DNA of 64,000 bases from an uncultured Actinomycetes bacterium (lineage in GTDB: Bacteria > Actinomycetota > UBA4738 > HRBIN12), in contig CAVPIB010000001.1 in NCBI GenBank assembly GCA_963704885.1, positions 544,001 through 608,000 on the forward strand, given 5' to 3'. The first letter of the stretch is position 1. Each line of letters opens with the position of its first letter. Positions 1-64,000 of the stretch are shown here, one piece after another. The notes beneath the pieces are model-generated. The model was not told the DNA's origin and searched no databases. It worked only from the letters and a program-made list of their open reading frames with translations. A program made the position numbers and the translations under genes.

Positions 1-835
1 TCCCGGTGAGCACGGGTATGAGATCGCGGCCGGTGGCCGTTCCCACACGCTCCATCGGCCGGATCGCCGGCGGCCACGCGGCGAGGCCCAGGAGCGACCA
101 TTGCGTGATCCCCACGGACTCGTCCACGATGAACATCGCCACCCCGAGCACGATCGTCGCGAACGCCGCGACGACGCAGGCTCGATACAGCCGCCGCGTC
201 CGCCGATCACCCAATCGGACCGCGAGCGTTCGCTTTCCGCCGCCCTCGTCCGTCGGGATGTCGCGCAGGTTATTGGCCACCAGTACCGCGACCGCCAGGA
301 AGCCCATCACCGCCCCGCTCCACCACGCCGACGCCGGCACCGTCTCTACCATCACGTACGCGGAGCCGCACGTGGCCATGACGCCGAAGAACACGAACAC
401 CATCAGCTCCCCGAGCCCGAGCCCCGCATAGGGGCGAGGCCCGCCCGAGTACAGGAGTGCGCCACCGAGTGCGAGCCCACCCACCACGAGTATCAGGATG
501 GGCGTCGTCGCCAGCGCCAGCGCCAGACCCGCCATCGCAGCTAGTCCGAGGCAGACTAGTGCCGCAGTCAACACCGCGTTGGGCTTCACCGCGCCGCTCG
601 CCGTAAGCCGCGCGGGCCCCATGCGCTCATGCGTGTCCACGCCACGCATGCCGTCGAAGTAGTCGTTCGCGAAGTTCACGCCGATCTGCAGACCTGCCGC
701 GACCACGAGCGCCGCCACCAGCCGCCACACCACCATATGACCGGCGGCAGCCGTTCCCACCAGCACCGGGATCACGCCGAGACCCAGCGTCCGTGGGCGC
801 GCTCCGTGCCACCACAGGCTCAACCCGGCGTTCAC
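1..835 (-). CDS. menA: 1,4-dihydroxy-2-naphthoate polyprenyltransferase (3' end runs off window)
   Basis: Manual translation from GTG at 835 (overlaps menB stop): [17 protein letters not shown]...[29 protein letters not shown]; ARPRTL and NDYxD UbiA/MenA motifs. Confidence 0.9.
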
Positions 836-1669
836 GGGCGCTTCGGGAACCGCGAGAAGTCGGGCGCGCGCTTCTGGGTGAACGCGTCGCGTCCCTCCTG
901 CGCCTCCTCACTCATGTAATAGAGGAGCGTGGCGTCGCCCGCCAGCTGCTGCACGCCGGCCAGGCCATCGGTTCCCGCGTTCACGCCGGCCTTCAGCAGT
1001 CGAAGGGCGAGTGGCGAGAACCCGAGCATCTCGCGGCACCAGGCGACGGTTGTGGATTCAAGCTCGTCCAGGGCCACCACAGCGTTGACAAGCCCCCAGG
1101 ACAGCGCCGTCTGCGCGTCGTACTGACGGCACAGGAACCAGATCTCCTTCGCGCGCTTCTCACCGACCTGGCGAGCCAGCAGGTTGATGCCGTACCCGCC
1201 GTCGAACGATCCCACCTTAGGTCCGGTCTGACCGAACCGCGCGTTGTCCGCCGCGATCGTCAGGTCGCAGCAGATGTGGAGGACGTGGCCACCGCCGATC
1301 GCGTAGCCGGCCACCATCGCGACGACCGGCTTGGGCATCCGCCGGATCTGGATCTGGAGGTCCAGCACGTTGAGCCGGCCGATGCCTTGCTCGTCGACGT
1401 AGCCGTCGTCGCCGCGGATCTTCTGATCGCCGCCGCTGCAGAAGGCGTCTGGACCTTCGCCGGCTAGCACGATCACCCCGATCTCAGGATCGTCGCGCGC
1501 AACGTCGAACGCCCGGATCAGCTCCTCTGACCGTCAGCGGCCGGAACGCGTTGCGCACCTCGGGACGGTCGATCGTGATCTTCGCGATGCCCTCGGCCGT
1601 CTCGTACCGGATATCCGTGTAGTCGCCGGAGCCCTGCCAGGAAACGCGGCTATCCATAGGACCGTTCAC
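832..1669 (-). CDS. menB: 1,4-dihydroxy-2-naphthoyl-CoA synthase, split by a 1-nt frameshift near 1529
   Basis: ORF 1484..1669 gives the N-terminus ([20 protein letters not shown]), ORF 832..1476 the rest ([25 protein letters not shown]); removing one base joins them as [25 protein letters not shown]. Confidence 0.9.
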
Positions 1670-1711
1670 TCCTAGAGCGTACGCTCGAACGTTTCCGCTA
1701 GCCTAACCGAC

Positions 1712-2914
1712 GTGAGCGGGTACCTGGGCGTCGCCCCCGGCTCCCTGGTGGCGGTCGATCTGCCTCCGGGCCCGGCATGGCGCGACATCTTGGTCGAACT
1801 GTGGGCCGAGCAGCATCCGATCCTTCCGCTCGACCGGCGCCTATCCGACCGCGAACGGCGGGCGATAGTGGATCTGGCTCGTCCCGCGGCGGTCGTCGAC
1901 GAACGAGAGACGACCGTGTTCGCCGATCCTCCGCGGAACTCCACCGCAGATCTTGCGCTCGTCGTCCCGACATCGGGCACGGGCGGGCGTCCGAAGCTCG
2001 TGGAGCTGACCCGTCAGGCAGTGGGCACGGCCGTCGGGCTGTCGTTCGCAGCGCTGGGTCCGGCGCTCGGACAGATCGCGCTCGATCCATCTGAGCCTTG
2101 GGTCTGCTGTCTGACGCCCGCACACATCGGCGGTCTTCTGGTGTTGCTCCGCGGGCTGATCTTCGGCTCACCCGTGACGGTCCTGGAACGTTTCGATGTC
2201 GGGATGCTCGTCGACCGGGCGCCCCCCGGTGCTCACGTCGCGCTCGTCCCCCAGATGCTGCGCCAGCTGATCGCGTCGAACGTCGACCTCGCCCGCCTGG
2301 GCGTGCTGCTGGTCGGCGGCGCCGCGGTGGACCCCGAACAGGCCGGGGCGGCCCGTGACCGGGGAGCCCGCGTGGTCACCACGTACGGCCTGACCGAGTC
2401 GTGCGGGGGTATCGCTTACGACGGGCGCCTCTTCGACGAGACGCGCGCTCGGATCGCCGATGGAGCTATCGAGCTCCGAGGTCCGACCGTCATGGAGGGC
2501 TACCGTGCGGATCCCACGGCGACCGCGAACGCGTTCACGCTCGATGGGTGGCTGCGGACTGACGACGCAGGAGCGATCGACGATCGAGGGCTCCTCGAGG
2601 TGTTCGGACGTACGGATGACGCCATCCGGACCGGCGCAGAGACGGTCTGGCCCCAGGAGGTCGAGCCGGCCCTCCAGGACCACCCCAAGGTCGCCGAGGT
2701 CGCAGTAGCCGGCCGTCCCGATCCCGAGTGGGGCCACCACGTCGCCGCGTTCGTGGTCCCGACCGACCCGCACGATCCGCCGACGCTCGAGGATCTGCGC
2801 ATCCACGCTTCGGAGCGGATCGCCCGTTTCAAGGTCCCGCGCGAGCTCGTGCTGCTGGAGGCCCTGCCGCGGACCGCAGGCGGGAAGCTCCGCCGAGGCG
2901 CGTTACCCGACTGA
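1712..2914 (+). CDS. menE: o-succinylbenzoate-CoA ligase (AMP-binding enzyme)
   Basis: PTSGTGGRPK P-loop-like motif, TYGLTE, C-terminal RTAGGKL; divergent from menB. Confidence 0.8.
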   Translation: MSGYLGVAPGSLVAVDLPPGPAWRDILVELWAEQHPILPLDRRLSDRERRAIVDLARPAAVVDERETTVFADPPRNSTADLALVVPTSGTGGRPKLVELTRQAVGTAVGLSFAALGPALGQIALDPSEPWVCCLTPAHIGGLLVLLRGLIFGSPVTVLERFDVGMLVDRAPPGAHVALVPQMLRQLIASNVDLARLGVLLVGGAAVDPEQAGAARDRGARVVTTYGLTESCGGIAYDGRLFDETRARIADGAIELRGPTVMEGYRADPTATANAFTLDGWLRTDDAGAIDDRGLLEVFGRTDDAIRTGAETVWPQEVEPALQDHPKVAEVAVAGRPDPEWGHHVAAFVVPTDPHDPPTLEDLRIHASERIARFKVPRELVLLEALPRTAGGKLRRGALPD

Positions 2915-2947
2915 GTCCGGAGACTCGACCGGATCCCGGACATACGG

Positions 2948-3019
2948 AGGCCCGAGCCCGGGAGGGGTGGGCTCGGGCCTACCGATCTTGTGAGGGATCA
3001 CCGAGGGGGTGGTGACCCC
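2948..3019 (-). ncRNA. 6C-like small RNA (two hairpins with C-rich loops)
   Basis: Minus strand: GGGGUCACC-ACCCCCUC-GGUGAUCCC then AGGCCCGAGCCC-ACCCCUCCC-GGGCUCGGGCCU, in the gap between convergent genes. Confidence 0.55.
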
Positions 3020-3132
3020 ACGTTGCGGCTCCGCTGCCAAAGCGTCCGCATCCCAATCTTCGACCCGTTCACCCGTCCTGGTTGATACCCCCGAACGGGT
3101 ATTGGCCGAAGGTCTAGGGTCGGCATCACCCC

Positions 3133-4098
3133 TTAGAAGTCGATCCGCGGCGAACCGCTGCCGGTGATGGTGTTCGTGGTGCAGGCGTTTCCGGCTGCGT
3201 CGTACGCGCCGTTGTCGCCGGTCCACGTGGTCGGGCTCGGGACGGTCACCAAGCGAGAGGTCCCGACCTCCACGCCCATCACGATCGTCACCTGGTTCCC
3301 GAGCATGGTTATCGGTGAGTTGTTGAAGTTCCGCGACCCCTGCACGTAGTTCTGTTGAAGGACCACGGTCCCGAAATCGAGCACGGCTCCGGCGTTCGTT
3401 CGGATCACCAGCCAGTCGTTGTTGCCCCGGTTGCGGAGCCGTACCTGAACCGTGGTCGGCGATCCGCCGTCCCACCCGGGGACAAGGGATTCCGGGTCCA
3501 TCGTCTCGCTGAACGTGAAGGTGACGATGTCCCCTTGCTCCGCCAGCCCTCTCGTGCCGCCGACCTTGTTGGCTGAGGTCATGTCGACCGGTGTAGGTGC
3601 CGTGTTCTCGACGATCACCGTGAACCCACCCTGAGTCTGTGTGTTCGGCGGGGCCGCAACGTCGGTCATGGTGATGGAGTAGACCCGCGAGCCGGCGGTC
3701 AGCGGGTTGATCGCGTTGCGGACGCCGCTGCGATAGTTGTAGAGCACACCCCCGGCCGAGTAGGCGCCCGCGGTCATGACCACGGCGCCGCCCCCGTTAG
3801 AGATCGAAGACACGTTGGCGGTAACGGCTCCCACGCCCGCGCCGGGGTTCCCTCCGTCGTCGATCTGCGCGTAGACGTAGAACTGTCCACCCTGGCGGAT
3901 CCTGCCTGTCAGGTAGCCCACGGTCTTGGCGATCACCGTGCGCGTGACGTGAGGAGCCTCCCAGTCCGTTGCAGCAACGAAGCCGTTGACGCCGTTCGTG
4001 GTCGTGGCCGAGAACGCAGCCAACGCCCCGCCGCCGAGACCCAGCACCAGGCCCAGAGCCAACGGGACGACGACCAGACGCCTACGCGACCACTTCAT
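3133..4098 (-). CDS. Secreted protein with SipW-cognate signal peptide (fibre accessory/adhesin-like)
   Basis: Hydrophobic N-terminus then GGALA|AFSATTTNGVNGFVAA; beta-rich G/T/N-rich body; last gene of the sipW operon. Confidence 0.7.
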   Translation of the reverse strand: MKWSRRRLVVVPLALGLVLGLGGGALAAFSATTTNGVNGFVAATDWEAPHVTRTVIAKTVGYLTGRIRQGGQFYVYAQIDDGGNPGAGVGAVTANVSSISNGGGAVVMTAGAYSAGGVLYNYRSGVRNAINPLTAGSRVYSITMTDVAAPPNTQTQGGFTVIVENTAPTPVDMTSANKVGGTRGLAEQGDIVTFTFSETMDPESLVPGWDGGSPTTVQVRLRNRGNNDWLVIRTNAGAVLDFGTVVLQQNYVQGSRNFNNSPITMLGNQVTIVMGVEVGTSRLVTVPSPTTWTGDNGAYDAAGNACTTNTITGSGSPRIDF

Positions 4099-4714
4099 CG
4101 ATGACCCTCCGCCTGCCGCTCCCTCGCTTCCCGCGAACCGGAGCGCTGCCGGGCTCCTGGATGGGCTCGTGCGTCCGATCGCGGATCCGTTCGGGCACGC
4201 CGGGCTCGTGAGCGCCGCGCGGCCGCCACAGACGCCAGAGCTCCGACGCTCCCAACAGGAGCGTGGGCAGCACGATGAGGGTCAGGATGCCCAGGGTCGA
4301 TCGGATCCACACCATCATGTAGCCGATCCGTGGGATGTGGAAGGAGACACGACCGATGGTGCCGGTCAGGGGGACTGCCCACTGCTCCAGGCTGCTGTTC
4401 GCGTCGCCCTTCGTGACGAACGTGACCTGGTCGTCGCGCACGTGGAGCTCGCGCACCCGGTGCGTGATGAGTCGCTCGTGGTTGAGCGGATCACGGAAAG
4501 TCACGATGTCGCCCACACGAGCGTCGATGGGCGGGATCTGCACCGCCACGATCACGTCGCCCGTACCGATCGCCGGCTCCATGCTCCCCGACATCACGGT
4601 CAGGCTTCGCCCCCCGAAGAAGTTCGGGAGCCCGACGGCCAGCACGAACCCGCCGAAGATGCCGATCAGGATCCAGGCTAGGAGGAGCCCCACACGCCGG
4701 AAGGCCCGCTTCAC
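4082..4714 (-). CDS. sipW: Signal peptidase I, SipW/S26B type
   Basis: GTG at 4714 overlaps upstream stop; VMSGSMEPAIGTGD, ITHRV, TKGDAN motifs (Ser/His type); flanking TM helices. Confidence 0.9.
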   Translation of the reverse strand: MKRAFRRVGLLLAWILIGIFGGFVLAVGLPNFFGGRSLTVMSGSMEPAIGTGDVIVAVQIPPIDARVGDIVTFRDPLNHERLITHRVRELHVRDDQVTFVTKGDANSSLEQWAVPLTGTIGRVSFHIPRIGYMMVWIRSTLGILTLIVLPTLLLGASELWRLWRPRGAHEPGVPERIRDRTHEPIQEPGSAPVRGKRGSGRRRVIDEVVA

Positions 4715-5292
4715 TGGTTCTGCGCCTCCCATGTGAAGGCCACCAGGCCGGTCAGACCCTGGGCCGCGAATAGGTTCTGCATCTGAACCGTGAACCGGTA
4801 GACCAGCGAGTTTCCGGTGTTCCATCGGGTCTGAACGCCCGGGAAGGCCGGGATCCCGTTCGCCCAGCTGCCGCGCGCCGCCTTGAACGCCTGGAGCGTT
4901 CCGGTGGGTGAGATCGTGGCCTCCGACGCGAACCCGGCGCAGTTGGGGAACGTGGTAGCGATCGGCATGGAGCCCTTCTCCACGGTGATGTTCAGGTAGG
5001 GATCCAGACCAGATCCGGCGGTTGAGGTGTAGAGACGAACGCTGGAGGGAAGCGAGCCCGTGTACGTCACGCGGATGCAGCGAACGATCGTGGCGGAGGT
5101 CGGCAGCTGGTTCGCCACGTCCCACATGACGGTGGACCCGTCGTTGTCGCCGAGCGCCACGGTTCCAGCCGCATAGGTGTTGTCGATGTTCTGCGTGGTC
5201 CGCGTGAACGCCGCGAAGGTCGCGCGGCCGGACGCCACCGCGATCAGACCGGTCGCGACCAACGCCATCAAGATGCGCGTGGCGCGGTTCAC
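4711..5292 (-). CDS. TasA/CalY-like fibre subunit (paralog 2)
   Basis: GTG at 5292; GRATFA|AFTRTTQNIDNTYAAGTVAL SipW-type signal; shares RCIRVTYTGSLPS, FPNC, TWEAQN with paralog 1. Confidence 0.75.
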   Translation of the reverse strand: MNRATRILMALVATGLIAVASGRATFAAFTRTTQNIDNTYAAGTVALGDNDGSTVMWDVANQLPTSATIVRCIRVTYTGSLPSSVRLYTSTAGSGLDPYLNITVEKGSMPIATTFPNCAGFASEATISPTGTLQAFKAARGSWANGIPAFPGVQTRWNTGNSLVYRFTVQMQNLFAAQGLTGLVAFTWEAQNQ

Positions 5293-5834
5293 GGCAGGGC
5301 CTCCCGCTCCGTGTCGACTTCGAACCCCAGGTCGACCTGAACGATCCTGCCGGCGTATCCGGGTCCCACGTCGTCGGGGACCCAGGCCTCCAAACCGATC
5401 GAGCGCCATTCGCCCGGGTCAAGCGTGATGGCCGCGGCCGTCCAGTCACCGAACCCGTCGAGCGGGCCACGGTAGAGCTGCTCGCCGTCCGGGTCGGTGA
5501 CCAGTATCCAGAGCGCTCGGTCGAGGGCCGGGGTGTCCGGGATGCCGCGCAGGTGGACGCTCACCGGACCCGCGGTTTGGTTCAAGAGTTGTACGGAGCC
5601 CGACGCGGCATCGGTGGCGGGTGTCAGGCTGGTGCCACGGAGCACCACGCCGGAGCGCTTCACGGCCAGCTCGCCGCTCGGCGCTGCCACCACCGACACA
5701 TCGGCGCCCAGGGCGTCCGCTCCCGCGGGGATCCTGGACGAGCTGATCACACCGGCCGCCAGAGCCGTGCCGATGATCAGCCCGATCACGCGCAGGCGGC
5801 TGTCGATCCGCCGATCGATCTTCCGTCGTTCCAC
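5289..5834 (-). CDS. Secreted/membrane-anchored accessory protein of the sipW operon
   Basis: N-terminal hydrophobic helix, beta-rich body, stop overlaps the downstream TasA-like start. Confidence 0.6.
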   Translation of the reverse strand: MERRKIDRRIDSRLRVIGLIIGTALAAGVISSSRIPAGADALGADVSVVAAPSGELAVKRSGVVLRGTSLTPATDAASGSVQLLNQTAGPVSVHLRGIPDTPALDRALWILVTDPDGEQLYRGPLDGFGDWTAAAITLDPGEWRSIGLEAWVPDDVGPGYAGRIVQVDLGFEVDTEREALP

Positions 5835-5968
5835 GTTCGTCGTCCCTCCCGACGTTCGTTCCTCCTGTCAGAAGACCCGGGCCCGGGCGCTCGCGCGATC
5901 GAGCCCGGATCTTCCGAGGAGGGTGTGGGTGGGTCGCTCGCGCGACCCACCCTTCCCTGCTGAGGCGC

Positions 5969-6566
5969 TTAGATGTTCTGCGCCTCCCACGTGTAGCTGT
6001 GCACGCCCGAGGTCCCACCGACGGCAAGAGGGTTGTCCTGCATGGTGAGGGTGAACCGGTACACGAGCGTGTCGTTCAAGTTCCACTGGGTCTGCGCACC
6101 GGGGTTGGCGCCAGCACCGGACGCGAAGTCGACATCGCTCGCGGCGAAGCTGGACAGCGTGCCGGAGAAGATGCTCGCCTCCGACGTGAAGCCGGTGCAG
6201 TTCGGGAACGCGGTGCCGACGGGCATGCTGCCCTTCTCGACCGTCAGGGTCACGTACTGCCCGAACGCGTTGACCGGAGTGGTCGTGTAGAGCCTGACCG
6301 TGGACGGGAGCGAACCCGTGTAGGTCACGCGGATGCAGCGATCGACGACGTCGTTCGGCTTGGCGTCGGCGATGACGTACATCGCGGAGCCGGCGTCGTT
6401 GTCTGAGATGACGACGGTACCGGCGTCGAACGAGTTGCCTGCGTTCACGGTCGTAGCCGAGAACGCCGAGAACGTGCCGATGCCGGCGACGGTGCCGATG
6501 CGTGCCCACCAGCAGCAGCGTCAGGAGCGACTTACGCCCCCGGCTCATGCGGTGGATCCTGTCCAT
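5969..6566 (-). CDS. TasA/CalY-like fibre subunit (paralog 1, probable major subunit); 1-nt frameshift near 6500
   Basis: RBS GAGGAGG before ATG at 6566; MDRIHRMSRGRKSLLTLLLVGT/IGTVAGIGTFS|AFSATTVNAGNSFDAGTVVI after removing one base; joins ORF 5969..6448. Confidence 0.75.
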
Positions 6567-6853
6567 GCCAGACCTCCTCGGTCCTTCCTGCGGCACTCGC
6601 GGCCGTTGCCCCCCTTGGGCAAACATGACTTCGGAGGTTCCGTTCCTCATCTTGAGTGCGCTGCAAGGCATTTCGGCATGTAGCAACATCCGTTGGTCGG
6701 AAACCCTAGCGACGCTCGCGATGCGCACAGGAGGAACGGGGCTGTCACTCGGCATGAGTGGAGCAGGACGTCATGGTTCTGCCCTCGCGCAATCGAGGGT
6801 TGACGCGAAAGGGCAACACCGGCGCGACGGGACGCGAGGGAAAAAGTTCGGCG

Positions 6854-7528
6854 CTAGACCGTGATCGTGCCGTGTTTCACGGCGAAGGCGACGGCCTCCA
6901 ACTTGGAGTGCACCCGCAGCTTGCCGAGGATGTTCCGCACATGGGTCTGGACGGTCTGCGGGCTGATGTAGAGCTTGGTAGCGATGTCGTCGTTGCGCAT
7001 CCCCTGCGCGAGCAGCGACAGGATCTCCTGTTCGCGCTCGGTCAGGTCGTTCAACAACGCGAGCGCGTCGCGTTGCTGCTCGCGTTCGCGTGCCACCTGA
7101 GGCAGGATCCGCGCGAGCGTCATGGGGTCGATCAGCACCTCGCCGTCGGCGGCGGACTTGGCGGCCGACAGGAGCTCCTGCGCGGCCTCGTCCTTGCTCA
7201 AGAAGCCTGAGGCGCCGGCCTCCACCGCGTCGACGAGCAGCCGGTCGTCGTCGTGGGCCGTCATGATGATGACCTTCGTTGCCGGGGAGGTCTCCTTGAT
7301 CTTCTTCGTGGCCTCGATACCCGACATCCCCCCCTTGAGCTCGATGTCCATCAGGACCACGTCGGGCAGTTGCTCGGCGCAGAGATCGATCGCGGACTGC
7401 GCGTCGTGCACCGGCGCGCCGACCAGCTCCAGACCGTCGTCCAGGCCGACCACCGTGGCGAGCGCGTCGGTCAGCACACGGTGGTCGTCGCAGATCAGCA
7501 GCCGAACGGGGCGTGCGTCGTCTGTCAC
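6854..7528 (-). CDS. NarL/LuxR-family response regulator
   Basis: REC domain (LICDDH, VVLMDI) plus LTEREQEIL...ISPQTVQTHVRNILGKL HTH. Confidence 0.92.
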   Translation of the reverse strand: MTDDARPVRLLICDDHRVLTDALATVVGLDDGLELVGAPVHDAQSAIDLCAEQLPDVVLMDIELKGGMSGIEATKKIKETSPATKVIIMTAHDDDRLLVDAVEAGASGFLSKDEAAQELLSAAKSAADGEVLIDPMTLARILPQVAREREQQRDALALLNDLTEREQEILSLLAQGMRNDDIATKLYISPQTVQTHVRNILGKLRVHSKLEAVAFAVKHGTITV

Positions 7529-9036
7529 TGGTCTCCCCTGGGAAGCCGGATGCGAAGCATCGTACCCCCGTCGGGTGCATCGTCGATCGAGACGTCGCCG
7601 CCCTGCGCGGTCACGATCCCGCGTACCAGGAACAGCCCCAGACCGGAGCCGCTGACCTCCTCGTAGCCATCGGGACGCCAGGTACCGAACTTCAAGAACA
7701 CCGCGTCGCGCTGCGCGGCAGGGATCCCCGGCCCGTGGTCGCTGACGTCGATCGTCACGTCGTTGTCATCGGCATCTGCGGTCACCCGGATGGAGGCCTC
7801 GGCGGGAGAGAACTTCGCCGCGTTCTCCACCAGCTGGCGTACGGCTTCGGCCAGCCACTTGCGATCGAGCGGGACCTCGATGCCCTCGGGAGCGTCCACG
7901 GTCACGGGGTGCGCGCCATGATCGACGGCGTTGGCCCCCTCTCGGACCACGCTCCCCAGGTCCTGCGTACGGATGTCGTAGTGGACCGTGGCCGCGTCCA
8001 CCTTGAGCGCGGTCGAGGCTTGGGTGACGGTGGCCAGGAGGCGGCGCGACTCCTGTTCGATCAGGTCCAGGAACTCTCGCCGTTCAGGGTCGCCCAGCCG
8101 GTCGTAGTGCGCGAGCGCCGTGCCGGCCAGTCCACGGATGGTCGTCACCGGACCGCGAACCTCGTGCGCGATCATGGCGGCGATCTCGGCACGCCCGCCC
8201 ATGACCTCCTGTGCGCGGTCGCTCGCTCGGCGCGCTCGCGAGGCCTCAACGCGCTGCGGGGCGAGGAACGCGACGAGTGCCAGTGCGACGGCGAGCGGGA
8301 GCAGCGTGTCGGCAGGATGGAGAAGCGGTCGGTAGGAGATCGGCCGGGCCAGCAGGACCAGCTGCCCGGCGGCCGCGATAGTCCAGGCGACGGCGAGCCA
8401 CGGGTGGGAGGAGCGAACGTCCCCGCCGGCCTTCCACTCGCGCCACCCGGCGACGAGCAGGAGTGCGATGGCCGCCCCTCCCACGATCCAGAGCAGCGGT
8501 GATGTGAGGGAGAAGGCGGCGCCGCGCCGCAGATCCACGTTCTTGGCGGGCGACAGCGAATGTCGGAACACGATCAGGGTCATGTCGATCAGCAGGAGCG
8601 CCGCTGCCCCGACCCCTAGGACGAGGGGCGCGTGGAGCGGCCTGCGCCCACGCCGGTCCCACCATGGCCGGGCAAGCACGAACGCGGCGGCGGCGAGCAG
8701 CCAGGCCGAGAACCATCCGAGCGCGGGGAACGTCAGTCCTTCCCACGGGGAGTGTGAGTCCGACAGGATCCAGTGCTGGTCGAAGACGACGGTCTGCACG
8801 GCCACCACGAGCGATCCCGCACAGACGAACAACGGATGGGTGTCGCCGGTGCTTCGGTAGCGCGTGAAGCACACGGCTCCGGTCGCCAGGCAGACGGCTG
8901 AGAGGATCGCGTCGTTCGCAGCCCGACCGTCAGGAGACCAGTGTGCCTGGATACCGATCGTCGCGACGCCCGCCGCCGCGACGATCAAGCCGACGCTGAA
9001 GAGCAAGATGGTGCCCCGACCGCGGGAACGCTCCAT
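7525..9036 (-). CDS. Multi-pass membrane sensor histidine kinase
   Basis: Many TM helices, AHEVRGPV H-box, NAAKFS, DHGPGI, GSGLGL; overlaps the regulator start. Confidence 0.9.
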   Translation of the reverse strand: MERSRGRGTILLFSVGLIVAAAGVATIGIQAHWSPDGRAANDAILSAVCLATGAVCFTRYRSTGDTHPLFVCAGSLVVAVQTVVFDQHWILSDSHSPWEGLTFPALGWFSAWLLAAAAFVLARPWWDRRGRRPLHAPLVLGVGAAALLLIDMTLIVFRHSLSPAKNVDLRRGAAFSLTSPLLWIVGGAAIALLLVAGWREWKAGGDVRSSHPWLAVAWTIAAAGQLVLLARPISYRPLLHPADTLLPLAVALALVAFLAPQRVEASRARRASDRAQEVMGGRAEIAAMIAHEVRGPVTTIRGLAGTALAHYDRLGDPERREFLDLIEQESRRLLATVTQASTALKVDAATVHYDIRTQDLGSVVREGANAVDHGAHPVTVDAPEGIEVPLDRKWLAEAVRQLVENAAKFSPAEASIRVTADADDNDVTIDVSDHGPGIPAAQRDAVFLKFGTWRPDGYEEVSGSGLGLFLVRGIVTAQGGDVSIDDAPDGGTMLRIRLPRGDQ

Positions 9037-9076
9037 CCGCCGAGTCTAGGACCGACCCTGCGGCCCACCGGTATCT

Positions 9077-9862
9077 CTACGAGTACGTGTGGTCCCGGTC
9101 GGGAAACGATCCGGACTCCACATCTCTCATGAACGCTTCGACCGCTTCGGCCGTCGTTTCACGGACGTTCGCGTAGGCCTTGGCGAGCTTCGGAGGCTTC
9201 TCGGTGATGCCCAGCAGGTCGTGGATGATCAGGACCTGCGCGTCGCATCCCGCGCCCGCGCCGATCCCTATCGTGGGGATCTGCAGCGAGCGGCTGATCT
9301 CGGTGCCTAGGTCGGCCGGCATGGCCTCCAGCACGATCGCGAACGCGCCTGCCTTCTCAAGCTGCATCGCCTCGTCGAGCACCTTGGTGCCGGCTTCGCC
9401 GCGTCCCTGGATCTTCATCCCGCCGAGTCCGTTGACCGATTGGGGCGTGAGCCCTACGTGGGCCATCACCGGGATGCCGATCTCGACCAAGCGGTGGACC
9501 AGGTCCAGCTGCGCGCCCTCGATCTTGACGGCGTTGGCGCCGCCCTCCTTGATCATGCGGCCGGCGTTGCGTACCCCGTCGTCCACGCTCGCCTGGAACG
9601 ACATGAACGGCATGTCGCCCACCACGAGGGCGTGTTCGGCGCCGCGCGCCACCGCCTTCACGTGATGGAGCATCTCGTCCATGGTGACCGGGAGCTCGTT
9701 CGGGTACCCCAGGACGTTTCGGCCCACGGAATCCCCGACCAAGAGCACGGGCACGCCCGCACGGTCCAGGATCTGTGAGGTGGGGAAGTCGTAGGCGGTC
9801 AGCATCACGAACCGCTTGCCTTCCGCCTTCCACGCACGAAGGTCGTGGATGGACGTTCTCAT
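9077..9862 (-). CDS. panB: 3-methyl-2-oxobutanoate hydroxymethyltransferase
   Basis: MLTAYD, LLVGDS, GDMPF, HVGLTPQ, TIGIGAG; RBS AAGGAGG before ATG at 9862. Confidence 0.95.
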   Translation of the reverse strand: MRTSIHDLRAWKAEGKRFVMLTAYDFPTSQILDRAGVPVLLVGDSVGRNVLGYPNELPVTMDEMLHHVKAVARGAEHALVVGDMPFMSFQASVDDGVRNAGRMIKEGGANAVKIEGAQLDLVHRLVEIGIPVMAHVGLTPQSVNGLGGMKIQGRGEAGTKVLDEAMQLEKAGAFAIVLEAMPADLGTEISRSLQIPTIGIGAGAGCDAQVLIIHDLLGITEKPPKLAKAYANVRETTAEAVEAFMRDVESGSFPDRDHTYS

Positions 9863-10004
9863 CGCTCGCGCCTCCTTACAGGTCGAGTGCACGGCAGGTC
9901 TCAGAGTCTAATCCGTTCGAAGGTATACGGCCCTTCAAGGGCTCGTGTCACCCCCCGGTGCTACGGTCCGCTCGTGTCCCGTACACTCTGGACGCCCTCG
10001 TAGA

Positions 10005-10056
10005 ACCCCCCTGCTCCCTCTCGCTGAGGGGGCCGTCCAGACCAGAGGAGGTGGAG
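10005..10056 (+). promoter_or_regulatory. S6:S18 ribosomal protein leader (autoregulatory RNA)
   Basis: CCCCCUGCUC-hairpin-GGCCG..GACCAGAGGAGGUG directly before rpsF, CCG motif beside a sequestered SD; -10 TACACT at 9982-9987. Confidence 0.65.
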
Positions 10057-10392
10057 TTGAGGGAGTACGAGATCATGCTCATCCTGCCCGCCGAGGCCGA
10101 CGAAGCGTTGCTTGGCACGGCGGTGGACCGCATCACCAAGGTGATCGGCACCGTCGGCGGCGAGGTCGGGAACATCGATCGGTGGGGTCGCCGCCGGTTC
10201 GCTTACGAGATCGCGCACCAGACGGAGGGCTACTACGCCGTCGTGCGGTTCACCGCGGAACCGACCGTAACCACCGAGCTCGAGCGCGTCCTGAACCTTG
10301 CCGACGAAGTTATCCGGCACAAGGTGATGGTCGTACCCGAGAAGAAGGACAAGCCGCAGAAGCACAAGGCACCTTCCCCCACCCCGGCGTGA
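10057..10392 (+). CDS. rpsF: 30S ribosomal protein S6
   Basis: TTG start; REYEIMLIL, WGRRRFAYEI, VIRHKV. Confidence 0.95.
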   Translation: MREYEIMLILPAEADEALLGTAVDRITKVIGTVGGEVGNIDRWGRRRFAYEIAHQTEGYYAVVRFTAEPTVTTELERVLNLADEVIRHKVMVVPEKKDKPQKHKAPSPTPA

Positions 10393-10438
10393 GCCATACG
10401 CGCTCTGGGTGCGGACGATCAAGAGGTGGTGAGTTGAC

Positions 10439-10894
10439 ATGGCGAACGACAACCAGGTGACCGTGGTCGGGAACCTGACCGACGACCCCGAGCTCCGCTA
10501 CACCCCTAACGGGGCAGCGGTGTGCAAGTTCCGGATCGCCGTGAACCGCCGGATGCCAGACGGGGCCGGTGGGTGGAAGGACGGCGAGGCGTCGTACTTC
10601 TCTGTGAACTGCTGGCGGAGCCTGGCCGAGAACGTGGCCGAGACGCTCACCCGCGGCACCCGCGTGGTCGTGTCCGGCCGTCTGCAGTACCGAGCCTGGG
10701 AGAACCAGGACGGAGACAAACGCAGCGCCGTCGAGATCGAGGCCGACGAGCTCGGTCCGAGCCTGCGGTGGGCCACCGCCACCATCGAACGCAACCCGCG
10801 TTCCTCCTCTGCCGGAAGCAGCGGAGATTGGGGCGACAAGGTGGCTGCACCGGTCGGCGGCCCGAGTGAGGAGACACCACTGGATGGCGGGTAA
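10439..10894 (+). CDS. ssb: Single-stranded DNA-binding protein
   Basis: [36 protein letters not shown]; rpsF-ssb-rpsR synteny. Confidence 0.95.
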
Positions 10895-11165
10895 AGGGAA
10901 ACCTCGCGATGGGGCCAGGCGGCCCAAGCGCGACAAAGAGGACAAGCCGTGGAAGAAGCAGAAGCGCAAGATCTGCATCTTCTGCAAGGACAAGATCGAC
11001 TACGTCGACTACAAGGACGTGGTCGGGTTGCGCAAGTTCGTGTCGGAGCGCGGGAAGATCCGCGCGCGGCGCGTGTCGGGCAACTGCGTGCAGCATCAGC
11101 GCGACGTAGCCACCGCCGTCAAGAACGCCCGGCAGATGGCCATGCTGCCGTACGCGAGCAAATGA
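10884..11165 (+). CDS. rpsR: 30S ribosomal protein S18 (Zn-ribbon C+ type)
   Basis: [31 protein letters not shown]. Confidence 0.95.
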
Positions 11166-11611
11166 AGGTCATCCTTCAGAAGCCGGTCGAGAAGCTGGGC
11201 GATCCCGGTGACGTGGTCGACGTGGCGGCCGGCTACGCGCGCAACTACCTGATCCCGCGCTCGCTCGCCATCCGCGCCCACCGCGGCGCCGAGAAGCAGG
11301 CCGCGACCCTTCGACGCTCGCACATCTCACGCCAGTCGCAACAGAAGGTGGAGTTCGAGGCGCTGGCGGCCAAACTGATCGCGTCGCAGGTGCGGATCTC
11401 GGCCCGAGCCGGCGAAGAGGGCAAGCTCTTCGGATCGGTGACGGCGGCAGACATCGCCGAGGCGATCGCTGCCCAGGCCGAGATCACGGTCGACCGCAGG
11501 GACGTGCACCTGGACGAGCCCATCCGCTCGCTCGGAACCCACGAGGTCCGCGTGCATCTGTTCGCCGAGGTCGATCCGGTCTTGACCTTGGAGGTAGTCG
11601 CCGAGGAGTAG
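11162..11611 (+). CDS. rplI: 50S ribosomal protein L9
   Basis: [33 protein letters not shown]. Confidence 0.95.
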
Positions 11612-11636
11612 CGGCAGGGCAACGGAACATGAACGC

Positions 11637-11670
11637 CGCAAGGGCCGGGCTGCGCCCGGCCCTTGCGTTT
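11637..11670 (+). terminator. Intrinsic terminator after rplI
   Basis: 14-bp stem CGCAAGGGCCGGGC-TGC-GCCCGGCCCTTGCG followed by TTT. Confidence 0.75.
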
Positions 11671-11743
11671 ATCCCCAGCTTTCCACAGGTCGTGTCAGAG
11701 GCGATATGCACACTTGTCCACATGGTTCTCCACATGGGGAAAG
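11669..11743. promoter_or_regulatory. DnaA-box cluster upstream of dnaB
   Basis: TTATCCCCA 11669, CTTTCCACA 11679, ATATGCACA 11704, TTGTCCACA 11714, TTCTCCACA 11726, reverse CTTTCCCCA 11735. Confidence 0.7.
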
Positions 11744-11877
11744 CCCAGGTCAGGCACGGAGTGACAAGGAATCTTCGAACGCCACCTGCGGCGTTGGGAA
11801 TCCACCGAGTTATCCGATGGAAAGATCGGGGCCGGAGCGTAGCCTCCAGAGGTCGAGGGTTGGTCGTTCGGTGAGGG

Positions 11878-14517
11878 GTGAGGGTTCTGGCGCGCACGGT
11901 TGAAGACGTTCGGCGCATCCCCGAGCATCGCGTTCCGCCGCAGAACCTGGAGGCCGAGGAATCGGTCCTAGGGGCCATGATGCTCTCGCCCGAGGCCACT
12001 GCCGACGTCGTGGAGATCCTGCAGGCCGACGACTTCTACCGCTCGTCCAACGGTCGCATCTACGAGGTGCTTCGCGGCCTCTACGCCAAAGGCGAGCCCG
12101 TCGACATCGTGACCAGCGTGGAGGCCCTGAAGCGCCAGGGGATCCTGGAAGACGTCGGCGGCCACCTCTACCTACGCGACCTGGTCGACCAGGTGCCCAC
12201 GCCGGCTTCGGCCGCCCACTACGCCAGGATCGTGTCGCAGACAGCGCTGCTCCGGCGATTGATCGGGGCGGCCGCCGACATCATAGACATGGCCTACACG
12301 GCGCCGGCCGATCCCGAGGGTGTGGCCGACGATGCCGAGCAGCGGATCTACGACGTCGCCCGCCGCGAGGACAACGAAGAGGTTGCCATCCTCCGCGACC
12401 TGGTCGACCAGGCCATGCTGGACCTGGAGAACATCCAGAACCGCGAGGCCCGCTACACGGGTCTTCCCACCGGCTTCCTCGATCTGGACGACCTCACCTC
12501 CGGACTACAGCCCGGGAACCTGGTCGTGATCGCGGCCAGACCGGGAGTAGGCAAGTCGTCGCTCGCCACCAACATCGCGCGTAACGTGGCCGTGACCGGA
12601 CACCCGGTTGCGATGTTCTCGCTCGAGATGTCCCGCAACGAGATCGGCATGCGACTCTTGTGCTCGGAGGCGGGCGTGCCGTGGGACCGCATCCGGAGCA
12701 AGCGCGTGGAAGCGCACCACTGGTCGCGCATCGTCCAGGCCGCCGAGGTGCTGCACGACGTCCCCCTGCATATCGTGGACTCCGGCAACGTGAACATCGT
12801 TGACATCCGCGCGAAGGCTCGAAGGATGCGGACCGGCCGTCAGGGCCTGGAGCTCATCATCGTCGACTACCTCCAGCTGATGACGAGTCCGCTGACCCGT
12901 CGCCCCGACAACCGCCAGCAGGAGGTCGCCGAGATCAGCCGCTCGCTCAAGCTGTTGGCCAAGGAGCTGCACGTTCCGGTGATCGCGCTTTCACAGTTGA
13001 ACCGCAACCCTGAGGCCCGCGCGGACAAGCGCCCACAGCTCTCGGACCTTCGCGAGTGCGTCACTGGGGATACGCTCGTTGCGCTCGCCGATGGGCGGCG
13101 GGTGCCGATCCAGGATCTGGTTGGGACCGAGCCCGACGTTCTGGCCATGGCGCCGGGAGGCCGGCTGATCGAGGCCCGCAGCGACAAGGTGTGGCCGGTG
13201 GGTGTTCGTCCGGTGTTCGAGGTCGCGCTCGCGAGCGGCCGCTCGATCCGCTGCACCGCCGAGCACCGGTTGTACGGCGCCGACGGCTGGATCCGGGTGA
13301 AAGACCTCGGTGTGGGGGACCGGTTGGCCATCGCGCGACGCCTGCCCGAGCCTGCCAGAACGGTCGAGTGGCCCGACGAACGTGTGGCGCTCCTGGGCCA
13401 ACTCATAGGTGACGGCAGTTATCTGAAGCATCAACCCATGCGATACACGACCGCATCCGAGGAGAACAGCGAGCTCGTCAGCAGGGCAGCCCGTGAGGAG
13501 TTCGGCGTTACCGTCAAGCGGTATCGAGGACGCGGGCTCTGGCATCAGCTGTTGCTGACCGGCCAGGGCAATCGTTGGCATCCAACGGGCGTGAATGCGT
13601 GGCTCAAGGAACTCGGACTCTTCGATCAGCGATCGCATCAGAAGCGGCTCCCAGCCGAGGCATTCCAGTTCTCTGACCGACAGGTTGCGATCATGCTCCG
13701 GCATCTGTGGGCGACGGACGGATGCATCCACGCGCGACGCCCGGGATCGAAGGGCAGTCATACCGTCTACTTCTCCACCAGTAGCCGCGGATTGGCTGAC
13801 GATGTCGCGGCTTTGCTCCTGCGCTTCGGGATCGTGGCTCGCACTAAGAAGGTGGAGAAGACGGGCTACCGTCCTTGGTGGCACGTCTACGTCTCGGGAG
13901 CCGTCGACCAGCGGTGGTTCCTTCGACAGATCGGAGCCTTCGGTCCGCGGGTCGAACAGGCTGCCCGGTTGGCAGCTGCGCTTGAAGGCATGGTGCCGAA
14001 CACGAATGTCGACACCCTGCCGGTCGAAGTGTTCGGCAGAGTGCGGAGCGCGATGCGCCATCAAGGGATCAGCGCTCGAGAGATGGCAGCGCTCCGGGGG
14101 ACCACGTTCGGAGGCGAAAGTCATTTCGCGTTCTCGCCCTCGCGCTGGGTCGTCGCCGAGTACGCGACCATCTTGGGCGACGATGAGCTCGAAGCGGCAG
14201 CGACCAGTGACCTCTTCTGGGATCGTATCTCCGGTGTGCGTAAGGATCTTCCTGAGTTAGTGTTTGATATGACAGTGCCTGGGCCCTCTAACTGGGTAGC
14301 AGGGTCAGGAAGTGTTATATCTCATAACTCTGGGGCGATCGAACAGGACAGCGACGTGGTCATGTTCATCCACCGTGAGGACGCCGATCCCGAGAAGAAG
14401 CGGCAGACCGAGCTGATCATCGCCAAGCACCGCAACGGGCCCACCGGCAACATCCGCTTGGACTTCGAGCCGGCCCTCACGCAGTTCCGCAACGCGGCCC
14501 GCGACGCTCCTCAGTGA
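11878..14517 (+). CDS. dnaB: Replicative DNA helicase, intein-containing
   Basis: PPQNLEAEESVLG, AARPGVGKS, IIVDYLQLM, LSQLNR, DLRE/.../SGAIEQDSD, IAKHRNGPTG; start codon uncertain by a few codons. Confidence 0.96.
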   Translation: MRVLARTVEDVRRIPEHRVPPQNLEAEESVLGAMMLSPEATADVVEILQADDFYRSSNGRIYEVLRGLYAKGEPVDIVTSVEALKRQGILEDVGGHLYLRDLVDQVPTPASAAHYARIVSQTALLRRLIGAAADIIDMAYTAPADPEGVADDAEQRIYDVARREDNEEVAILRDLVDQAMLDLENIQNREARYTGLPTGFLDLDDLTSGLQPGNLVVIAARPGVGKSSLATNIARNVAVTGHPVAMFSLEMSRNEIGMRLLCSEAGVPWDRIRSKRVEAHHWSRIVQAAEVLHDVPLHIVDSGNVNIVDIRAKARRMRTGRQGLELIIVDYLQLMTSPLTRRPDNRQQEVAEISRSLKLLAKELHVPVIALSQLNRNPEARADKRPQLSDLRECVTGDTLVALADGRRVPIQDLVGTEPDVLAMAPGGRLIEARSDKVWPVGVRPVFEVALASGRSIRCTAEHRLYGADGWIRVKDLGVGDRLAIARRLPEPARTVEWPDERVALLGQLIGDGSYLKHQPMRYTTASEENSELVSRAAREEFGVTVKRYRGRGLWHQLLLTGQGNRWHPTGVNAWLKELGLFDQRSHQKRLPAEAFQFSDRQVAIMLRHLWATDGCIHARRPGSKGSHTVYFSTSSRGLADDVAALLLRFGIVARTKKVEKTGYRPWWHVYVSGAVDQRWFLRQIGAFGPRVEQAARLAAALEGMVPNTNVDTLPVEVFGRVRSAMRHQGISAREMAALRGTTFGGESHFAFSPSRWVVAEYATILGDDELEAAATSDLFWDRISGVRKDLPELVFDMTVPGPSNWVAGSGSVISHNSGAIEQDSDVVMFIHREDADPEKKRQTELIIAKHRNGPTGNIRLDFEPALTQFRNAARDAPQ
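13057..14328 (+). mobile_element. Intein with LAGLIDADG homing endonuclease (424 aa)
   Basis: Begins CVTGDTLV, block B TAEHRL, endonuclease motifs LLGQLIGDG and LRHLWATDG, ends VFDMTV...SHN followed by +1 Ser. Confidence 0.93.
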
Positions 14518-15215
14518 CCCCCACCCCCGCGCCAGTCACCGCCACACCCCGTCGGGTCCGGGCGATCCTAAACCGGCTCCAGAAGCGATGGGGTCCGATG
14601 CAGCCGCCGCGCCGCGTCGACCCGCTCGACGAGCTGATCCTCACCGTGCTGTCGCAACACACGAGCGACCTGAACGCCGAGCGAGCGTTCGCGCAGTTGC
14701 GCGAGGCGTTCCCCAGTTGGAACGCCGTGGTCGATGCCGGGACTAAGGCGGTCGCCGACGCCATCCGAAGCGGCGGGCTGGCCGACTCCAAGGCGCCCCG
14801 TCTCCAGGCGATCCTTCGCGAGATCCGGGAACGAGAAGGTAGCTTCGATCTGTCGGTGCTCCGGACGATGTCCGACCCCGAGGCCCGCGCCTACCTGACG
14901 TCGCTCCCGGGTGTCGGACCCAAGACTGCCGCGGTCGTCCTATCGTTCGCGCTGGGCCGCGACGCGATCCCGGTCGACACCCACGTGCATCGTGTGTCGA
15001 AGCGCCTCGGAATGGTCCCATCGAACTCGACCGCCGAGAAGGCGGACCGGCTGCTCCACGACCTGGTCCCCGACGGACTACGGACGCCGCTTCACGTGGC
15101 GTTGATCCGGCTGGGCCGCGAGATCTGCAAGGCGCCGACGCCGCTCTGCCGCGCCTGTCCTCTGAAAGACCTCTGCCCGACGGCCCCTCGCTACCTCCTC
15201 CCGAGTCAGACCTAG
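14514..15215 (+). CDS. nth: Endonuclease III family DNA glycosylase
   Basis: LPGVGPKTA HhH, VDTHV, C-x6-C-x2-C-x5-C Fe-S motif. Confidence 0.9.
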   Translation: MTPTPAPVTATPRRVRAILNRLQKRWGPMQPPRRVDPLDELILTVLSQHTSDLNAERAFAQLREAFPSWNAVVDAGTKAVADAIRSGGLADSKAPRLQAILREIREREGSFDLSVLRTMSDPEARAYLTSLPGVGPKTAAVVLSFALGRDAIPVDTHVHRVSKRLGMVPSNSTAEKADRLLHDLVPDGLRTPLHVALIRLGREICKAPTPLCRACPLKDLCPTAPRYLLPSQT

Positions 15216-15236
15216 AGGAGCCGCTCCCGGCTCGTC

Positions 15237-15778
15237 TCAGCGGCGGGTGATGTGATCCCGAACGAAAGCAGCTCGGTCGCGGGTCGATCCTCGAGGCACT
15301 TCTATCAAGACATAGCCGGCAAGTTCGTAGGCGTCCGTGAGCGCCCCATGGAAGGCCACGTGTCGGCGAACGACATGACCCGTTCGTCGTCCACCACGTA
15401 GATGTCTTCCCAGGGTCCGAGGACGAATACCTCGTCGTTGTACCGATACTCCTGCGAGGCTAGGACGCTCGGTGTTGGATCGATCCCGAACAAGACTGCG
15501 TAGGCGATGCAATCCGGGATGCCGCGGTCGAAGACTACGGAGCCATCGCCGCGCTGGGCCGCCTCGTACTTCTCGATCGACCGGCGCAAGATCAGATCCA
15601 GGAACGATGATCGATCTCGGTCGTGAGTGCCGGCGCCACCCATCGATCGCTGTTCCGCCAGGATCTCTCTCGCTGGTTCACCCACGCAACGGATGTCGGC
15701 GCCGATGTGGTCGAGCGTCGCCGTCTTACCGGAGCCCGGGGCGCCCGTAAGGATGAAGAGGTCGGCAGAGCCCATCAT
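15237..15778 (-). CDS. AAA_28/NadR-like P-loop ATPase; 1-nt frameshift near 15360
   Basis: LTGAPGSGKT, VFDRGIPD; C-terminus (VAFHGALTDAYELAGY..RAAFV) continues in ORF 15237..15512. Confidence 0.7.
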
Positions 15779-15832
15779 GCATCAAGCTTGACACGGCGGC
15801 GCACGCATGAGCCGCTGTGTGGCGACGATCGC

Positions 15833-15906
15833 TGGAGCGGGTGAGGGGAATCGAACCCCCGTCTCAAGCTTGGGAAGCTTACGTTCTGCCATTGAACCAC
15901 ACCCGC
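15833..15906 (-). tRNA. tRNA-Gly(CCC)
   Basis: GCGGGTGTGGTTCAATGGCAGAACGTAAGCTTCCCAAGCTTGAGACGGGGGTTCGATTCCCCTCACCCGCTCCA; full cloverleaf with encoded CCA. Confidence 0.96.
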
Positions 15907-15987
15907 GTGACCCCACCGGACGCCCCGGCGGGCCACAAGTGTAGCGAGCCACTGGCTCCTGGTGCGACCTGCTACGTTGCCTCTCCC

Positions 15988-17013
15988 ATGGCCGAGCTCG
16001 ACCCCGACTTCTGGCCGCACACGCTCTCCCGCGTGATCGCGCACCAGGCACTCACTGCGGACGACGCCGCCGAAGCGATGCGCGTGATCATGGCCGGTGA
16101 GGCCTCGCCCGGCCAGATCGGCGGCTTCCTGATGGCCCTTCGAACCAAGGGCGAGACCGTCGAGGAGCTGGAGGGGCTCTCACGCACCGCGCTTGGTTTC
16201 GCGAACCCTGTGCGCGCGCCATCGCCCGTCGTGGACACATGCGGCACCGGCGGAGATCGCAGCGGCACCTTCAACATCTCCACCGTCGCGGCGATCGTGG
16301 TGGCCGGTGCCGGCGTGCCGGTGGCGAAGCACGGCAACCGGGCTGCCTCGTCGCATTGCGGCTCTGCCGACCTTCTCGAGGCCCTCGGCGTGACGATCGA
16401 TCTGGGACCCGAGGGCGTGGAGCGTTGCCTGGCCGATGCCGGCATCGGGTTCATGTTCGCGCCGGTCTTCCACCCGGCCGCCGCGCACGCGGGTCCGGTT
16501 CGCCGCGAGCTCCGGGTTCCGACCGTCTTCAACTTCTTGGGACCGCTCACTAATCCAGCACGGCCGTTCGCCCAGGTGGTCGGGGTATCCGATGAGCGGA
16601 TGATGCCTCTCATGGCGGAGGTTCTCGCCCGACGCGGAACGCGTGCGAAGGTCTTCCGCGGTGAGGACGGCCTCGACGAGCTCACCACAACCGGGATGTC
16701 CACGGTCTTCGACGTCCGGGACGGAGACGTCCTCGAAGGCCATCTTGATCCCTCGACGTTCGGCTTGCCGAGGGCGACCCTCGAGGACCTTCGTGGCGGC
16801 GACGCTGAGACGGCCGCCGAGATCGCCCGCTCCATACTCGCGGGCGAGGGTGGTCCACGCCGCGACGTCGTGCTGCTGAACGCGGCTGCAGCGCTGGAGG
16901 TGGCCGGCCGTGCCCCCACGCTCGAAGACGGACTGCAGATCGCCGCCGCGGCGATCGACACGGGCGCCGCTACCGCCACCCTCGGTCGATGGGTCGCGGC
17001 CTCCAAGGCGTGA
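15988..17013 (+). CDS. trpD: Anthranilate phosphoribosyltransferase
   Basis: DTCGTGGD, TFNIST, KHGNRAASS..GSADLLE, GLDEL. Confidence 0.95.
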   Translation: MAELDPDFWPHTLSRVIAHQALTADDAAEAMRVIMAGEASPGQIGGFLMALRTKGETVEELEGLSRTALGFANPVRAPSPVVDTCGTGGDRSGTFNISTVAAIVVAGAGVPVAKHGNRAASSHCGSADLLEALGVTIDLGPEGVERCLADAGIGFMFAPVFHPAAAHAGPVRRELRVPTVFNFLGPLTNPARPFAQVVGVSDERMMPLMAEVLARRGTRAKVFRGEDGLDELTTTGMSTVFDVRDGDVLEGHLDPSTFGLPRATLEDLRGGDAETAAEIARSILAGEGGPRRDVVLLNAAAALEVAGRAPTLEDGLQIAAAAIDTGAATATLGRWVAASKA

Positions 17014-17044
17014 CGTCGTCCCGAACGGGTAGCATCACCGCCCG

Positions 17045-17617
17045 ATGATCCTGTCTGATCGTTCGATCCGTGAGGAGATCTCCGCCGGTCGCATCGTCGT
17101 CGATCCGTTCAAGGATGAGTGCGTGCAGCCATCGTCTATCGATCTGCACGTGGACCGGCAGTTCCGCGTCTTCCAGAACAACCGCTATCCGTTCATCGAC
17201 GTCATGAAGGAACAGCCGGACCTGACCGAGCTGGTCGAGGTCAAAGGTGGCGAGCCCTTCATCCTTCATCCCGGCGAGTTCGTGTTGGGGTCTACGCTCG
17301 AGCGGATCGCGCTGCCGGACGATCTCGTCGCCCGCTTGGAGGGGAAGTCGTCGCTCGGCCGCCTAGGTTTGTTGATCCATTCGACGGCGGGCTACGTGGA
17401 CCCCGGTTGGGATGGCTACCTCACCCTCGAGCTCTCGAACGTGGCGAACCTACCGATCACCATCTACCCGGGCATGAAGATCGGGCAGATCTCGTTCTTC
17501 CGGCTCACTACGGCAGCTGATACGCCCTACGGTGCCGCCGGGAGCAAGTACCAGGGCCAGCGCGGCCCCACGGCGAGCAAGTTCTTCCAGGAGTTCGCCG
17601 ACAGCTCCGAGTCGTAA
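17045..17617 (+). CDS. dcd: dCTP deaminase
   Basis: [36 protein letters not shown]. Confidence 0.95.
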
Positions 17618-17622
17618 CCTCG

Positions 17623-18306
17623 CTACTCGGGACCGCCCACGGTTCCCGGAACCGGCCCCACGCCCAGCTGCACGGCCATCATCGCGGCCTGCGTCCGGTT
17701 GGTGACGCCGAGCTTGCGGAAGATCGCAGCCAGGTGCGCCTTCACCGTCTTCTCCGACAGGTATAGGTTCTGCGCGATCGACCGATTGCTCCGGCCTTCG
17801 GACAGGAGCGCCAGGATGTCGTGCTCCCGTTTCGTCAGGTTGTACTCGGTGCGGCGATGCCGGTCGTGACCGTTCGCGTTCTGACCCGAGGGATCCACGT
17901 CTTCGAACAGGTTCTGGATCACGCGGGGCGACAGCACGTTCCCGCCGCCGGAGATCGCCACGTTGATCGCCTGTCCTAGGTCTTCCGGCGTGGCGTCCTT
18001 CAAGAGGTAGCCGGCGGCTCCGTCAGACAGCGCGCGTTTCACGTACGGCGCGTTCTCGTAGGTCGAGAGCATGATCACCGGGACGTCGGGCCACTCTGTC
18101 TTCATCGCCCGCAGCAGCTCGAGCCCGTCCAGATCCGGCATGCGGACGTCGACGAGCGCCAGATCGGCCACCTTGGCCCGCATCAGCTCCAGCGCCATCG
18201 CGGCGCTGTCTGCTTCTGCGACGTCGGCGTCCGGGAACCCCTCCTTAACCACGTAGCTCATGCCACGGCGCACGAGCGCGTGGTCATCCACGATCAAGAT
18301 CCTCAT
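17623..18306 (-). CDS. NarL/LuxR-family response regulator
   Basis: IVDDHALVR REC domain, LTKRE..LSEKTVKAHL HTH. Confidence 0.92.
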   Translation of the reverse strand: MRILIVDDHALVRRGMSYVVKEGFPDADVAEADSAAMALELMRAKVADLALVDVRMPDLDGLELLRAMKTEWPDVPVIMLSTYENAPYVKRALSDGAAGYLLKDATPEDLGQAINVAISGGGNVLSPRVIQNLFEDVDPSGQNANGHDRHRRTEYNLTKREHDILALLSEGRSNRSIAQNLYLSEKTVKAHLAAIFRKLGVTNRTQAAMMAVQLGVGPVPGTVGGPE

Positions 18307-18986
18307 CGTTCCTCTCCTCGCCCTCCGACGGGAAGGAGCGCGACCACACAGGTCCCGCCCCCGGGCGTCGATCCGATCTCCACGGTCCCACCGATGTCTT
18401 CGGCGCGAACCCTCATCATGTGAAGCCCGAAGTGTGGGTCGTCGTCTTCAGCGGGCTGGATCCCGCGACCACGATCCTCGACCTCGATCCGCAGACCCTG
18501 CGCATCGGCCCGCACTCGGACCTCCACGTCGGGGGTATCGGCATGCTTGGCTGCGTTCGCGAGCGATTCTGCGATCACCGCGTGCGCCGTCTCCAAGACG
18601 GCCGCGGGCGCAGCGTCAGCGTCGCCCTCTATGGATACGCGCGCGGGGAGTCCCCACCGCGCTACCAGCTCCTCCACGAAGACCGCCAGAGGCGGCTCGG
18701 GCGGCCTCTGGTCCTCATACAGTTCGAAGAGCAGCTGACGGATCTCGCGCAGATCGGCCCGGATAGCGGCTTCGACCGCTGCGAGCGAGGCCGTGGCCCC
18801 GGCCGGATCGGACAGGATCCGTGCACGAAGCGACTGGAGCTCCAGGACGGCGCTGGTCACCGTCTGGGTCAGACCATCGTGGATCCGCATGGCCCATCGG
18901 GCACGCTCTTCGAGCACTCGGGTCTCCACCAACTGGTCGACGGCGGAGTCGTGTGTCGGGCGTACGGAGGCGACGGGGGCGCTCAT
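18303..18986 (-). CDS. Short cytoplasmic HisKA_3-type histidine kinase
   Basis: ERARWAMRIHDGLTQ H-box, ESLANAAKHA, DRGRG, HFGL; no TM; start may extend to 19034. Confidence 0.85.
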   Translation of the reverse strand: MSAPVASVRPTHDSAVDQLVETRVLEERARWAMRIHDGLTQTVTSAVLELQSLRARILSDPAGATASLAAVEAAIRADLREIRQLLFELYEDQRPPEPPLAVFVEELVARWGLPARVSIEGDADAAPAAVLETAHAVIAESLANAAKHADTPDVEVRVRADAQGLRIEVEDRGRGIQPAEDDDPHFGLHMMRVRAEDIGGTVEIGSTPGGGTCVVALLPVGGRGEER

Positions 18987-19030
18987 ACCTGGCGATATCC
19001 CTTCGGTCGGGGCCGTTCGTTCTAGTCCCT

Positions 19031-19058
19031 TCATCGGTCGAAGGGGCGCACGGCTTGA
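19031..19058 (-). promoter_or_regulatory. Sigma-28 (FliA/WhiG)-like promoter
   Basis: Minus strand TCAAG-N15-ACCGATGA upstream of the kinase. Confidence 0.45.
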
Positions 19059-19094
19059 CCCGTTGGCGGGACGAGATGATCAGAACGAACGTGT

Positions 19095-21101
19095 CTATCC
19101 GGCGGATGGGGCTTCGTCGGGCAGCGAACGGCGGATGACCTGGGCGATATCCAGCACCTCGGTCGGGTCCCCGCGATCTTTCGCGCCGTCATCGAGCATG
19201 ATCAAGCAGTAGGGGCAGGCCACACCGACGGTGTCCGCGCCGGTCGTGGCGGCCTCGTCCATGCGCTCCACGTTGATGCGCTTGCCGATCGGCTCCTCCA
19301 TCCACATCCGAGCTCCGCCCGCCCCACAGCACATCCCTCGCTCCTTGTGCCGGGGCATCTCCACGGTCGTCAGGCCTGGGACGTGGGCCAGCACGTCGCG
19401 TGGGGCGTCGTACACCTGGTTGTGGCGACCCAGGTAGCACGGGTCGTGGTAGGCGAGGAGTGTCTCGACCTGCTCGGTTGGGCGCAGCCGCCCCTCCGCC
19501 ACCAGCCTGCCCAGAAGCTCGGTGTGGTGGATGACCTCGTAGCTCCCGCCGTACTGCGGGTATTCGTTGCGAAGCGTGTTGAAGCAGTGAGGGCAGTTCG
19601 CGATGACCTTCGTGACTCCGATGCCGTTCATGGTCTCCACGTTCTGCTCCGCGAGCGTCTGGAACAGGAACTCGTTGCCCATGCGCCGGGCTGGATCGCC
19701 GGTGCAGAGCTCGCGCGGCCCGAGGATGGCGAATGGGACACCGGCTCGCTGGAGCAGCTCAGCCACGGCACGCGAGATGTTCCGCGCCCGTTCGTCGAAC
19801 GAGCCGGCACAGCCGACCCAGTAGAGGTACTCAGGCGCGGCGCCGTTCACCAAAGGGACGTCGAGGCCCTGGGCCCAGTCGGCGCGTTGCGATTGGGACA
19901 CGCCCCACGGGTTCGACTGGTTCTCCAGGTTGCGCATCATGGCGCCGGCCTCGGCCGGGAACCGGGACTCGCCCATGACAAGCGCGCGGCGCAGATCGAC
20001 GATCGTGTCGATGTGTTCGATGTCTACCGGGCATTCCGCCATGCAGGCGCCACATGTTGTGCACGACCACACCACGTCGTCGTCCACGATGCCGGGGACG
20101 AGGGCCACCTGGGCCGGGGTCTCACCGGCCGCGATCGCCTCCAGGATCCGAGGCCCTTCTTCGAGCAGGTGGTCCCTCAGATCCATGATCAGGAGCTTGG
20201 GCGAGAGGGGCTTCCCCGTATTCCATGCGGGGCAGGCGCTCTGGCATCGGCCGCACTCGGTGCATGCGTAGAGGTCTAGGAGCTCCTTCTGGGTGAGGTC
20301 GGTGACCGTCTCGGCCCCGAGCGACTGCTCGCCGGCCTCGAGCTTCTCCATGTCGATCCGCAAGGGCTCGAGGGCGCCGCGCGGCCGCGTGCTAGAGAAC
20401 CAGACGTTGAGCGCGCTCGTGATGATGTGCAGATGCTTCGAGTAAGGCAGGTACAGCAGGAACCCGAACACCAACAACAGATGCGCCCAGAGGAAGAACC
20501 ACGACGAGAGCGACTGCCAACCTTCGTTCATCCAGGTGAACAGGTAAGACGCCGCCGTCGATACGGGCGTCCATGCCGTCGGGTAGGCGCTCTCACCGAG
20601 CGCGATCTTCGCGCCGCGCAACAGGAACAGCGTGAGGATGATCCAGGTGATCAGGCCCAGGATCCGCAGCGCATCCAACCCGTGCGATCCCACGAACCGT
20701 TCCGGCCGCTGAACCAAACGGATCCACAGAGCGATCGCGATCCCCACCAGGACCAGCGAGGCGAACACGTCCTGGACCAGCCCGAGCCATCCCGCGTGTC
20801 CGATGAACGGGAGCGCGAAGTCGGGGTCGATCGCCTGGCCCGCCGCTTCGACGATCGTGGTCAGCAGAACCAGGAAGCCCCAGAAGATGAGCGCGTGCAT
20901 CAGCCCCGGGACAGCCCGCTGGAACAGCTTGCGTTGACCGAGCACCTGGCCCGTTTCGCGAGCCAGACGTCTGGGGACATCTCCCGAACGATCGACCGGA
21001 CGCCCGAGCGCGATCAGACGAGTCAGCAGACGCGCGCGCCTGGCGAACAGCCCCAACATGCCAGCGACCAGCAGCCCCAAGATGACGGCTCGAACGACCA
21101 T
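19095..21101 (-). CDS. Membrane-bound Fe-S oxidoreductase (FadF/HdrD-like, CCG domains)
   Basis: N-terminal TM domain, CTECGRC and CTTCGAC ferredoxin motifs, [18 protein letters not shown]. Confidence 0.9.
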
Positions 21102-21168
21102 CGGCGGGAGTGTACCCCGCCCTTCCGATCCTGGCTCCATGGGCGGGAATGCGGAGCCGTATCCAAAG

Positions 21169-21189
21169 GTTGCTAATAAGACACTCAAG
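21169..21189 (+). promoter_or_regulatory. HAIR (HspR operator), imperfect
   Basis: GTTGCTA-N7-ACTCAAG vs CTTGAGT-N7-ACTCAAG, upstream of dnaK in an hspR-containing operon. Confidence 0.6.
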
Positions 21190-21246
21190 CTCTATCCTGC
21201 TAAGAGGCTTAGATATCTGATAGCACGACCCGAAGGAGGATCATCC

Positions 21247-23123
<1,877 letters not shown>

Positions 23124-23124
<1 letters not shown>

Positions 23125-23693
23125 TGACGGACGAGACCCCAATCGATGGCCCGCGTATCAAGATCACGGACAAACGCAGGACGCTCGACGCGACGGAGGA
23201 GACCGAACCCTCGGATGGATCTCTGGAGGACGAGGGTTCAGAGGTCGAACAGGACATCGACGCGGCACGCTCCGAGGCGGCCGAGTACCTGGACCACCTC
23301 CGGCGTCTACAGGCTGAATTCGACAACTACCGCAAGCGCGTGTTGAAAGAACAGACCGATGTGATGGAACGGGCCGCCGCCCCCGTGATGCAGCGTCTGC
23401 TGGAGGTCGTGGACGACTTCGATCTGGCGCTGATGTCGGCCAACGACAAGCCCGACTTCGACCGGTTCCTGCATGGGGTCGAGCTGGTCTACGCGAAGCT
23501 CGCCGACACCCTGAAGGCGGAGGGCCTGGAGCGGATCGAGGCGTTGGGAAAGCCGTTCGATCCGGAGCAGCACGAGGCGTTGATGCAGACCGGCGAGGGC
23601 GACCATCTGGTCGTGGCCGACGTGCTTCGGCCCGGGTACACCCTGCGCGGGCGAGTGATACGTCCCGCCGGCGTCCGCGTGAACAGGGAGTGA
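23124..23693 (+). CDS. grpE: Nucleotide exchange factor GrpE
   Basis: [31 protein letters not shown]. Confidence 0.96.
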
Positions 23694-23700
23694 GGCCACC

Positions 23701-24846
23701 TTGGCAGACGAGGTCCGAAGGGAGTGGTTCGACAAGGACTACTACCAACTCCTCGGCGTGCCCAAGAACGCGAGCGCCGCGGACATCAAGAAGGCGTATC
23801 GCAAGCTAGCTCAGCAGCATCACCCCGACGCCAACCCCGGCAACAAGGAGGCGGAGGATCGCTTCAAGGAGATCTCCGGCGCATATGACGTGTTGGGTGA
23901 CGAGGAGAAGCGCAAGAGCTACGACCGGGTCAGGGACATGGGCGCGGCGGGGTTCGGCGGTCCTGGCGGCGCCGGATCAGGAGCGGGATGGCCCGGCGGG
24001 TTCGGCGGTCCCGGCGGCGTACGGTACGAAACCGCCGACTTCGATCTGGGCGACCTCCTGCGCGGGTTCGGCGGGGGCCGTGGGCGTCAGCGCCAGCAGC
24101 AACCACAGCGTGGTGCGGACCTGGAGACCGAGGTCGAGGTGTCGTTCGACGACGCCATGACCGGGACCACGGTGCCCGTGAAGTTCGTCGGGCCGGCGGT
24201 CTGCCAAAGATGCCATGGAACCGGCGCCGAGCCAGGCACCAGTCCGCTCGCGTGCCCCACGTGCGGAGGCAGGGGATCCGTCGACGTGAACCAGGGCTTC
24301 TTCTCTATGGAGCAACCCTGCCCCGAGTGTCGCGGCGCGGGTCGGATCATCGAGCACCGGTGCTCCACTTGCCGTGGATCGGGGACCGAGCGGAGGACCC
24401 GGCGGTTCCAGGTGAAGATCCATGCTGGCGTCCGGGAAGGCGCGCGGATCAGGCTCGTCGGCCGCGGAGAGCCGGGACCCGCCGGTGGGCATGCGGGCGA
24501 CCTGTTCGTCAAGGTCCACGTCGGTGCCCACGCGCTGTTCGGACGCAAGGGTGACAACCTGACCTTGGAGCTCCCGGTCTCCTACCCCGAGGCAGCGCTT
24601 GGCGCCAACGTCGAGGTGCCGACGTTGAACGGACCGGTGACCCTGAAGGTGCCTTCCGGAACGCCCAACGGAAAGACGTTCCGCGTACGCGGTAAGGGCG
24701 CCCCCAAGAAGGGTGGCCACGGTGATCTCCTGGTCACCGTGAGCGTGGATGTTCCCGGGAGGCTCTCCCGTGACGAGAAGCAACTGCTGAAGCAGCTTCA
24801 GGAGGCACAGAAGGAATCCCCGCGGAAGCGACTGGGGGTCGCGTGA
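23701..24846 (+). CDS. dnaJ: Chaperone DnaJ
   Basis: HPD J-domain, G/F-rich linker, four CxxCxGxG repeats. Confidence 0.97.
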
Positions 24847-25253
24847 TGGCGGAACGAACGCAACGACAAGGCAACACCGACGATCGCGCCGTCTACATCA
24901 TCAGCGTCGCGGCTGAGCTCGCAGGTGTTCACCCGCAGACGCTCCGGATCTACGAACGCAAGGGGCTGCTACGGCCGAAGCGAACCCAGGGCAATACCCG
25001 GCGGTACTCAGATGCCGACGTCGAGGTGCTGCGCGCCATCCAATCGCTCACACAGGAAGAAGGGGTCAACCTGGCCGGCGTGAAGCGGATCATGGAGCTG
25101 CGGGCGCAGATGGACGAGATGCGACGCCGCGTCGAGGAACTACAGGAACAGCTGTCGCACCGGCGCGCCATCGCCATGCCGGGCCGTCGCGCGGGAGAGC
25201 AGATGGTCCCGTTCCGCACCGTCGTGCGGTTCCCATGGGAGAAGCGCGCATGA
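24846..25253 (+). CDS. hspR: MerR-family heat-shock repressor HspR
   Basis: VYIISVAAELAGVHPQTLRIYER, GVNLAGVKRI; follows dnaJ. Confidence 0.93.
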   Translation: MAERTQRQGNTDDRAVYIISVAAELAGVHPQTLRIYERKGLLRPKRTQGNTRRYSDADVEVLRAIQSLTQEEGVNLAGVKRIMELRAQMDEMRRRVEELQEQLSHRRAIAMPGRRAGEQMVPFRTVVRFPWEKRA

Positions 25254-25777
25254 CAGAGGTGCAGCTGGTCCCGCTTCGGGGCGTCGACTTCGACGCCTTG
25301 GCCGACGTGCGCGCGCGAGAGGCGCGCGAGATGGGGTTCCCCGACGCGTTCGGGCCCGCAGAACGTGAGGAACTCCACGAGCGGATCGAACGCTCGGGGG
25401 AGTTCGACGGAACGGAGCTCCTTCTAGGCGTCCACGTAGGAGGGAAGCTCGTCGGGGAGGTGCAGGCGCGTCAGCCGCGGATGGGCCTGCCGCCGGGCGT
25501 GTTCGAGATCGGGATCGACGTGTTCGACCCCGCCCAACGCGGGGAAGGGATCGGCACGCAGGCGCTCCGGCTGCTGTTGTCGCGACTGTTCGAGCGCGAG
25601 GGCGCGCACCGGGTCCAAGCGACCACCGATGTCGACAACGCGGGTATGCGCGCGCTCAGCGAGCGGTGCGGTCTCGGATTCGAGGGCGTGTTGCGCGGCT
25701 TCATGCCGTCGACCGACGGCCCCAAGGACTACGCCATGCACGCGATCACCCGCGATGATTGGGAGGCCGGTCGATGA
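25250..25777 (+). CDS. RimJ/RimL-like GNAT acetyltransferase 1
   Basis: QRGEGIGT acetyl-CoA motif, NAGMRALSERCGLGFEG; ATGA overlap with hspR. Confidence 0.85.
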   Translation: MTEVQLVPLRGVDFDALADVRAREAREMGFPDAFGPAEREELHERIERSGEFDGTELLLGVHVGGKLVGEVQARQPRMGLPPGVFEIGIDVFDPAQRGEGIGTQALRLLLSRLFEREGAHRVQATTDVDNAGMRALSERCGLGFEGVLRGFMPSTDGPKDYAMHAITRDDWEAGR

Positions 25778-26279
25778 CCCTGCGACCGTTCGATCCGACC
25801 GAGTTCGATGTGTTGTGGCGCGCCGTCACGGGAGCTGACCCTACGGTAGCCGTGGGCAAGAGCGACCCCGATGTGCTCCGTGCGCGCGTGGCGACCTCGG
25901 GCCAGCTGACCGAGCGTGAGCTGTTGCTTGCGGTCGAGGCTGACAGACGGCTGATCGGTTCCATCCAGGGGTATCGCGACTCGCTGCCCGACGGGGTCTT
26001 CGGACTCGGCATCGAGCTGTTCGACGAGCGCGATCGTGGCAAGGGTCACGGCACCGCAGCGGTGAGGGAGCTGGTCGCTCGTCTGTTCGAGCTCGAGGGC
26101 GCGAGGCGGATCGAGGCGGGAACGGCTGAGGACAACGTCGTCATGCGGGCGTTGTTGGAGCGCCTGGGTTTCCGACAGGAGGGGATCCTGCGGCGCTGGT
26201 ACCCCTCGGAGGACGGCCGTGGCGTCGACTGCGTGATGCATGGGATGACGAAGGACGACTACGAGGACGTGAAGACCAG

Positions 26280-26289
<10 letters not shown>
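25774..26289 (+). CDS. RimJ/RimL-like GNAT acetyltransferase 2
   Basis: [25 protein letters not shown]; ATGA overlap with GNAT1, overlaps clpB start. Confidence 0.85.
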
Positions 26290-28865
<2,576 letters not shown>

Positions 28866-28916
28866 CGAGCCCGTTCCCAGCTTGATTCGGGCGGCGAGCA
28901 TCCGATACTCACCAAC

Positions 28917-29723
28917 ATGGAGGTTTCACCAGCGCTGCTCTTCGTGGGGATCATCGCGATCGCGATCGGCGTCGCGGTCTACTCCCTCCACGCTAGGAAG
29001 AAGCGACAGGAAGGCTTCGCGCTGGTGGCGAAGCAGCTCGGCCTCGAGTACTGGCACACGGATCCGTTCGGTCTGCTCTCTGAGCCGTTCGTGCTCTTCG
29101 GCAAGGGCGACGGACAGGGCATCGAGAACGTGCTCGCGGGTCCGTATCAAGGCATCGACGCGAAGGCTTTCGACTTCTGGTACTTCGAGGAGTCGACCAA
29201 CTCGAACGGCCACAGGACCAAGACCTACTACCGGTTCGACTGCGTCATCTTGCCGATCGACGCCGCGTGCTCGCCCATGACGATCGACAACGAGAACCTC
29301 CTGACCCGCCTGGCCGACGCGCTCAGCTTCCACGACATCGAGTTCGAGTCCGAGGGATTCAACAAGGCGTTCAACGTGAAGTCGGATGACAAGAGGTTCG
29401 CAAACGACTTCGTGGATGCGCGCATGATGGCCTGGCTGCTGCAGTACGGGGCGGGCACTTCGTTCGAGACCATGGGAGACAGACTGATGTGCTTCCAGCG
29501 CAAGCTCGCACCGATGGAGATCGTGACGCTGCTCGGACTGTCCAAGTCGTTCCTGGACCGTGTTCCGCGCGTCGTGTACTCGCTCTACTCACGTCCCACG
29601 CCGCTTCCGCCTACTCCGAAAGGCGATCTGGCGGCGAAGAACGAAGCCAAGTGGCTATCGGGCCACTACACGCCGGACGGGTCCGGGAGCCAACCTGTGG
29701 TTCCACCTGAGGGCTCGGGATAA
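28917..29723 (+). CDS. Membrane-anchored protein (DUF3137-like) paired with LemA
   Basis: N-terminal TM, DIEFESEGFNKAFNV motif, upstream of lemA. Confidence 0.6.
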   Translation: MEVSPALLFVGIIAIAIGVAVYSLHARKKRQEGFALVAKQLGLEYWHTDPFGLLSEPFVLFGKGDGQGIENVLAGPYQGIDAKAFDFWYFEESTNSNGHRTKTYYRFDCVILPIDAACSPMTIDNENLLTRLADALSFHDIEFESEGFNKAFNVKSDDKRFANDFVDARMMAWLLQYGAGTSFETMGDRLMCFQRKLAPMEIVTLLGLSKSFLDRVPRVVYSLYSRPTPLPPTPKGDLAAKNEAKWLSGHYTPDGSGSQPVVPPEGSG

Positions 29724-29756
29724 GCTGGCCGGACAACTTTCGAAAGGAACGGTGCC

Positions 29757-30431
29757 GTGACCTTCGTTTGGATCCTCCTCGGCGTGATAGTTCTGGTGGC
29801 GATCGTCGGCGTCATCTCATACAACCGGTTCGTCTCCCAGAAGAACCTGATCAAGGACGCATGGGCGAACATCGACACCGAGCTCCGTCGGCGGTACGAC
29901 CTGATCCCGAACCTGGTGGAGACGGTCAAGGGCTACGCGACACACGAGCGTGAGGTCTTCGAGGAGGTAACGCGCGCGCGCGCTTCGGCCGCCGGTGCGA
30001 CCGGCTCCCCCGCGGCGCAGGCCGCGGCCGAGGGCCCGTTCATGGCCGCCCTCGGCAAGCTCTTCGCCGTGGCCGAGGCCTACCCGGACCTGAAGGCCAA
30101 CGAGAACTTCCTTGCGTTGCAGAGCGAGCTGTCCAACACCGAGGATCGGCTGCAGACCTCGCGGCGCTTCTACAACGCGAACGTCCGCGAGTACAACGTC
30201 CGCGTGCAGGCATTCCCGTCCTCGATCATCGCCGGCATGTTCCACTTCGAGCTGGCCGAGTTCTTCGAGATCCCGGAGTCGATCCGCGAGGCCGGGCCGC
30301 CCCAGGTGAGCTTCGCAGCGGGCTCGGAGGCTCCGACCGCGCCTGCTCCGCCAACCGCTCCCACCGTTCCCGCGACCCCGCCTGCCGCCGAGAAGCCGCC
30401 TCCGGCCCCGCCGACGCCGCCCAACAGCTAG
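29757..30431 (+). CDS. lemA: LemA family protein
   Basis: AWANIDTELRRRYDLIPNLVETVKGY, AEAYPDLKAN, RRFYN; Pro-rich tail. Confidence 0.93.
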   Translation: MTFVWILLGVIVLVAIVGVISYNRFVSQKNLIKDAWANIDTELRRRYDLIPNLVETVKGYATHEREVFEEVTRARASAAGATGSPAAQAAAEGPFMAALGKLFAVAEAYPDLKANENFLALQSELSNTEDRLQTSRRFYNANVREYNVRVQAFPSSIIAGMFHFELAEFFEIPESIREAGPPQVSFAAGSEAPTAPAPPTAPTVPATPPAAEKPPPAPPTPPNS

Positions 30432-30437
30432 CGGGCC

Positions 30438-31766
30438 TCAGTCGGCCAACACTGGGGCTTCGCCCAGCGCGTAGGCGTCCTCGGGCGGGCCGCCGCAGCC
30501 GTCCATGAGCGTCGCGCGGCGCACGTCGCTGGTCAGCCACATCCAGGCCGCCGCCCACACCACGGCGACCCCTCCCATCACCATGGCCGTGATCTGTGCA
30601 CCGAAGACCTCTGAGAGCCAACCGGTCAACAGGGCAGAGGCGCCGAACGTGAGCGTCACGAGCATCCCGTCGAATGCGAAGATGCGGCCACGGATGTGGT
30701 CGGGCACGATCTTCTGTAACCCGTACGACGAGAGCATCCATTGAGCGCCTCCGCCGATGTGGGCGACCATGACCGTCGGCAGCGCCAACAGCAGCCCAGG
30801 CGTGATCCCCAGGGCCATGTAGCCCAAGCCGAAGATCGCCAGTGCTACGCCGATCGTCAGGAACAGCCGCCGATCCTCAGCGCCGAGGGAGGCTCTGCCC
30901 ACGAAAGGCCCGATGATCGCGCCGATGCCGCGCGCCGCTAGCAGCAATCCGATGCCAACCTCACCGGCATCGAACTTGCCCTTCGCCAGGAGCGGCACCA
31001 AGACGAGGACTCCGCCCGCCAGGCCCCAGCCGAACTTGACGGCCAGCAGTGCCATGACGCGGTGGTCACGCCGCGCGTATCGGATCGTCTGGGTAGCCGC
31101 TTCGCGGAGTCGGGTCGGCGGCCGTGTGTCCCGCGTCTCTTGGAACGACCGCCGGATCCGCAGGAGGAGCGCGGCGGATGCCACGAACGATATCGCGTCG
31201 ATCGCGATCGCCGCGTCGCTTCCCAAGAGCGCGGTGACCACGCCTCCGAGGCCCGCGCCCACCGCGAGCATGGTTCCCCAGAGCGATCCGGAGAGCGCGT
31301 TCGCGGTTGCCAGGTCCTCCGCCTCGACCAGGTTGGGGAGCGCGGCCGCCGAAGCCGGCTCGAACGCAGCGCTGAAACAGGCCATCGCGGCGAGGAGTGG
31401 GTACACGATCCACCAGGTGCTGTCCGTCTGCGTGAACAAGAACCCCACGCAGAGCACCGCCCGGCCGATGTCGGCCACTACCATCACACGCTTGCGATCC
31501 AGCCGGTCCGCCAAGATCCCCATCAACGGCGATACGACGAAGTAGGTCAGGTCTTGAGCGGCCAGGAGGAACGCCACGGCCAGCGCGGACCCGGAGATAT
31601 CCAGCACCAATCCGAACAGGGCGACCAGGAGGAACCAGTCGCCGCCGAGCGAGATCAGGCTCGAGAGGTAGGCGCGGCGGAAATCCTCGTTGCGCCGAAG
31701 GAGCGAGAGGCTCGCTCGGAAGCTGCCCTCTCGGGCTTCGGGCTCAAGGGATCCACGTTCGGCCAC
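30438..31766 (-). CDS. MFS transporter (macrolide-efflux/H+ antiporter-like)
   Basis: GILADRLDRKRVM motif A, about 12 TM, RGRIFA; start GTG 31766 inferred. Confidence 0.85.
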   Translation of the reverse strand: MAERGSLEPEAREGSFRASLSLLRRNEDFRRAYLSSLISLGGDWFLLVALFGLVLDISGSALAVAFLLAAQDLTYFVVSPLMGILADRLDRKRVMVVADIGRAVLCVGFLFTQTDSTWWIVYPLLAAMACFSAAFEPASAAALPNLVEAEDLATANALSGSLWGTMLAVGAGLGGVVTALLGSDAAIAIDAISFVASAALLLRIRRSFQETRDTRPPTRLREAATQTIRYARRDHRVMALLAVKFGWGLAGGVLVLVPLLAKGKFDAGEVGIGLLLAARGIGAIIGPFVGRASLGAEDRRLFLTIGVALAIFGLGYMALGITPGLLLALPTVMVAHIGGGAQWMLSSYGLQKIVPDHIRGRIFAFDGMLVTLTFGASALLTGWLSEVFGAQITAMVMGGVAVVWAAAWMWLTSDVRRATLMDGCGGPPEDAYALGEAPVLAD

Positions 31767-31806
31767 AGGATTTGCCAGACTACCGGGGACGATCGAGGGA
31801 GGCCGG

Positions 31807-32447
31807 ATGCTCGAGCGCTTCACCTGGTTCCGCCAAGCCGCGTTCCGATACGCCGACGACGAGCGGACGTCTACATCGATCCCTGGGGAACGGGTGAGGG
31901 TGACCCACCCGCCGATCTGATCCTGATCACGCATGCGCACTTCGATCACTTCCAGCCGGAGGAGATCGCGCGCCTGTCCAACGCCGGCACGAAGGTAGTG
32001 GCCCCCCACGATGTGGCGGCAGAGCTCTCGGGCGACGTCACACCGGTCGCGCCGGGCGAGTCACACGACGTCGCCGGGATCCGGTTCACCACGGTGCCCG
32101 CGTACAACACGGCCGAGGAACGTCTCCAGATGCATCCGAAAGCGAACCGCTGGGTCGGCTACGTCCTCGAGCTGAGTGGGTCGAGCTACTACCACGCCGG
32201 CGACACGGATCATGCGCCCGAGCTCGACGAGGTCAAGACCGACGTCGCGTTCCTGCCGATCGGCGGGACCTACACGATGGACGTGCCCGAGGCGGCCGGT
32301 CTGGCTCGCTCTATCGCGCCGAGGGTCGCGGTGCCGATGCACTTCGGCTTCGTGGTGGGTTCAGCGAGCGACGGCGAGCGCTTCCGTGCCGCAGCCGCGC
32401 CGATCCCGGTCGAGATCCTCACGCCGAAGGATCCGTTCGAGCTGTAG
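31807..32447 (+). CDS. MBL-fold metallo-hydrolase; 1-nt frameshift near 31868
   Basis: MLERFTWFRQAAFRY joined to VYIDPW..ITHAHFDH, YHAGDT, LPIGGTYTM, VPMHF. Confidence 0.8.
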
Positions 32448-32534
32448 TGATCACCGCGAACGTGGGTGGCCGCCTAGGAGGGGAGCGGGGGTCGGAAGCG
32501 GCTAGCATCAGAGAACGACGCGAGGGGAGAAGAC

Positions 32535-33452
32535 ATGCTGGGGCTCGGCTACGACGGAGACCTCTTCATCCTGGCGTTCGACCACCGGGGATCGTTCGTC
32601 AAGAAGTTCTTCGGGATCGAAGGAACGCCCACGCCCGAGGAGACTCGACGTATCGCCGACGCCAAGACCGTCATCTTCGAGGGCTTCCTAAGGTCGGTGG
32701 AGCGTCTCGGCGTCCTGAAGATGAGCGCGGGCGTCCTGGTAGACGAGCAGTTCGGCGCCGCGATCGCCCAACGAGCCCGACAGCAGGAGTTCATCCTGGC
32801 GATGCCCGCGGAGAAGTCCGGCCAAGACGAGTTCGACTTCGAGTACGGGGAGGAGTTCGGAGAGCACATCCAGTTCAACGAGCCTACGTTCACGAAGGTC
32901 CTGGTCCGGTTCAACCCCGAGGGCGACGGTGCGTTGAACGCCCGGCAGGCTGCCAAGCTCAAGACCCTCTCCGAGTGGCTCCACCACTCTGAACGCAAGT
33001 TCCTCTTCGAGCTGCTGGTCCCTGCGGAGCCGCATCAGCTGGAAACGGTCGAGGGGGATGTCGGACGGTTCGACACCGAGCTCCGCCCGCACCTGATGCG
33101 ATTGGCCATCGCGCAGCTGCAGGCGTCGGGGATCGAGCCCGACATATGGAAGATCGAGGGCATCGACTCGCGCGAGGATTGCGAGGCCATAGCGCAACAA
33201 TGTCGGATCGCGGGGCGCGACCACGTGGCGTGCGTGGTCCTCGGCCGGGGCGCGGACGCCGACGCGGTAGATAACTGGCTCCGTACGGCTAGCGGGGTGC
33301 CGGGATATCAGGGGTTCGCGATCGGGCGTTCGATCTGGTGGGATCCGCTGAAGACGTTCGTCGACGGCTCGATGGCGCGAGAGGCAACGCTGGTCCAGAT
33401 CGCGGAGAACTACGCGCGGTTCGTGCAGGTCTACACGGGTGAGACGAGCTGA
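32535..33452 (+). CDS. DUF2090 / 5-keto-2-deoxygluconate-6-P aldolase-like TIM-barrel protein
   Basis: ILAFDHRGS, PDIWKIEG, VLGRGAD, GFAIGRSIW. Confidence 0.75.
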   Translation: MLGLGYDGDLFILAFDHRGSFVKKFFGIEGTPTPEETRRIADAKTVIFEGFLRSVERLGVLKMSAGVLVDEQFGAAIAQRARQQEFILAMPAEKSGQDEFDFEYGEEFGEHIQFNEPTFTKVLVRFNPEGDGALNARQAAKLKTLSEWLHHSERKFLFELLVPAEPHQLETVEGDVGRFDTELRPHLMRLAIAQLQASGIEPDIWKIEGIDSREDCEAIAQQCRIAGRDHVACVVLGRGADADAVDNWLRTASGVPGYQGFAIGRSIWWDPLKTFVDGSMAREATLVQIAENYARFVQVYTGETS

Positions 33453-33463
33453 GGAGGCGAGGG

Positions 33464-33667
33464 ATGGGAGTCATCAAGACGATCGACCTGGTGGGCGTGT
33501 CGAGCGAATCTTGGCGTGACGCGGCGCAACAGGCGCTGGCCGAGGCGGCCAAGACGATCCGCGGCATCGACGGCATGGACATCCTCGAGACGAGCGCCGT
33601 CGTGGCGGACAATCAGATCAGCGAGTACCACACGCACGTCCAGATCCGGTTCAGGATCGAGCGATAG
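33464..33667 (+). CDS. Dodecin (flavin-binding)
   Basis: KTIDLVGVSSESWRDAAQQALAEAAKTIRGI; 67 aa. Confidence 0.88.
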   Translation: MGVIKTIDLVGVSSESWRDAAQQALAEAAKTIRGIDGMDILETSAVVADNQISEYHTHVQIRFRIER

Positions 33668-33679
33668 CCGCGCTGCGGG

Positions 33680-34450
33680 TCAGCCGCCGATCAGCAGGCC
33701 CCTCCTTGCCCTGATCCGGCGATCGAGCCGGACGAAGACCAGGTACTCCACCATCACGCCGATCACCACGATCACGGCGACGGTCGCGACCAGCGTCGGG
33801 GCATCGTTCTGAGAACGCGCGAGCAGCTGTCCCAGCCCGGTCGCATCGATGACCGCCGTGATCAACTCGCCCGCCATGAGTGCCTTCCACGCGAAGCCCC
33901 AGGCCTGCTGAAGTCCGCCGACGTATCCGGGCAGCGCCGCCGGGAAGATCACGCCCCGGTAGAGCTGCCAACCTTCAGCCCCCAACGTCCGCCCGGCGCG
34001 CTTCAGCACCGGCGGCACCTGTCCGAAACTCGAGATCGTGGCGAGCGTGACCGAGGGGAAGGCGCCGACGATAGCCACGAAGACCACGGCTCGTTCGGTG
34101 AGCCCGAACCACACCACCGCGAGGGGGAGCCAGGCGATGAAGGGCGTTATCTGCAAGGCGACCACGAGTGGCCGGATAGACCTGCGCGCGAACTCGTTCA
34201 GTGCCAGGCTGAACCCGAGCGCCGTCCCGATCACGATCGACACCACGAACGAGAACATCAACCGGACCAGCGTCTTCACGACGGCATCCGGGATGGTGCC
34301 GTCCGAGATCCCACTCTTCAACGCGCTCCATACCGCGGCGGGCGAGGGCACCGTCTGCGGCGATGCGAACGCCGCCACGATCGACCAGACCACCAGCAGT
34401 CCGATCACGCCGGCGAGTGGCGGCCCGACCTCGCGCGCGACCCGCCTCAC
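33680..34450 (-). CDS. Nitrate/sulfonate/taurine-type ABC permease
   Basis: EAA-like loop RAGRTLGA, IFPAALP, WKALMAGEL; GTG at 34450 overlaps ATPase stop. Confidence 0.88.
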   Translation of the reverse strand: MRRVAREVGPPLAGVIGLLVVWSIVAAFASPQTVPSPAAVWSALKSGISDGTIPDAVVKTLVRLMFSFVVSIVIGTALGFSLALNEFARRSIRPLVVALQITPFIAWLPLAVVWFGLTERAVVFVAIVGAFPSVTLATISSFGQVPPVLKRAGRTLGAEGWQLYRGVIFPAALPGYVGGLQQAWGFAWKALMAGELITAVIDATGLGQLLARSQNDAPTLVATVAVIVVIGVMVEYLVFVRLDRRIRARRGLLIGG

Positions 34451-35277
34451 GACTCGCCGCCTTTGTTGACCTCGAGCATCAGGATGTCGTGGATCTCGGA
34501 GACGACGCGAGATACGAGCGCGTCGTCCAGCTGCCGCGGCCGGGGTGCGTGGATGCGTTGTTCTTCCAAGAGCTTTCCAGGGGCGGCCGTCATGACCAGA
34601 ACTCGGTCGGCCAGCAGCGCGGCCTCCCGGACGTTGTGAGTGACGAACACGAACGTCTTGCGACCCTGGCTTTCCACCCACACGCGCTGTAGCTCGTTCT
34701 GGAGGAGCTCGCGCGCCTGTGCGTCCAGCGCGCCGAAGGGCTCGTCGCCCAAGATCACATCCGGATCGCATGCCAGTGCACGGGCCAGCGCTGTTCGCTG
34801 CCGCATCCCCGCCGAGAGCTCATGCGGCTGCGCGTCCGCGAAGTTCGTGAGATGTACGTTCTCCAGCCAGCCCATAGCGCGATCCCGCCGCTCGTCCTGA
34901 GGCACCCCGATGTGCTTGAGCGCGAACTCCACGTTGGCCACGACCGAAAGCCAGGGGAAGAGCGCGGGTTCCTGGAACAGGACGGCACGATCGGGCCCCG
35001 GTCCCACGATCGGCTCCCCGTCGAGCAGTGCCTGGCCCGACGTGGGTGCGTCCAGTCCCGCCAGGATGTTCAAGATCGTGGTCTTGCCGCAGCCCGAGGG
35101 CCCCAGCAGGCAGACGAACTCGCCCTGCAGGACGTCGAGGGTGACGTGGTCTACGGCGGTGACCGTCATGCCGGTGGTGGACGTGCGGGTCTTGACCAGA
35201 TCGCGAAGGGCGAGCTTGGGCGCCGCGGCATCCCGCGGACCGAGAGTTGCCACGGCGCCCTCGGCTCGATCGGCCAT
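34447..35277 (-). CDS. Nitrate/sulfonate-type ABC ATPase
   Basis: GPSGCGKT, FQEPALFPWL, LSAGMRQR, DEPFGALD, VTHN. Confidence 0.92.
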   Translation of the reverse strand: MADRAEGAVATLGPRDAAAPKLALRDLVKTRTSTTGMTVTAVDHVTLDVLQGEFVCLLGPSGCGKTTILNILAGLDAPTSGQALLDGEPIVGPGPDRAVLFQEPALFPWLSVVANVEFALKHIGVPQDERRDRAMGWLENVHLTNFADAQPHELSAGMRQRTALARALACDPDVILGDEPFGALDAQARELLQNELQRVWVESQGRKTFVFVTHNVREAALLADRVLVMTAAPGKLLEEQRIHAPRPRQLDDALVSRVVSEIHDILMLEVNKGGES

Positions 35278-35465
35278 CAGCGCAACCTGAACTTCTCGGC
35301 CATCTCTATCTGCACGACCTTGCCGTCCTGGATCACCAAGACGACCGTTCCGAACTTGATCTTCTGGATGATGTCGGCGACCTTGGCCAGGACCAGGCGC
35401 TCGTCGTCGGTCAATTCGGCCAGTCGTTCCTGCGTGCTCTGCTCCGGGACGGGATCGTCGGCCAC
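35277..35465 (-). CDS. YezD/DUF2292 small protein
   Basis: IQKIKFGTVVLVIQDGKVVQIEMAEKFRL signature; 62 aa. Confidence 0.85.
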   Translation of the reverse strand: MADDPVPEQSTQERLAELTDDERLVLAKVADIIQKIKFGTVVLVIQDGKVVQIEMAEKFRLR

Positions 35466-35474
35466 GATCGGATA

Positions 35475-36515
35475 CTAGGCCGCGATCGACTCGGTCACGA
35501 GGGGGGTCGCCTCCAGCGTGCGACGGGTCTTCGCGAAGTAGGCGATCGAGGCGACGAATCCCACCACGAACGGAGCTCCGATAGCCTGCCACCTGATCCA
35601 TGTCCTTCGACTGAGGCCGGCGGCTTCCCACTGGACCTCAGCATGATTCGCGGCGTCGATCGCGCCCCACAGCGGGAGTGCCACCAAGCCGACGACCAGC
35701 AAGACCACGCCGAGCATCTCCGTTGACAGGTTGAGCAACTTCAGCCCGGACGCGAGTAGGACGAGCACGAGCGCCGGGCGGATCACCCCGTCGGGTGCCT
35801 TGGAGGACATCCGTGCGCCCACGTAGACCCCTGGGATGGAGCCGACCAGGATCGAGGTGGTGAGCCCCGCCTCGAAGTCCCCGAAGAAGATGTGTGTAAG
35901 GGCGGCCGCTGCCACCAGCGGGACCGCTTGCACCAGGTCGGTTCCGACCAACTCTGCGCCCCGCATGCTGGGGTACAACAGCATCAGCGACACGATGATG
36001 ACCGAACCCGAGCCCACGGAGGTCATCCCGACGAGTAGGCCGCCGACGATGCCGATCAGGATGGTCGGGAGAGGCTTCACTTTCAGCGGAGGAGGCTGCG
36101 TGCCCGAGGAACGATGCTGCGCGTTGCGGCGCCCCTGGAGCCACGCCTTCGAGACCATCGCCACCGCGGCCATCATCAATGTGGCTCCCAGCAGCAGCTT
36201 GATCGTGTTCTGCACGTCCTCGCTGTTGCCCAAGCTCCGCAGGATGAAGACACCAGACGCGGCGGCCGGGATCGAGCCGATAGCCAGCCAAAGAACCAGT
36301 TCCCAGCGGACGGTCTTGCGCCGGATGTGCACGCCGCTGCCGACCGGCTTCATGATCATGGCGGCGACCAGGTCGCTGGACACCGCCGCGCTGGGCGGGA
36401 TCCCGAAAACCAAGACGAGGATCGGGGTCATGAGCGCCCCGCCGCCCATGCCGGTCAGCCCGACGGTGAATCCGACGAGCAGCGCGGCGAACGTGACATA
36501 GAGGTCGATGTCCAT
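35475..36515 (-). CDS. TauE/SafE sulfite exporter family protein
   Basis: GLTGMGGGALMTP, GMTSVGSGS, LVGTDLVQAVPL. Confidence 0.9.
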   Translation of the reverse strand: MDIDLYVTFAALLVGFTVGLTGMGGGALMTPILVLVFGIPPSAAVSSDLVAAMIMKPVGSGVHIRRKTVRWELVLWLAIGSIPAAASGVFILRSLGNSEDVQNTIKLLLGATLMMAAVAMVSKAWLQGRRNAQHRSSGTQPPPLKVKPLPTILIGIVGGLLVGMTSVGSGSVIIVSLMLLYPSMRGAELVGTDLVQAVPLVAAAALTHIFFGDFEAGLTTSILVGSIPGVYVGARMSSKAPDGVIRPALVLVLLASGLKLLNLSTEMLGVVLLVVGLVALPLWGAIDAANHAEVQWEAAGLSRRTWIRWQAIGAPFVVGFVASIAYFAKTRRTLEATPLVTESIAA

Positions 36516-36540
36516 CTGGTCTTCCCTGTGCTTCCCAAGG

Positions 36541-36618
36541 AACAACAAAGGCCACGGCGAAGAAAGAGGGTTCCGCCGCGGCCTCCAGTCGTCTGGTCAG
36601 CTGCTTCAGGGGATGCTA
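36541..36618 (-). promoter_or_regulatory. Leader motif copy 1: -10 box, conserved hairpin, overlapping terminator
   Basis: TAGCAT (36613-18) then GCAGCUGACCAGACGACUGG-AGGCCGCGGCGGA..UUCGCCGUGGCCU-UUGUUGUU; 28 nt (36577-36604) identical to copy 2. Confidence 0.8.
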
Positions 36619-36692
36619 GCTGCGGCGATGGGGGGCGTCAATCAGCCGGATGATGCGGGACCTTCGCCCCGGATCAATCGTCCGAACGGCGG

Positions 36693-37889
36693 CTATGCGG
36701 TGTGCGTTCCGAACAGGAGTCCCGAGAGTAGGAACGTGATCGGGAGCAGGAACAGCGTGCCGACGAAGAACGCCAAGCGACGGTTCGAGGCGACCAGGTA
36801 GTCGTCCAAGCCGAGCACCGCCGTCTTCACTGGTCGATACACGAAGGCGAGGATGATCAGGGAGACGAGCGTGACCCCGATCGCCTCTGCAAGCACGATC
36901 TGTCCTGCGATGGGGGTGTTCTGCAACATCGCCACCACCAGGGTGTCGGCGAGAGTGGTGATGTTCGCGCCCATGATGTAGGGGAGGGCCTCCTCGCGCT
37001 TCACGTAGCCCTTGGCCGCAAGCGGCACCAACACGGTGAGTGCCACAGACACAGATAGCGTGAGGAACGCCACGAGGCATCCCAGGCCGAACATGGTCCA
37101 CGGGTGCTTCAACCACTTCGCGTGGTTGGAGACCGCGGTCCCTGTGCTGAGGTTCGGCAGAACGCGATCGAGGAGGCTGAACGAGACCAAGATCACGCCG
37201 AGACCGACAAGGAACAGCGCCCAGCCAGGCAGGTTGACCGAGGCCGCGTCGACGAGTGGGCCCCAGAGCGCGCCCAACAGGGCCTCCATCTTCGCGGAGG
37301 CGTGCCAGTTCATCCCGTCCAGCAGGCCGCCGCGCAGGATCGCGTAGCCGATGAGCATGCCGGGGATGTACACGATCGCGGTCATGGTCATCGCCTGGAT
37401 GCCGATCCCGATCGACTCTCCGCGATCCCGGCTCCGGTTCCTCATGGCGTAGAGGAAGCCGGTCATCAGCACGATGAAGGACGCGCCCAGCCGCGAGCCG
37501 GAGAGCATGGTGAACGTCTGGAGCTTGGTGAGCGTGCCGGCGCCGAACAAGCTGATGGCGGTCGCGGCGACCGGCGAGCCCGACAGCACGAAGTAGGCCC
37601 CCAGCCAACCCGTGCCCAGCGTGGAGACGCCGTTCGCGAACGGGAACTGACCCTTGATCTGCGGCCCCACAGCAGTGGCGCCGGCCTTCATCAACTGGAT
37701 CGCCAGGATGAACAGGAAGATCGCCGGTAGGAACAACGCGAGCTTCTTGATGACGTACCACGCGCCGCGCTCAACGACCTCAACGGTGTGGTGGTCGACC
37801 AAGTGGTGCTCGCTCGGGTGGTGGTCGCCCAGCCCAGGAACCAGGACGAGCTCATCCGTGAGCTCGGCGCGGCTCTGAACCTCTTCCAT
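36693..37889 (-). CDS. Na+/phosphate-cotransporter-like membrane protein (anion symporter)
   Basis: LSGSPVA, GSRLGASF and PYIMGANITT repeats, many TMs; RBS GGGAGG before ATG 37889. Confidence 0.75.
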   Translation of the reverse strand: MEEVQSRAELTDELVLVPGLGDHHPSEHHLVDHHTVEVVERGAWYVIKKLALFLPAIFLFILAIQLMKAGATAVGPQIKGQFPFANGVSTLGTGWLGAYFVLSGSPVAATAISLFGAGTLTKLQTFTMLSGSRLGASFIVLMTGFLYAMRNRSRDRGESIGIGIQAMTMTAIVYIPGMLIGYAILRGGLLDGMNWHASAKMEALLGALWGPLVDAASVNLPGWALFLVGLGVILVSFSLLDRVLPNLSTGTAVSNHAKWLKHPWTMFGLGCLVAFLTLSVSVALTVLVPLAAKGYVKREEALPYIMGANITTLADTLVVAMLQNTPIAGQIVLAEAIGVTLVSLIILAFVYRPVKTAVLGLDDYLVASNRRLAFFVGTLFLLPITFLLSGLLFGTHTA

Positions 37890-37905
37890 GCGATCCTCCC
37901 TTGGC

Positions 37906-37974
37906 AACGGAAAAGGCCGCGGCGCAAGATGCGTCGCGGCCTCCAGTCGTCTGGTCAGCTGCCGGGGCACCGTA
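37906..37974 (-). promoter_or_regulatory. Leader motif copy 2: -10 box, conserved hairpin, overlapping terminator
   Basis: TGG-TACGGT (37969-74) then GCAGCUGACCAGACGACUGG-AGGCCGCGACGCA-UCU-UGCGCCGCGGCCU-UUUCCGUU; 37935-37962 identical to copy 1. Confidence 0.8.
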
Positions 37975-38085
37975 CCAACCGGTCTTCCGAAGCGTCAAGG
38001 ACCGAAGGGCTAGCTTCGGCTCCCGCCGTTCGGCCTATCCCACACCGGCCGTGCGGTCAATGCGGTCCTCTAGACTGTGGGCGCC

Positions 38086-39360
38086 ATGCCGGCCTCGATC
38101 GTGCTCGGGACGCAGTGGGGGGACGAGGGCAAGGGCAAGGCGGTCGACTACCTGGCGGATCGGATGGACTTCGTGGTCCGCTATCAAGGCGGCAACAACG
38201 CGGGCCACACCGTGATCGCCGAGGGACGGCTGCTGAAGCTCCAGCTGATCCCCTCGGGCATCCTCTACGACCACATCACGTCGGTGATCGCCGACGGGGT
38301 GGTGGTGGACCCGCGCCACCTGATCAAAGAGATGGCGTCGCTCCGCGAGCTGGGCATCGACGTCTCCCGGCTGGTCGTGTCCGGCAACGCTCACATGATC
38401 ATGCCGTACCACTTGGAGTTGGAGAAGGTGACAGAGCGGTTCCTGGGCAAGAACGCGCTCGGCACCACCAAGCGAGGGATCGGCCCGGCCTATGGCGACA
38501 AGGCCGCGCGCATCGGCCTGCGCATCCAGGACCTGTTCGACGCGAAGATCTTCCGCGAGAAGCTCGACGTGGTCCTGCGGGAGAAGAACCTGATCCTCAC
38601 GAAGATCTACAACCGATTGCCGCTCGACGCCGACCTGATCGTCGAGGAGTACATGGAACTGGCATCGCAGCTGGAGCCGCACGTCGCCGACACCGGGGCG
38701 CTCCTGCATCACGGCTTGCGCGACGGCAAGCACGTGATGCTCGAGGGCGCGCAGGGCACCCTGCTCGACCTGGATCACGGGACGTATCCGTTCGTGACGT
38801 CGTCGAACCCCGTTGCCGGCTACGCCCTCGCGTCCGCGGGCATCGGTCCACTCGAGGTGGACCGAGTGATCGGGATCGTGAAGGCCTATGTCACCCGCGT
38901 GGGCGCTGGGCCGTTCCCGACCGAGGACCTCGGCGTCGTGGGCGAGCGGTTGGGTGTGAGAGGAAAGGAGTTCGGGACCGTCACCGGCCGCAAGCGCCGG
39001 TGCGGCTGGTTCGACGCTGTGCTGGCACGCTACGCGGCTCGGCTGAACGGCCTGACCGAGCAGTTCGTGACCAAGCTCGACGTGCTCTCGGGATTCGAGA
39101 AGGTGAAGATCTGCACCGGGTACCGAGCCGACGGCGAACTCTATGAGGACTTCCCGCCGCACCAATCCCTATTCCACAAGGCCGAGCCCGTGTTCGAGGA
39201 GCTCGACGGGTGGATGGAGGAGATCGACGAAGCGAAGACGTTCGAAGACCTGCCTAAACAGGCGCGCGCGTATGTGCAGCGCATGGCCGAACTGGTGAGC
39301 GTCCCGGTGTCGGTCGTTTCGATCGGACCCGCGCGCGAGCAGAGCTTGCCGGTCGGATGA
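38086..39360 (+). CDS. purA: Adenylosuccinate synthetase
   Basis: QWGDEGKGK, GGNNAGHT, EGAQG, GTVTGRKRRCGW. Confidence 0.98.
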   Translation: MPASIVLGTQWGDEGKGKAVDYLADRMDFVVRYQGGNNAGHTVIAEGRLLKLQLIPSGILYDHITSVIADGVVVDPRHLIKEMASLRELGIDVSRLVVSGNAHMIMPYHLELEKVTERFLGKNALGTTKRGIGPAYGDKAARIGLRIQDLFDAKIFREKLDVVLREKNLILTKIYNRLPLDADLIVEEYMELASQLEPHVADTGALLHHGLRDGKHVMLEGAQGTLLDLDHGTYPFVTSSNPVAGYALASAGIGPLEVDRVIGIVKAYVTRVGAGPFPTEDLGVVGERLGVRGKEFGTVTGRKRRCGWFDAVLARYAARLNGLTEQFVTKLDVLSGFEKVKICTGYRADGELYEDFPPHQSLFHKAEPVFEELDGWMEEIDEAKTFEDLPKQARAYVQRMAELVSVPVSVVSIGPAREQSLPVG

Positions 39361-40634
39361 AGGTCTTGCTCGTCGGCGCGGGCGCCCGCGAGCACGCGCT
39401 GGCGTGGCGGCTGGCGCAGAGTCCACTCGTGGACCAGTTGGTGGTCGCGCCCGGCAACGCGGGGATCGCGTCGCTGGCCCGTTGTGAACCTGTGGACATC
39501 AACGACATCAACGGACTGGTGTCGCTGGCCGTAAGGGAGGACGCCGACCTCACGGTCGTCGGTCCCGAGGCCCCACTGGTCGCCGGCCTGGCCGACGAGC
39601 TGGAGGCGCGCGGACGCCGCGTGTTCGGACCGACGAAGGCGGGCGCCGCTCTCGAGGGCTCGAAGGCGTTCGCCAAGGACCTGATGCTGCGACACGGGAT
39701 CCCGACCGCGCGCTCCGGCGCGTTCACCGACGTGGAGAAGGCCACGGCGTTCGTGGATGAGCTCGGAGGCAGGGCGGTCGTGAAGGCCGACGGCCTGGCG
39801 GCGGGCAAGGGCGTGACCGTCGCGCTCGAACGGGCGACGGCGATCGGTGCACTTGAGGACTCGCTGGTGCGAGGCGCGTTCGGGGTGGCGGGGTCGACGG
39901 TGGTCGTCGAGGAGTTGCTGGAAGGTCCGGAGATCTCGGTGTTCGCGTTGATGGATCGAGACACGTTAGTTCCGCTCGGACTCGCGCAGGACTTCAAGAG
40001 GATCGGCGACGGCGACGTAGGCCCCAATACCGGGGGGATGGGCGCGTACTCGCCGCTCCCATGGCTCGACACGGAGATCGAGGGCCGCATCTGGGAGGAG
40101 TCGGTGATACCGACGTTCCACGCTCTCCGCGACGAGGGCATCGGATATCGGGGGTGTCTGTTCGCAGGTGTGATGCTGACGGCGGATGGCCCCAAGGTTC
40201 TCGAGTTCAACTGCCGGTTCGGTGATCCAGAGACCGAGGTGCTGATCCCCCGGATCGGCGGGGACCTCGCCGCGCAGCTCCTGGCCTGCGCCCAGGGGCG
40301 CCTCTCGGGGTCCGTAGCCAGCGAAAGCCCGGATGCGGCCGTGACCGTCGTCCTGGCGTCTGCCGGCTATCCAGGGCCTTACGAGGCGGGCTTCGAGATC
40401 CACGGGCTGGACGCGGCCGGAGAGGTGGAGGGCGTGACCGTATTCCACGCTGGGACCGCGATGCGGGACGGTAGAGTGGTGACCGCCGGGGGCCGCGTGC
40501 TTGCGGTGAGTGCGCTCGGGGCTACGCTCCGCGACGCGCACGCCCGGGTGTACGAGGCCTGCGGTCTGATCACGTTCGAAGGTATGCGGTACCGCAACGA
40601 CATCGCCGCCGCGGCGGCGGAAGGGGAGCGATAG
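39357..40634 (+). CDS. purD: Phosphoribosylamine-glycine ligase
   Basis: GAREHAL, VKADGLAAGKGV, GPNTGGMGAY, EFNCRFGDPE. Confidence 0.97.
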   Translation: MKVLLVGAGAREHALAWRLAQSPLVDQLVVAPGNAGIASLARCEPVDINDINGLVSLAVREDADLTVVGPEAPLVAGLADELEARGRRVFGPTKAGAALEGSKAFAKDLMLRHGIPTARSGAFTDVEKATAFVDELGGRAVVKADGLAAGKGVTVALERATAIGALEDSLVRGAFGVAGSTVVVEELLEGPEISVFALMDRDTLVPLGLAQDFKRIGDGDVGPNTGGMGAYSPLPWLDTEIEGRIWEESVIPTFHALRDEGIGYRGCLFAGVMLTADGPKVLEFNCRFGDPETEVLIPRIGGDLAAQLLACAQGRLSGSVASESPDAAVTVVLASAGYPGPYEAGFEIHGLDAAGEVEGVTVFHAGTAMRDGRVVTAGGRVLAVSALGATLRDAHARVYEACGLITFEGMRYRNDIAAAAAEGER

Positions 40635-41107
40635 GTGGTCGACCAGACGCCGAAGGTCGGAGTGCTCGCCGCGTCGCCGTCCGAGCTCCCGATCATGCGC
40701 CAGGCTGGGTTGATCCTGGAGAAGTTCGACATCGCGCACGAGGTCCAGATCATGTCCTCGTCGCGGACCCCGGATCTCGTCGACGAGTACGCCCGCACCG
40801 CTTTCGAGCGTGGCCTCAAGGTCGTTATCTGTTCGACCGGCATGTCGGGGCATCTGGCCGCGGCCGTGGCTGCGCGCACGATCCTGCCCGTTATCGGCGT
40901 GCCGATCGCGTCGTCGCCGCAGATGGTGGGCAACGAGGCGCTCGCGATCACCGCACAGATGCCCACCGGGGTCCCGGTCGCCACCGTTGGCGTTGACGCC
41001 GCCGTGAACGCCGCCGTATTGGCTGCGCAGATCGTGGCGATCGGCGACCCCAGCGTGCAGACGATCCTCTGGAAGTTCAAGGACGACCTGGGAGAGGGCC
41101 TGAGACT

Positions 41108-41111
<4 letters not shown>
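40635..41111 (+). CDS. purE: PurE-family AIR carboxylase/N5-CAIR mutase (divergent)
   Basis: PVIGVP, QMPTGVPVATV, NAAVLA; between purD and purB; SAHR loop altered to SSSR. Confidence 0.85.
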
Positions 41112-42417
<1,306 letters not shown>

Positions 42418-42421
<4 letters not shown>

Positions 42422-43311
42422 GCGCGAGCGCCGGTCTGCACGCACGCGGCAAGGTCCGCGACGTCTACGAGGCCGGCGACGATCTTCTGCTGGTGGCCAC
42501 CGACCGGATCAGCGCGTTCGATGTGGTCCTTCCCACGCCGATCCCAGATAAGGGCCGGGTGCTGACGGGCCTCTCGCTGTTCTGGTTCGACCGGACGTCG
42601 GATCTGGTGCGCGATCACCTGATCACGGCGGACCGAGCCGCGTTCCCGCCGCCGTTCGTCGACGATCCGTCCCTCGCCGGGCGCGCGATGCTCGTGACGC
42701 GCGCGGACGTGATCCCCGTCGAGTGCATCGCGCGAGGCTACCTCTCCGGATCGGGGTGGAAGCAGTACCAGCTCGAGGGCGCGGTCTGTGGCGTGAAGCT
42801 TCCGCCGGCACTGGTCGAGTCGGACCGCCTGCCCGAGCCGATCTTCACGCCGACCACGAAGGCGACGGCGGGTCACGACATTCCGCTCTCGCCGCAAGAG
42901 ACCCGCGATCTGTTGGGCATCGGGTTGGCCGAGCGCCTGAAGGAGCTCACATTGACCATCTACGAACGGGCCGCCGCCGTCGCGATGGAGCGCGGGATCA
43001 TCCTGGCAGACACCAAGTTCGAGTTCGGGTTCGCCGGTGGCGAGCTGATGCTGATCGACGAGGTCTGCACCCCGGACTCCTCGCGCTTCTGGCCGGCCGA
43101 TCGCTATGCGCCGGGCGGCGCACAGCCTTCGTTCGACAAGCAGTACGTACGCGATTGGCTGGACGCGAGCGGCTGGAACCACGAGCCGCCACCGCCGGAG
43201 ATCCGAGATGACGTCGTTGCACAGACGGCCGGCCGATACCGGGAGGCGTACGAGCGACTGACGGGCGAGCGGTTCGATGACTACCTGATCAGGATGGGGG
43301 CACGATCGTGA
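42418..43311 (+). CDS. purC: SAICAR synthetase
   Basis: GKVRDVY, DRISAFD, ADTKFEFG, TPDSSRFW, DKQYVRDWL. Confidence 0.97.
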
Positions 43312-43562
43312 CTTTCGTGTTCGAGGTGTTGGTGACGCTCAAGCCGGGGCTGTCCGACCCGCAGGGCAAAGCGGTGGAGGGTTCGCTGCCGGCGCTCGGA
43401 TGGACCAACGTGCACGATGTGCACGTTGGCAAGCACATCCGAGTGTCGGTGGAGGCTGCGGACGAGACTTCGGCGCGCACGCAGGTAGACGAGATGGCGC
43501 GGGGCCTCCTGTCCAATCCCGTGATCGAGGAGTACAGGATCCTGGAGACCGAGGAGGCGTGA
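43308..43562 (+). CDS. purS: FGAM synthase subunit PurS
   Basis: [17 protein letters not shown]. Confidence 0.95.
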
Positions 43563-43566
43563 GCAC

Positions 43567-44277
43567 GTGACCATCGGCACGCCGCGGATCGGCGTGATCA
43601 CGTTCCCTGGGTCGCTCGACGACCTAGACGCGCTGCGAGCGATCGAGACCATGGGTGGGGAGTCTGTATCTCTCTGGCATGCCGACGCCGACCTGCGCGG
43701 CGTGGACGCCGTGGTGCTGCCCGGCGGGTTCAGCTATGGGGATTACCTCCGAACGGGGGCGATCGCGCGGTTCGCGCCGGTGATGGACGAGGTGCGCTCG
43801 TTCGCCGACCGAGGCGGCCCGGTGCTGGGGATCTGCAACGGCTTCCAGATCCTCTGCGAGAGTGGTCTGCTGCCGGGCGCTTTGATCCGGAACCGATCGC
43901 TCCGCTTCGTGTGCCGCCAGGTACACGTTCGCGTCGAGACCACCGTGACGCCGGTGACCATGGACCTGGTGCCCGGCGAGGTGTTGGACATCCCGGTCAA
44001 GCACGGGGAGGGGCAGTTCGTGGCCGGCGCGGACGAGCTGGCCGCGATCGAGGCGGAGGGACGGGTCGTGTTCCGCTACTGCGCCTCCGATGGATCGCTC
44101 GACGACGTCCACAACCCCAACGGCAGCGCGAACGCGATCGCCGGCGTGCGGAACGAGGCAGGGAACGTCGTGGGGCTCATGCCGCATCCCGAGCACGCCG
44201 TGGATCCCGACCTCGGTCCCACCGGCGGACAACCGCTGTTCGGATCGCTCCTCACGAACGTGCTCGCGAGGGCCTAG
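43567..44277 (+). CDS. purQ: FGAM synthase glutaminase subunit
   Basis: [23 protein letters not shown]. Confidence 0.97.
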
Positions 44278-44282
44278 GGAAC

Positions 44283-46490
44283 GTGACGGTCGTCGAGCAG
44301 CCGTTGCATCGAGCCCTCGGTCTGACGGACGAAGAGCTCGAACGCATCCGTGCGACCCTCGGTCGTGACCCCAACCGCACCGAGTTGGCGATGTACGGGG
44401 CTATGTGGTCGGAGCACTGTTCGTACAAGTCGTCCAAGAAGTACCTGCGGATGCTCCCCACCGAGGGCTCGGCCGTGTTGGTGGGGCCGGGTCAAGACGC
44501 GGGTGCCGTGGATGTCGGCGACGGCATCGCCGTGGTCTTCAAGATGGAGTCGCACTCCCACCCGAGCGCGATCGAGCCCTACCAGGGCGCGGCGACCGGC
44601 GTTGGCGGGATCGTTCGCGACATCATCTCGATGGGAGCCAGGCCGGTGGCGTTGCTCGATCCCTTGATGTTCGGCCCGCTCACCGACGAGCGCAACCGCT
44701 GGCTCCTGGGAGGCGTGGTCGCCGGGATCGGCGGGTACGGCAACTGCATCGGGGTTCCTACCGTGGGCGGCGAGATCCACTTCGCCCAACCACACTCCGC
44801 CAACCCTAGCGTGAACGTGATGTGCGTGGGTCTGGCCCCGGCAGACGGCCTGATGACGTCCGCGTCCCACGAAGCGCACGCCGGCTCGTTCATGGTGCTC
44901 TACGGGGCGGCCACGGGACGCGACGGGATCGGCGGGGTGTCGGTGCTGGCGAGCGCAACGCTCGAGGAGGGCGCCGAGGCCTCTCGCCCAAGCGTGCAGA
45001 TCGGCGATCCGTTCGCTGGGAAGCTCCTGATCGAAGCCTCGCTCGAGATGGTCGAGCGCGGTTTGCTGGAAGGACTGCAGGATCTGGGCGGTGCCGGGAT
45101 CACCTGTGCGGTCAGCGAGTCGGCGGCCAGGGCTCGGATGGGCGCCGACCTGGACCTGGAGGCTGTGCCGCTCCGCGAGCAGGGGATGGAACCGTTCGAG
45201 ATCCTGACCTCGGAGTCGCAGGAGCGGATGCTGGCGATCGTGGCTCCCGACCGGCTAGACGAGGTTCGAGGCGTCTGCGAGAAGTGGGGTCTGGAGTCCG
45301 CGGTGATCGCCACTCTCGTTCCCGGCGGTGTGCTCACGGTCCGTCACGGCGAGCACTTGATCGCCCAGGTGCCGGCGTCCTCTCTCGCGGATGACGGACC
45401 CGAATACGACCGGCCTTTGGCGCCGGAGGACGTCCCCGAAACCCATGACGACCCGGCGTTCGTCCCGTTCGAAGGAGATCCGCGCGAGGCGCTGGTAGCG
45501 GTGCTGGCCTCCCCGAACATCGCGGACAAACGCTGGGTCTTCGAGCAGTACGACTCATTGGTGCAGGGCCAGACGGTGGCGAGCTCGGACTCCGACGCCG
45601 CCGTGATCCGCGTTCCAGGCACGCTGAAAGGGCTGGCCCTGTCCACGGATGGCAAGGGCCGGTACGGTCACCTGGATCCTTACCTGGGAGCGGCGCACGC
45701 GGTGGCCGAGGCCGCGCGGAACGTTGCCGTCACCGGGGCCAGGCCCCTCGCCATCACGAACTGCCTGAACTTCGGCAACCCCGAGCGACCGGTCGTGATG
45801 TGGCAGTTCGCGGAGACGATCCGCGGGATGCGGGACGCGTGCCTGGCGTTCGATACGCCGGTCACCGGCGGGAACGTCAGTTTCTACAACGAGTCGGGGG
45901 ACTCCGCGATCTGGCCGACGCCGGTGATCGGGATGTTGGGGCTCCTCGCCGACCACAGGCTGCGCGTGCCTGCGGGTTTCGAAAGCGCCGGTCAGACGAT
46001 CTGCCTCCTGGGCGAGACGTTCCCCGAGTTGGGCGGATCGGAGTTCGCCGACGTGGTGCTGGGCGTGGTGGCCGGCCGCCCTCCAGCATTGGATCTGGAT
46101 CGAGAGCGTGCGTTGCACGCTCTACTGCAGGAGGCGGCCGGTGCCGATCTTCTGGGCGCGGCGCACGATTGTGGCGACGGGGGGTTGGCTGTGACGCTCG
46201 CGGAGCAGGCGATCCTCGGTGGTCACGGGTTCGCGGTGACCATCCCCGGCGATCTCCCGGCTCACGTGGCGCTCTTCTCCGAGTCCGCGTCCCGCGCGGT
46301 CGTGGCCATGGCGCCGGAGCGGGTCGACGCACTGACGGATCTGGCTGGGGCGCTTGGGGTGCCGATCGCCACGATCGGGGAGACGGGCGGCCCGCGCGTC
46401 GTGTTCGATGGGCTATTCGAGACGACCGTCCATGAGCTCCGCGACGCTTACCAGGACGCGATACCCCGGCTCCTCGGCGAGCTCAGGTGA
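44283..46490 (+). CDS. purL: FGAM synthase synthetase subunit
   Basis: GTG 44283; WSEHCSYKSS, GAATGVGGIVRD, SESQERM, NFGNPE, GGNVSFYN. Confidence 0.97.
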   Translation: MTVVEQPLHRALGLTDEELERIRATLGRDPNRTELAMYGAMWSEHCSYKSSKKYLRMLPTEGSAVLVGPGQDAGAVDVGDGIAVVFKMESHSHPSAIEPYQGAATGVGGIVRDIISMGARPVALLDPLMFGPLTDERNRWLLGGVVAGIGGYGNCIGVPTVGGEIHFAQPHSANPSVNVMCVGLAPADGLMTSASHEAHAGSFMVLYGAATGRDGIGGVSVLASATLEEGAEASRPSVQIGDPFAGKLLIEASLEMVERGLLEGLQDLGGAGITCAVSESAARARMGADLDLEAVPLREQGMEPFEILTSESQERMLAIVAPDRLDEVRGVCEKWGLESAVIATLVPGGVLTVRHGEHLIAQVPASSLADDGPEYDRPLAPEDVPETHDDPAFVPFEGDPREALVAVLASPNIADKRWVFEQYDSLVQGQTVASSDSDAAVIRVPGTLKGLALSTDGKGRYGHLDPYLGAAHAVAEAARNVAVTGARPLAITNCLNFGNPERPVVMWQFAETIRGMRDACLAFDTPVTGGNVSFYNESGDSAIWPTPVIGMLGLLADHRLRVPAGFESAGQTICLLGETFPELGGSEFADVVLGVVAGRPPALDLDRERALHALLQEAAGADLLGAAHDCGDGGLAVTLAEQAILGGHGFAVTIPGDLPAHVALFSESASRAVVAMAPERVDALTDLAGALGVPIATIGETGGPRVVFDGLFETTVHELRDAYQDAIPRLLGELR

Positions 46491-47230
46491 TCGACGCCGT
46501 CACGTTCGATTATTGGGAGACACTCGTCTCCGAGGGTGCGGGCATCGACGCCGAAGAGGATGGGTCGATGCGCTCGCGCCAGCTCCGCAGCTGGTCGGCG
46601 ATCCTGCACCGGGCGGGTTTCCAGGTCGACGACGTGGCGATCGAGCAGGCGTTCACCCACAACTGGGAGGTCTTCCACGAGCGCTGGCACGCGAACGTGC
46701 AGCACGGTCCTCGGGAGGCGACACCCCTGATGTGCGAGTTCCTCGGCGTCGAGCCGTCACTCGAGATCTGGGATGAACTGGTGGAGTCGTTCGCCATCGT
46801 CGGCCGTGAGGCGCCCCTGCAGCTGGCGCCCGGCGTGGAAGAGTGCCTGCTCACCTTGAGGGCTTCCGGCGCGCGGATCGGGATCATCTGCGACGTCGGC
46901 ATGACCTATTCGCCGACGCTTCGCGCGCGCTTGGCCGACTTCGGCGTTCTCGAGCTGTTCGATCACTGGTCGTTCTCCGACGAGGTGGGTTGCTTCAAGC
47001 CGTTCCGCCCCGTCTTCGAGCATGCGCTGGAAGGACTCGGCGTTGAGGATCCCGGGCGCGTCGCGCACGTAGGCGATGGGCGTCGCACGGACATGGCCGG
47101 CGCACTTGCCATGGGCATGACCGCGGTGCGGTATACGCACTTCAACGATCCCCCGCCCGATACAGGTCCCGACGGCGACTTCGTGCTGGACGATCACGCC
47201 AAGCTCCCGGCGACCCTCGGCCTGGCCTGA
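46487..47230 (+). CDS. HAD-family hydrolase
   Basis: FDYWETL motif I, KP, HVGD..TD. Confidence 0.88.
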   Translation: MIDAVTFDYWETLVSEGAGIDAEEDGSMRSRQLRSWSAILHRAGFQVDDVAIEQAFTHNWEVFHERWHANVQHGPREATPLMCEFLGVEPSLEIWDELVESFAIVGREAPLQLAPGVEECLLTLRASGARIGIICDVGMTYSPTLRARLADFGVLELFDHWSFSDEVGCFKPFRPVFEHALEGLGVEDPGRVAHVGDGRRTDMAGALAMGMTAVRYTHFNDPPPDTGPDGDFVLDDHAKLPATLGLA

Positions 47231-47288
47231 GTTTCACGGATCGCCGCCCCTGGTCGTTGTTCGGGTGACGACCGCGAAGGAGGCGACG

Positions 47289-47411
47289 ATGATGCGCGTA
47301 GACCGATGGTGGCGGTGGCGTGTGGTTGAACCCGATCCCGAGTACGTCCGGAAGGTCGAGCGGCAGCGCTCGACGCGCACGCCACTCAGCCGAACCCCGT
47401 GGTGGTCGTGA
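47289..47411 (+). CDS. 40-aa Trp/Arg-rich small protein (below ORF-track cutoff)
   Basis: RBS AAGGAGG at 47277-83; MMRVDRWWRWRVVEPDPEYVRKVERQRSTRTPLSRTPWWS; GTGA overlap with the sigma start. Confidence 0.55.
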   Translation: MMRVDRWWRWRVVEPDPEYVRKVERQRSTRTPLSRTPWWS

Positions 47412-47881
47412 GCCGAACGCCCATACCTCCGTTCCAGGAATTCCTCGAGGCGAACCGCGCGGCCGTGTATCGGTTCCTTCAGGTGGCGGTGGGTCCCATC
47501 GAGGCGGACGACTGCTTCCAGGAGACGTTCATGGCCGCGCTGAGGGCCTATCCACGCCTGGAGGACGGCGGACGTCTGGACCGGTGGATCCTGAGGATCG
47601 CCTCCCGCAAGGCTATCGACCACCACCGCGGCCGCGGCCGGCGGCCGGCCCCGGTAGCGGAGATCCCGGACCGTTCGGTCCCGCCGTCCGATCCGATGCC
47701 TGACGAAGAGCTTCGGGATGCGGTCGCCTCGCTGCCGACGCGCCAGCGGGTGGCGGTGGTGCACCGCCATCTGCTCGATCGTCCATACGCCGAGATCGCC
47801 GAATCGATGGGAACGAGCGAAGAGACCGCCCGGGCGAACGTGTCGCAGGGTGTGAAGAAGCTGAGGGAGCTGATGAGATGA
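47408..47881 (+). CDS. ECF RNA polymerase sigma factor
   Basis: ADDCFQETF, WILRIA region 2; LPTRQR..YAEIAESMG..TARANVSQG region 4. Confidence 0.9.
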   Translation: MSRTPIPPFQEFLEANRAAVYRFLQVAVGPIEADDCFQETFMAALRAYPRLEDGGRLDRWILRIASRKAIDHHRGRGRRPAPVAEIPDRSVPPSDPMPDEELRDAVASLPTRQRVAVVHRHLLDRPYAEIAESMGTSEETARANVSQGVKKLRELMR

Positions 47882-48486
47882 ACACCAACGACCTGAAGCG
47901 CCTGGCCGGTCGAGTGGAGGCGGAACGGAACTCCCGAGCCGCCGCCGCGGCGATCCCCGACCTGGCCGCTACCGCCGGGCTGCTCGACGTCGCGATCGGG
48001 ACGGTGGACTCCCCGATCGGCGAACTCCGGGTGGCCGTCACGCCCCGCGGTCTTGCATGCGTGGTGTTCGACAACGAGGACTTCGATGGCGTGCTCGAAC
48101 GGATCGCGCGCCGGATCTCGCCGCGGATCCTGGAGTCGCGGTCCGCGACCGATGACGTCCGCCGCGAGCTCGATCAGTACTTCGACCGCGAGCGCACCAA
48201 CTTCGACATGCCGGTCGACAGGCGACTGATCCACGGGATCGCTCGCGACGTCTTGTTACAGACCAGTCGCATCGCGTTCGGCCGAACCAGCACTTACGGA
48301 GAGATCGCCAAGAAGATCGGCCATCCCGCCGCGGCGCGCGCGGTCGGCCGAGCGCTCGGCGCCAATCCGATCCCCATCGTGATCCCGTGCCATCGGGTGA
48401 TCGGCGCGTCGGGCAAGCTCACCGGATACGCCGGGGGTCTTGACCGCAAGGTCGCCCTCCTCGAGTTGGAGGGAGCGATCCTCTGA
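47878..48486 (+). CDS. ogt: Methylated-DNA-protein-cysteine methyltransferase
   Basis: ARAVGRALGANP, IPCHRV active site, GYAGG; ATGA overlap with the sigma gene. Confidence 0.93.
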   Translation: MNTNDLKRLAGRVEAERNSRAAAAAIPDLAATAGLLDVAIGTVDSPIGELRVAVTPRGLACVVFDNEDFDGVLERIARRISPRILESRSATDDVRRELDQYFDRERTNFDMPVDRRLIHGIARDVLLQTSRIAFGRTSTYGEIAKKIGHPAAARAVGRALGANPIPIVIPCHRVIGASGKLTGYAGGLDRKVALLELEGAIL

Positions 48487-48551
48487 GACGGACGGAGGGG
48501 CGCCTATCGACCCGCCGTCGGGTCACCGGCTGCTGCTAGGCTGAAGCTCTC

Positions 48552-49964
48552 GTGGGCGCCGAGTCACCGAAAGACGAGTGCGGGCTCTTCGGCATATGGG
48601 CACCCGGCGATGAGGTCGCCCGGCTCACCTACTTCGGGCTCTTCGCGCAACAGCATCGGGGACAGGAATCCGCCGGTATCGCGGTGAGCGACGGCACCAA
48701 CGTCTTGGTCTACAAGGATCTCGGGCTGGTCAGCCAGGTCTTCAACGAAGCCACCCTCACCACCCTGCATGGCGATCTGGCGATCGGTCACACCCGTTAC
48801 TCCACGACCGGATCCAACACCTGGGACAACGCCCAGCCGGTCTTCAAGACCGACGGGACGCACTCGGTCGCTTTGGGCCACAACGGGAACCTGGTGAACA
48901 CTCACGAGCTGGCGGAGGTTGCGGGCAAACGCGGCACCGCCACCACCGACACCGACATCATGACCACGCTGCTGGCCGAGGGGATGGGTGAAGGGGGACT
49001 CGAAGCCTCGGCGATACGGATCCTGCCCACCCTGGCGGGAGCGTTCAGCTTGGTGATCATGGACGAGCGGAGCGTCTTCGCGGCGCGCGACCCGATGGGC
49101 ATCCGACCCCTGTCGATCGGACGCCTCCCGAACGGCTTCTGCGTGGCCTCAGAGACGTGCGCCCTCGACATCGTCGGCGCCACGCTGGTGCGCGAGGTGG
49201 AGCCCGGCGAACTGATCCGGATCGACGACCGAGGGCTGCATTCCGTCCGGTTCGCCGGATCGCCTCGAGCGGCACTCTGCATCTTCGAGTTCGTGTATCT
49301 GGCGCGACCGGACTCCCGCCTGCGCGGAACCACCGTGTACGAGGCGCGGCGCGAGATGGGCCGACTGCTCGCCCAGGAGTCCCCGGTCGAGGCCGACATG
49401 GTCATCGGGGTTCCGCAGACGGGCCACTCTGCCGCGCAGGGGTATGCCGAAGTGTCGGGGATCCCGTACGGCGATGGCTTGATAAAGAACACCTACGTCG
49501 GTCGCACGTTCATACAACCCTCGCAATCGCTCCGCGAGCGCGGCGTGAAGCTCAAGCTCAACCCGCTGCCCGACTCGATCCGCGGCAAGCGGCTGGTGGT
49601 CATCGACGACTCGATCGTGCGCGGCACGACTCAGCAACAGGTCGTCCAGATGCTCCGCGAGGCCGGGGCGACCGAGGTCCACATCCGGATCACATGCCCG
49701 CCGATCAAGTGGCCATGCTTCTATGGGATCGACATGCCCACGCGACAGGAGCTGGTCGCCTCCGACCTGAGCGTCGAGGAGATCCGGCGGTTCGTAGGTG
49801 CCGACTCGCTCGGCTACCTGTCGCTCGACGGGCTGGTCAAGGCGTCCGGCTCGCCCAAGGGCGAATCGTGCCGCGCCTGCTTCGACGGGGAGTACCCCAT
49901 CCCGATCCCCGAACGCGCCGGGAAGTTCGTGCTGGAAGACCAGCTGAAGCTACCGAGCGCCTGA
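48552..49964 (+). CDS. purF: Amidophosphoribosyltransferase
   Basis: Propeptide then CGLFG, QHRGQE, HTRYST, VIDDSIVRGTT, Fe-S cysteines. Confidence 0.97.
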   Translation: MGAESPKDECGLFGIWAPGDEVARLTYFGLFAQQHRGQESAGIAVSDGTNVLVYKDLGLVSQVFNEATLTTLHGDLAIGHTRYSTTGSNTWDNAQPVFKTDGTHSVALGHNGNLVNTHELAEVAGKRGTATTDTDIMTTLLAEGMGEGGLEASAIRILPTLAGAFSLVIMDERSVFAARDPMGIRPLSIGRLPNGFCVASETCALDIVGATLVREVEPGELIRIDDRGLHSVRFAGSPRAALCIFEFVYLARPDSRLRGTTVYEARREMGRLLAQESPVEADMVIGVPQTGHSAAQGYAEVSGIPYGDGLIKNTYVGRTFIQPSQSLRERGVKLKLNPLPDSIRGKRLVVIDDSIVRGTTQQQVVQMLREAGATEVHIRITCPPIKWPCFYGIDMPTRQELVASDLSVEEIRRFVGADSLGYLSLDGLVKASGSPKGESCRACFDGEYPIPIPERAGKFVLEDQLKLPSA

Positions 49965-49981
49965 GCGTAGGTGGGCACGGC

Positions 49982-50986
49982 GTGAGCGACGCGTACCGCC
50001 GGGCCGGCGTCGATACGGAGGCCGCGGCGAAGGCGGTCACGTTGATCGCCGACCTCGCGGCACGGACACGCCGACCGGAGGTGGCAGATCAGGTCGGAGG
50101 ATTCGCGGGCCTCTTCCGCGTGGGTAACGGTCGACTGCTGGCCGCCGCCACCGACGGCGTCGGCACCAAGCTCGAGATCGCGCGCATGACCGACAGACTC
50201 GACACCGTAGGGATAGACCTGGTGGCCATGTGCGCCGACGACGTGGTGTGCACCGGCGCCGAACCGCTCTTCTTCCTGGACTACCTTGCGGTGGGTCGCG
50301 TGATCCCCGAGCGCGTCGCCTCGATCGTGGAAGGTGTCGCCGAAGGATGCCGGCGCGCGGGTTGCGCCCTGCTGGGCGGCGAGACGGCGGAACATCCGGG
50401 CGTGATGCCCGACGACCAGTTCGACCTGGCCGGGTTCTGCGTTGGAGCGGTAGACGAGGCGCAACTGCTCGGTCCCCATCGCGTCTCGGTCGGTGACGTC
50501 CTGATCGGGTTGGCCTCGAGCGGTCTCCACGCGAACGGTTACTCCCTGGTCCGCTCAACGTTGCTCAACCGGTATGGGCTGGACGACGTGCCGCCCGGTC
50601 TCACCCGCTCGCTCGCGGACGAGCTCCTGGAACCCTGCGAGATCTACGCCACGGATGTTCTTGCGCTCGCGCAGGATGGACTGGTGAAGGCGGCGGCCCA
50701 CATCACCGGTGGCGGGTTCCACGAGAACATCCCTCGGGCGCTGTCTCCCGGGACGGGCGCGCGGGTGTTCCGCGATCGCTGGGTGGAGCCACCGATCTTC
50801 GGCCTGATCCACGAAGTTTCGGACACCAGCAAGGACGAGCTCTTCTCGACCTTGAACATGGGGATCGGGATGGTCCTTGTTTCGGCCCCCGAGCACGGGG
50901 AGGAGATCCTGCGTCGCAGTCAAGGTCGGGCATCCGCGATCGGTGAGGTGATCGAGGGTGCCGGCGTGGAGGTCCTTTCCGGCTAA
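49982..50986 (+). CDS. purM: AIR synthetase
   Basis: AYRRAGVD, TDGVGTK, GGETAE, SSGLHANGYSL, HITGGG. Confidence 0.97.
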   Translation: MSDAYRRAGVDTEAAAKAVTLIADLAARTRRPEVADQVGGFAGLFRVGNGRLLAAATDGVGTKLEIARMTDRLDTVGIDLVAMCADDVVCTGAEPLFFLDYLAVGRVIPERVASIVEGVAEGCRRAGCALLGGETAEHPGVMPDDQFDLAGFCVGAVDEAQLLGPHRVSVGDVLIGLASSGLHANGYSLVRSTLLNRYGLDDVPPGLTRSLADELLEPCEIYATDVLALAQDGLVKAAAHITGGGFHENIPRALSPGTGARVFRDRWVEPPIFGLIHEVSDTSKDELFSTLNMGIGMVLVSAPEHGEEILRRSQGRASAIGEVIEGAGVEVLSG

Positions 50987-51141
50987 GGGGAGCTGACTAC
51001 CTAGACCTGGTCACGGTGGGCTACGTAGCCGTCCCCCGGGACGGCCAGATCCCTCTAGGGCCTAGGCCCTGGGTCTCGACGCAGAAGGGGCAGGCTGGCC
51101 GATACAGCCGAAGCTCCGAACAGCCGTACCTTCATTCAGGT

Positions 51142-51570
51142 ATGGAAGCCTTCACCCCAACCCTCGATCACAGCATCCTCGTCGTAGACGACGAGCCACA
51201 GGTCGTGTGGGTCCTGCAGTACAGCCTGGAGGCCGAGGGATACACCACGCTTTCGGCGCGAGACGGAGCTGCCGCGCTCGAAGCTGTGGACCTGTTCCAC
51301 CCCAAGATGATCCTGCTGGACATCATGATGCCCACCCTCGACGGGTGGAGCGTTCTCGAGGCCCTCGGCGAACTGCCGGCCGACGCTCGACCGAAGGTGG
51401 TTGTCGTTTCCGCTCTGTCGAGCCTGCGCGACCGGGCGCGAGCGGCCGAGCTGGGTGCCGACGCCTTCTGCTCGAAGCCTTTCAACGTGGAAGATCTCCT
51501 GGGCGTGGTGCAGGGGCTGGCAGATCTGGACGACCTGACGGACCTGCACCACCTGGACGACGCGAGCTGA
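51142..51570 (+). CDS. Single-domain response regulator (copy 1)
   Basis: VVDDE, LLDIMMP.LDG, KPF; no output domain. Confidence 0.88.
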   Translation: MEAFTPTLDHSILVVDDEPQVVWVLQYSLEAEGYTTLSARDGAAALEAVDLFHPKMILLDIMMPTLDGWSVLEALGELPADARPKVVVVSALSSLRDRARAAELGADAFCSKPFNVEDLLGVVQGLADLDDLTDLHHLDDAS

Positions 51571-51717
51571 TCGTGTTCGCCGGGCCAGCCCGGCATGACT
51601 AGCTCGGACTCCCCCAACGTGATGGAGGTTCAGGGCGTTCCCTAGTTCATGGGGTCACGCCCGAAACCGCCCACGCGACCGATTCCGCTTGCGCCGGAAG
51701 GGCCGTACCCTCGCTCC

Positions 51718-52107
51718 ATGACCGAACTCGGATCGCTCGGGACCAGTGTGCTCGTCGTGGACGACGAGCCCCAGGTCGTGTGGGTGCTCCAGTTCAGCCT
51801 GGAGGCGGAGGGATACACGACGTACGCGGCCAGGGACGGTCTCCAGGCGATGAGCGCGATCGCAGAGCACCACCCCAAACTCATGGTGTTGGACATCATG
51901 ATGCCGAGCATGGACGGGTGGAGCGTGCTCGAAGAGATGATGCTGCTACCTCGCGAGGAGCGACCGCGCGTGATCGTGGTGTCGGCGATGTCCAACCTGC
52001 GCGACAGGGCAAAGGCGGCCGAGATGGGCGCCGATGCCTTCGTGCCCAAGCCCTTCAACGTGGACGACCTGCTTGGAGTCATGCACGATCTCGAACGGGC
52101 GTCCTGA
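51718..52107 (+). CDS. Single-domain response regulator (copy 2)
   Basis: Same motifs; LVVDDEPQVVWVLQ identical to copy 1. Confidence 0.88.
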   Translation: MTELGSLGTSVLVVDDEPQVVWVLQFSLEAEGYTTYAARDGLQAMSAIAEHHPKLMVLDIMMPSMDGWSVLEEMMLLPREERPRVIVVSAMSNLRDRAKAAEMGADAFVPKPFNVDDLLGVMHDLERAS

Positions 52108-52131
52108 TCGTCTCCACTAGTCCGTCATAGA

Positions 52132-52536
52132 CTAGTGTACGAACCGCTGGTGCTCCTTCGTGACCACCGTGGTGCCCGCGGCTCGGCACGTGAGGATCGG
52201 CTCATCCAGGAACTCGGCAGCCGACTCGCTGATGTCTCCTCGCGGCCCGCCGATCTTCCACACTTCGAACTCGCACGTCCGGCTGGAGTTACCGACACGA
52301 ACTATCCGTCCGGTCGCCTCGATCCAATCGCCCGCGTAGAGCGGCGCGAGGAACTCGACCGACTCGTACGCGCGGAACAGACCCTCGTCCCCGTCGTACC
52401 GCATGGCGAGCTCGGTGATGAGGTCCCCGATGATCTCCAGCTGCTTCGCCCCGGCCACCAGGTTCCCGCCGTAGTGGGCATCCTCGCTGCTGAGGCGCCG
52501 CCGGATGGATGCGGACGGCAGGTCGTGCTCGGTCAC
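52132..52536 (-). CDS. kal: 3-aminobutyryl-CoA ammonia-lyase-like hotdog protein
   Basis: [31 protein letters not shown] match the Kal family. Confidence 0.75.
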
Positions 52537-52760
52537 GGTGTCTCCTCTGTGGGTGGTCCGATGACTTTGCCGTGGCGCACTCCGCGTGCCGGCACGCGCA
52601 CCACCTCCCCGGTCTTGCGACGAACGAAGTAGGTCTCCGCGCCCTGATCCCAGCGTTCGAATACGCCCACGGCCTCGGAGAGATACCCGTTCGGGAGCTC
52701 GAACTGGAACGTGACACGCATGCCCACGTCCTCGGGCGTTACCAGGTTGGTGGCAGGCAT
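52533..52760 (-). CDS. Small beta-barrel (SH3-like) hypothetical protein
   Basis: 75-aa ORF, -10-like TATCCT just upstream, stop overlaps kal start. Confidence 0.6.
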
Positions 52761-52790
52761 GGCGCGAGGATACCGGACCGTTCGCCGGCC

Positions 52791-53582
52791 CTATAGGGGC
52801 GGGAGGCGAAGGCAGGCCTCTGCGGCCAGGCGGAAGAGCAGTTCGCGGCCGGAGGCGTGCTCATCCCACCCGCGCTGGTCCCAGCGGTCGCCGGAGAGAT
52901 CGTCGCCGGCATAGAGGAGCTGTCCGAACGACACACCCCGGAAGGCGGCGACAGCGAAGAACGCGGCCGCCTCCATCTCGACGGTCAGGCACCCTTCGGT
53001 CACGCGACGGTCCACCTTGCTGCGCGTCTCCCGGTACAGCCCGTCGGTGGTCCACGTCTTGCCCGTCACGAACGGCACGTGGTGGTGCTCCAGCGTTTGA
53101 ACGATCGACTCCACGGCCTGCTGCGTGGGTCGCACCTCCCGGCTCGGCGCGAGGTAGTGGTACGAGGTGCCCTCGTCGCGGACGGCCGACGTGGGGACCA
53201 CCACGTGGCCGAGCGCCACGTCGGGAACCAGCACGCCGGCGCCGCCGCAGGCGATGAACGCCCGACACCCACGCGCGATCAGCTCCTCCAAGAAGCCGGC
53301 CGCCAGCGGCGCGCCCACGCCCGGGTGCACGACCGTCAGCCGGCGTCCGTCGAACTCGAGCTCGTATACCGGATTCCGGCCGATCTCCGACACCATGTGA
53401 TCGATCGCTCGACCTCCGTGCTCGGCAACCACCTTCGTGATCACATCCTGGAAGAAGCAAAGGACCGCGTGCGGCGCGATATCCATCGGCTCGATCGTTT
53501 CGGACGGCTCGATGACAGCCGTCGCCACGGGGTCGAACTCCAGGATCGGAGGGCGCGTCGCGTCGGAAGTGTCTCCGCTCAT
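52791..53582 (-). CDS. Nucleoside phosphorylase (PNP/UDP family)
   Basis: [33 protein letters not shown]. Confidence 0.9.
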
Positions 53583-54514
53583 CGCTGCTCGCTCCGAGAC
53601 GCAAGGACGGCCCCGGCGATCACCAGGCAGATCCCCACCACCGACAACGGGTTGATCTGCTCGTCGCGGAACACCACCCCGAGGATGAGTGCAACGACCG
53701 GGATGAGGTAGATCGCGAACGATGCGCGCGAGCCGACCCGCGACACCAGGTGACCCATCATCACGAACGCGATGCCGGTTCCGAGGATCCCCAGCGTGGC
53801 GACGGCCAGGACAGACGGCCACGCGAACGAGGACCCGCGGATCGCGTACAGGCCCAGCGGGGCCGTCCACACGGCGCCCCATCCGAGCATGCGAGCCGTC
53901 ACCGGGAGTGCGCCGTAGCGCTGCGTGAGTGGCGCGGCGATGTTGACGGCGAGCCCGTAGCAGACGGTGGCAACCAGCGCGAGGATCACGCCGATCGCTT
54001 CGCTCGATCCAGCGCTCAGCGAAGGGAGCGCGATGGCCGCGATCCCGAAGAAGCCGATCACCAGACCAAGCGACTGCGCTCTGCCGGGCCTCCGTCGCAG
54101 CATCAGCGAGCTGATGAGCACCGCGAAGATGGGGAGCGCGCCGTTGATCAGGCCCGCGAGCCCCGAGCTGATCCACTGCTGCACTATCGGGAACAGGGTG
54201 AACGGGATGGCGATCCATAGGACGGACAACGTCACGAGCCTGGGTAGATCCTCCCGCTGCATCGGCCGCCTAGCGGCAGGGACCAACCAGAGGGCGGACG
54301 CGCCCAGGAGGGTCCGCAACCAGGTGACCAGCCCGGGTTCGAAGGCATCCAACCCGATCGCGATGAGCAGGAAGGACGACCCCCAGATCGCGCCGATAGA
54401 CAGGAAGAGCGCCCAATCGGCTGGCGTGAACGCACCCGCATTGGTCCCGGCGGTCGTGGTGAGCACGCTCCGACGGGTGGTGCTCGGTCGGGGTGCGGCC
54501 TGAGGGTCGGTCAC
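53579..54514 (-). CDS. EamA/DMT transporter
   Basis: IWGSSF, two EamA repeats, about 10 TM. Confidence 0.9.
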   Translation of the reverse strand: MTDPQAAPRPSTTRRSVLTTTAGTNAGAFTPADWALFLSIGAIWGSSFLLIAIGLDAFEPGLVTWLRTLLGASALWLVPAARRPMQREDLPRLVTLSVLWIAIPFTLFPIVQQWISSGLAGLINGALPIFAVLISSLMLRRRPGRAQSLGLVIGFFGIAAIALPSLSAGSSEAIGVILALVATVCYGLAVNIAAPLTQRYGALPVTARMLGWGAVWTAPLGLYAIRGSSFAWPSVLAVATLGILGTGIAFVMMGHLVSRVGSRASFAIYLIPVVALILGVVFRDEQINPLSVVGICLVIAGAVLASRSEQR

Positions 54515-55425
54515 GGCAGGTGCGCGATCGAACCCGGCGCCGGCTCGGGGTAGGCCTCAGGGTGGACCGCCCACGCCAAGATCTCCAGGCCGTCTACGAG
54601 TCGCGGTCCAGGTCTGGAGAAGTACGACGTGGCATCCACGGCGAAGACGTTCCCGTTGCGCGCGGCGGGAGTCTCGGCGAAGTCGGGTTGCTGCCGGAGC
54701 GCCGCGCCCTCTTGCTCGGCCTCTTCCAGGTAGTAGCCGCAGGGCATGAACACGATGACCTCGGGGTTCTCGTCGCGGACCTGTCGCCACGTGACCACCT
54801 TGGAGGGCTCGCCCTTGGCGTTCAGGACGTTGACGCCGCCGGCGGCCTCGACCATCTCGGGGATCCAGTGGCCACCGACGAACGCCGGCTCGGCCCACTC
54901 CAGGCAGAAGACCCTGATCGTCGGTAGCCGCAGGGCGATCTCCTTCACGCGCGCGACGCGGGCCCGCAAGGTGGCCGCGAGCTCCCTCGCCCGCTGTTCC
55001 GCGCCGAGGACCTCGCCGACCTCAGCGATCTGGGCGATCACATCGTCCAGCGTGTGCGGGTCGAGCGAGATGACTTTGGCGTCGGGAAGCCCCAGCTCGT
55101 CGAGTGCGCGTTCGACCTGGCCGCTGGGTATCGCGCAGACGCGGCAGAGATCCTGGGTCAAGATCACATCGGGGCGTTCCCGGCGAAGGAGGTCTCTGTC
55201 CAAGATGAAGAGCGGCTCCTTCCCATCCATCCGTTGCCGTACGGCGTCGTCGATCTCCCGCGAGGTGAGAGGCCGGCCTTGGGGGAGGGCGCTGCGGGAC
55301 ACGACCGGCTTCGTGACGGCGTCTGGCGGGTAGTCGCACTCGTCGGTCACGCCGACCAGGTCGGCGCCCATCCCGAGGGCGTAGACGATCTCGGTCGCCG
55401 ATGGCAGCAGGGACACGATCTTCAT
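54511..55425 (-). CDS. BtuF-like cobalamin/Fe-siderophore-binding fold protein
   Basis: MKIVSLLPSATEI, GVTDECDYP, GHWIPEM, FSRPGPRL. Confidence 0.82.
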   Translation of the reverse strand: MKIVSLLPSATEIVYALGMGADLVGVTDECDYPPDAVTKPVVSRSALPQGRPLTSREIDDAVRQRMDGKEPLFILDRDLLRRERPDVILTQDLCRVCAIPSGQVERALDELGLPDAKVISLDPHTLDDVIAQIAEVGEVLGAEQRARELAATLRARVARVKEIALRLPTIRVFCLEWAEPAFVGGHWIPEMVEAAGGVNVLNAKGEPSKVVTWRQVRDENPEVIVFMPCGYYLEEAEQEGAALRQQPDFAETPAARNGNVFAVDATSYFSRPGPRLVDGLEILAWAVHPEAYPEPAPGSIAHLP

Positions 55426-56507
55426 CCCGGCAAGTCTCGCAGTCGGCCGGGATCTTGGAGCAGGTCGACCAGGTCGGTGAGCGCGCGCCCGACCGCTGCG
55501 CCGTCGAGCACCCTGTGGTCGAAGGTCAGCGAGAGCGTGCATGCCGGTCGCGCGGCGATCGCGCCGTTGACCACGAGCGCGCGCGGTTGGATCACGCCGA
55601 GGGCGATGGTGACGGCGTTCCCCGGGTTGAGGAGCGGCGTGCCGGCCTCCGAGCCGTAGCTCCCCGTGTTGCTAACCGAGATCGTGCTCCCGCGGAGGTC
55701 GGCGGGTCGCAGGTGCCCGCCGCGCGCGGCCTCAGCGAGCCGTCCGATCTCGCCGGCGATGCCCGCGATGCCCATGGCGTGGGCATTCATGAGCACCGGC
55801 ACCATGAGCCCCTTCTCGGTGTCGATCGCGATCCCGACATGCACCGAACGGAACTCATGGATCCCGTCGTCCATCCAAGCGGCGTTGATGAGCTCGTGAT
55901 CGGCGCAGACCCGCGTCAACGCGGCAACGAACAGCGGCAACGGCGACACGTCGAGCTCCCGACGGAACCCGTCCAGCTCCGAACAATCCACGGTCCGAAA
56001 CGTGGTCACCTGCGGGATGGCCGCTACCTCCGTCAGCCGCCGAGCGATCTCACGCCGCACCGGCGATACGGGGCTCACGCCCGCGACGTCGTTCGTCCAG
56101 CCACCTGCGGCATCCAGATCCTCGATCGTGATGCGGCCGCTCGGTCCGGTGCCCGACACGGTCGACAGGTCGATCCCTCGATCCTTCGCCAGCTTCCTGA
56201 CCGCTGGGGTCGCAGCCACGGCTGGGGCGGTCACCGCTGACGGCGGCGCGGCGTCGGTCTCCGCGGTCTCGACCTCGAAAGTCACTAGCGGAGCGCCGAC
56301 CGGCACGGCATCGCCCAGGCTGCCATGAAGGGTGACGATCACCCCAACGAACGGCGAGGGGATCTCCACCGTCGCCTTCGCTGTCTCCACCTCCACGAGC
56401 GGTTGGTTCAGCGCGATCCGGTCGCCCTCGGCGACGAGCCACGCAACGATCTCGCCCTCTTCGAGTCCTTCGCCCAGGTCCGGCATCAGGAAGACCTTCT
56501 CGGGCAT
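55422..56507 (-). CDS. 2-oxoacid dehydrogenase E2 (dihydrolipoamide acyltransferase)
   Basis: MPDLGEGL, VETAKA lipoyl site, PAVRKLA, TFDHRVLDG. Confidence 0.93.
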   Translation of the reverse strand: MPEKVFLMPDLGEGLEEGEIVAWLVAEGDRIALNQPLVEVETAKATVEIPSPFVGVIVTLHGSLGDAVPVGAPLVTFEVETAETDAAPPSAVTAPAVAATPAVRKLAKDRGIDLSTVSGTGPSGRITIEDLDAAGGWTNDVAGVSPVSPVRREIARRLTEVAAIPQVTTFRTVDCSELDGFRRELDVSPLPLFVAALTRVCADHELINAAWMDDGIHEFRSVHVGIAIDTEKGLMVPVLMNAHAMGIAGIAGEIGRLAEAARGGHLRPADLRGSTISVSNTGSYGSEAGTPLLNPGNAVTIALGVIQPRALVVNGAIAARPACTLSLTFDHRVLDGAAVGRALTDLVDLLQDPGRLRDLPG

Positions 56508-57481
56508 CAGTAGCTCACCGTCCGTCGGACGGCGTCCGTGATCCGCTCCAAGCTCGGCAGGTAATGCTGTTCGAGCGACGCCGGCGGATACGGCACGTCC
56601 CACCCGGTCACCCGGGCCACTGGTGCCTGTAGGTGGTCGAACGCCAACTCCATCACTCGCGCCGCGATCTCGGCTCCCATGCCGAGCGTGCGCGGCGCCT
56701 CGTGCACCACGACGACCCGTCCGGTCTCCCGGACGCAGCGGCCGATCAGGTCTAGGTCCAGCGGCGAGAGCGAGCGCAGGTCGACGACGCGCGCGTCGAC
56801 GCCTTCCGCGGCGAGCACGTCGGCCGACTCCAGGCATCGGGTGACCATGGCGCCGTAGGTCATCACTGTGCACGCGACGCCGTCGCGGAGGATCCTGCCT
56901 TCGCCGATCGCGGGGCCTTCGGTGGAGAGCTCTCCGTCCTCCTTGGTCCAGTACCGTGCCTTGGGCTCCAGGACGATCACCGGATCGGGATCGGCGATCG
57001 CCAAGCGCAGGAGCCGATAGGCATCGAGCGGTGTGGAGGGTGCGACAACCTTCAGCCCGGCCGTGTGCACGTAGTAGGTCTCGGGGCTCTCGCCGTGATG
57101 CTCCTTGCCGCGGATGCCACCGAACGACGGGATCCGGATCGTGATCGGCATCTCCACGCGACCCCGGGCCCGTTCGCGGTACTTCGCCACGTGGCTGATC
57201 ACCTGATCGAGCGCCGGGTAGCTGAAGCCATCGAACTGGATCTCCACCACGGGTCTCCACCCCGCGAGCGCCAATCCGACCGCGGCACCGACCATCCCGG
57301 CCTCCGCGATCGGCGTGTCGAACACGCGCGCCTCGCCGAACTCGTCCTGCAGGCCGTCGGTCACGCGGAACACGCCGCCGAGCGTCCCGATGTCCTGACC
57401 GTAGAGGAGCACCCGCGGATCCTCGTTGAGCGCGTGCCGAAGCGCCGAGTTCAGCGCGGCGGACATGGTGATCTCAGGCAT
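56507..57481 (-). CDS. 2-oxoacid dehydrogenase E1 beta
   Basis: GGVFRVTDGL, DTPIAE, EIQF, VVVHEA. Confidence 0.95.
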   Translation of the reverse strand: MPEITMSAALNSALRHALNEDPRVLLYGQDIGTLGGVFRVTDGLQDEFGEARVFDTPIAEAGMVGAAVGLALAGWRPVVEIQFDGFSYPALDQVISHVAKYRERARGRVEMPITIRIPSFGGIRGKEHHGESPETYYVHTAGLKVVAPSTPLDAYRLLRLAIADPDPVIVLEPKARYWTKEDGELSTEGPAIGEGRILRDGVACTVMTYGAMVTRCLESADVLAAEGVDARVVDLRSLSPLDLDLIGRCVRETGRVVVVHEAPRTLGMGAEIAARVMELAFDHLQAPVARVTGWDVPYPPASLEQHYLPSLERITDAVRRTVSY

Positions 57482-58538
57482 CGCCGAGCGCCTCCGTGCG
57501 CTGTCGCAGGAGCTGTGCGGGCGATTCCACGTAGGTCCAGTCGAACATCCACTCCACCGGCGGGGCCTCCGTCGCGACGACCGCTGCGCGGATCTCGGCG
57601 ACCCGGGCCTCCGCATCCGCCTCGCATCCGGTCACGAACGCCTCGTCGGCGTGGCCGGTCGCGAGCAGCCACGCGCGGTACCTGGCGATCGGGTCGAGGG
57701 CCCGCCAGCCCTCGACCTCCGCTTCGTCGCGATAGCGAGTGGCGTCGTCGGCCGTCGTGTGGGGGCCGACCCGGTAGGTCATGGCCTCGATCAGCGTCGG
57801 CCCGCCGCCCGCATGAGCGCGGGCCACCGCATCCTTCGTCACGTGGTACACGGCGAGCACGTCGTTGCCGTCCACGCGAACCCCGGGGAAGCCGTAGCCC
57901 TCGGCTCGCTTCCAGATCTCGCCGCTCGTCTGCGAAGTGGTCGGCACGCTGATCGCCCAGCCGTTGTTCTGGCAGAACAGGACCGCCGGCGAACGGAAGA
58001 CCGCCGCCATGTTCGCGGCCTCGTGGAAATCGCCCTCGCTGGCCGATCCATCGCCGAAGTACGCGATCGCACAGGCCTCGATGCCGTCCAGGCTTAGCCC
58101 CATCGCGTAGCCGACCGCGTGTGAGATCTGGGTTGCGGTCGGCACGCAGATCGGCGCGAACCGCGTGGCCCGCGGGTCGTAGGGACCACCGTGCCATGTG
58201 CCTCGGTGGTAGTGCAGGTACTGGACGGGGTCGACCCCGCGGACCAGGGCCACCGCCAGTTCTCGGAACGACGGGAAGACGAAGTCCTGGGCGCCCAGGG
58301 CGAAGGCCGACCCGACCTGGGCGGCCTCCTGGCCTTCGAACGGGGGGTAGACGGTCAGCTCACCCTGGCGCTGCAGAGCCATGCACTCGCGATCGAGCCG
58401 GCGCCCCAGGACCATCCAGCGCAGCAGCTCTCGTAGTTCGTCCGGTGTGAGGCCGACGTCGGTGTCGCCGACGGGGGTGCCGTCGGGCGCGATGAGGCGG
58501 AACGGCTCGCTGCCGCCCCGTGGATCGGCGGTGGACAA
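57474..58538 (-). CDS. 2-oxoacid dehydrogenase E1 alpha (PdhA/BkdA)
   Basis: GQEAAQVG, GDGS...NN TPP motif, YRVGPHTTADD. Confidence 0.95.
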   Translation of the reverse strand: MSTADPRGGSEPFRLIAPDGTPVGDTDVGLTPDELRELLRWMVLGRRLDRECMALQRQGELTVYPPFEGQEAAQVGSAFALGAQDFVFPSFRELAVALVRGVDPVQYLHYHRGTWHGGPYDPRATRFAPICVPTATQISHAVGYAMGLSLDGIEACAIAYFGDGSASEGDFHEAANMAAVFRSPAVLFCQNNGWAISVPTTSQTSGEIWKRAEGYGFPGVRVDGNDVLAVYHVTKDAVARAHAGGGPTLIEAMTYRVGPHTTADDATRYRDEAEVEGWRALDPIARYRAWLLATGHADEAFVTGCEADAEARVAEIRAAVVATEAPPVEWMFDWTYVESPAQLLRQRTEALGDA

Positions 58539-58578
58539 GGCTTCAGCTCCTGCACCGGGAACGCCGAGAGCATAGGGG

Positions 58579-59412
58579 ATGGCGCCGTTCGCTAGACTCC
58601 GCGACGTGGTTCCCAGCGCCTACCTCCGCGTGTACCAGCCGCTCGATGCGTTCGATCGTCAGGAGCAGTTGCACTGGGAGCGCTACCTGGTCGACGGTGC
58701 GCGATCCACGTCGCTCCGGCCCAGGTATGCGGACCGCGTGACCAGCGGACGCTTGGGCATCATGGCGCCGTCCGACGGCGAGCACGCCGAGATCCGCGTG
58801 ATCGACGGCCGGACGTACGTGAGTCCCTGGCGGATGCGCCTTCGCGTGCTGGGCGCGCTGCTCTCGTTCGCGGGATCAGAGCCGCTGGAGCTCTCTGACC
58901 AGTACGTCACGAAGAAGGACGCCAAGCGGGCGGCGAAGGAGCTGGTCCGGTTCCGGCGGCGCGACCCCCGCGGGGTGGTCTTCGTGCATCAGAGCCCGTG
59001 GCACGTTCCGATCCGCTGGTTCGTGCTCTTCGATGACGGCGATCGATGGTTGGGTGAGGATGAGTTCGACCGGACCCGACTCCGCTACCACACGACCGCC
59101 CGGCGAGCGATGCGCCGCGCGGAACGCGCCATCCCGGTGCTCCGCCGGACGGACCTGGGACCGATCTCAGAGTTGATCTTGGACCTGCACCAGTGGTTGG
59201 CGGCGTTCGACCCGGGCTCGCTCTTGGAGCTCGACTACGCCTCGTTGTGCGACTTCATGAGCTGGGACGAGCTCGACGACGACCGGTCTTCGCGCGATCT
59301 CCACGAGGCGCTGGATGCGCTCGAGCGCGAGGAGTTCCCGCGTTCGGCCGACATCTACCAGGGTGTCCTGACCCACTGGGCCGAGGTCCGCAGCCGCGAG
59401 ATCATGAACTGA
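58579..59412 (+). CDS. Conserved actinobacterial hypothetical protein
   Basis: 277-aa ORF with typical codon usage; SAYLRVYQPL, WHVPIRWF, LLELDY motifs. Confidence 0.7.
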   Translation: MAPFARLRDVVPSAYLRVYQPLDAFDRQEQLHWERYLVDGARSTSLRPRYADRVTSGRLGIMAPSDGEHAEIRVIDGRTYVSPWRMRLRVLGALLSFAGSEPLELSDQYVTKKDAKRAAKELVRFRRRDPRGVVFVHQSPWHVPIRWFVLFDDGDRWLGEDEFDRTRLRYHTTARRAMRRAERAIPVLRRTDLGPISELILDLHQWLAAFDPGSLLELDYASLCDFMSWDELDDDRSSRDLHEALDALEREEFPRSADIYQGVLTHWAEVRSREIMN

Positions 59413-59442
59413 TGAGGATCGATGCGATCGGGATCCTGGTCG

Positions 59443-59515
59443 TGGCCAGGGGCAGAATCGAACTGCCGACACCGCGGTTTTCAGCCGCGTGCTCTGCCAA
59501 CTGAGCTACCTGGCC
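59443..59515 (-). tRNA. tRNA-Phe(GAA)
   Basis: GGCCAGGTAGCTCAGTTGGCAGAGCACGCGGCTGAAAACCGCGGTGTCGGCAGTTCGATTCTGCCCCTGGCCA; CCA not encoded. Confidence 0.96.
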
Positions 59516-60140
59516 TGGGCCGGTAGAAAACCTGGCAGAGATCGATACCGAGGTCATCACCAGCGCGTTGAAGTGTAGCGAGCGGAGGTGGGTCCGGGCT
59601 CGGTAACGCCATCTCGGCCTAAAGGATGTTTGCGAGACGACCTTGATCCCTGCCGGGGTGGTGCCGGGAGTGGAGTGAGTCAGGCGGCCGCTTCGAGGCC
59701 CCCAGCCGCTCTGTAGCGGGCCATCGTGAGCGCGTTGACCATCACAGCCCAGCCGAGCATCTCGACCTGCTGACGACGCCATCCCAGGCTGTGAGCCCTG
59801 CCGAGGAACAGCGTGTCCTCCAAGGACCGGTTGAGCGATTCGGAGTCGTTCCGGCGCCCGTAGAGACGCGGGAAGTCCGGGTCCGAGGGCGGGATGGGCC
59901 GAACGTTCTCTGTCCGGTTGAATTTGCGTCTGCGGTCGTCTTCGTTCTGATGGAGGCGAACGGTGATCTGCCCCCGCCCAGGTGCTCGGGCAGCCGGTAG
60001 TCGTTGTACCAGCGATACAGGCCTGAGTCGGCTGCCTTCATCCTGTGCGTTCTCTTGCGGGTGAGGGGGGCGAACTCCAGCTCACCCGCCTCTGTCGGGC
60101 GCATGAGGCCGATCGCGCCCGCTTCGGAGTACAGACGGGT
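59516..60140 (-). mobile_element. IS remnant: C-terminal part of a DDE (IS4/IS5-like) transposase (59680-~60140) plus downstream end
   Basis: After a frameshift near 59970 reads NRTENVRPIP..LYGRRNDSESLNRSLE (YxxRxxxE motif)...LEAAA*; end sequence repeated at 63767-63864. Confidence 0.6.
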
Positions 60141-60452
60141 CACCCCTTCGACGACCCGACCGCGCCGAGCTCGCCGTTCGCGATGACGCAGTACCGACTC
60201 GAGGCGACGGCGGAGGCGAAGGAACTCGAGACGGCGGCCGACGCGCTCGCCGCCCAGGCGCGGGAGAACGTGCAACGGGCGACGAACTACGTGCTCGCCG
60301 TCGTGCTGCCGGCGGTCGTCCTGTTCTTCGCGGGCATCAGTACGAAGCTCGCCGATCCACGCCTTCGCCGTCGGATCCTCGGTGCGGCGGTCGTGGTCCT
60401 CGTGGCGACGGTGGTGTGGCTCGTCACCTCGCCCGTCAGCATCTCGGTCTGA
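60135..60452 (+). pseudogene. 5'-truncated membrane protein fragment
   Basis: PSSPFAM..YRL...NYVLAVVL..VVLFFAGISTK with TM helices; no proper N-terminus, abuts the transposase remnant. Confidence 0.55.
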
Positions 60453-60481
60453 GCCCGACCCCACCGCGCACGAGCCCGCGA

Positions 60482-63400
60482 TCACTGCACCCAGAGACGG
60501 CTCAGCAGCACGCCCCACTGGGGATGCACCTGCACGTTCCCGGTCCTGGCCGAGACGGGGAGCGTGACCACCGGATTCGCGAGCGGCACCTGCACGGCCT
60601 CGTCCACGAGCCGGTGCTCGATCGCCGTCCACGCCCGGTTCGCCTCGCCCGGGTCGGTGGCCTCGAGCGCCTTCGCCCCGGCGATCATCCGGTCGATCGC
60701 TCGGTCGCAGTAGCCCGCGATGTTGCTCCCTCCTCGGCAGCCGAACTGCGGCTCGATGAAGTCGCTCGCCAGCGGATATTCCGACACCCAGCCGTTGAAG
60801 AACACGTGCGGGTGTCCCGCCGAGCCGGGCGGGGCATCGTAGACCGACGGGAAGTACTGCTCGGGCCCTACGGTCTTCACCGTGGCGCGGAACCCGAGCT
60901 CGTTCAGCAGGTCGGCCACGTACCGCATCACCCCGTCCGTACCGGGCACCTGCGGAGGGACAGGCGACAAGACCATGACCTCCGTCCCCGCCACGCCGGC
61001 GTCGGCGATCAGCGAGCTCGCACGAGCGAGGTCCGGTCCGGTCCAGACGCCGCTGCCCGGGTCGAGGGAGTGGGGGCAGTACAGGGCATAGCCCTGGAAC
61101 CCCGGCGGGAGGACCTGGCAGGTGATCCGAACCGATCGCGGGCCGCCGAACAGGTCGGCCACCTGCGAACGGTCGACCGCGAGGCTCAGCGCCTCACGGA
61201 CGACGGGATCGTCGAAGGGAGCCTTGCGCACGTCCAGCCCCACGAACAACGTCCAGGGAAGCACGTTGACCACGGCCTGATCGGGGTGCTGGGTGAGCAA
61301 CGTCTCCACATCCTTCGGCGACGGGATGCCGGCCAGCAGGTCTGCGTCGCCGGCCAGGACCCGGTCGAACGACGCCTCGGGATCCTCGCCGTACCACCGG
61401 ACCGAGATCCGATCCACGAACCCGTCCGGCTGCGCAGCGGCCGACCACTCGTCGAACTCGGTGTTGCGGACGAGTTCGACGGCGAGCGCGTCGATCCGCT
61501 CGATCGCGTAGGGGCCGGTCGCCGGCACGCTGGCCACCTCCTCGACCGGGGTCGTCGACGGCACCACGCTGGCGAGCGGGAGCGCCAACTTGTAGAGGAG
61601 GTCCGGGTCCCGGCGCGTGAGGGAGATCGTCACGCCGGCGCCGTCGACCGCGATCGCGTCCTCGAGGTCGCAGCGGGCCGGTCGCTGCGAGCAGGCGCTC
61701 ACCCCGTCGATCGCGTCGAAGAGGTCGGCCGCGTACCCGTTCAGCGAGACCGCCCGCTCGATCGAGTGCCGCACGTCCTCTCCCTGTAGGGGCGCGCCCG
61801 TCGAGAAGGTGACGCCCTCTTCGAGCGTGAACCGGTACGTCAGACCGTCGTCGGTGACCTGCGGCATCGCGGTGGCCAGGTCCGGGACGAGCGTCGCTCC
61901 GCTTGGCCCACCCACCTTCTTGTAGGTCACGAGGCGGTCGTTCGTGATCGACAGGATCTGCGAGATGATCTGGTCCTCCGCGAACACGGGGTCGAGCGAG
62001 GTCGGTACGCCGGGGGCCTCCACGTGCAGGGTGCCGCCGCGGTGCTGCGCCGAGGACGCACCGGCGGCGATCCAGAGCCCGTCCGGGTCGGCCGCGAGCG
62101 ACGCCGACGTGCTCCCGGTCGGGGTCCTGCGCGCGATCGCGTTCGTCGCGGGATCGATCGCCACGATCGAGTCGCCGAGCTCGTTGGCCGCCCAGAGGAG
62201 ACCGCCGGACGCGGCCAGCGCGTTCGGCCCTTCGCCCACCGACACCTTCGCCTCCTCGATCCCGGTCGCGGGGTCGACGCGGGAGACGGTGCCGTCGAGG
62301 TGGTTCGCGACCCAGATCGAATCGAACGCCGACGTGACCGCGGTCGGCCCGTTCCCCACGTTCTGCGTCAGTGTGATCGTCTCGGTCGTCGGGTCGATCC
62401 GAGCGATCTCCGCCGGCGCGATCGTGACCCAGACACCCTCGGGCGTGAACGCGACGCCCGCCGGCTCACCCGGGAGGGGGATCGAGACCGCCTCACCGGT
62501 CGAGGCGTCGATCCGGAGGAGCTGGGTACCGACCGAATCGGCCACCCAGAGCGCCCCGGTTCCCGAGGAGACGGCGACCGGCGTGGTCCCCGCCTCGAAC
62601 GACTGGCTCGGCTCGTTCGTCTCCGGATCGATCCGGTGGAGCCGACCGCCGGCGGCGTCCGTCACCCAGACGGCGTCGTCGTCGATCGCGATCCCCGAGG
62701 GCGTGCCGCCGACCCCGATCGTGTCGACGATCGTGGCGCTGTCAAGATCGATCCGCGCGACCCGGCCCCGGTCGGGCCAGGCGATCCACAGGCTCCCGAA
62801 CCCGATCGCGCTCGCCCCGGGCCGCTCCTCAAGCGGCACCGTCTGCTCGAGCCGCTCGCCCGTGGGGTCCAGCCGGGCGGCGGTGTTCGCGGGGATCGCG
62901 ATCGGCCCGTCGTCGGACCCGATCCGCGGGACGACGACCGCGACGAGCGCGAGGGCGACGAGCACCGCGACGCCGACGGTCCATCGGGTGACCCGGCGTC
63001 GGGATGCCGTGTCCGGCTCGATCGCCGCGAGGCGCTCGGCTGCCTCGCCGGGGTCGGCGGGCGCGCGCCGGGGCTCGCCGTCGACCTTCGTGACGGCGCG
63101 GACGCGCCAGGCGCCGTCGAGCCCCTTCAGGGTGTGCTCGCCACGTTCCTCGAACCCGAAACCGGCGCCGGCGACCAGCTCGCTCGTCGACGCGGTCACG
63201 AGCACGTCGCCGGCGCCGCCGAGCGACATCACGCGCGCGCCGACCACGACGGCGAGGCCGCCGAGCTTTCCCCGACCCGCTCGCACTCGCCGAAGTGCAC
63301 GCCGGCGCGGATCTCGATCCCGAACGCGCGGACCGCGTCCGCGGCCGCGCAGGCGCAGCGGATCGCGGCGGCGGGCTCGGAGAAGCTCGCGAAGAACCCG

Positions 63401-63582
63401 TCCCCAGCGGTGTCGAGCTCGCGGCCCCCGAAGCGTTTCAGCTCTCGTCGTACCGCCGCGTGGTGGCGGGCGATCAGCTCCTTCCACCTCGCGTCGCCGA
63501 TGCGGCTCGCGACGGCGGTCGAGTCGACGATGTCCGTGAACAGGACGGCGGCGAGGATGCGCGAGGCCGAACGTCCGCTCAT
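60482..63582 (-). CDS. Class III nucleotide cyclase-TM-YVTN beta-propeller-family 5 solute-binding protein fusion; frameshift near 63270
   Basis: VLFTDIVDST, ELDTAGDGFF, IRAGVHFGE in ORF 63229..; then LKG, TM helix, repeated WVA/VSRVDP blades, SLDP, LVPDLA, ATGPY, PFDDPVVREAL in ORF 60482.. Confidence 0.8.
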
Positions 63583-63663
63583 GCGGCCGTAGTGTCGCCG
63601 AAGATGCATCGAAACGCGAGCAGCGCCCTGCCTCCGACCATCCCGGTCGCTACACTCGTCGGC

Positions 63664-63736
63664 GGAGACGTTCCTGAGTGGCCGAAAGGAGCCGCCTGCT
63701 AAGCGGTACTCGGGGAAACACCAACCCCGATCGGGG
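63664..63736 (+). pseudogene. tRNA-Ser(GCT), 5' portion only
   Basis: -10 TACACT 63651; GGAGACG-TTCCTGAGTGGCCGAAAGGA-GCCGC-CTGCTAA-GCGGT, variable arm TCGGGG/CCCCGA; no GTTCGAATC T-loop or CGTCTCC acceptor strand follows. Confidence 0.7.
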
Positions 63737-63743
63737 AGGCGGC

Positions 63744-63864
63744 GAGTCAGGCGGCCGCTTCGAGGCTGGCCTGGCCGGTAGAAATCCTGGCAGAAATCGA
63801 ACCAGGGCCCTGTTCCGGGACACCCGAGTCAAGCGACTCGAGGAGACTTGGTCCCGGTAACGCC
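63744..63864. repeat. Second copy of the IS-related sequences found next to tRNA-Phe
   Basis: 63744-63766 identical to 59677-59699; TGGCCTGG(G)CCGGTAGAAAwCCTGGCAGArATCGA and CGGTAACGCC match 59511-59610 at near-equal spacing. Confidence 0.8.
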
Positions 63865-64000
63865 GATGTCTCTACGTTGTTGCGGTTTCGGCCCAGACCG
63901 ATTCCGTGTTGGGCTTGTGCCGGGGTTGGGGAAGTCCGGCGGCTAGCCACCCGCTCGGGATCACTTCCAACCCGGCACGTGCCCGGCTTGCTCGATCCAG

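What the first reader, a model, noticed from the sequence alone, without database searches (positions are those of the whole stretch)
36541..37974. Duplicated leader RNA overlapping a terminator: candidate YezD-linked antitermination or riboswitch system for oxyanion transport
Seen: 28 identical nt at 36577-36604 and 37935-37962, each 6-8 nt downstream of a -10 box (TAGCAT, TACGGT), so at the likely transcript 5' end. The RNA GCAGCUGACCAGACGACUGGAGGCC folds as GCU-GA-CCAG(ACGA)CUGG-A-GGC. Its 3' strand AGGC is also the start of a 12-13 bp terminator stem with a U-rich tail, so the lower stem and the terminator are mutually exclusive. Terminator loops differ between copies while the small hairpin is invariant. 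Downstream genes are a Na/Pi-type symporter and tauE-yezD-ABC. Established: this geometry matches protein-bound antiterminators (BglG/LicT RAT sites) and small riboswitches. Inference: a sulfur/oxyanion-responsive attenuator, with the 62-aa YezD/DUF2292 protein of unknown function as candidate RNA-binding antiterminator. I cannot assign it to a named RNA family.
Basis: partly seen in the sequence, partly recalled or inferred. Interest (0 to 1): 0.85.

Follow-up and report, generated by a model that had tools for sequence, protein, structure and literature searches.

The report
Sulfur-starvation leader RNA paired with YezD
The duplicated 28-base stretch is two copies of a small, previously uncatalogued leader-RNA hairpin that competes with a transcription terminator in front of sulfur-uptake genes and that travels, across several bacterial phyla, with the tiny uncharacterised protein YezD/OscA, its most likely binding partner.

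Summary
On the minus strand, both copies sit at about +1 of a promoter. Each forms P1 (GCU/GGC), a GA/A internal loop, P2 (CCAG/CUGG) and a free loop. The P1 3' strand opens a strong terminator ahead of a Na/Pi-like gene and of tauE-yezD-ABC.

- **Distribution:** a covariance model finds the element in 76 of 151 genomes of this uncultured Actinomycetota order and in 0 of 140 other genomes of the phylum. No Rfam family matches.
- **Structure:** P1 and P2 covary strongly, and the dominant U.G pair and variable loop length argue for RNA rather than a DNA operator.
- **Platforms:** the core is wired to terminators that reuse its 3' strand, or to an anti-Shine-Dalgarno helix that reuses its 5' strand. 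The OFF fold is always the more stable.
- **Regulon:** sulfate and sulfonate ABC transporters, TauE, rhodanese, sulfite dehydrogenase and, in low-GC lineages, cysteine synthase-like genes, nitrogenase-like genes and tRNA-Cys.
- **YezD link:** DUF2292 (YezD/OscA) lies beside the motif downstream, upstream or divergently, even in distant phyla.

Best reading: a sulfur-limitation ON switch, most likely set by YezD binding (about 50%). A small-ligand riboswitch is the main rival.

The parts
37969..37998 (-). Promoter of copy 2: -35 TTGACG (37998-37993), 18 nt spacer, -10 TACGGT (37974-37969)
   Evidence: Read. The consensus scan did not report it. Equivalent TTGAC...TA(c/g)(g/c)(g/a)T boxes precede the motif in related loci.
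37932..37962 (-). Repeat copy 2 (31 nt), at the predicted 5' end of the transcript
   Evidence: D1, 97% identity; only two copies in the genome.
37939..37959 (-). Motif core, copy 2: P1 GCU (37959-57) with GGC (37941-39); internal loop GA (37956-55) and A (37942); P2 CCAG (37954-51) with CUGG (37946-43); loop ACGA (37950-47)
   Evidence: Folding. Covariation.
37911..37942 (-). Intrinsic terminator of copy 2 (stem 37942-37914, U-tract to 37911). Its first bases are the P1 3' strand.
   Evidence: centroid structure; terminator pairs 96.5% paired, with compensatory changes; -27.0 against -19.5 kcal/mol with P1+P2 forced.
36693..37889 (-). Na/Pi-cotransporter-like membrane protein (398 aa), preceded by SD GGGAGGA
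   Evidence: PF02690, 30.1 bits, cut-off 29.1. No NCBIfam hit. It is the first gene at 27 of 93 motif sites.
36613..36641 (-). Promoter of copy 1: -35 TTGACG, 17 nt spacer, -10 TAGCAT
   Evidence: 9 of 12 matches; 1 site found against 0.3 expected.
36574..36604 (-). Repeat copy 1 (31 nt)
36581..36601 (-). Motif core, copy 1: P1 GCU (36601-599) with GGC (36583-81); GA (36598-97) and A (36584); P2 CCAG (36596-93) with CUGG (36588-85); loop ACGA (36592-89)
36541..36584 (-). Intrinsic terminator of copy 1 (stem 36584-36549, U-rich tail to 36541)
   Evidence: (-28.6 against -22.0 kcal/mol with P1+P2 forced).
35475..36515 (-). TauE/SafE-family anion permease (346 aa)
   Evidence: PF01925, 153.5 bits.
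35277..35465 (-). DUF2292 / YezD / OscA-like small protein (62 aa), the candidate trans-acting factor
   Evidence: PF10055, 57.5 bits; NF033785 OscA, 33.8 bits, below the 85-bit cut-off; fold and dimer prediction; synteny.
34447..35277 (-). ABC transporter ATPase of the nitrate/sulfonate/taurine type
   Evidence: Best NCBIfam rows are SaoA, NtrCD and taurine ATPases, all below their cut-offs.
33680..34450 (-). ABC transporter permease (TauC/SsuC-like)

Best explanation
Each copy is a cis-acting leader-RNA switch. The sensor is a hairpin of about 25 nt: P1 (3-5 bp), a conserved asymmetric internal loop (5' GA / 3' A), P2 (4 bp, C-N-R-G with C-Y-N-G) and a free apical loop.

In the window, the 3' strand of P1 (GGC) is also the bottom of a strong intrinsic terminator, so RNA polymerase stops by default before the Na/Pi-like gene and before tauE-yezD-ABC. 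When the full hairpin is held shut, the base of the terminator stem cannot form next to the U-tract and transcription reads through.

The factor that holds it shut is most likely a dimer of the 62-aa DUF2292 protein (YezD/OscA). It would act as an RNA-binding antiterminator, or as a translation activator at the Shine-Dalgarno-sequestering variants, under sulfur or cysteine limitation.

- **Shown here:** the RNA structure, its competition with OFF structures, the sulfur regulon, and the synteny with DUF2292.
- **Inferred:** that YezD binds the RNA, the ON direction, and the physiological signal.
For: **Conserved structure**
- Model R1 finds the element in 76 of 151 order genomes at E<=1e-3, with up to 8 copies per genome.
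- There are 93 unique strong sites.
- On 66 non-redundant cores, 92.8% of cells pair. 67 cells change on both sides, against 15.2 +/- 8.9 in shuffles (0 of 500 reach it). The covariation score is 0.363 against 0.176, and slid controls are <=0.121.
- Pooled over 121 unique cores, P1.4 is CG 92 / UA 14 / UG 9 / GC 4 / AU 2; P1.3 is GC 93 / AU 17 / CG 7; P2.3 is GC 61 / AU 55; P2.2 is CG 109 / UA 5 / UG 4.

**RNA rather than DNA**
- The innermost P1 pair is U.G in 93 of 121 cores.
- Loop length varies from 4 to 7 nt.
- The element is always on the sense strand of the downstream gene.

**Competing OFF structures**
- A U-tailed terminator reuses the motif's 3' strand in 132 of 215 contexts, including 24 of 30 from distant metagenome lineages.
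- In the window the terminator fold wins by 6.6-7.5 kcal/mol.
- In the variant CCUUU-CGGUU-GA-CCGG..., the 5' half plus CCUUU pairs with the SD region in the MFE of 15 of 29 leaders, and partly in 2 more.

**Sulfur regulon**
- First genes at the 93 sites: Na/Pi-like 27, SsuA-family binding protein 16, TauE 13, DUF2292 13.
- The variant class precedes sulfate-binding proteins at 18 of 23 copies with a callable ORF.
- Rhodanese, a sulfite-dehydrogenase-like enzyme and Rrf2 also appear.
- Distant loci add PALP/cysteine-synthase-like, NifH-like, radical-SAM and JAB proteins, and tRNA-Cys.

**DUF2292 linkage**
- 64 of 93 sites have DUF2292 adjacent: 47 downstream, 13 immediately upstream on the same strand, 3 divergent, 1 other.
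- 57 of 59 genomes with a strong motif have DUF2292, against 22 of 92 others.
- 66 of 80 DUF2292-centred loci carry the motif, with 0 control hits.
- Both DUF2292-positive genomes outside the order have a re-paired variant right after the gene.
- 37 of 80 distant loci (median GC 40%) have it. In 35 of 38 hits it lies directly after DUF2292, often overlapping its stop codon, with 0 control hits.

**DUF2292 protein**
- The model is helix plus beta-hairpin, pLDDT 84.
- Many representatives carry two tandem domains.
- Homodimer prediction: score 0.43, best of 3 controls 0.00. That mark was reached by 20 of 30 proteins solved as pairs of one chain and by 1 of 23 solved as single chains. The runs agree in at least 85% of contacts, and the partner's pLDDT is at least 68. 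The tool states that this supports binding but does not show it.

**Literature (passages read)**
- B. subtilis yezD is repressed by CymR and Spx (PMC3479203).
- Pseudomonas oscA forms a unit with sbp, is induced on chromate exposure (which the citing paper links to sulfate starvation), and its loss gives Cr(VI) sensitivity (PMC2996968 and PMC3596284, both citing Viti 2009).
Against: - No experiment or model here shows that YezD touches RNA.
- The fold has no significant neighbour among solved structures (best Foldseek E 1.4) and no sequence relative in the PDB.
- The conserved residues include several acidic ones (Q52, E57 and K58 invariant; D47, E54 and R60 nearly so), and the N-terminal tail is acidic.
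- 29 of 93 sites have no DUF2292 within 300 nt upstream or 6 kb downstream.
- 43 of 80 distant DUF2292 loci show no motif by my descriptor. One very low-GC group has a standalone yezD with none visible.
- G005 and G142 have DUF2292 without a motif within 1.5 kb.
- Where yezD lies downstream of the terminator, it could simply be a regulated gene.
- Two different expression platforms on one core is also the classic signature of a metabolite riboswitch.
- The genomes are related, so the 2x2 table overstates independence.
- My motif descriptor required the three inner P1 pairs to be canonical, which inflates 'percent paired'. It does not affect the range of pair types or the outer pairs.
- The ON direction rests on thermodynamic prediction only.
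Confidence: 0.5

Rival explanations
1. It is a metabolite- or ion-sensing riboswitch. The hairpin's internal loop binds a small sulfur-status molecule directly, for example O-acetylserine or N-acetylserine, or a sulfur oxyanion through a metal. DUF2292 would be only the most conserved regulated or co-located gene, as crcB or DUF1646 are for their riboswitches.
For: - One conserved core carries at least two unrelated expression platforms.
- Tandem copies occur in some leaders, such as L004, L009 and L174.
- The invariant unpaired G, A and A are flanked by invariant C-G pairs.
- 29 of 93 sites have no adjacent DUF2292.
- yezD lies inside the regulated operon at 47 of 93 sites.
- An orphan sulfur-linked candidate, the sul1 motif, shows that such RNAs exist (PMC5737381, passage read).
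Against: - The element is very small: about 25 nt, with only three conserved unpaired bases and a free loop. That leaves little to build a selective pocket.
- DUF2292 keeps its adjacency where it cannot be regulated by the motif. It is immediately upstream at 13 sites and divergent at 3, upstream in both outgroup genomes, and upstream in 35 of 38 distant hits.
- A strong motif without DUF2292 occurs in only 2 of 59 genomes (G072, 68% complete; G167, 87% complete with its motif at the start of a 2.7-kb contig).
Confidence: 0.28
2. The RNA switch is real but is set by another trans-acting factor. Candidates are a different protein (for example one linked to the Rrf2 regulator found in some operons), a small RNA, or uncharged tRNA-Cys. 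YezD would have a separate role in sulfur uptake.
For: - Rrf2 genes sit in or next to some motif operons: L089 and L124, L330.
- tRNA-Cys is the only tRNA found beside the element, in 21 of 71 loci.
- YezD shows no recognisable RNA-binding fold.
Against: - None of these candidates tracks the motif as closely or as widely as DUF2292.
- No tRNA lies near the Actinomycetota copies.
- The conserved loop-free core offers no obvious anticodon or sRNA pairing site, because the apical loop varies.
Confidence: 0.12
3. It is a DNA operator for a repressor, overlapping the transcription start. The apparent covariation would reflect a palindromic binding site.
For: In the window and many relatives the element lies at about +1 to +25 of a promoter. 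The CCAG/CUGG arms are a DNA palindrome.
Against: - The dominant innermost P1 pair is U.G (93 of 121), and G.U intermediates occur in P2. Neither is symmetric in DNA.
- The spacing between the arms varies from 4 to 7 nt.
- The flanks are asymmetric.
- The element is always fused to a terminator or to an anti-SD on the sense strand.
- In distant lineages it lies at the 3' end of yezD, far from any promoter.
Confidence: 0.04
4. It is not a switch at all. It would be a repeated terminator-associated or mobile repeat element with no sensing role.
For: It is short, GC-rich and repeated, and it is always near terminators.
Against: - There are only 1-8 copies per genome, and all sit in 5' leaders or intergenic positions ahead of sulfur genes.
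- Structure is conserved through compensatory change across phyla.
- A second, terminator-free platform exists.
Confidence: 0.03

Closest known systems
BglG/SacY/LicT antiterminators with their RAT hairpins (recalled, not from a call)
   Same: A short imperfect hairpin whose 3' part overlaps the 5' arm of an intrinsic terminator. A dimeric protein stabilises the hairpin and gives read-through. The regulator gene is often in or next to the controlled operon.
   Different: No CAT_RBD domain is found in this 97%-complete genome, while 4 control genomes ring. DUF2292 has no Pfam relation to CAT or PRD. The RNA consensus is different and shorter. The signal concerns sulfur, not sugar transport through the PTS.
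HutP and the hut operon attenuator of Bacillus subtilis (recalled)
   Same: The gene order is regulator gene, then RNA site plus terminator, then structural genes. This matches yezD, motif/terminator, downstream genes in the distant loci and in the 13 'upstream' Actinomycetota sites. In both cases a small protein would be activated by a metabolite.
   Different: HutP is a hexamer that binds spaced UAG triplets and destabilises the terminator. Here a defined hairpin with an internal loop is the conserved unit, and there is no sequence or fold relation.
sul1 motif (orphan riboswitch candidate; Weinberg et al. 2017, PMC5737381, passage read)
   Same: A cis-regulatory RNA in 5' UTRs of sulfate-transporter and other sulfur or methionine genes, with ligand unknown.
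   Different: sul1 is a curated Rfam family (my recollection), and no Rfam model matched any copy here. It belongs to a different lineage and has a different structure. No link to DUF2292 is reported in the passage I read.
HMP-PP (thiS motif) riboswitch with a terminator-embedded aptamer (PMC6478431; search listing and abstract only)
   Same: A very small sensor whose sequence is shared with the terminator stem.
   Different: It is validated as a direct ligand sensor for a thiamin precursor, and the motif is unrelated. Here no ligand is known and a protein partner is suspected.
OscA of Pseudomonas / YezD of Bacillus subtilis (PMC2996968, PMC3596284, PMC3479203; passages read)
   Same: It belongs to the same protein family as the window's 62-aa ORF (PF10055; OscA model at 33.8 bits). 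It is encoded next to sbp and the sulfate ABC genes, is induced under chromate exposure (linked to sulfate starvation), and belongs to the CymR regulon.
   Different: The passages I read give no molecular function or RNA element for them. I could not test whether those model organisms carry the motif.
Guanidine-II (mini-ykkC) hairpins with ACGR loops (recalled)
   Same: The window's two copies have an ACGA tetraloop on a short GC stem.
   Different: The loop is not conserved; ACAA, ACCA, AAAGA, UCGA and others occur, with lengths of 4-7 nt. The conserved part is the internal loop. There is no Rfam hit, and the genes are unrelated to guanidine.

Membership tests
Any Rfam 15 family | Covariance-model score at or above the curated gathering threshold | tested here: not met
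   Whole window at gathering: only two tRNAs. The 36450-38100 stretch at E<=10: only chance miRNA or snoRNA rows of <=18.7 bits. Six variant loci at E<=1: one chance row. Twenty distant loci at gathering: only tRNA.
Rho-independent (intrinsic) terminator | A GC-rich stem-loop immediately followed by a U-tract on the sense strand | tested here: met
   One search gives stems of 12-13 bp followed by UUUU or UUUGUUGUU; 96.5% of terminator cells are paired, with 3 pairs changed on both sides; 132 of 215 contexts. The simple scan did not list them.
Transcription attenuator / antiterminator switch | An alternative structure that shares nucleotides with the terminator and is itself conserved | tested here: met
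   The P1 3' strand is the first bases of the terminator in both window copies. P1 covaries independently of the terminator; for example, L152 has U-A in P1 while the terminator keeps a mismatch.
Riboswitch (direct ligand sensor) | Specific binding of a small molecule or ion by the RNA alone | not testable with these tools
Only indirect features were seen, namely two platforms on one conserved core.
BglG/LicT-RAT system | A CAT (co-antiterminator) RNA-binding domain protein encoded in the genome | tested here: not met
   PF03123 gives 0 matches in G000 (97% complete), while the control rings in 4 of 14 genomes.
ANTAR-regulated dual-hairpin leaders | An ANTAR-domain protein, plus two tandem hairpins with hexaloops (A at position 1, G at position 4; recalled) | tested here: inconclusive
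   PF03861 gives 0 matches in G000, but the control rang in none of 14 genomes, so the search is uninformative. The RNA has one hairpin with a variable 4-7 nt loop, which does not fit the recalled dual-hexaloop rule.
Guanidine-II riboswitch | Conserved ACGR tetraloops on two hairpins (recalled) | tested here: not met
   Loop sequence and length vary freely. No match to the Rfam model.
DUF2292 / YezD (PF10055), for the ORF at 35277-35465 | Pfam score above the gathering cut-off | tested here: met
   57.5 bits against a cut-off of 22. There are 294 representative clusters at E<=1e-3.
OscA equivalog (NF033785) | NCBIfam score above the 85-bit cut-off | tested here: not met
   33.8 bits. It is a relative in the same superfamily, not an equivalog.

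The most novel reading that the evidence does not exclude
YezD/OscA is a new family of small, dimeric, signal-gated RNA-binding regulators. It recognises a hairpin of about 25 nt conserved from uncultured Actinomycetota to low-GC gut bacteria, and it switches on the sulfur-starvation response by antitermination or by freeing the ribosome-binding site. In some lineages this includes read-through into a tRNA-Cys gene. That would give a function to a protein left unexplained in the Bacillus CymR regulon and the Pseudomonas sulfate-starvation regulon, and it would add a protein-RNA pair to sulfur sensing beside CysB, CymR, S-box and T-box.
Probability: 0.45. Interest if true: 0.9.

Novelty: new member of a known kind. 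Interest (0 to 1): 0.8.

Why it matters
Regulation of sulfur assimilation is well mapped in a few model bacteria, through CysB, CymR, and SAM and T-box leaders. It is essentially unknown in the uncultured soil Actinomycetota that carry this element.

The work here defines a compact RNA switch that is absent from Rfam, its regulon, two ways of wiring it, and a specific, testable protein partner. That partner, YezD/OscA, has been seen repeatedly in sulfur-starvation and chromate-stress data without a mechanism.

Because the RNA is about 25 nt and the protein about 60 aa, the hypothesis can be tested with a gel shift and a single-round termination assay. If it holds, the pair would be a very small natural antitermination module and a marker for sulfur limitation in metagenomes. 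The link to tRNA-Cys would be an unusual case of a conditional terminator in front of a tRNA gene.

Tried and rejected
**Readings considered and rejected**
- **Guanidine-II-like ACGR hairpin.** Rejected because the loop is not conserved.
- **DNA operator.** Disfavoured by the U.G pairs, the variable arm spacing and the copies at the 3' end of yezD.
- **ykkC subtype 2d.** It controls TauE genes (PMC7266159, passage read), but it is a different, large fold with no Rfam hit here.

**Searches that gave nothing or little**
- RNA evidence: no RNA holder was listed for window 35200-38100.
- Structure neighbours of the YezD model: nothing significant. I did not run pdb_via_wide.
- PDB by sequence: only chance rows, E>=0.17.
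- Taxon name: the 80 genome contigs records are all 'uncultured Actinomycetes/Actinomycetota bacterium' MAGs, apart from two labelled only 'bacterium'/'uncultured bacterium' and one labelled Planctomycetaceae.

**Methods that needed replacing**
- My first gene caller was too strict and was replaced (then). The second one skipped the small DUF2292 ORFs, so these were found by tblastn instead.
- A string-based count of terminator overlap (10 of 33) was crude and was replaced by folding.

**Limits**
- I could not test Bacillus subtilis or Pseudomonas loci for the motif.

**Not-in-print searches (all 10 used)**
- DUF2292 (2 papers, passing mentions) and YezD.
- riboswitch+TauE+motif.
- 'riboswitch candidate'+sulfonate+Actinobacteria (0 papers).
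- '224 candidate structured RNAs'.
- antitermination/sulfur starvation/RNA-binding protein/leader/sulfonate.
- tRNA-Cys/cysK/terminator/riboswitch/Clostridia.
- OscA.
- None describes this RNA.
The alignment of an unnamed attenuator upstream of a sulfonate ABC operon in bacilli (PMC2965389, Supplementary data 3) and the motif tables of PMC5737381 could not be seen and might bear on priority.

**Tools and unpublished genomes**
- The tallies include G008, G059, G080, G110, G185, G041, G160 and G099.
- Alignment A1 and model R1 contain one row each from G059 (L003) and G008 (L014). The scripts also read L003.
- Searches left out L003, L014, L048 and L182.
- No conclusion depends on these genomes.
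Full report
**1. The observation**

One search finds a 31-nt direct repeat with one mismatch at 36574-36604 and 37932-37962. All flanking genes are on the minus strand.

Read on that strand, each copy begins 6-8 nt after a -10 box and reads GCAGCUGACCAG-ACGA-CUGGAGGCC.
- The promoter of copy 1 (TTGACG, 17 nt, TAGCAT) is reported.
- That of copy 2 (TTGACG, 18 nt, TACGGT) is read only.

folds both leaders into the small CCAG/CUGG hairpin followed at once by a 12-13 bp GC-rich stem and a U-tract. A Shine-Dalgarno sequence and start codon come next.

The genes are a Na_Pi_cotrans-like protein (weak, 30.1 bits) after copy 2. After copy 1 come TauE, DUF2292/YezD, an ABC ATPase and an ABC permease. 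The genome holds no other copy.

**2. Conservation**

The 22-mer with up to 3 mismatches occurs in 27 of 61 related genomes, against one hit for the reversed control. In every locus it sits between a TTGAC/TAnnnT promoter and a terminator whose first bases are the motif's last bases.

A covariance model of motif plus terminator (A1 and R1) gave these counts:
- 76 of 151 genomes of the order at E<=1e-3, and 54 of 92 high-quality ones.
- 70 of 151 in a 'class' draw at E<=1e-5; that draw contained only families of the same order.
- 6 of 151 in a phylum draw. All six lie inside the order, so 0 of 140 outside.
- Up to eight copies per genome.

The lineage is known only from MAGs labelled uncultured Actinomycetes/Actinomycetota.

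**3. Structure**

Within the 93 unique strong sites the loop varies in sequence and length. The flanks GCUGACC and GGAGGCC are nearly fixed, and the third P2 pair alternates between A-U and G-C.

Genomes that had DUF2292 but no R1 hit revealed a variant, CCUUU-CGGUU-GA-CCGG-ACCA-CCGG-A-GACCG (also GGCCG or GAUCG). It was first picked up with a loose pattern that did not demand P1 pairing. In it, P1 is 5 bp and is spelled differently on both strands.

On 66 non-redundant cores with 4-nt loops (A4), the P1+P2 structure gives:
- 92.8% of cells paired.
- 67 cells changed on both sides, against 15.2 +/- 8.9 in shuffles (0 of 500).
- A covariation score of 0.363 against 0.176, with every slid control at or below 0.121.

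Pooled over 121 unique cores from all lineages (7 hits in reversed-sequence controls), even the second P2 pair switches from C-G to U-A in low-GC bacteria.

One caveat applies. My descriptor required the three inner P1 pairs and the two middle P2 pairs to be canonical, so 'percent paired' is partly built in. The diversity of pair types, the outer P1 pairs and the control counts are not.

The predominant U.G pair next to the internal loop (93 of 121), the G.U intermediates and the 4-7 nt loops argue for RNA and against a palindromic DNA operator. The invariant unpaired residues are G and A on the 5' side and A on the 3' side.

**4. Expression platforms**

In the window, the terminator fold is 6.6-7.5 kcal/mol more stable than the fold with P1+P2 forced. 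The forced fold removes the bottom base pairs next to the U-tract.

Folding 215 unique contexts gave these classes:

| Class | Contexts |
|---|---|
| U-tailed terminator reusing the motif's 3' strand (24 of 30 distant copies) | 132 |
| 3' strand pairs downstream, without a U-tail by my criterion | 42 |
| Motif itself is the MFE | 32 |
| 5' half pairs downstream (SD region or other) | 8 |
| Other | 1 |

In the variant class, CCUUU plus the 5' half of the motif pairs with the Shine-Dalgarno region (YCGAAAGGAG). The SD is paired to it in the MFE of 15 of 29 leaders, and partly in two more. Typical energies are near -45 kcal/mol, against -34 with the motif forced.

So the same core competes with a terminator through its 3' strand or with an SD-sequestering helix through its 5' strand. 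In both cases the OFF structure is the default, and a closed motif means ON.

**5. Regulon**

First genes at the 93 sites are Na/Pi-like (27), SsuA-family binding protein with ABC genes (16), TauE (13) and DUF2292-ABC (13). The rest are mixed.

Others include a sulfate-binding protein with its permease, a two-domain rhodanese, a SorA/SoxC-like sulfite dehydrogenase with a rhodanese, and an Rrf2 regulator. The variant class precedes sulfate/thiosulfate-binding proteins at 18 of 23 copies with a callable ORF; 12 further copies ran off their locus.

**6. DUF2292**
- Of the 93 sites, 47 have DUF2292 downstream on the same strand, 13 have it immediately upstream (50-107 nt), 3 divergently upstream, 1 otherwise, and 29 not within reach.
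- Genome-wise, 57 of 59 genomes with a strong motif have DUF2292. The two exceptions are G072 (68% complete) and G167 (87% complete, its motif at the start of a 2.7-kb contig). By contrast, 22 of 92 others have it.
- 15 of 17 'negative or weak' genomes proved to carry a motif next to DUF2292.
- Starting from DUF2292 instead, 66 of 80 loci have the motif within 1.5 kb, always upstream or divergent, with no control hit.
- Outside the order, DUF2292 is rare in the phylum (2 of 140). Both of those genomes have a re-paired motif right after the gene.
- In 80 distant loci from metagenomes (median GC 40%), 37 carry the motif (38 hits, 0 control). In 35 hits it lies directly after DUF2292, often with the stop codon being the UGA of CUGAC.
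- A very low-GC group has yezD without any visible motif, so the pairing is frequent but not universal.

**7. What lies downstream in those distant loci**

tRNA-Cys(GCA) lies downstream in 21 of 71 loci scanned, and it is the only tRNA type found. Two of the 19 distinct spacers lack the motif.

Other downstream genes are a PALP-family (cysteine-synthase-like) gene, SsuA-like and sulfate-binding proteins, NifH-like and radical-SAM (NifB-like by eye) genes, and a JAB/MPN protein. From memory, the nitrogenase-like genes resemble the sulfur-salvage 'Mar' systems; I did not test that.

**8. The protein**

The AlphaFold2 model (pLDDT 84) is a short helix, a long helix and a beta-hairpin. It has no significant structural or sequence neighbour in the PDB. 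Many family representatives are tandem two-domain proteins.

The homodimer prediction reached its mark:
- Score 0.43, best of 3 controls 0.00.
- That mark was reached by 20 of 30 proteins solved as pairs of one chain and by 1 of 23 solved as single chains.
- The runs agree in at least 85% of contacts, the partner's pLDDT is at least 68, and the interface is beta1-beta1'.

This supports a dimer but says nothing about RNA.

NCBIfam relates the protein to OscA at 33.8 bits, below the cut-off. The published passages I read place YezD in the CymR and Spx regulons of B. subtilis (PMC3479203). They place OscA in a chromate-induced unit with sbp (the citing paper links this to sulfate starvation), with no function known (PMC2996968, PMC3596284, PMC10433965, PMC12892942).

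**9. Reading and verdict**

The data establish a conserved cis-regulatory RNA switch for sulfur-acquisition genes. What closes the hairpin is not established.

I favour YezD (about 50%). It keeps its place beside the RNA in positions where the RNA cannot regulate it. The gene order yezD, site/terminator, genes is the one used by known antiterminator proteins (recalled: HutP, BglG). The motif is almost never found without the protein, and the RNA is very small for a metabolite pocket.

A direct riboswitch (about 28%) is the serious rival, given two platforms on one core. Another trans factor (about 12%), a DNA operator (about 4%) and a non-sensing repeat (about 3%) trail.

No Rfam model and none of my ten literature searches describes the element. 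Supplementary tables that I could not open might.

I rate it a new member of a known kind (leader-RNA attenuation), with high interest.

Noticed in passing
L302:1353-1501, L295, L311 and 18 more metagenome loci: A tRNA-Cys(GCA) gene follows yezD, motif and terminator on the same strand in 21 of 71 distant loci. No other tRNA type was found. This looks like a conditional terminator in front of a tRNA gene.
   Followed up: partly
L302:1340-1360; L307:1318-1335: In many low-GC loci the yezD stop codon is the UGA inside the conserved CUGAC of the motif, so a terminating ribosome would sit on the sensor hairpin.
   Followed up: partly
L185:1330-1390; L186:1370-1420: The two outgroup (family f9) yezD genes share a near-identical promoter region. 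It reads TTGACACTCCTATA(A/G)CACTCCTG...GAGTGT, with an ACACTC/GAGTGT inverted repeat, and may be an operator for a separate regulator.
   Followed up: no
P0167, P0169, P0186 and others: About 40 of the 150 listed DUF2292 representatives are 104-149 aa long with two or three matched stretches, that is, tandem DUF2292 domains in one chain.
   Followed up: partly
L339:1308-2168; L342:632-1507; L306:1448-2317: NifH-family and radical-SAM (NifB-like) genes lie between or after yezD and the motif in mid-GC and low-GC metagenome loci, next to sulfate ABC genes. They may be a nitrogenase-like sulfur-salvage system under this switch.
   Followed up: partly
L004:1497-1578; L009:1497-1575; L174:1691-1767: Some leaders carry two motif copies in tandem, 30-50 nt apart. 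L007 and L022 have a partial duplicate of the 5' half (GCUGACCAGAC) just upstream of the full copy.
   Followed up: no
window 38077-39360 (+) and 32535-33452 (+): Adenylosuccinate synthetase (573 bits) is divergent from the Na/Pi-like gene, and a DUF2090 protein lies beyond the ABC permease. Neither appears to be linked to the switch.
   Followed up: no
L113:449-874; L118; L135: Three motif sites precede a protein of about 140 aa with a weak PRC-barrel hit (22.6 bits). It is an unexplained member of the regulon.
   Followed up: no
L089:2877-3341; L124; L330:50-376: Rrf2-family regulator genes (the family of CymR and IscR) sit inside or just upstream of some motif-controlled operons. This hints at a second, DNA-level layer of sulfur control.
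   Followed up: no
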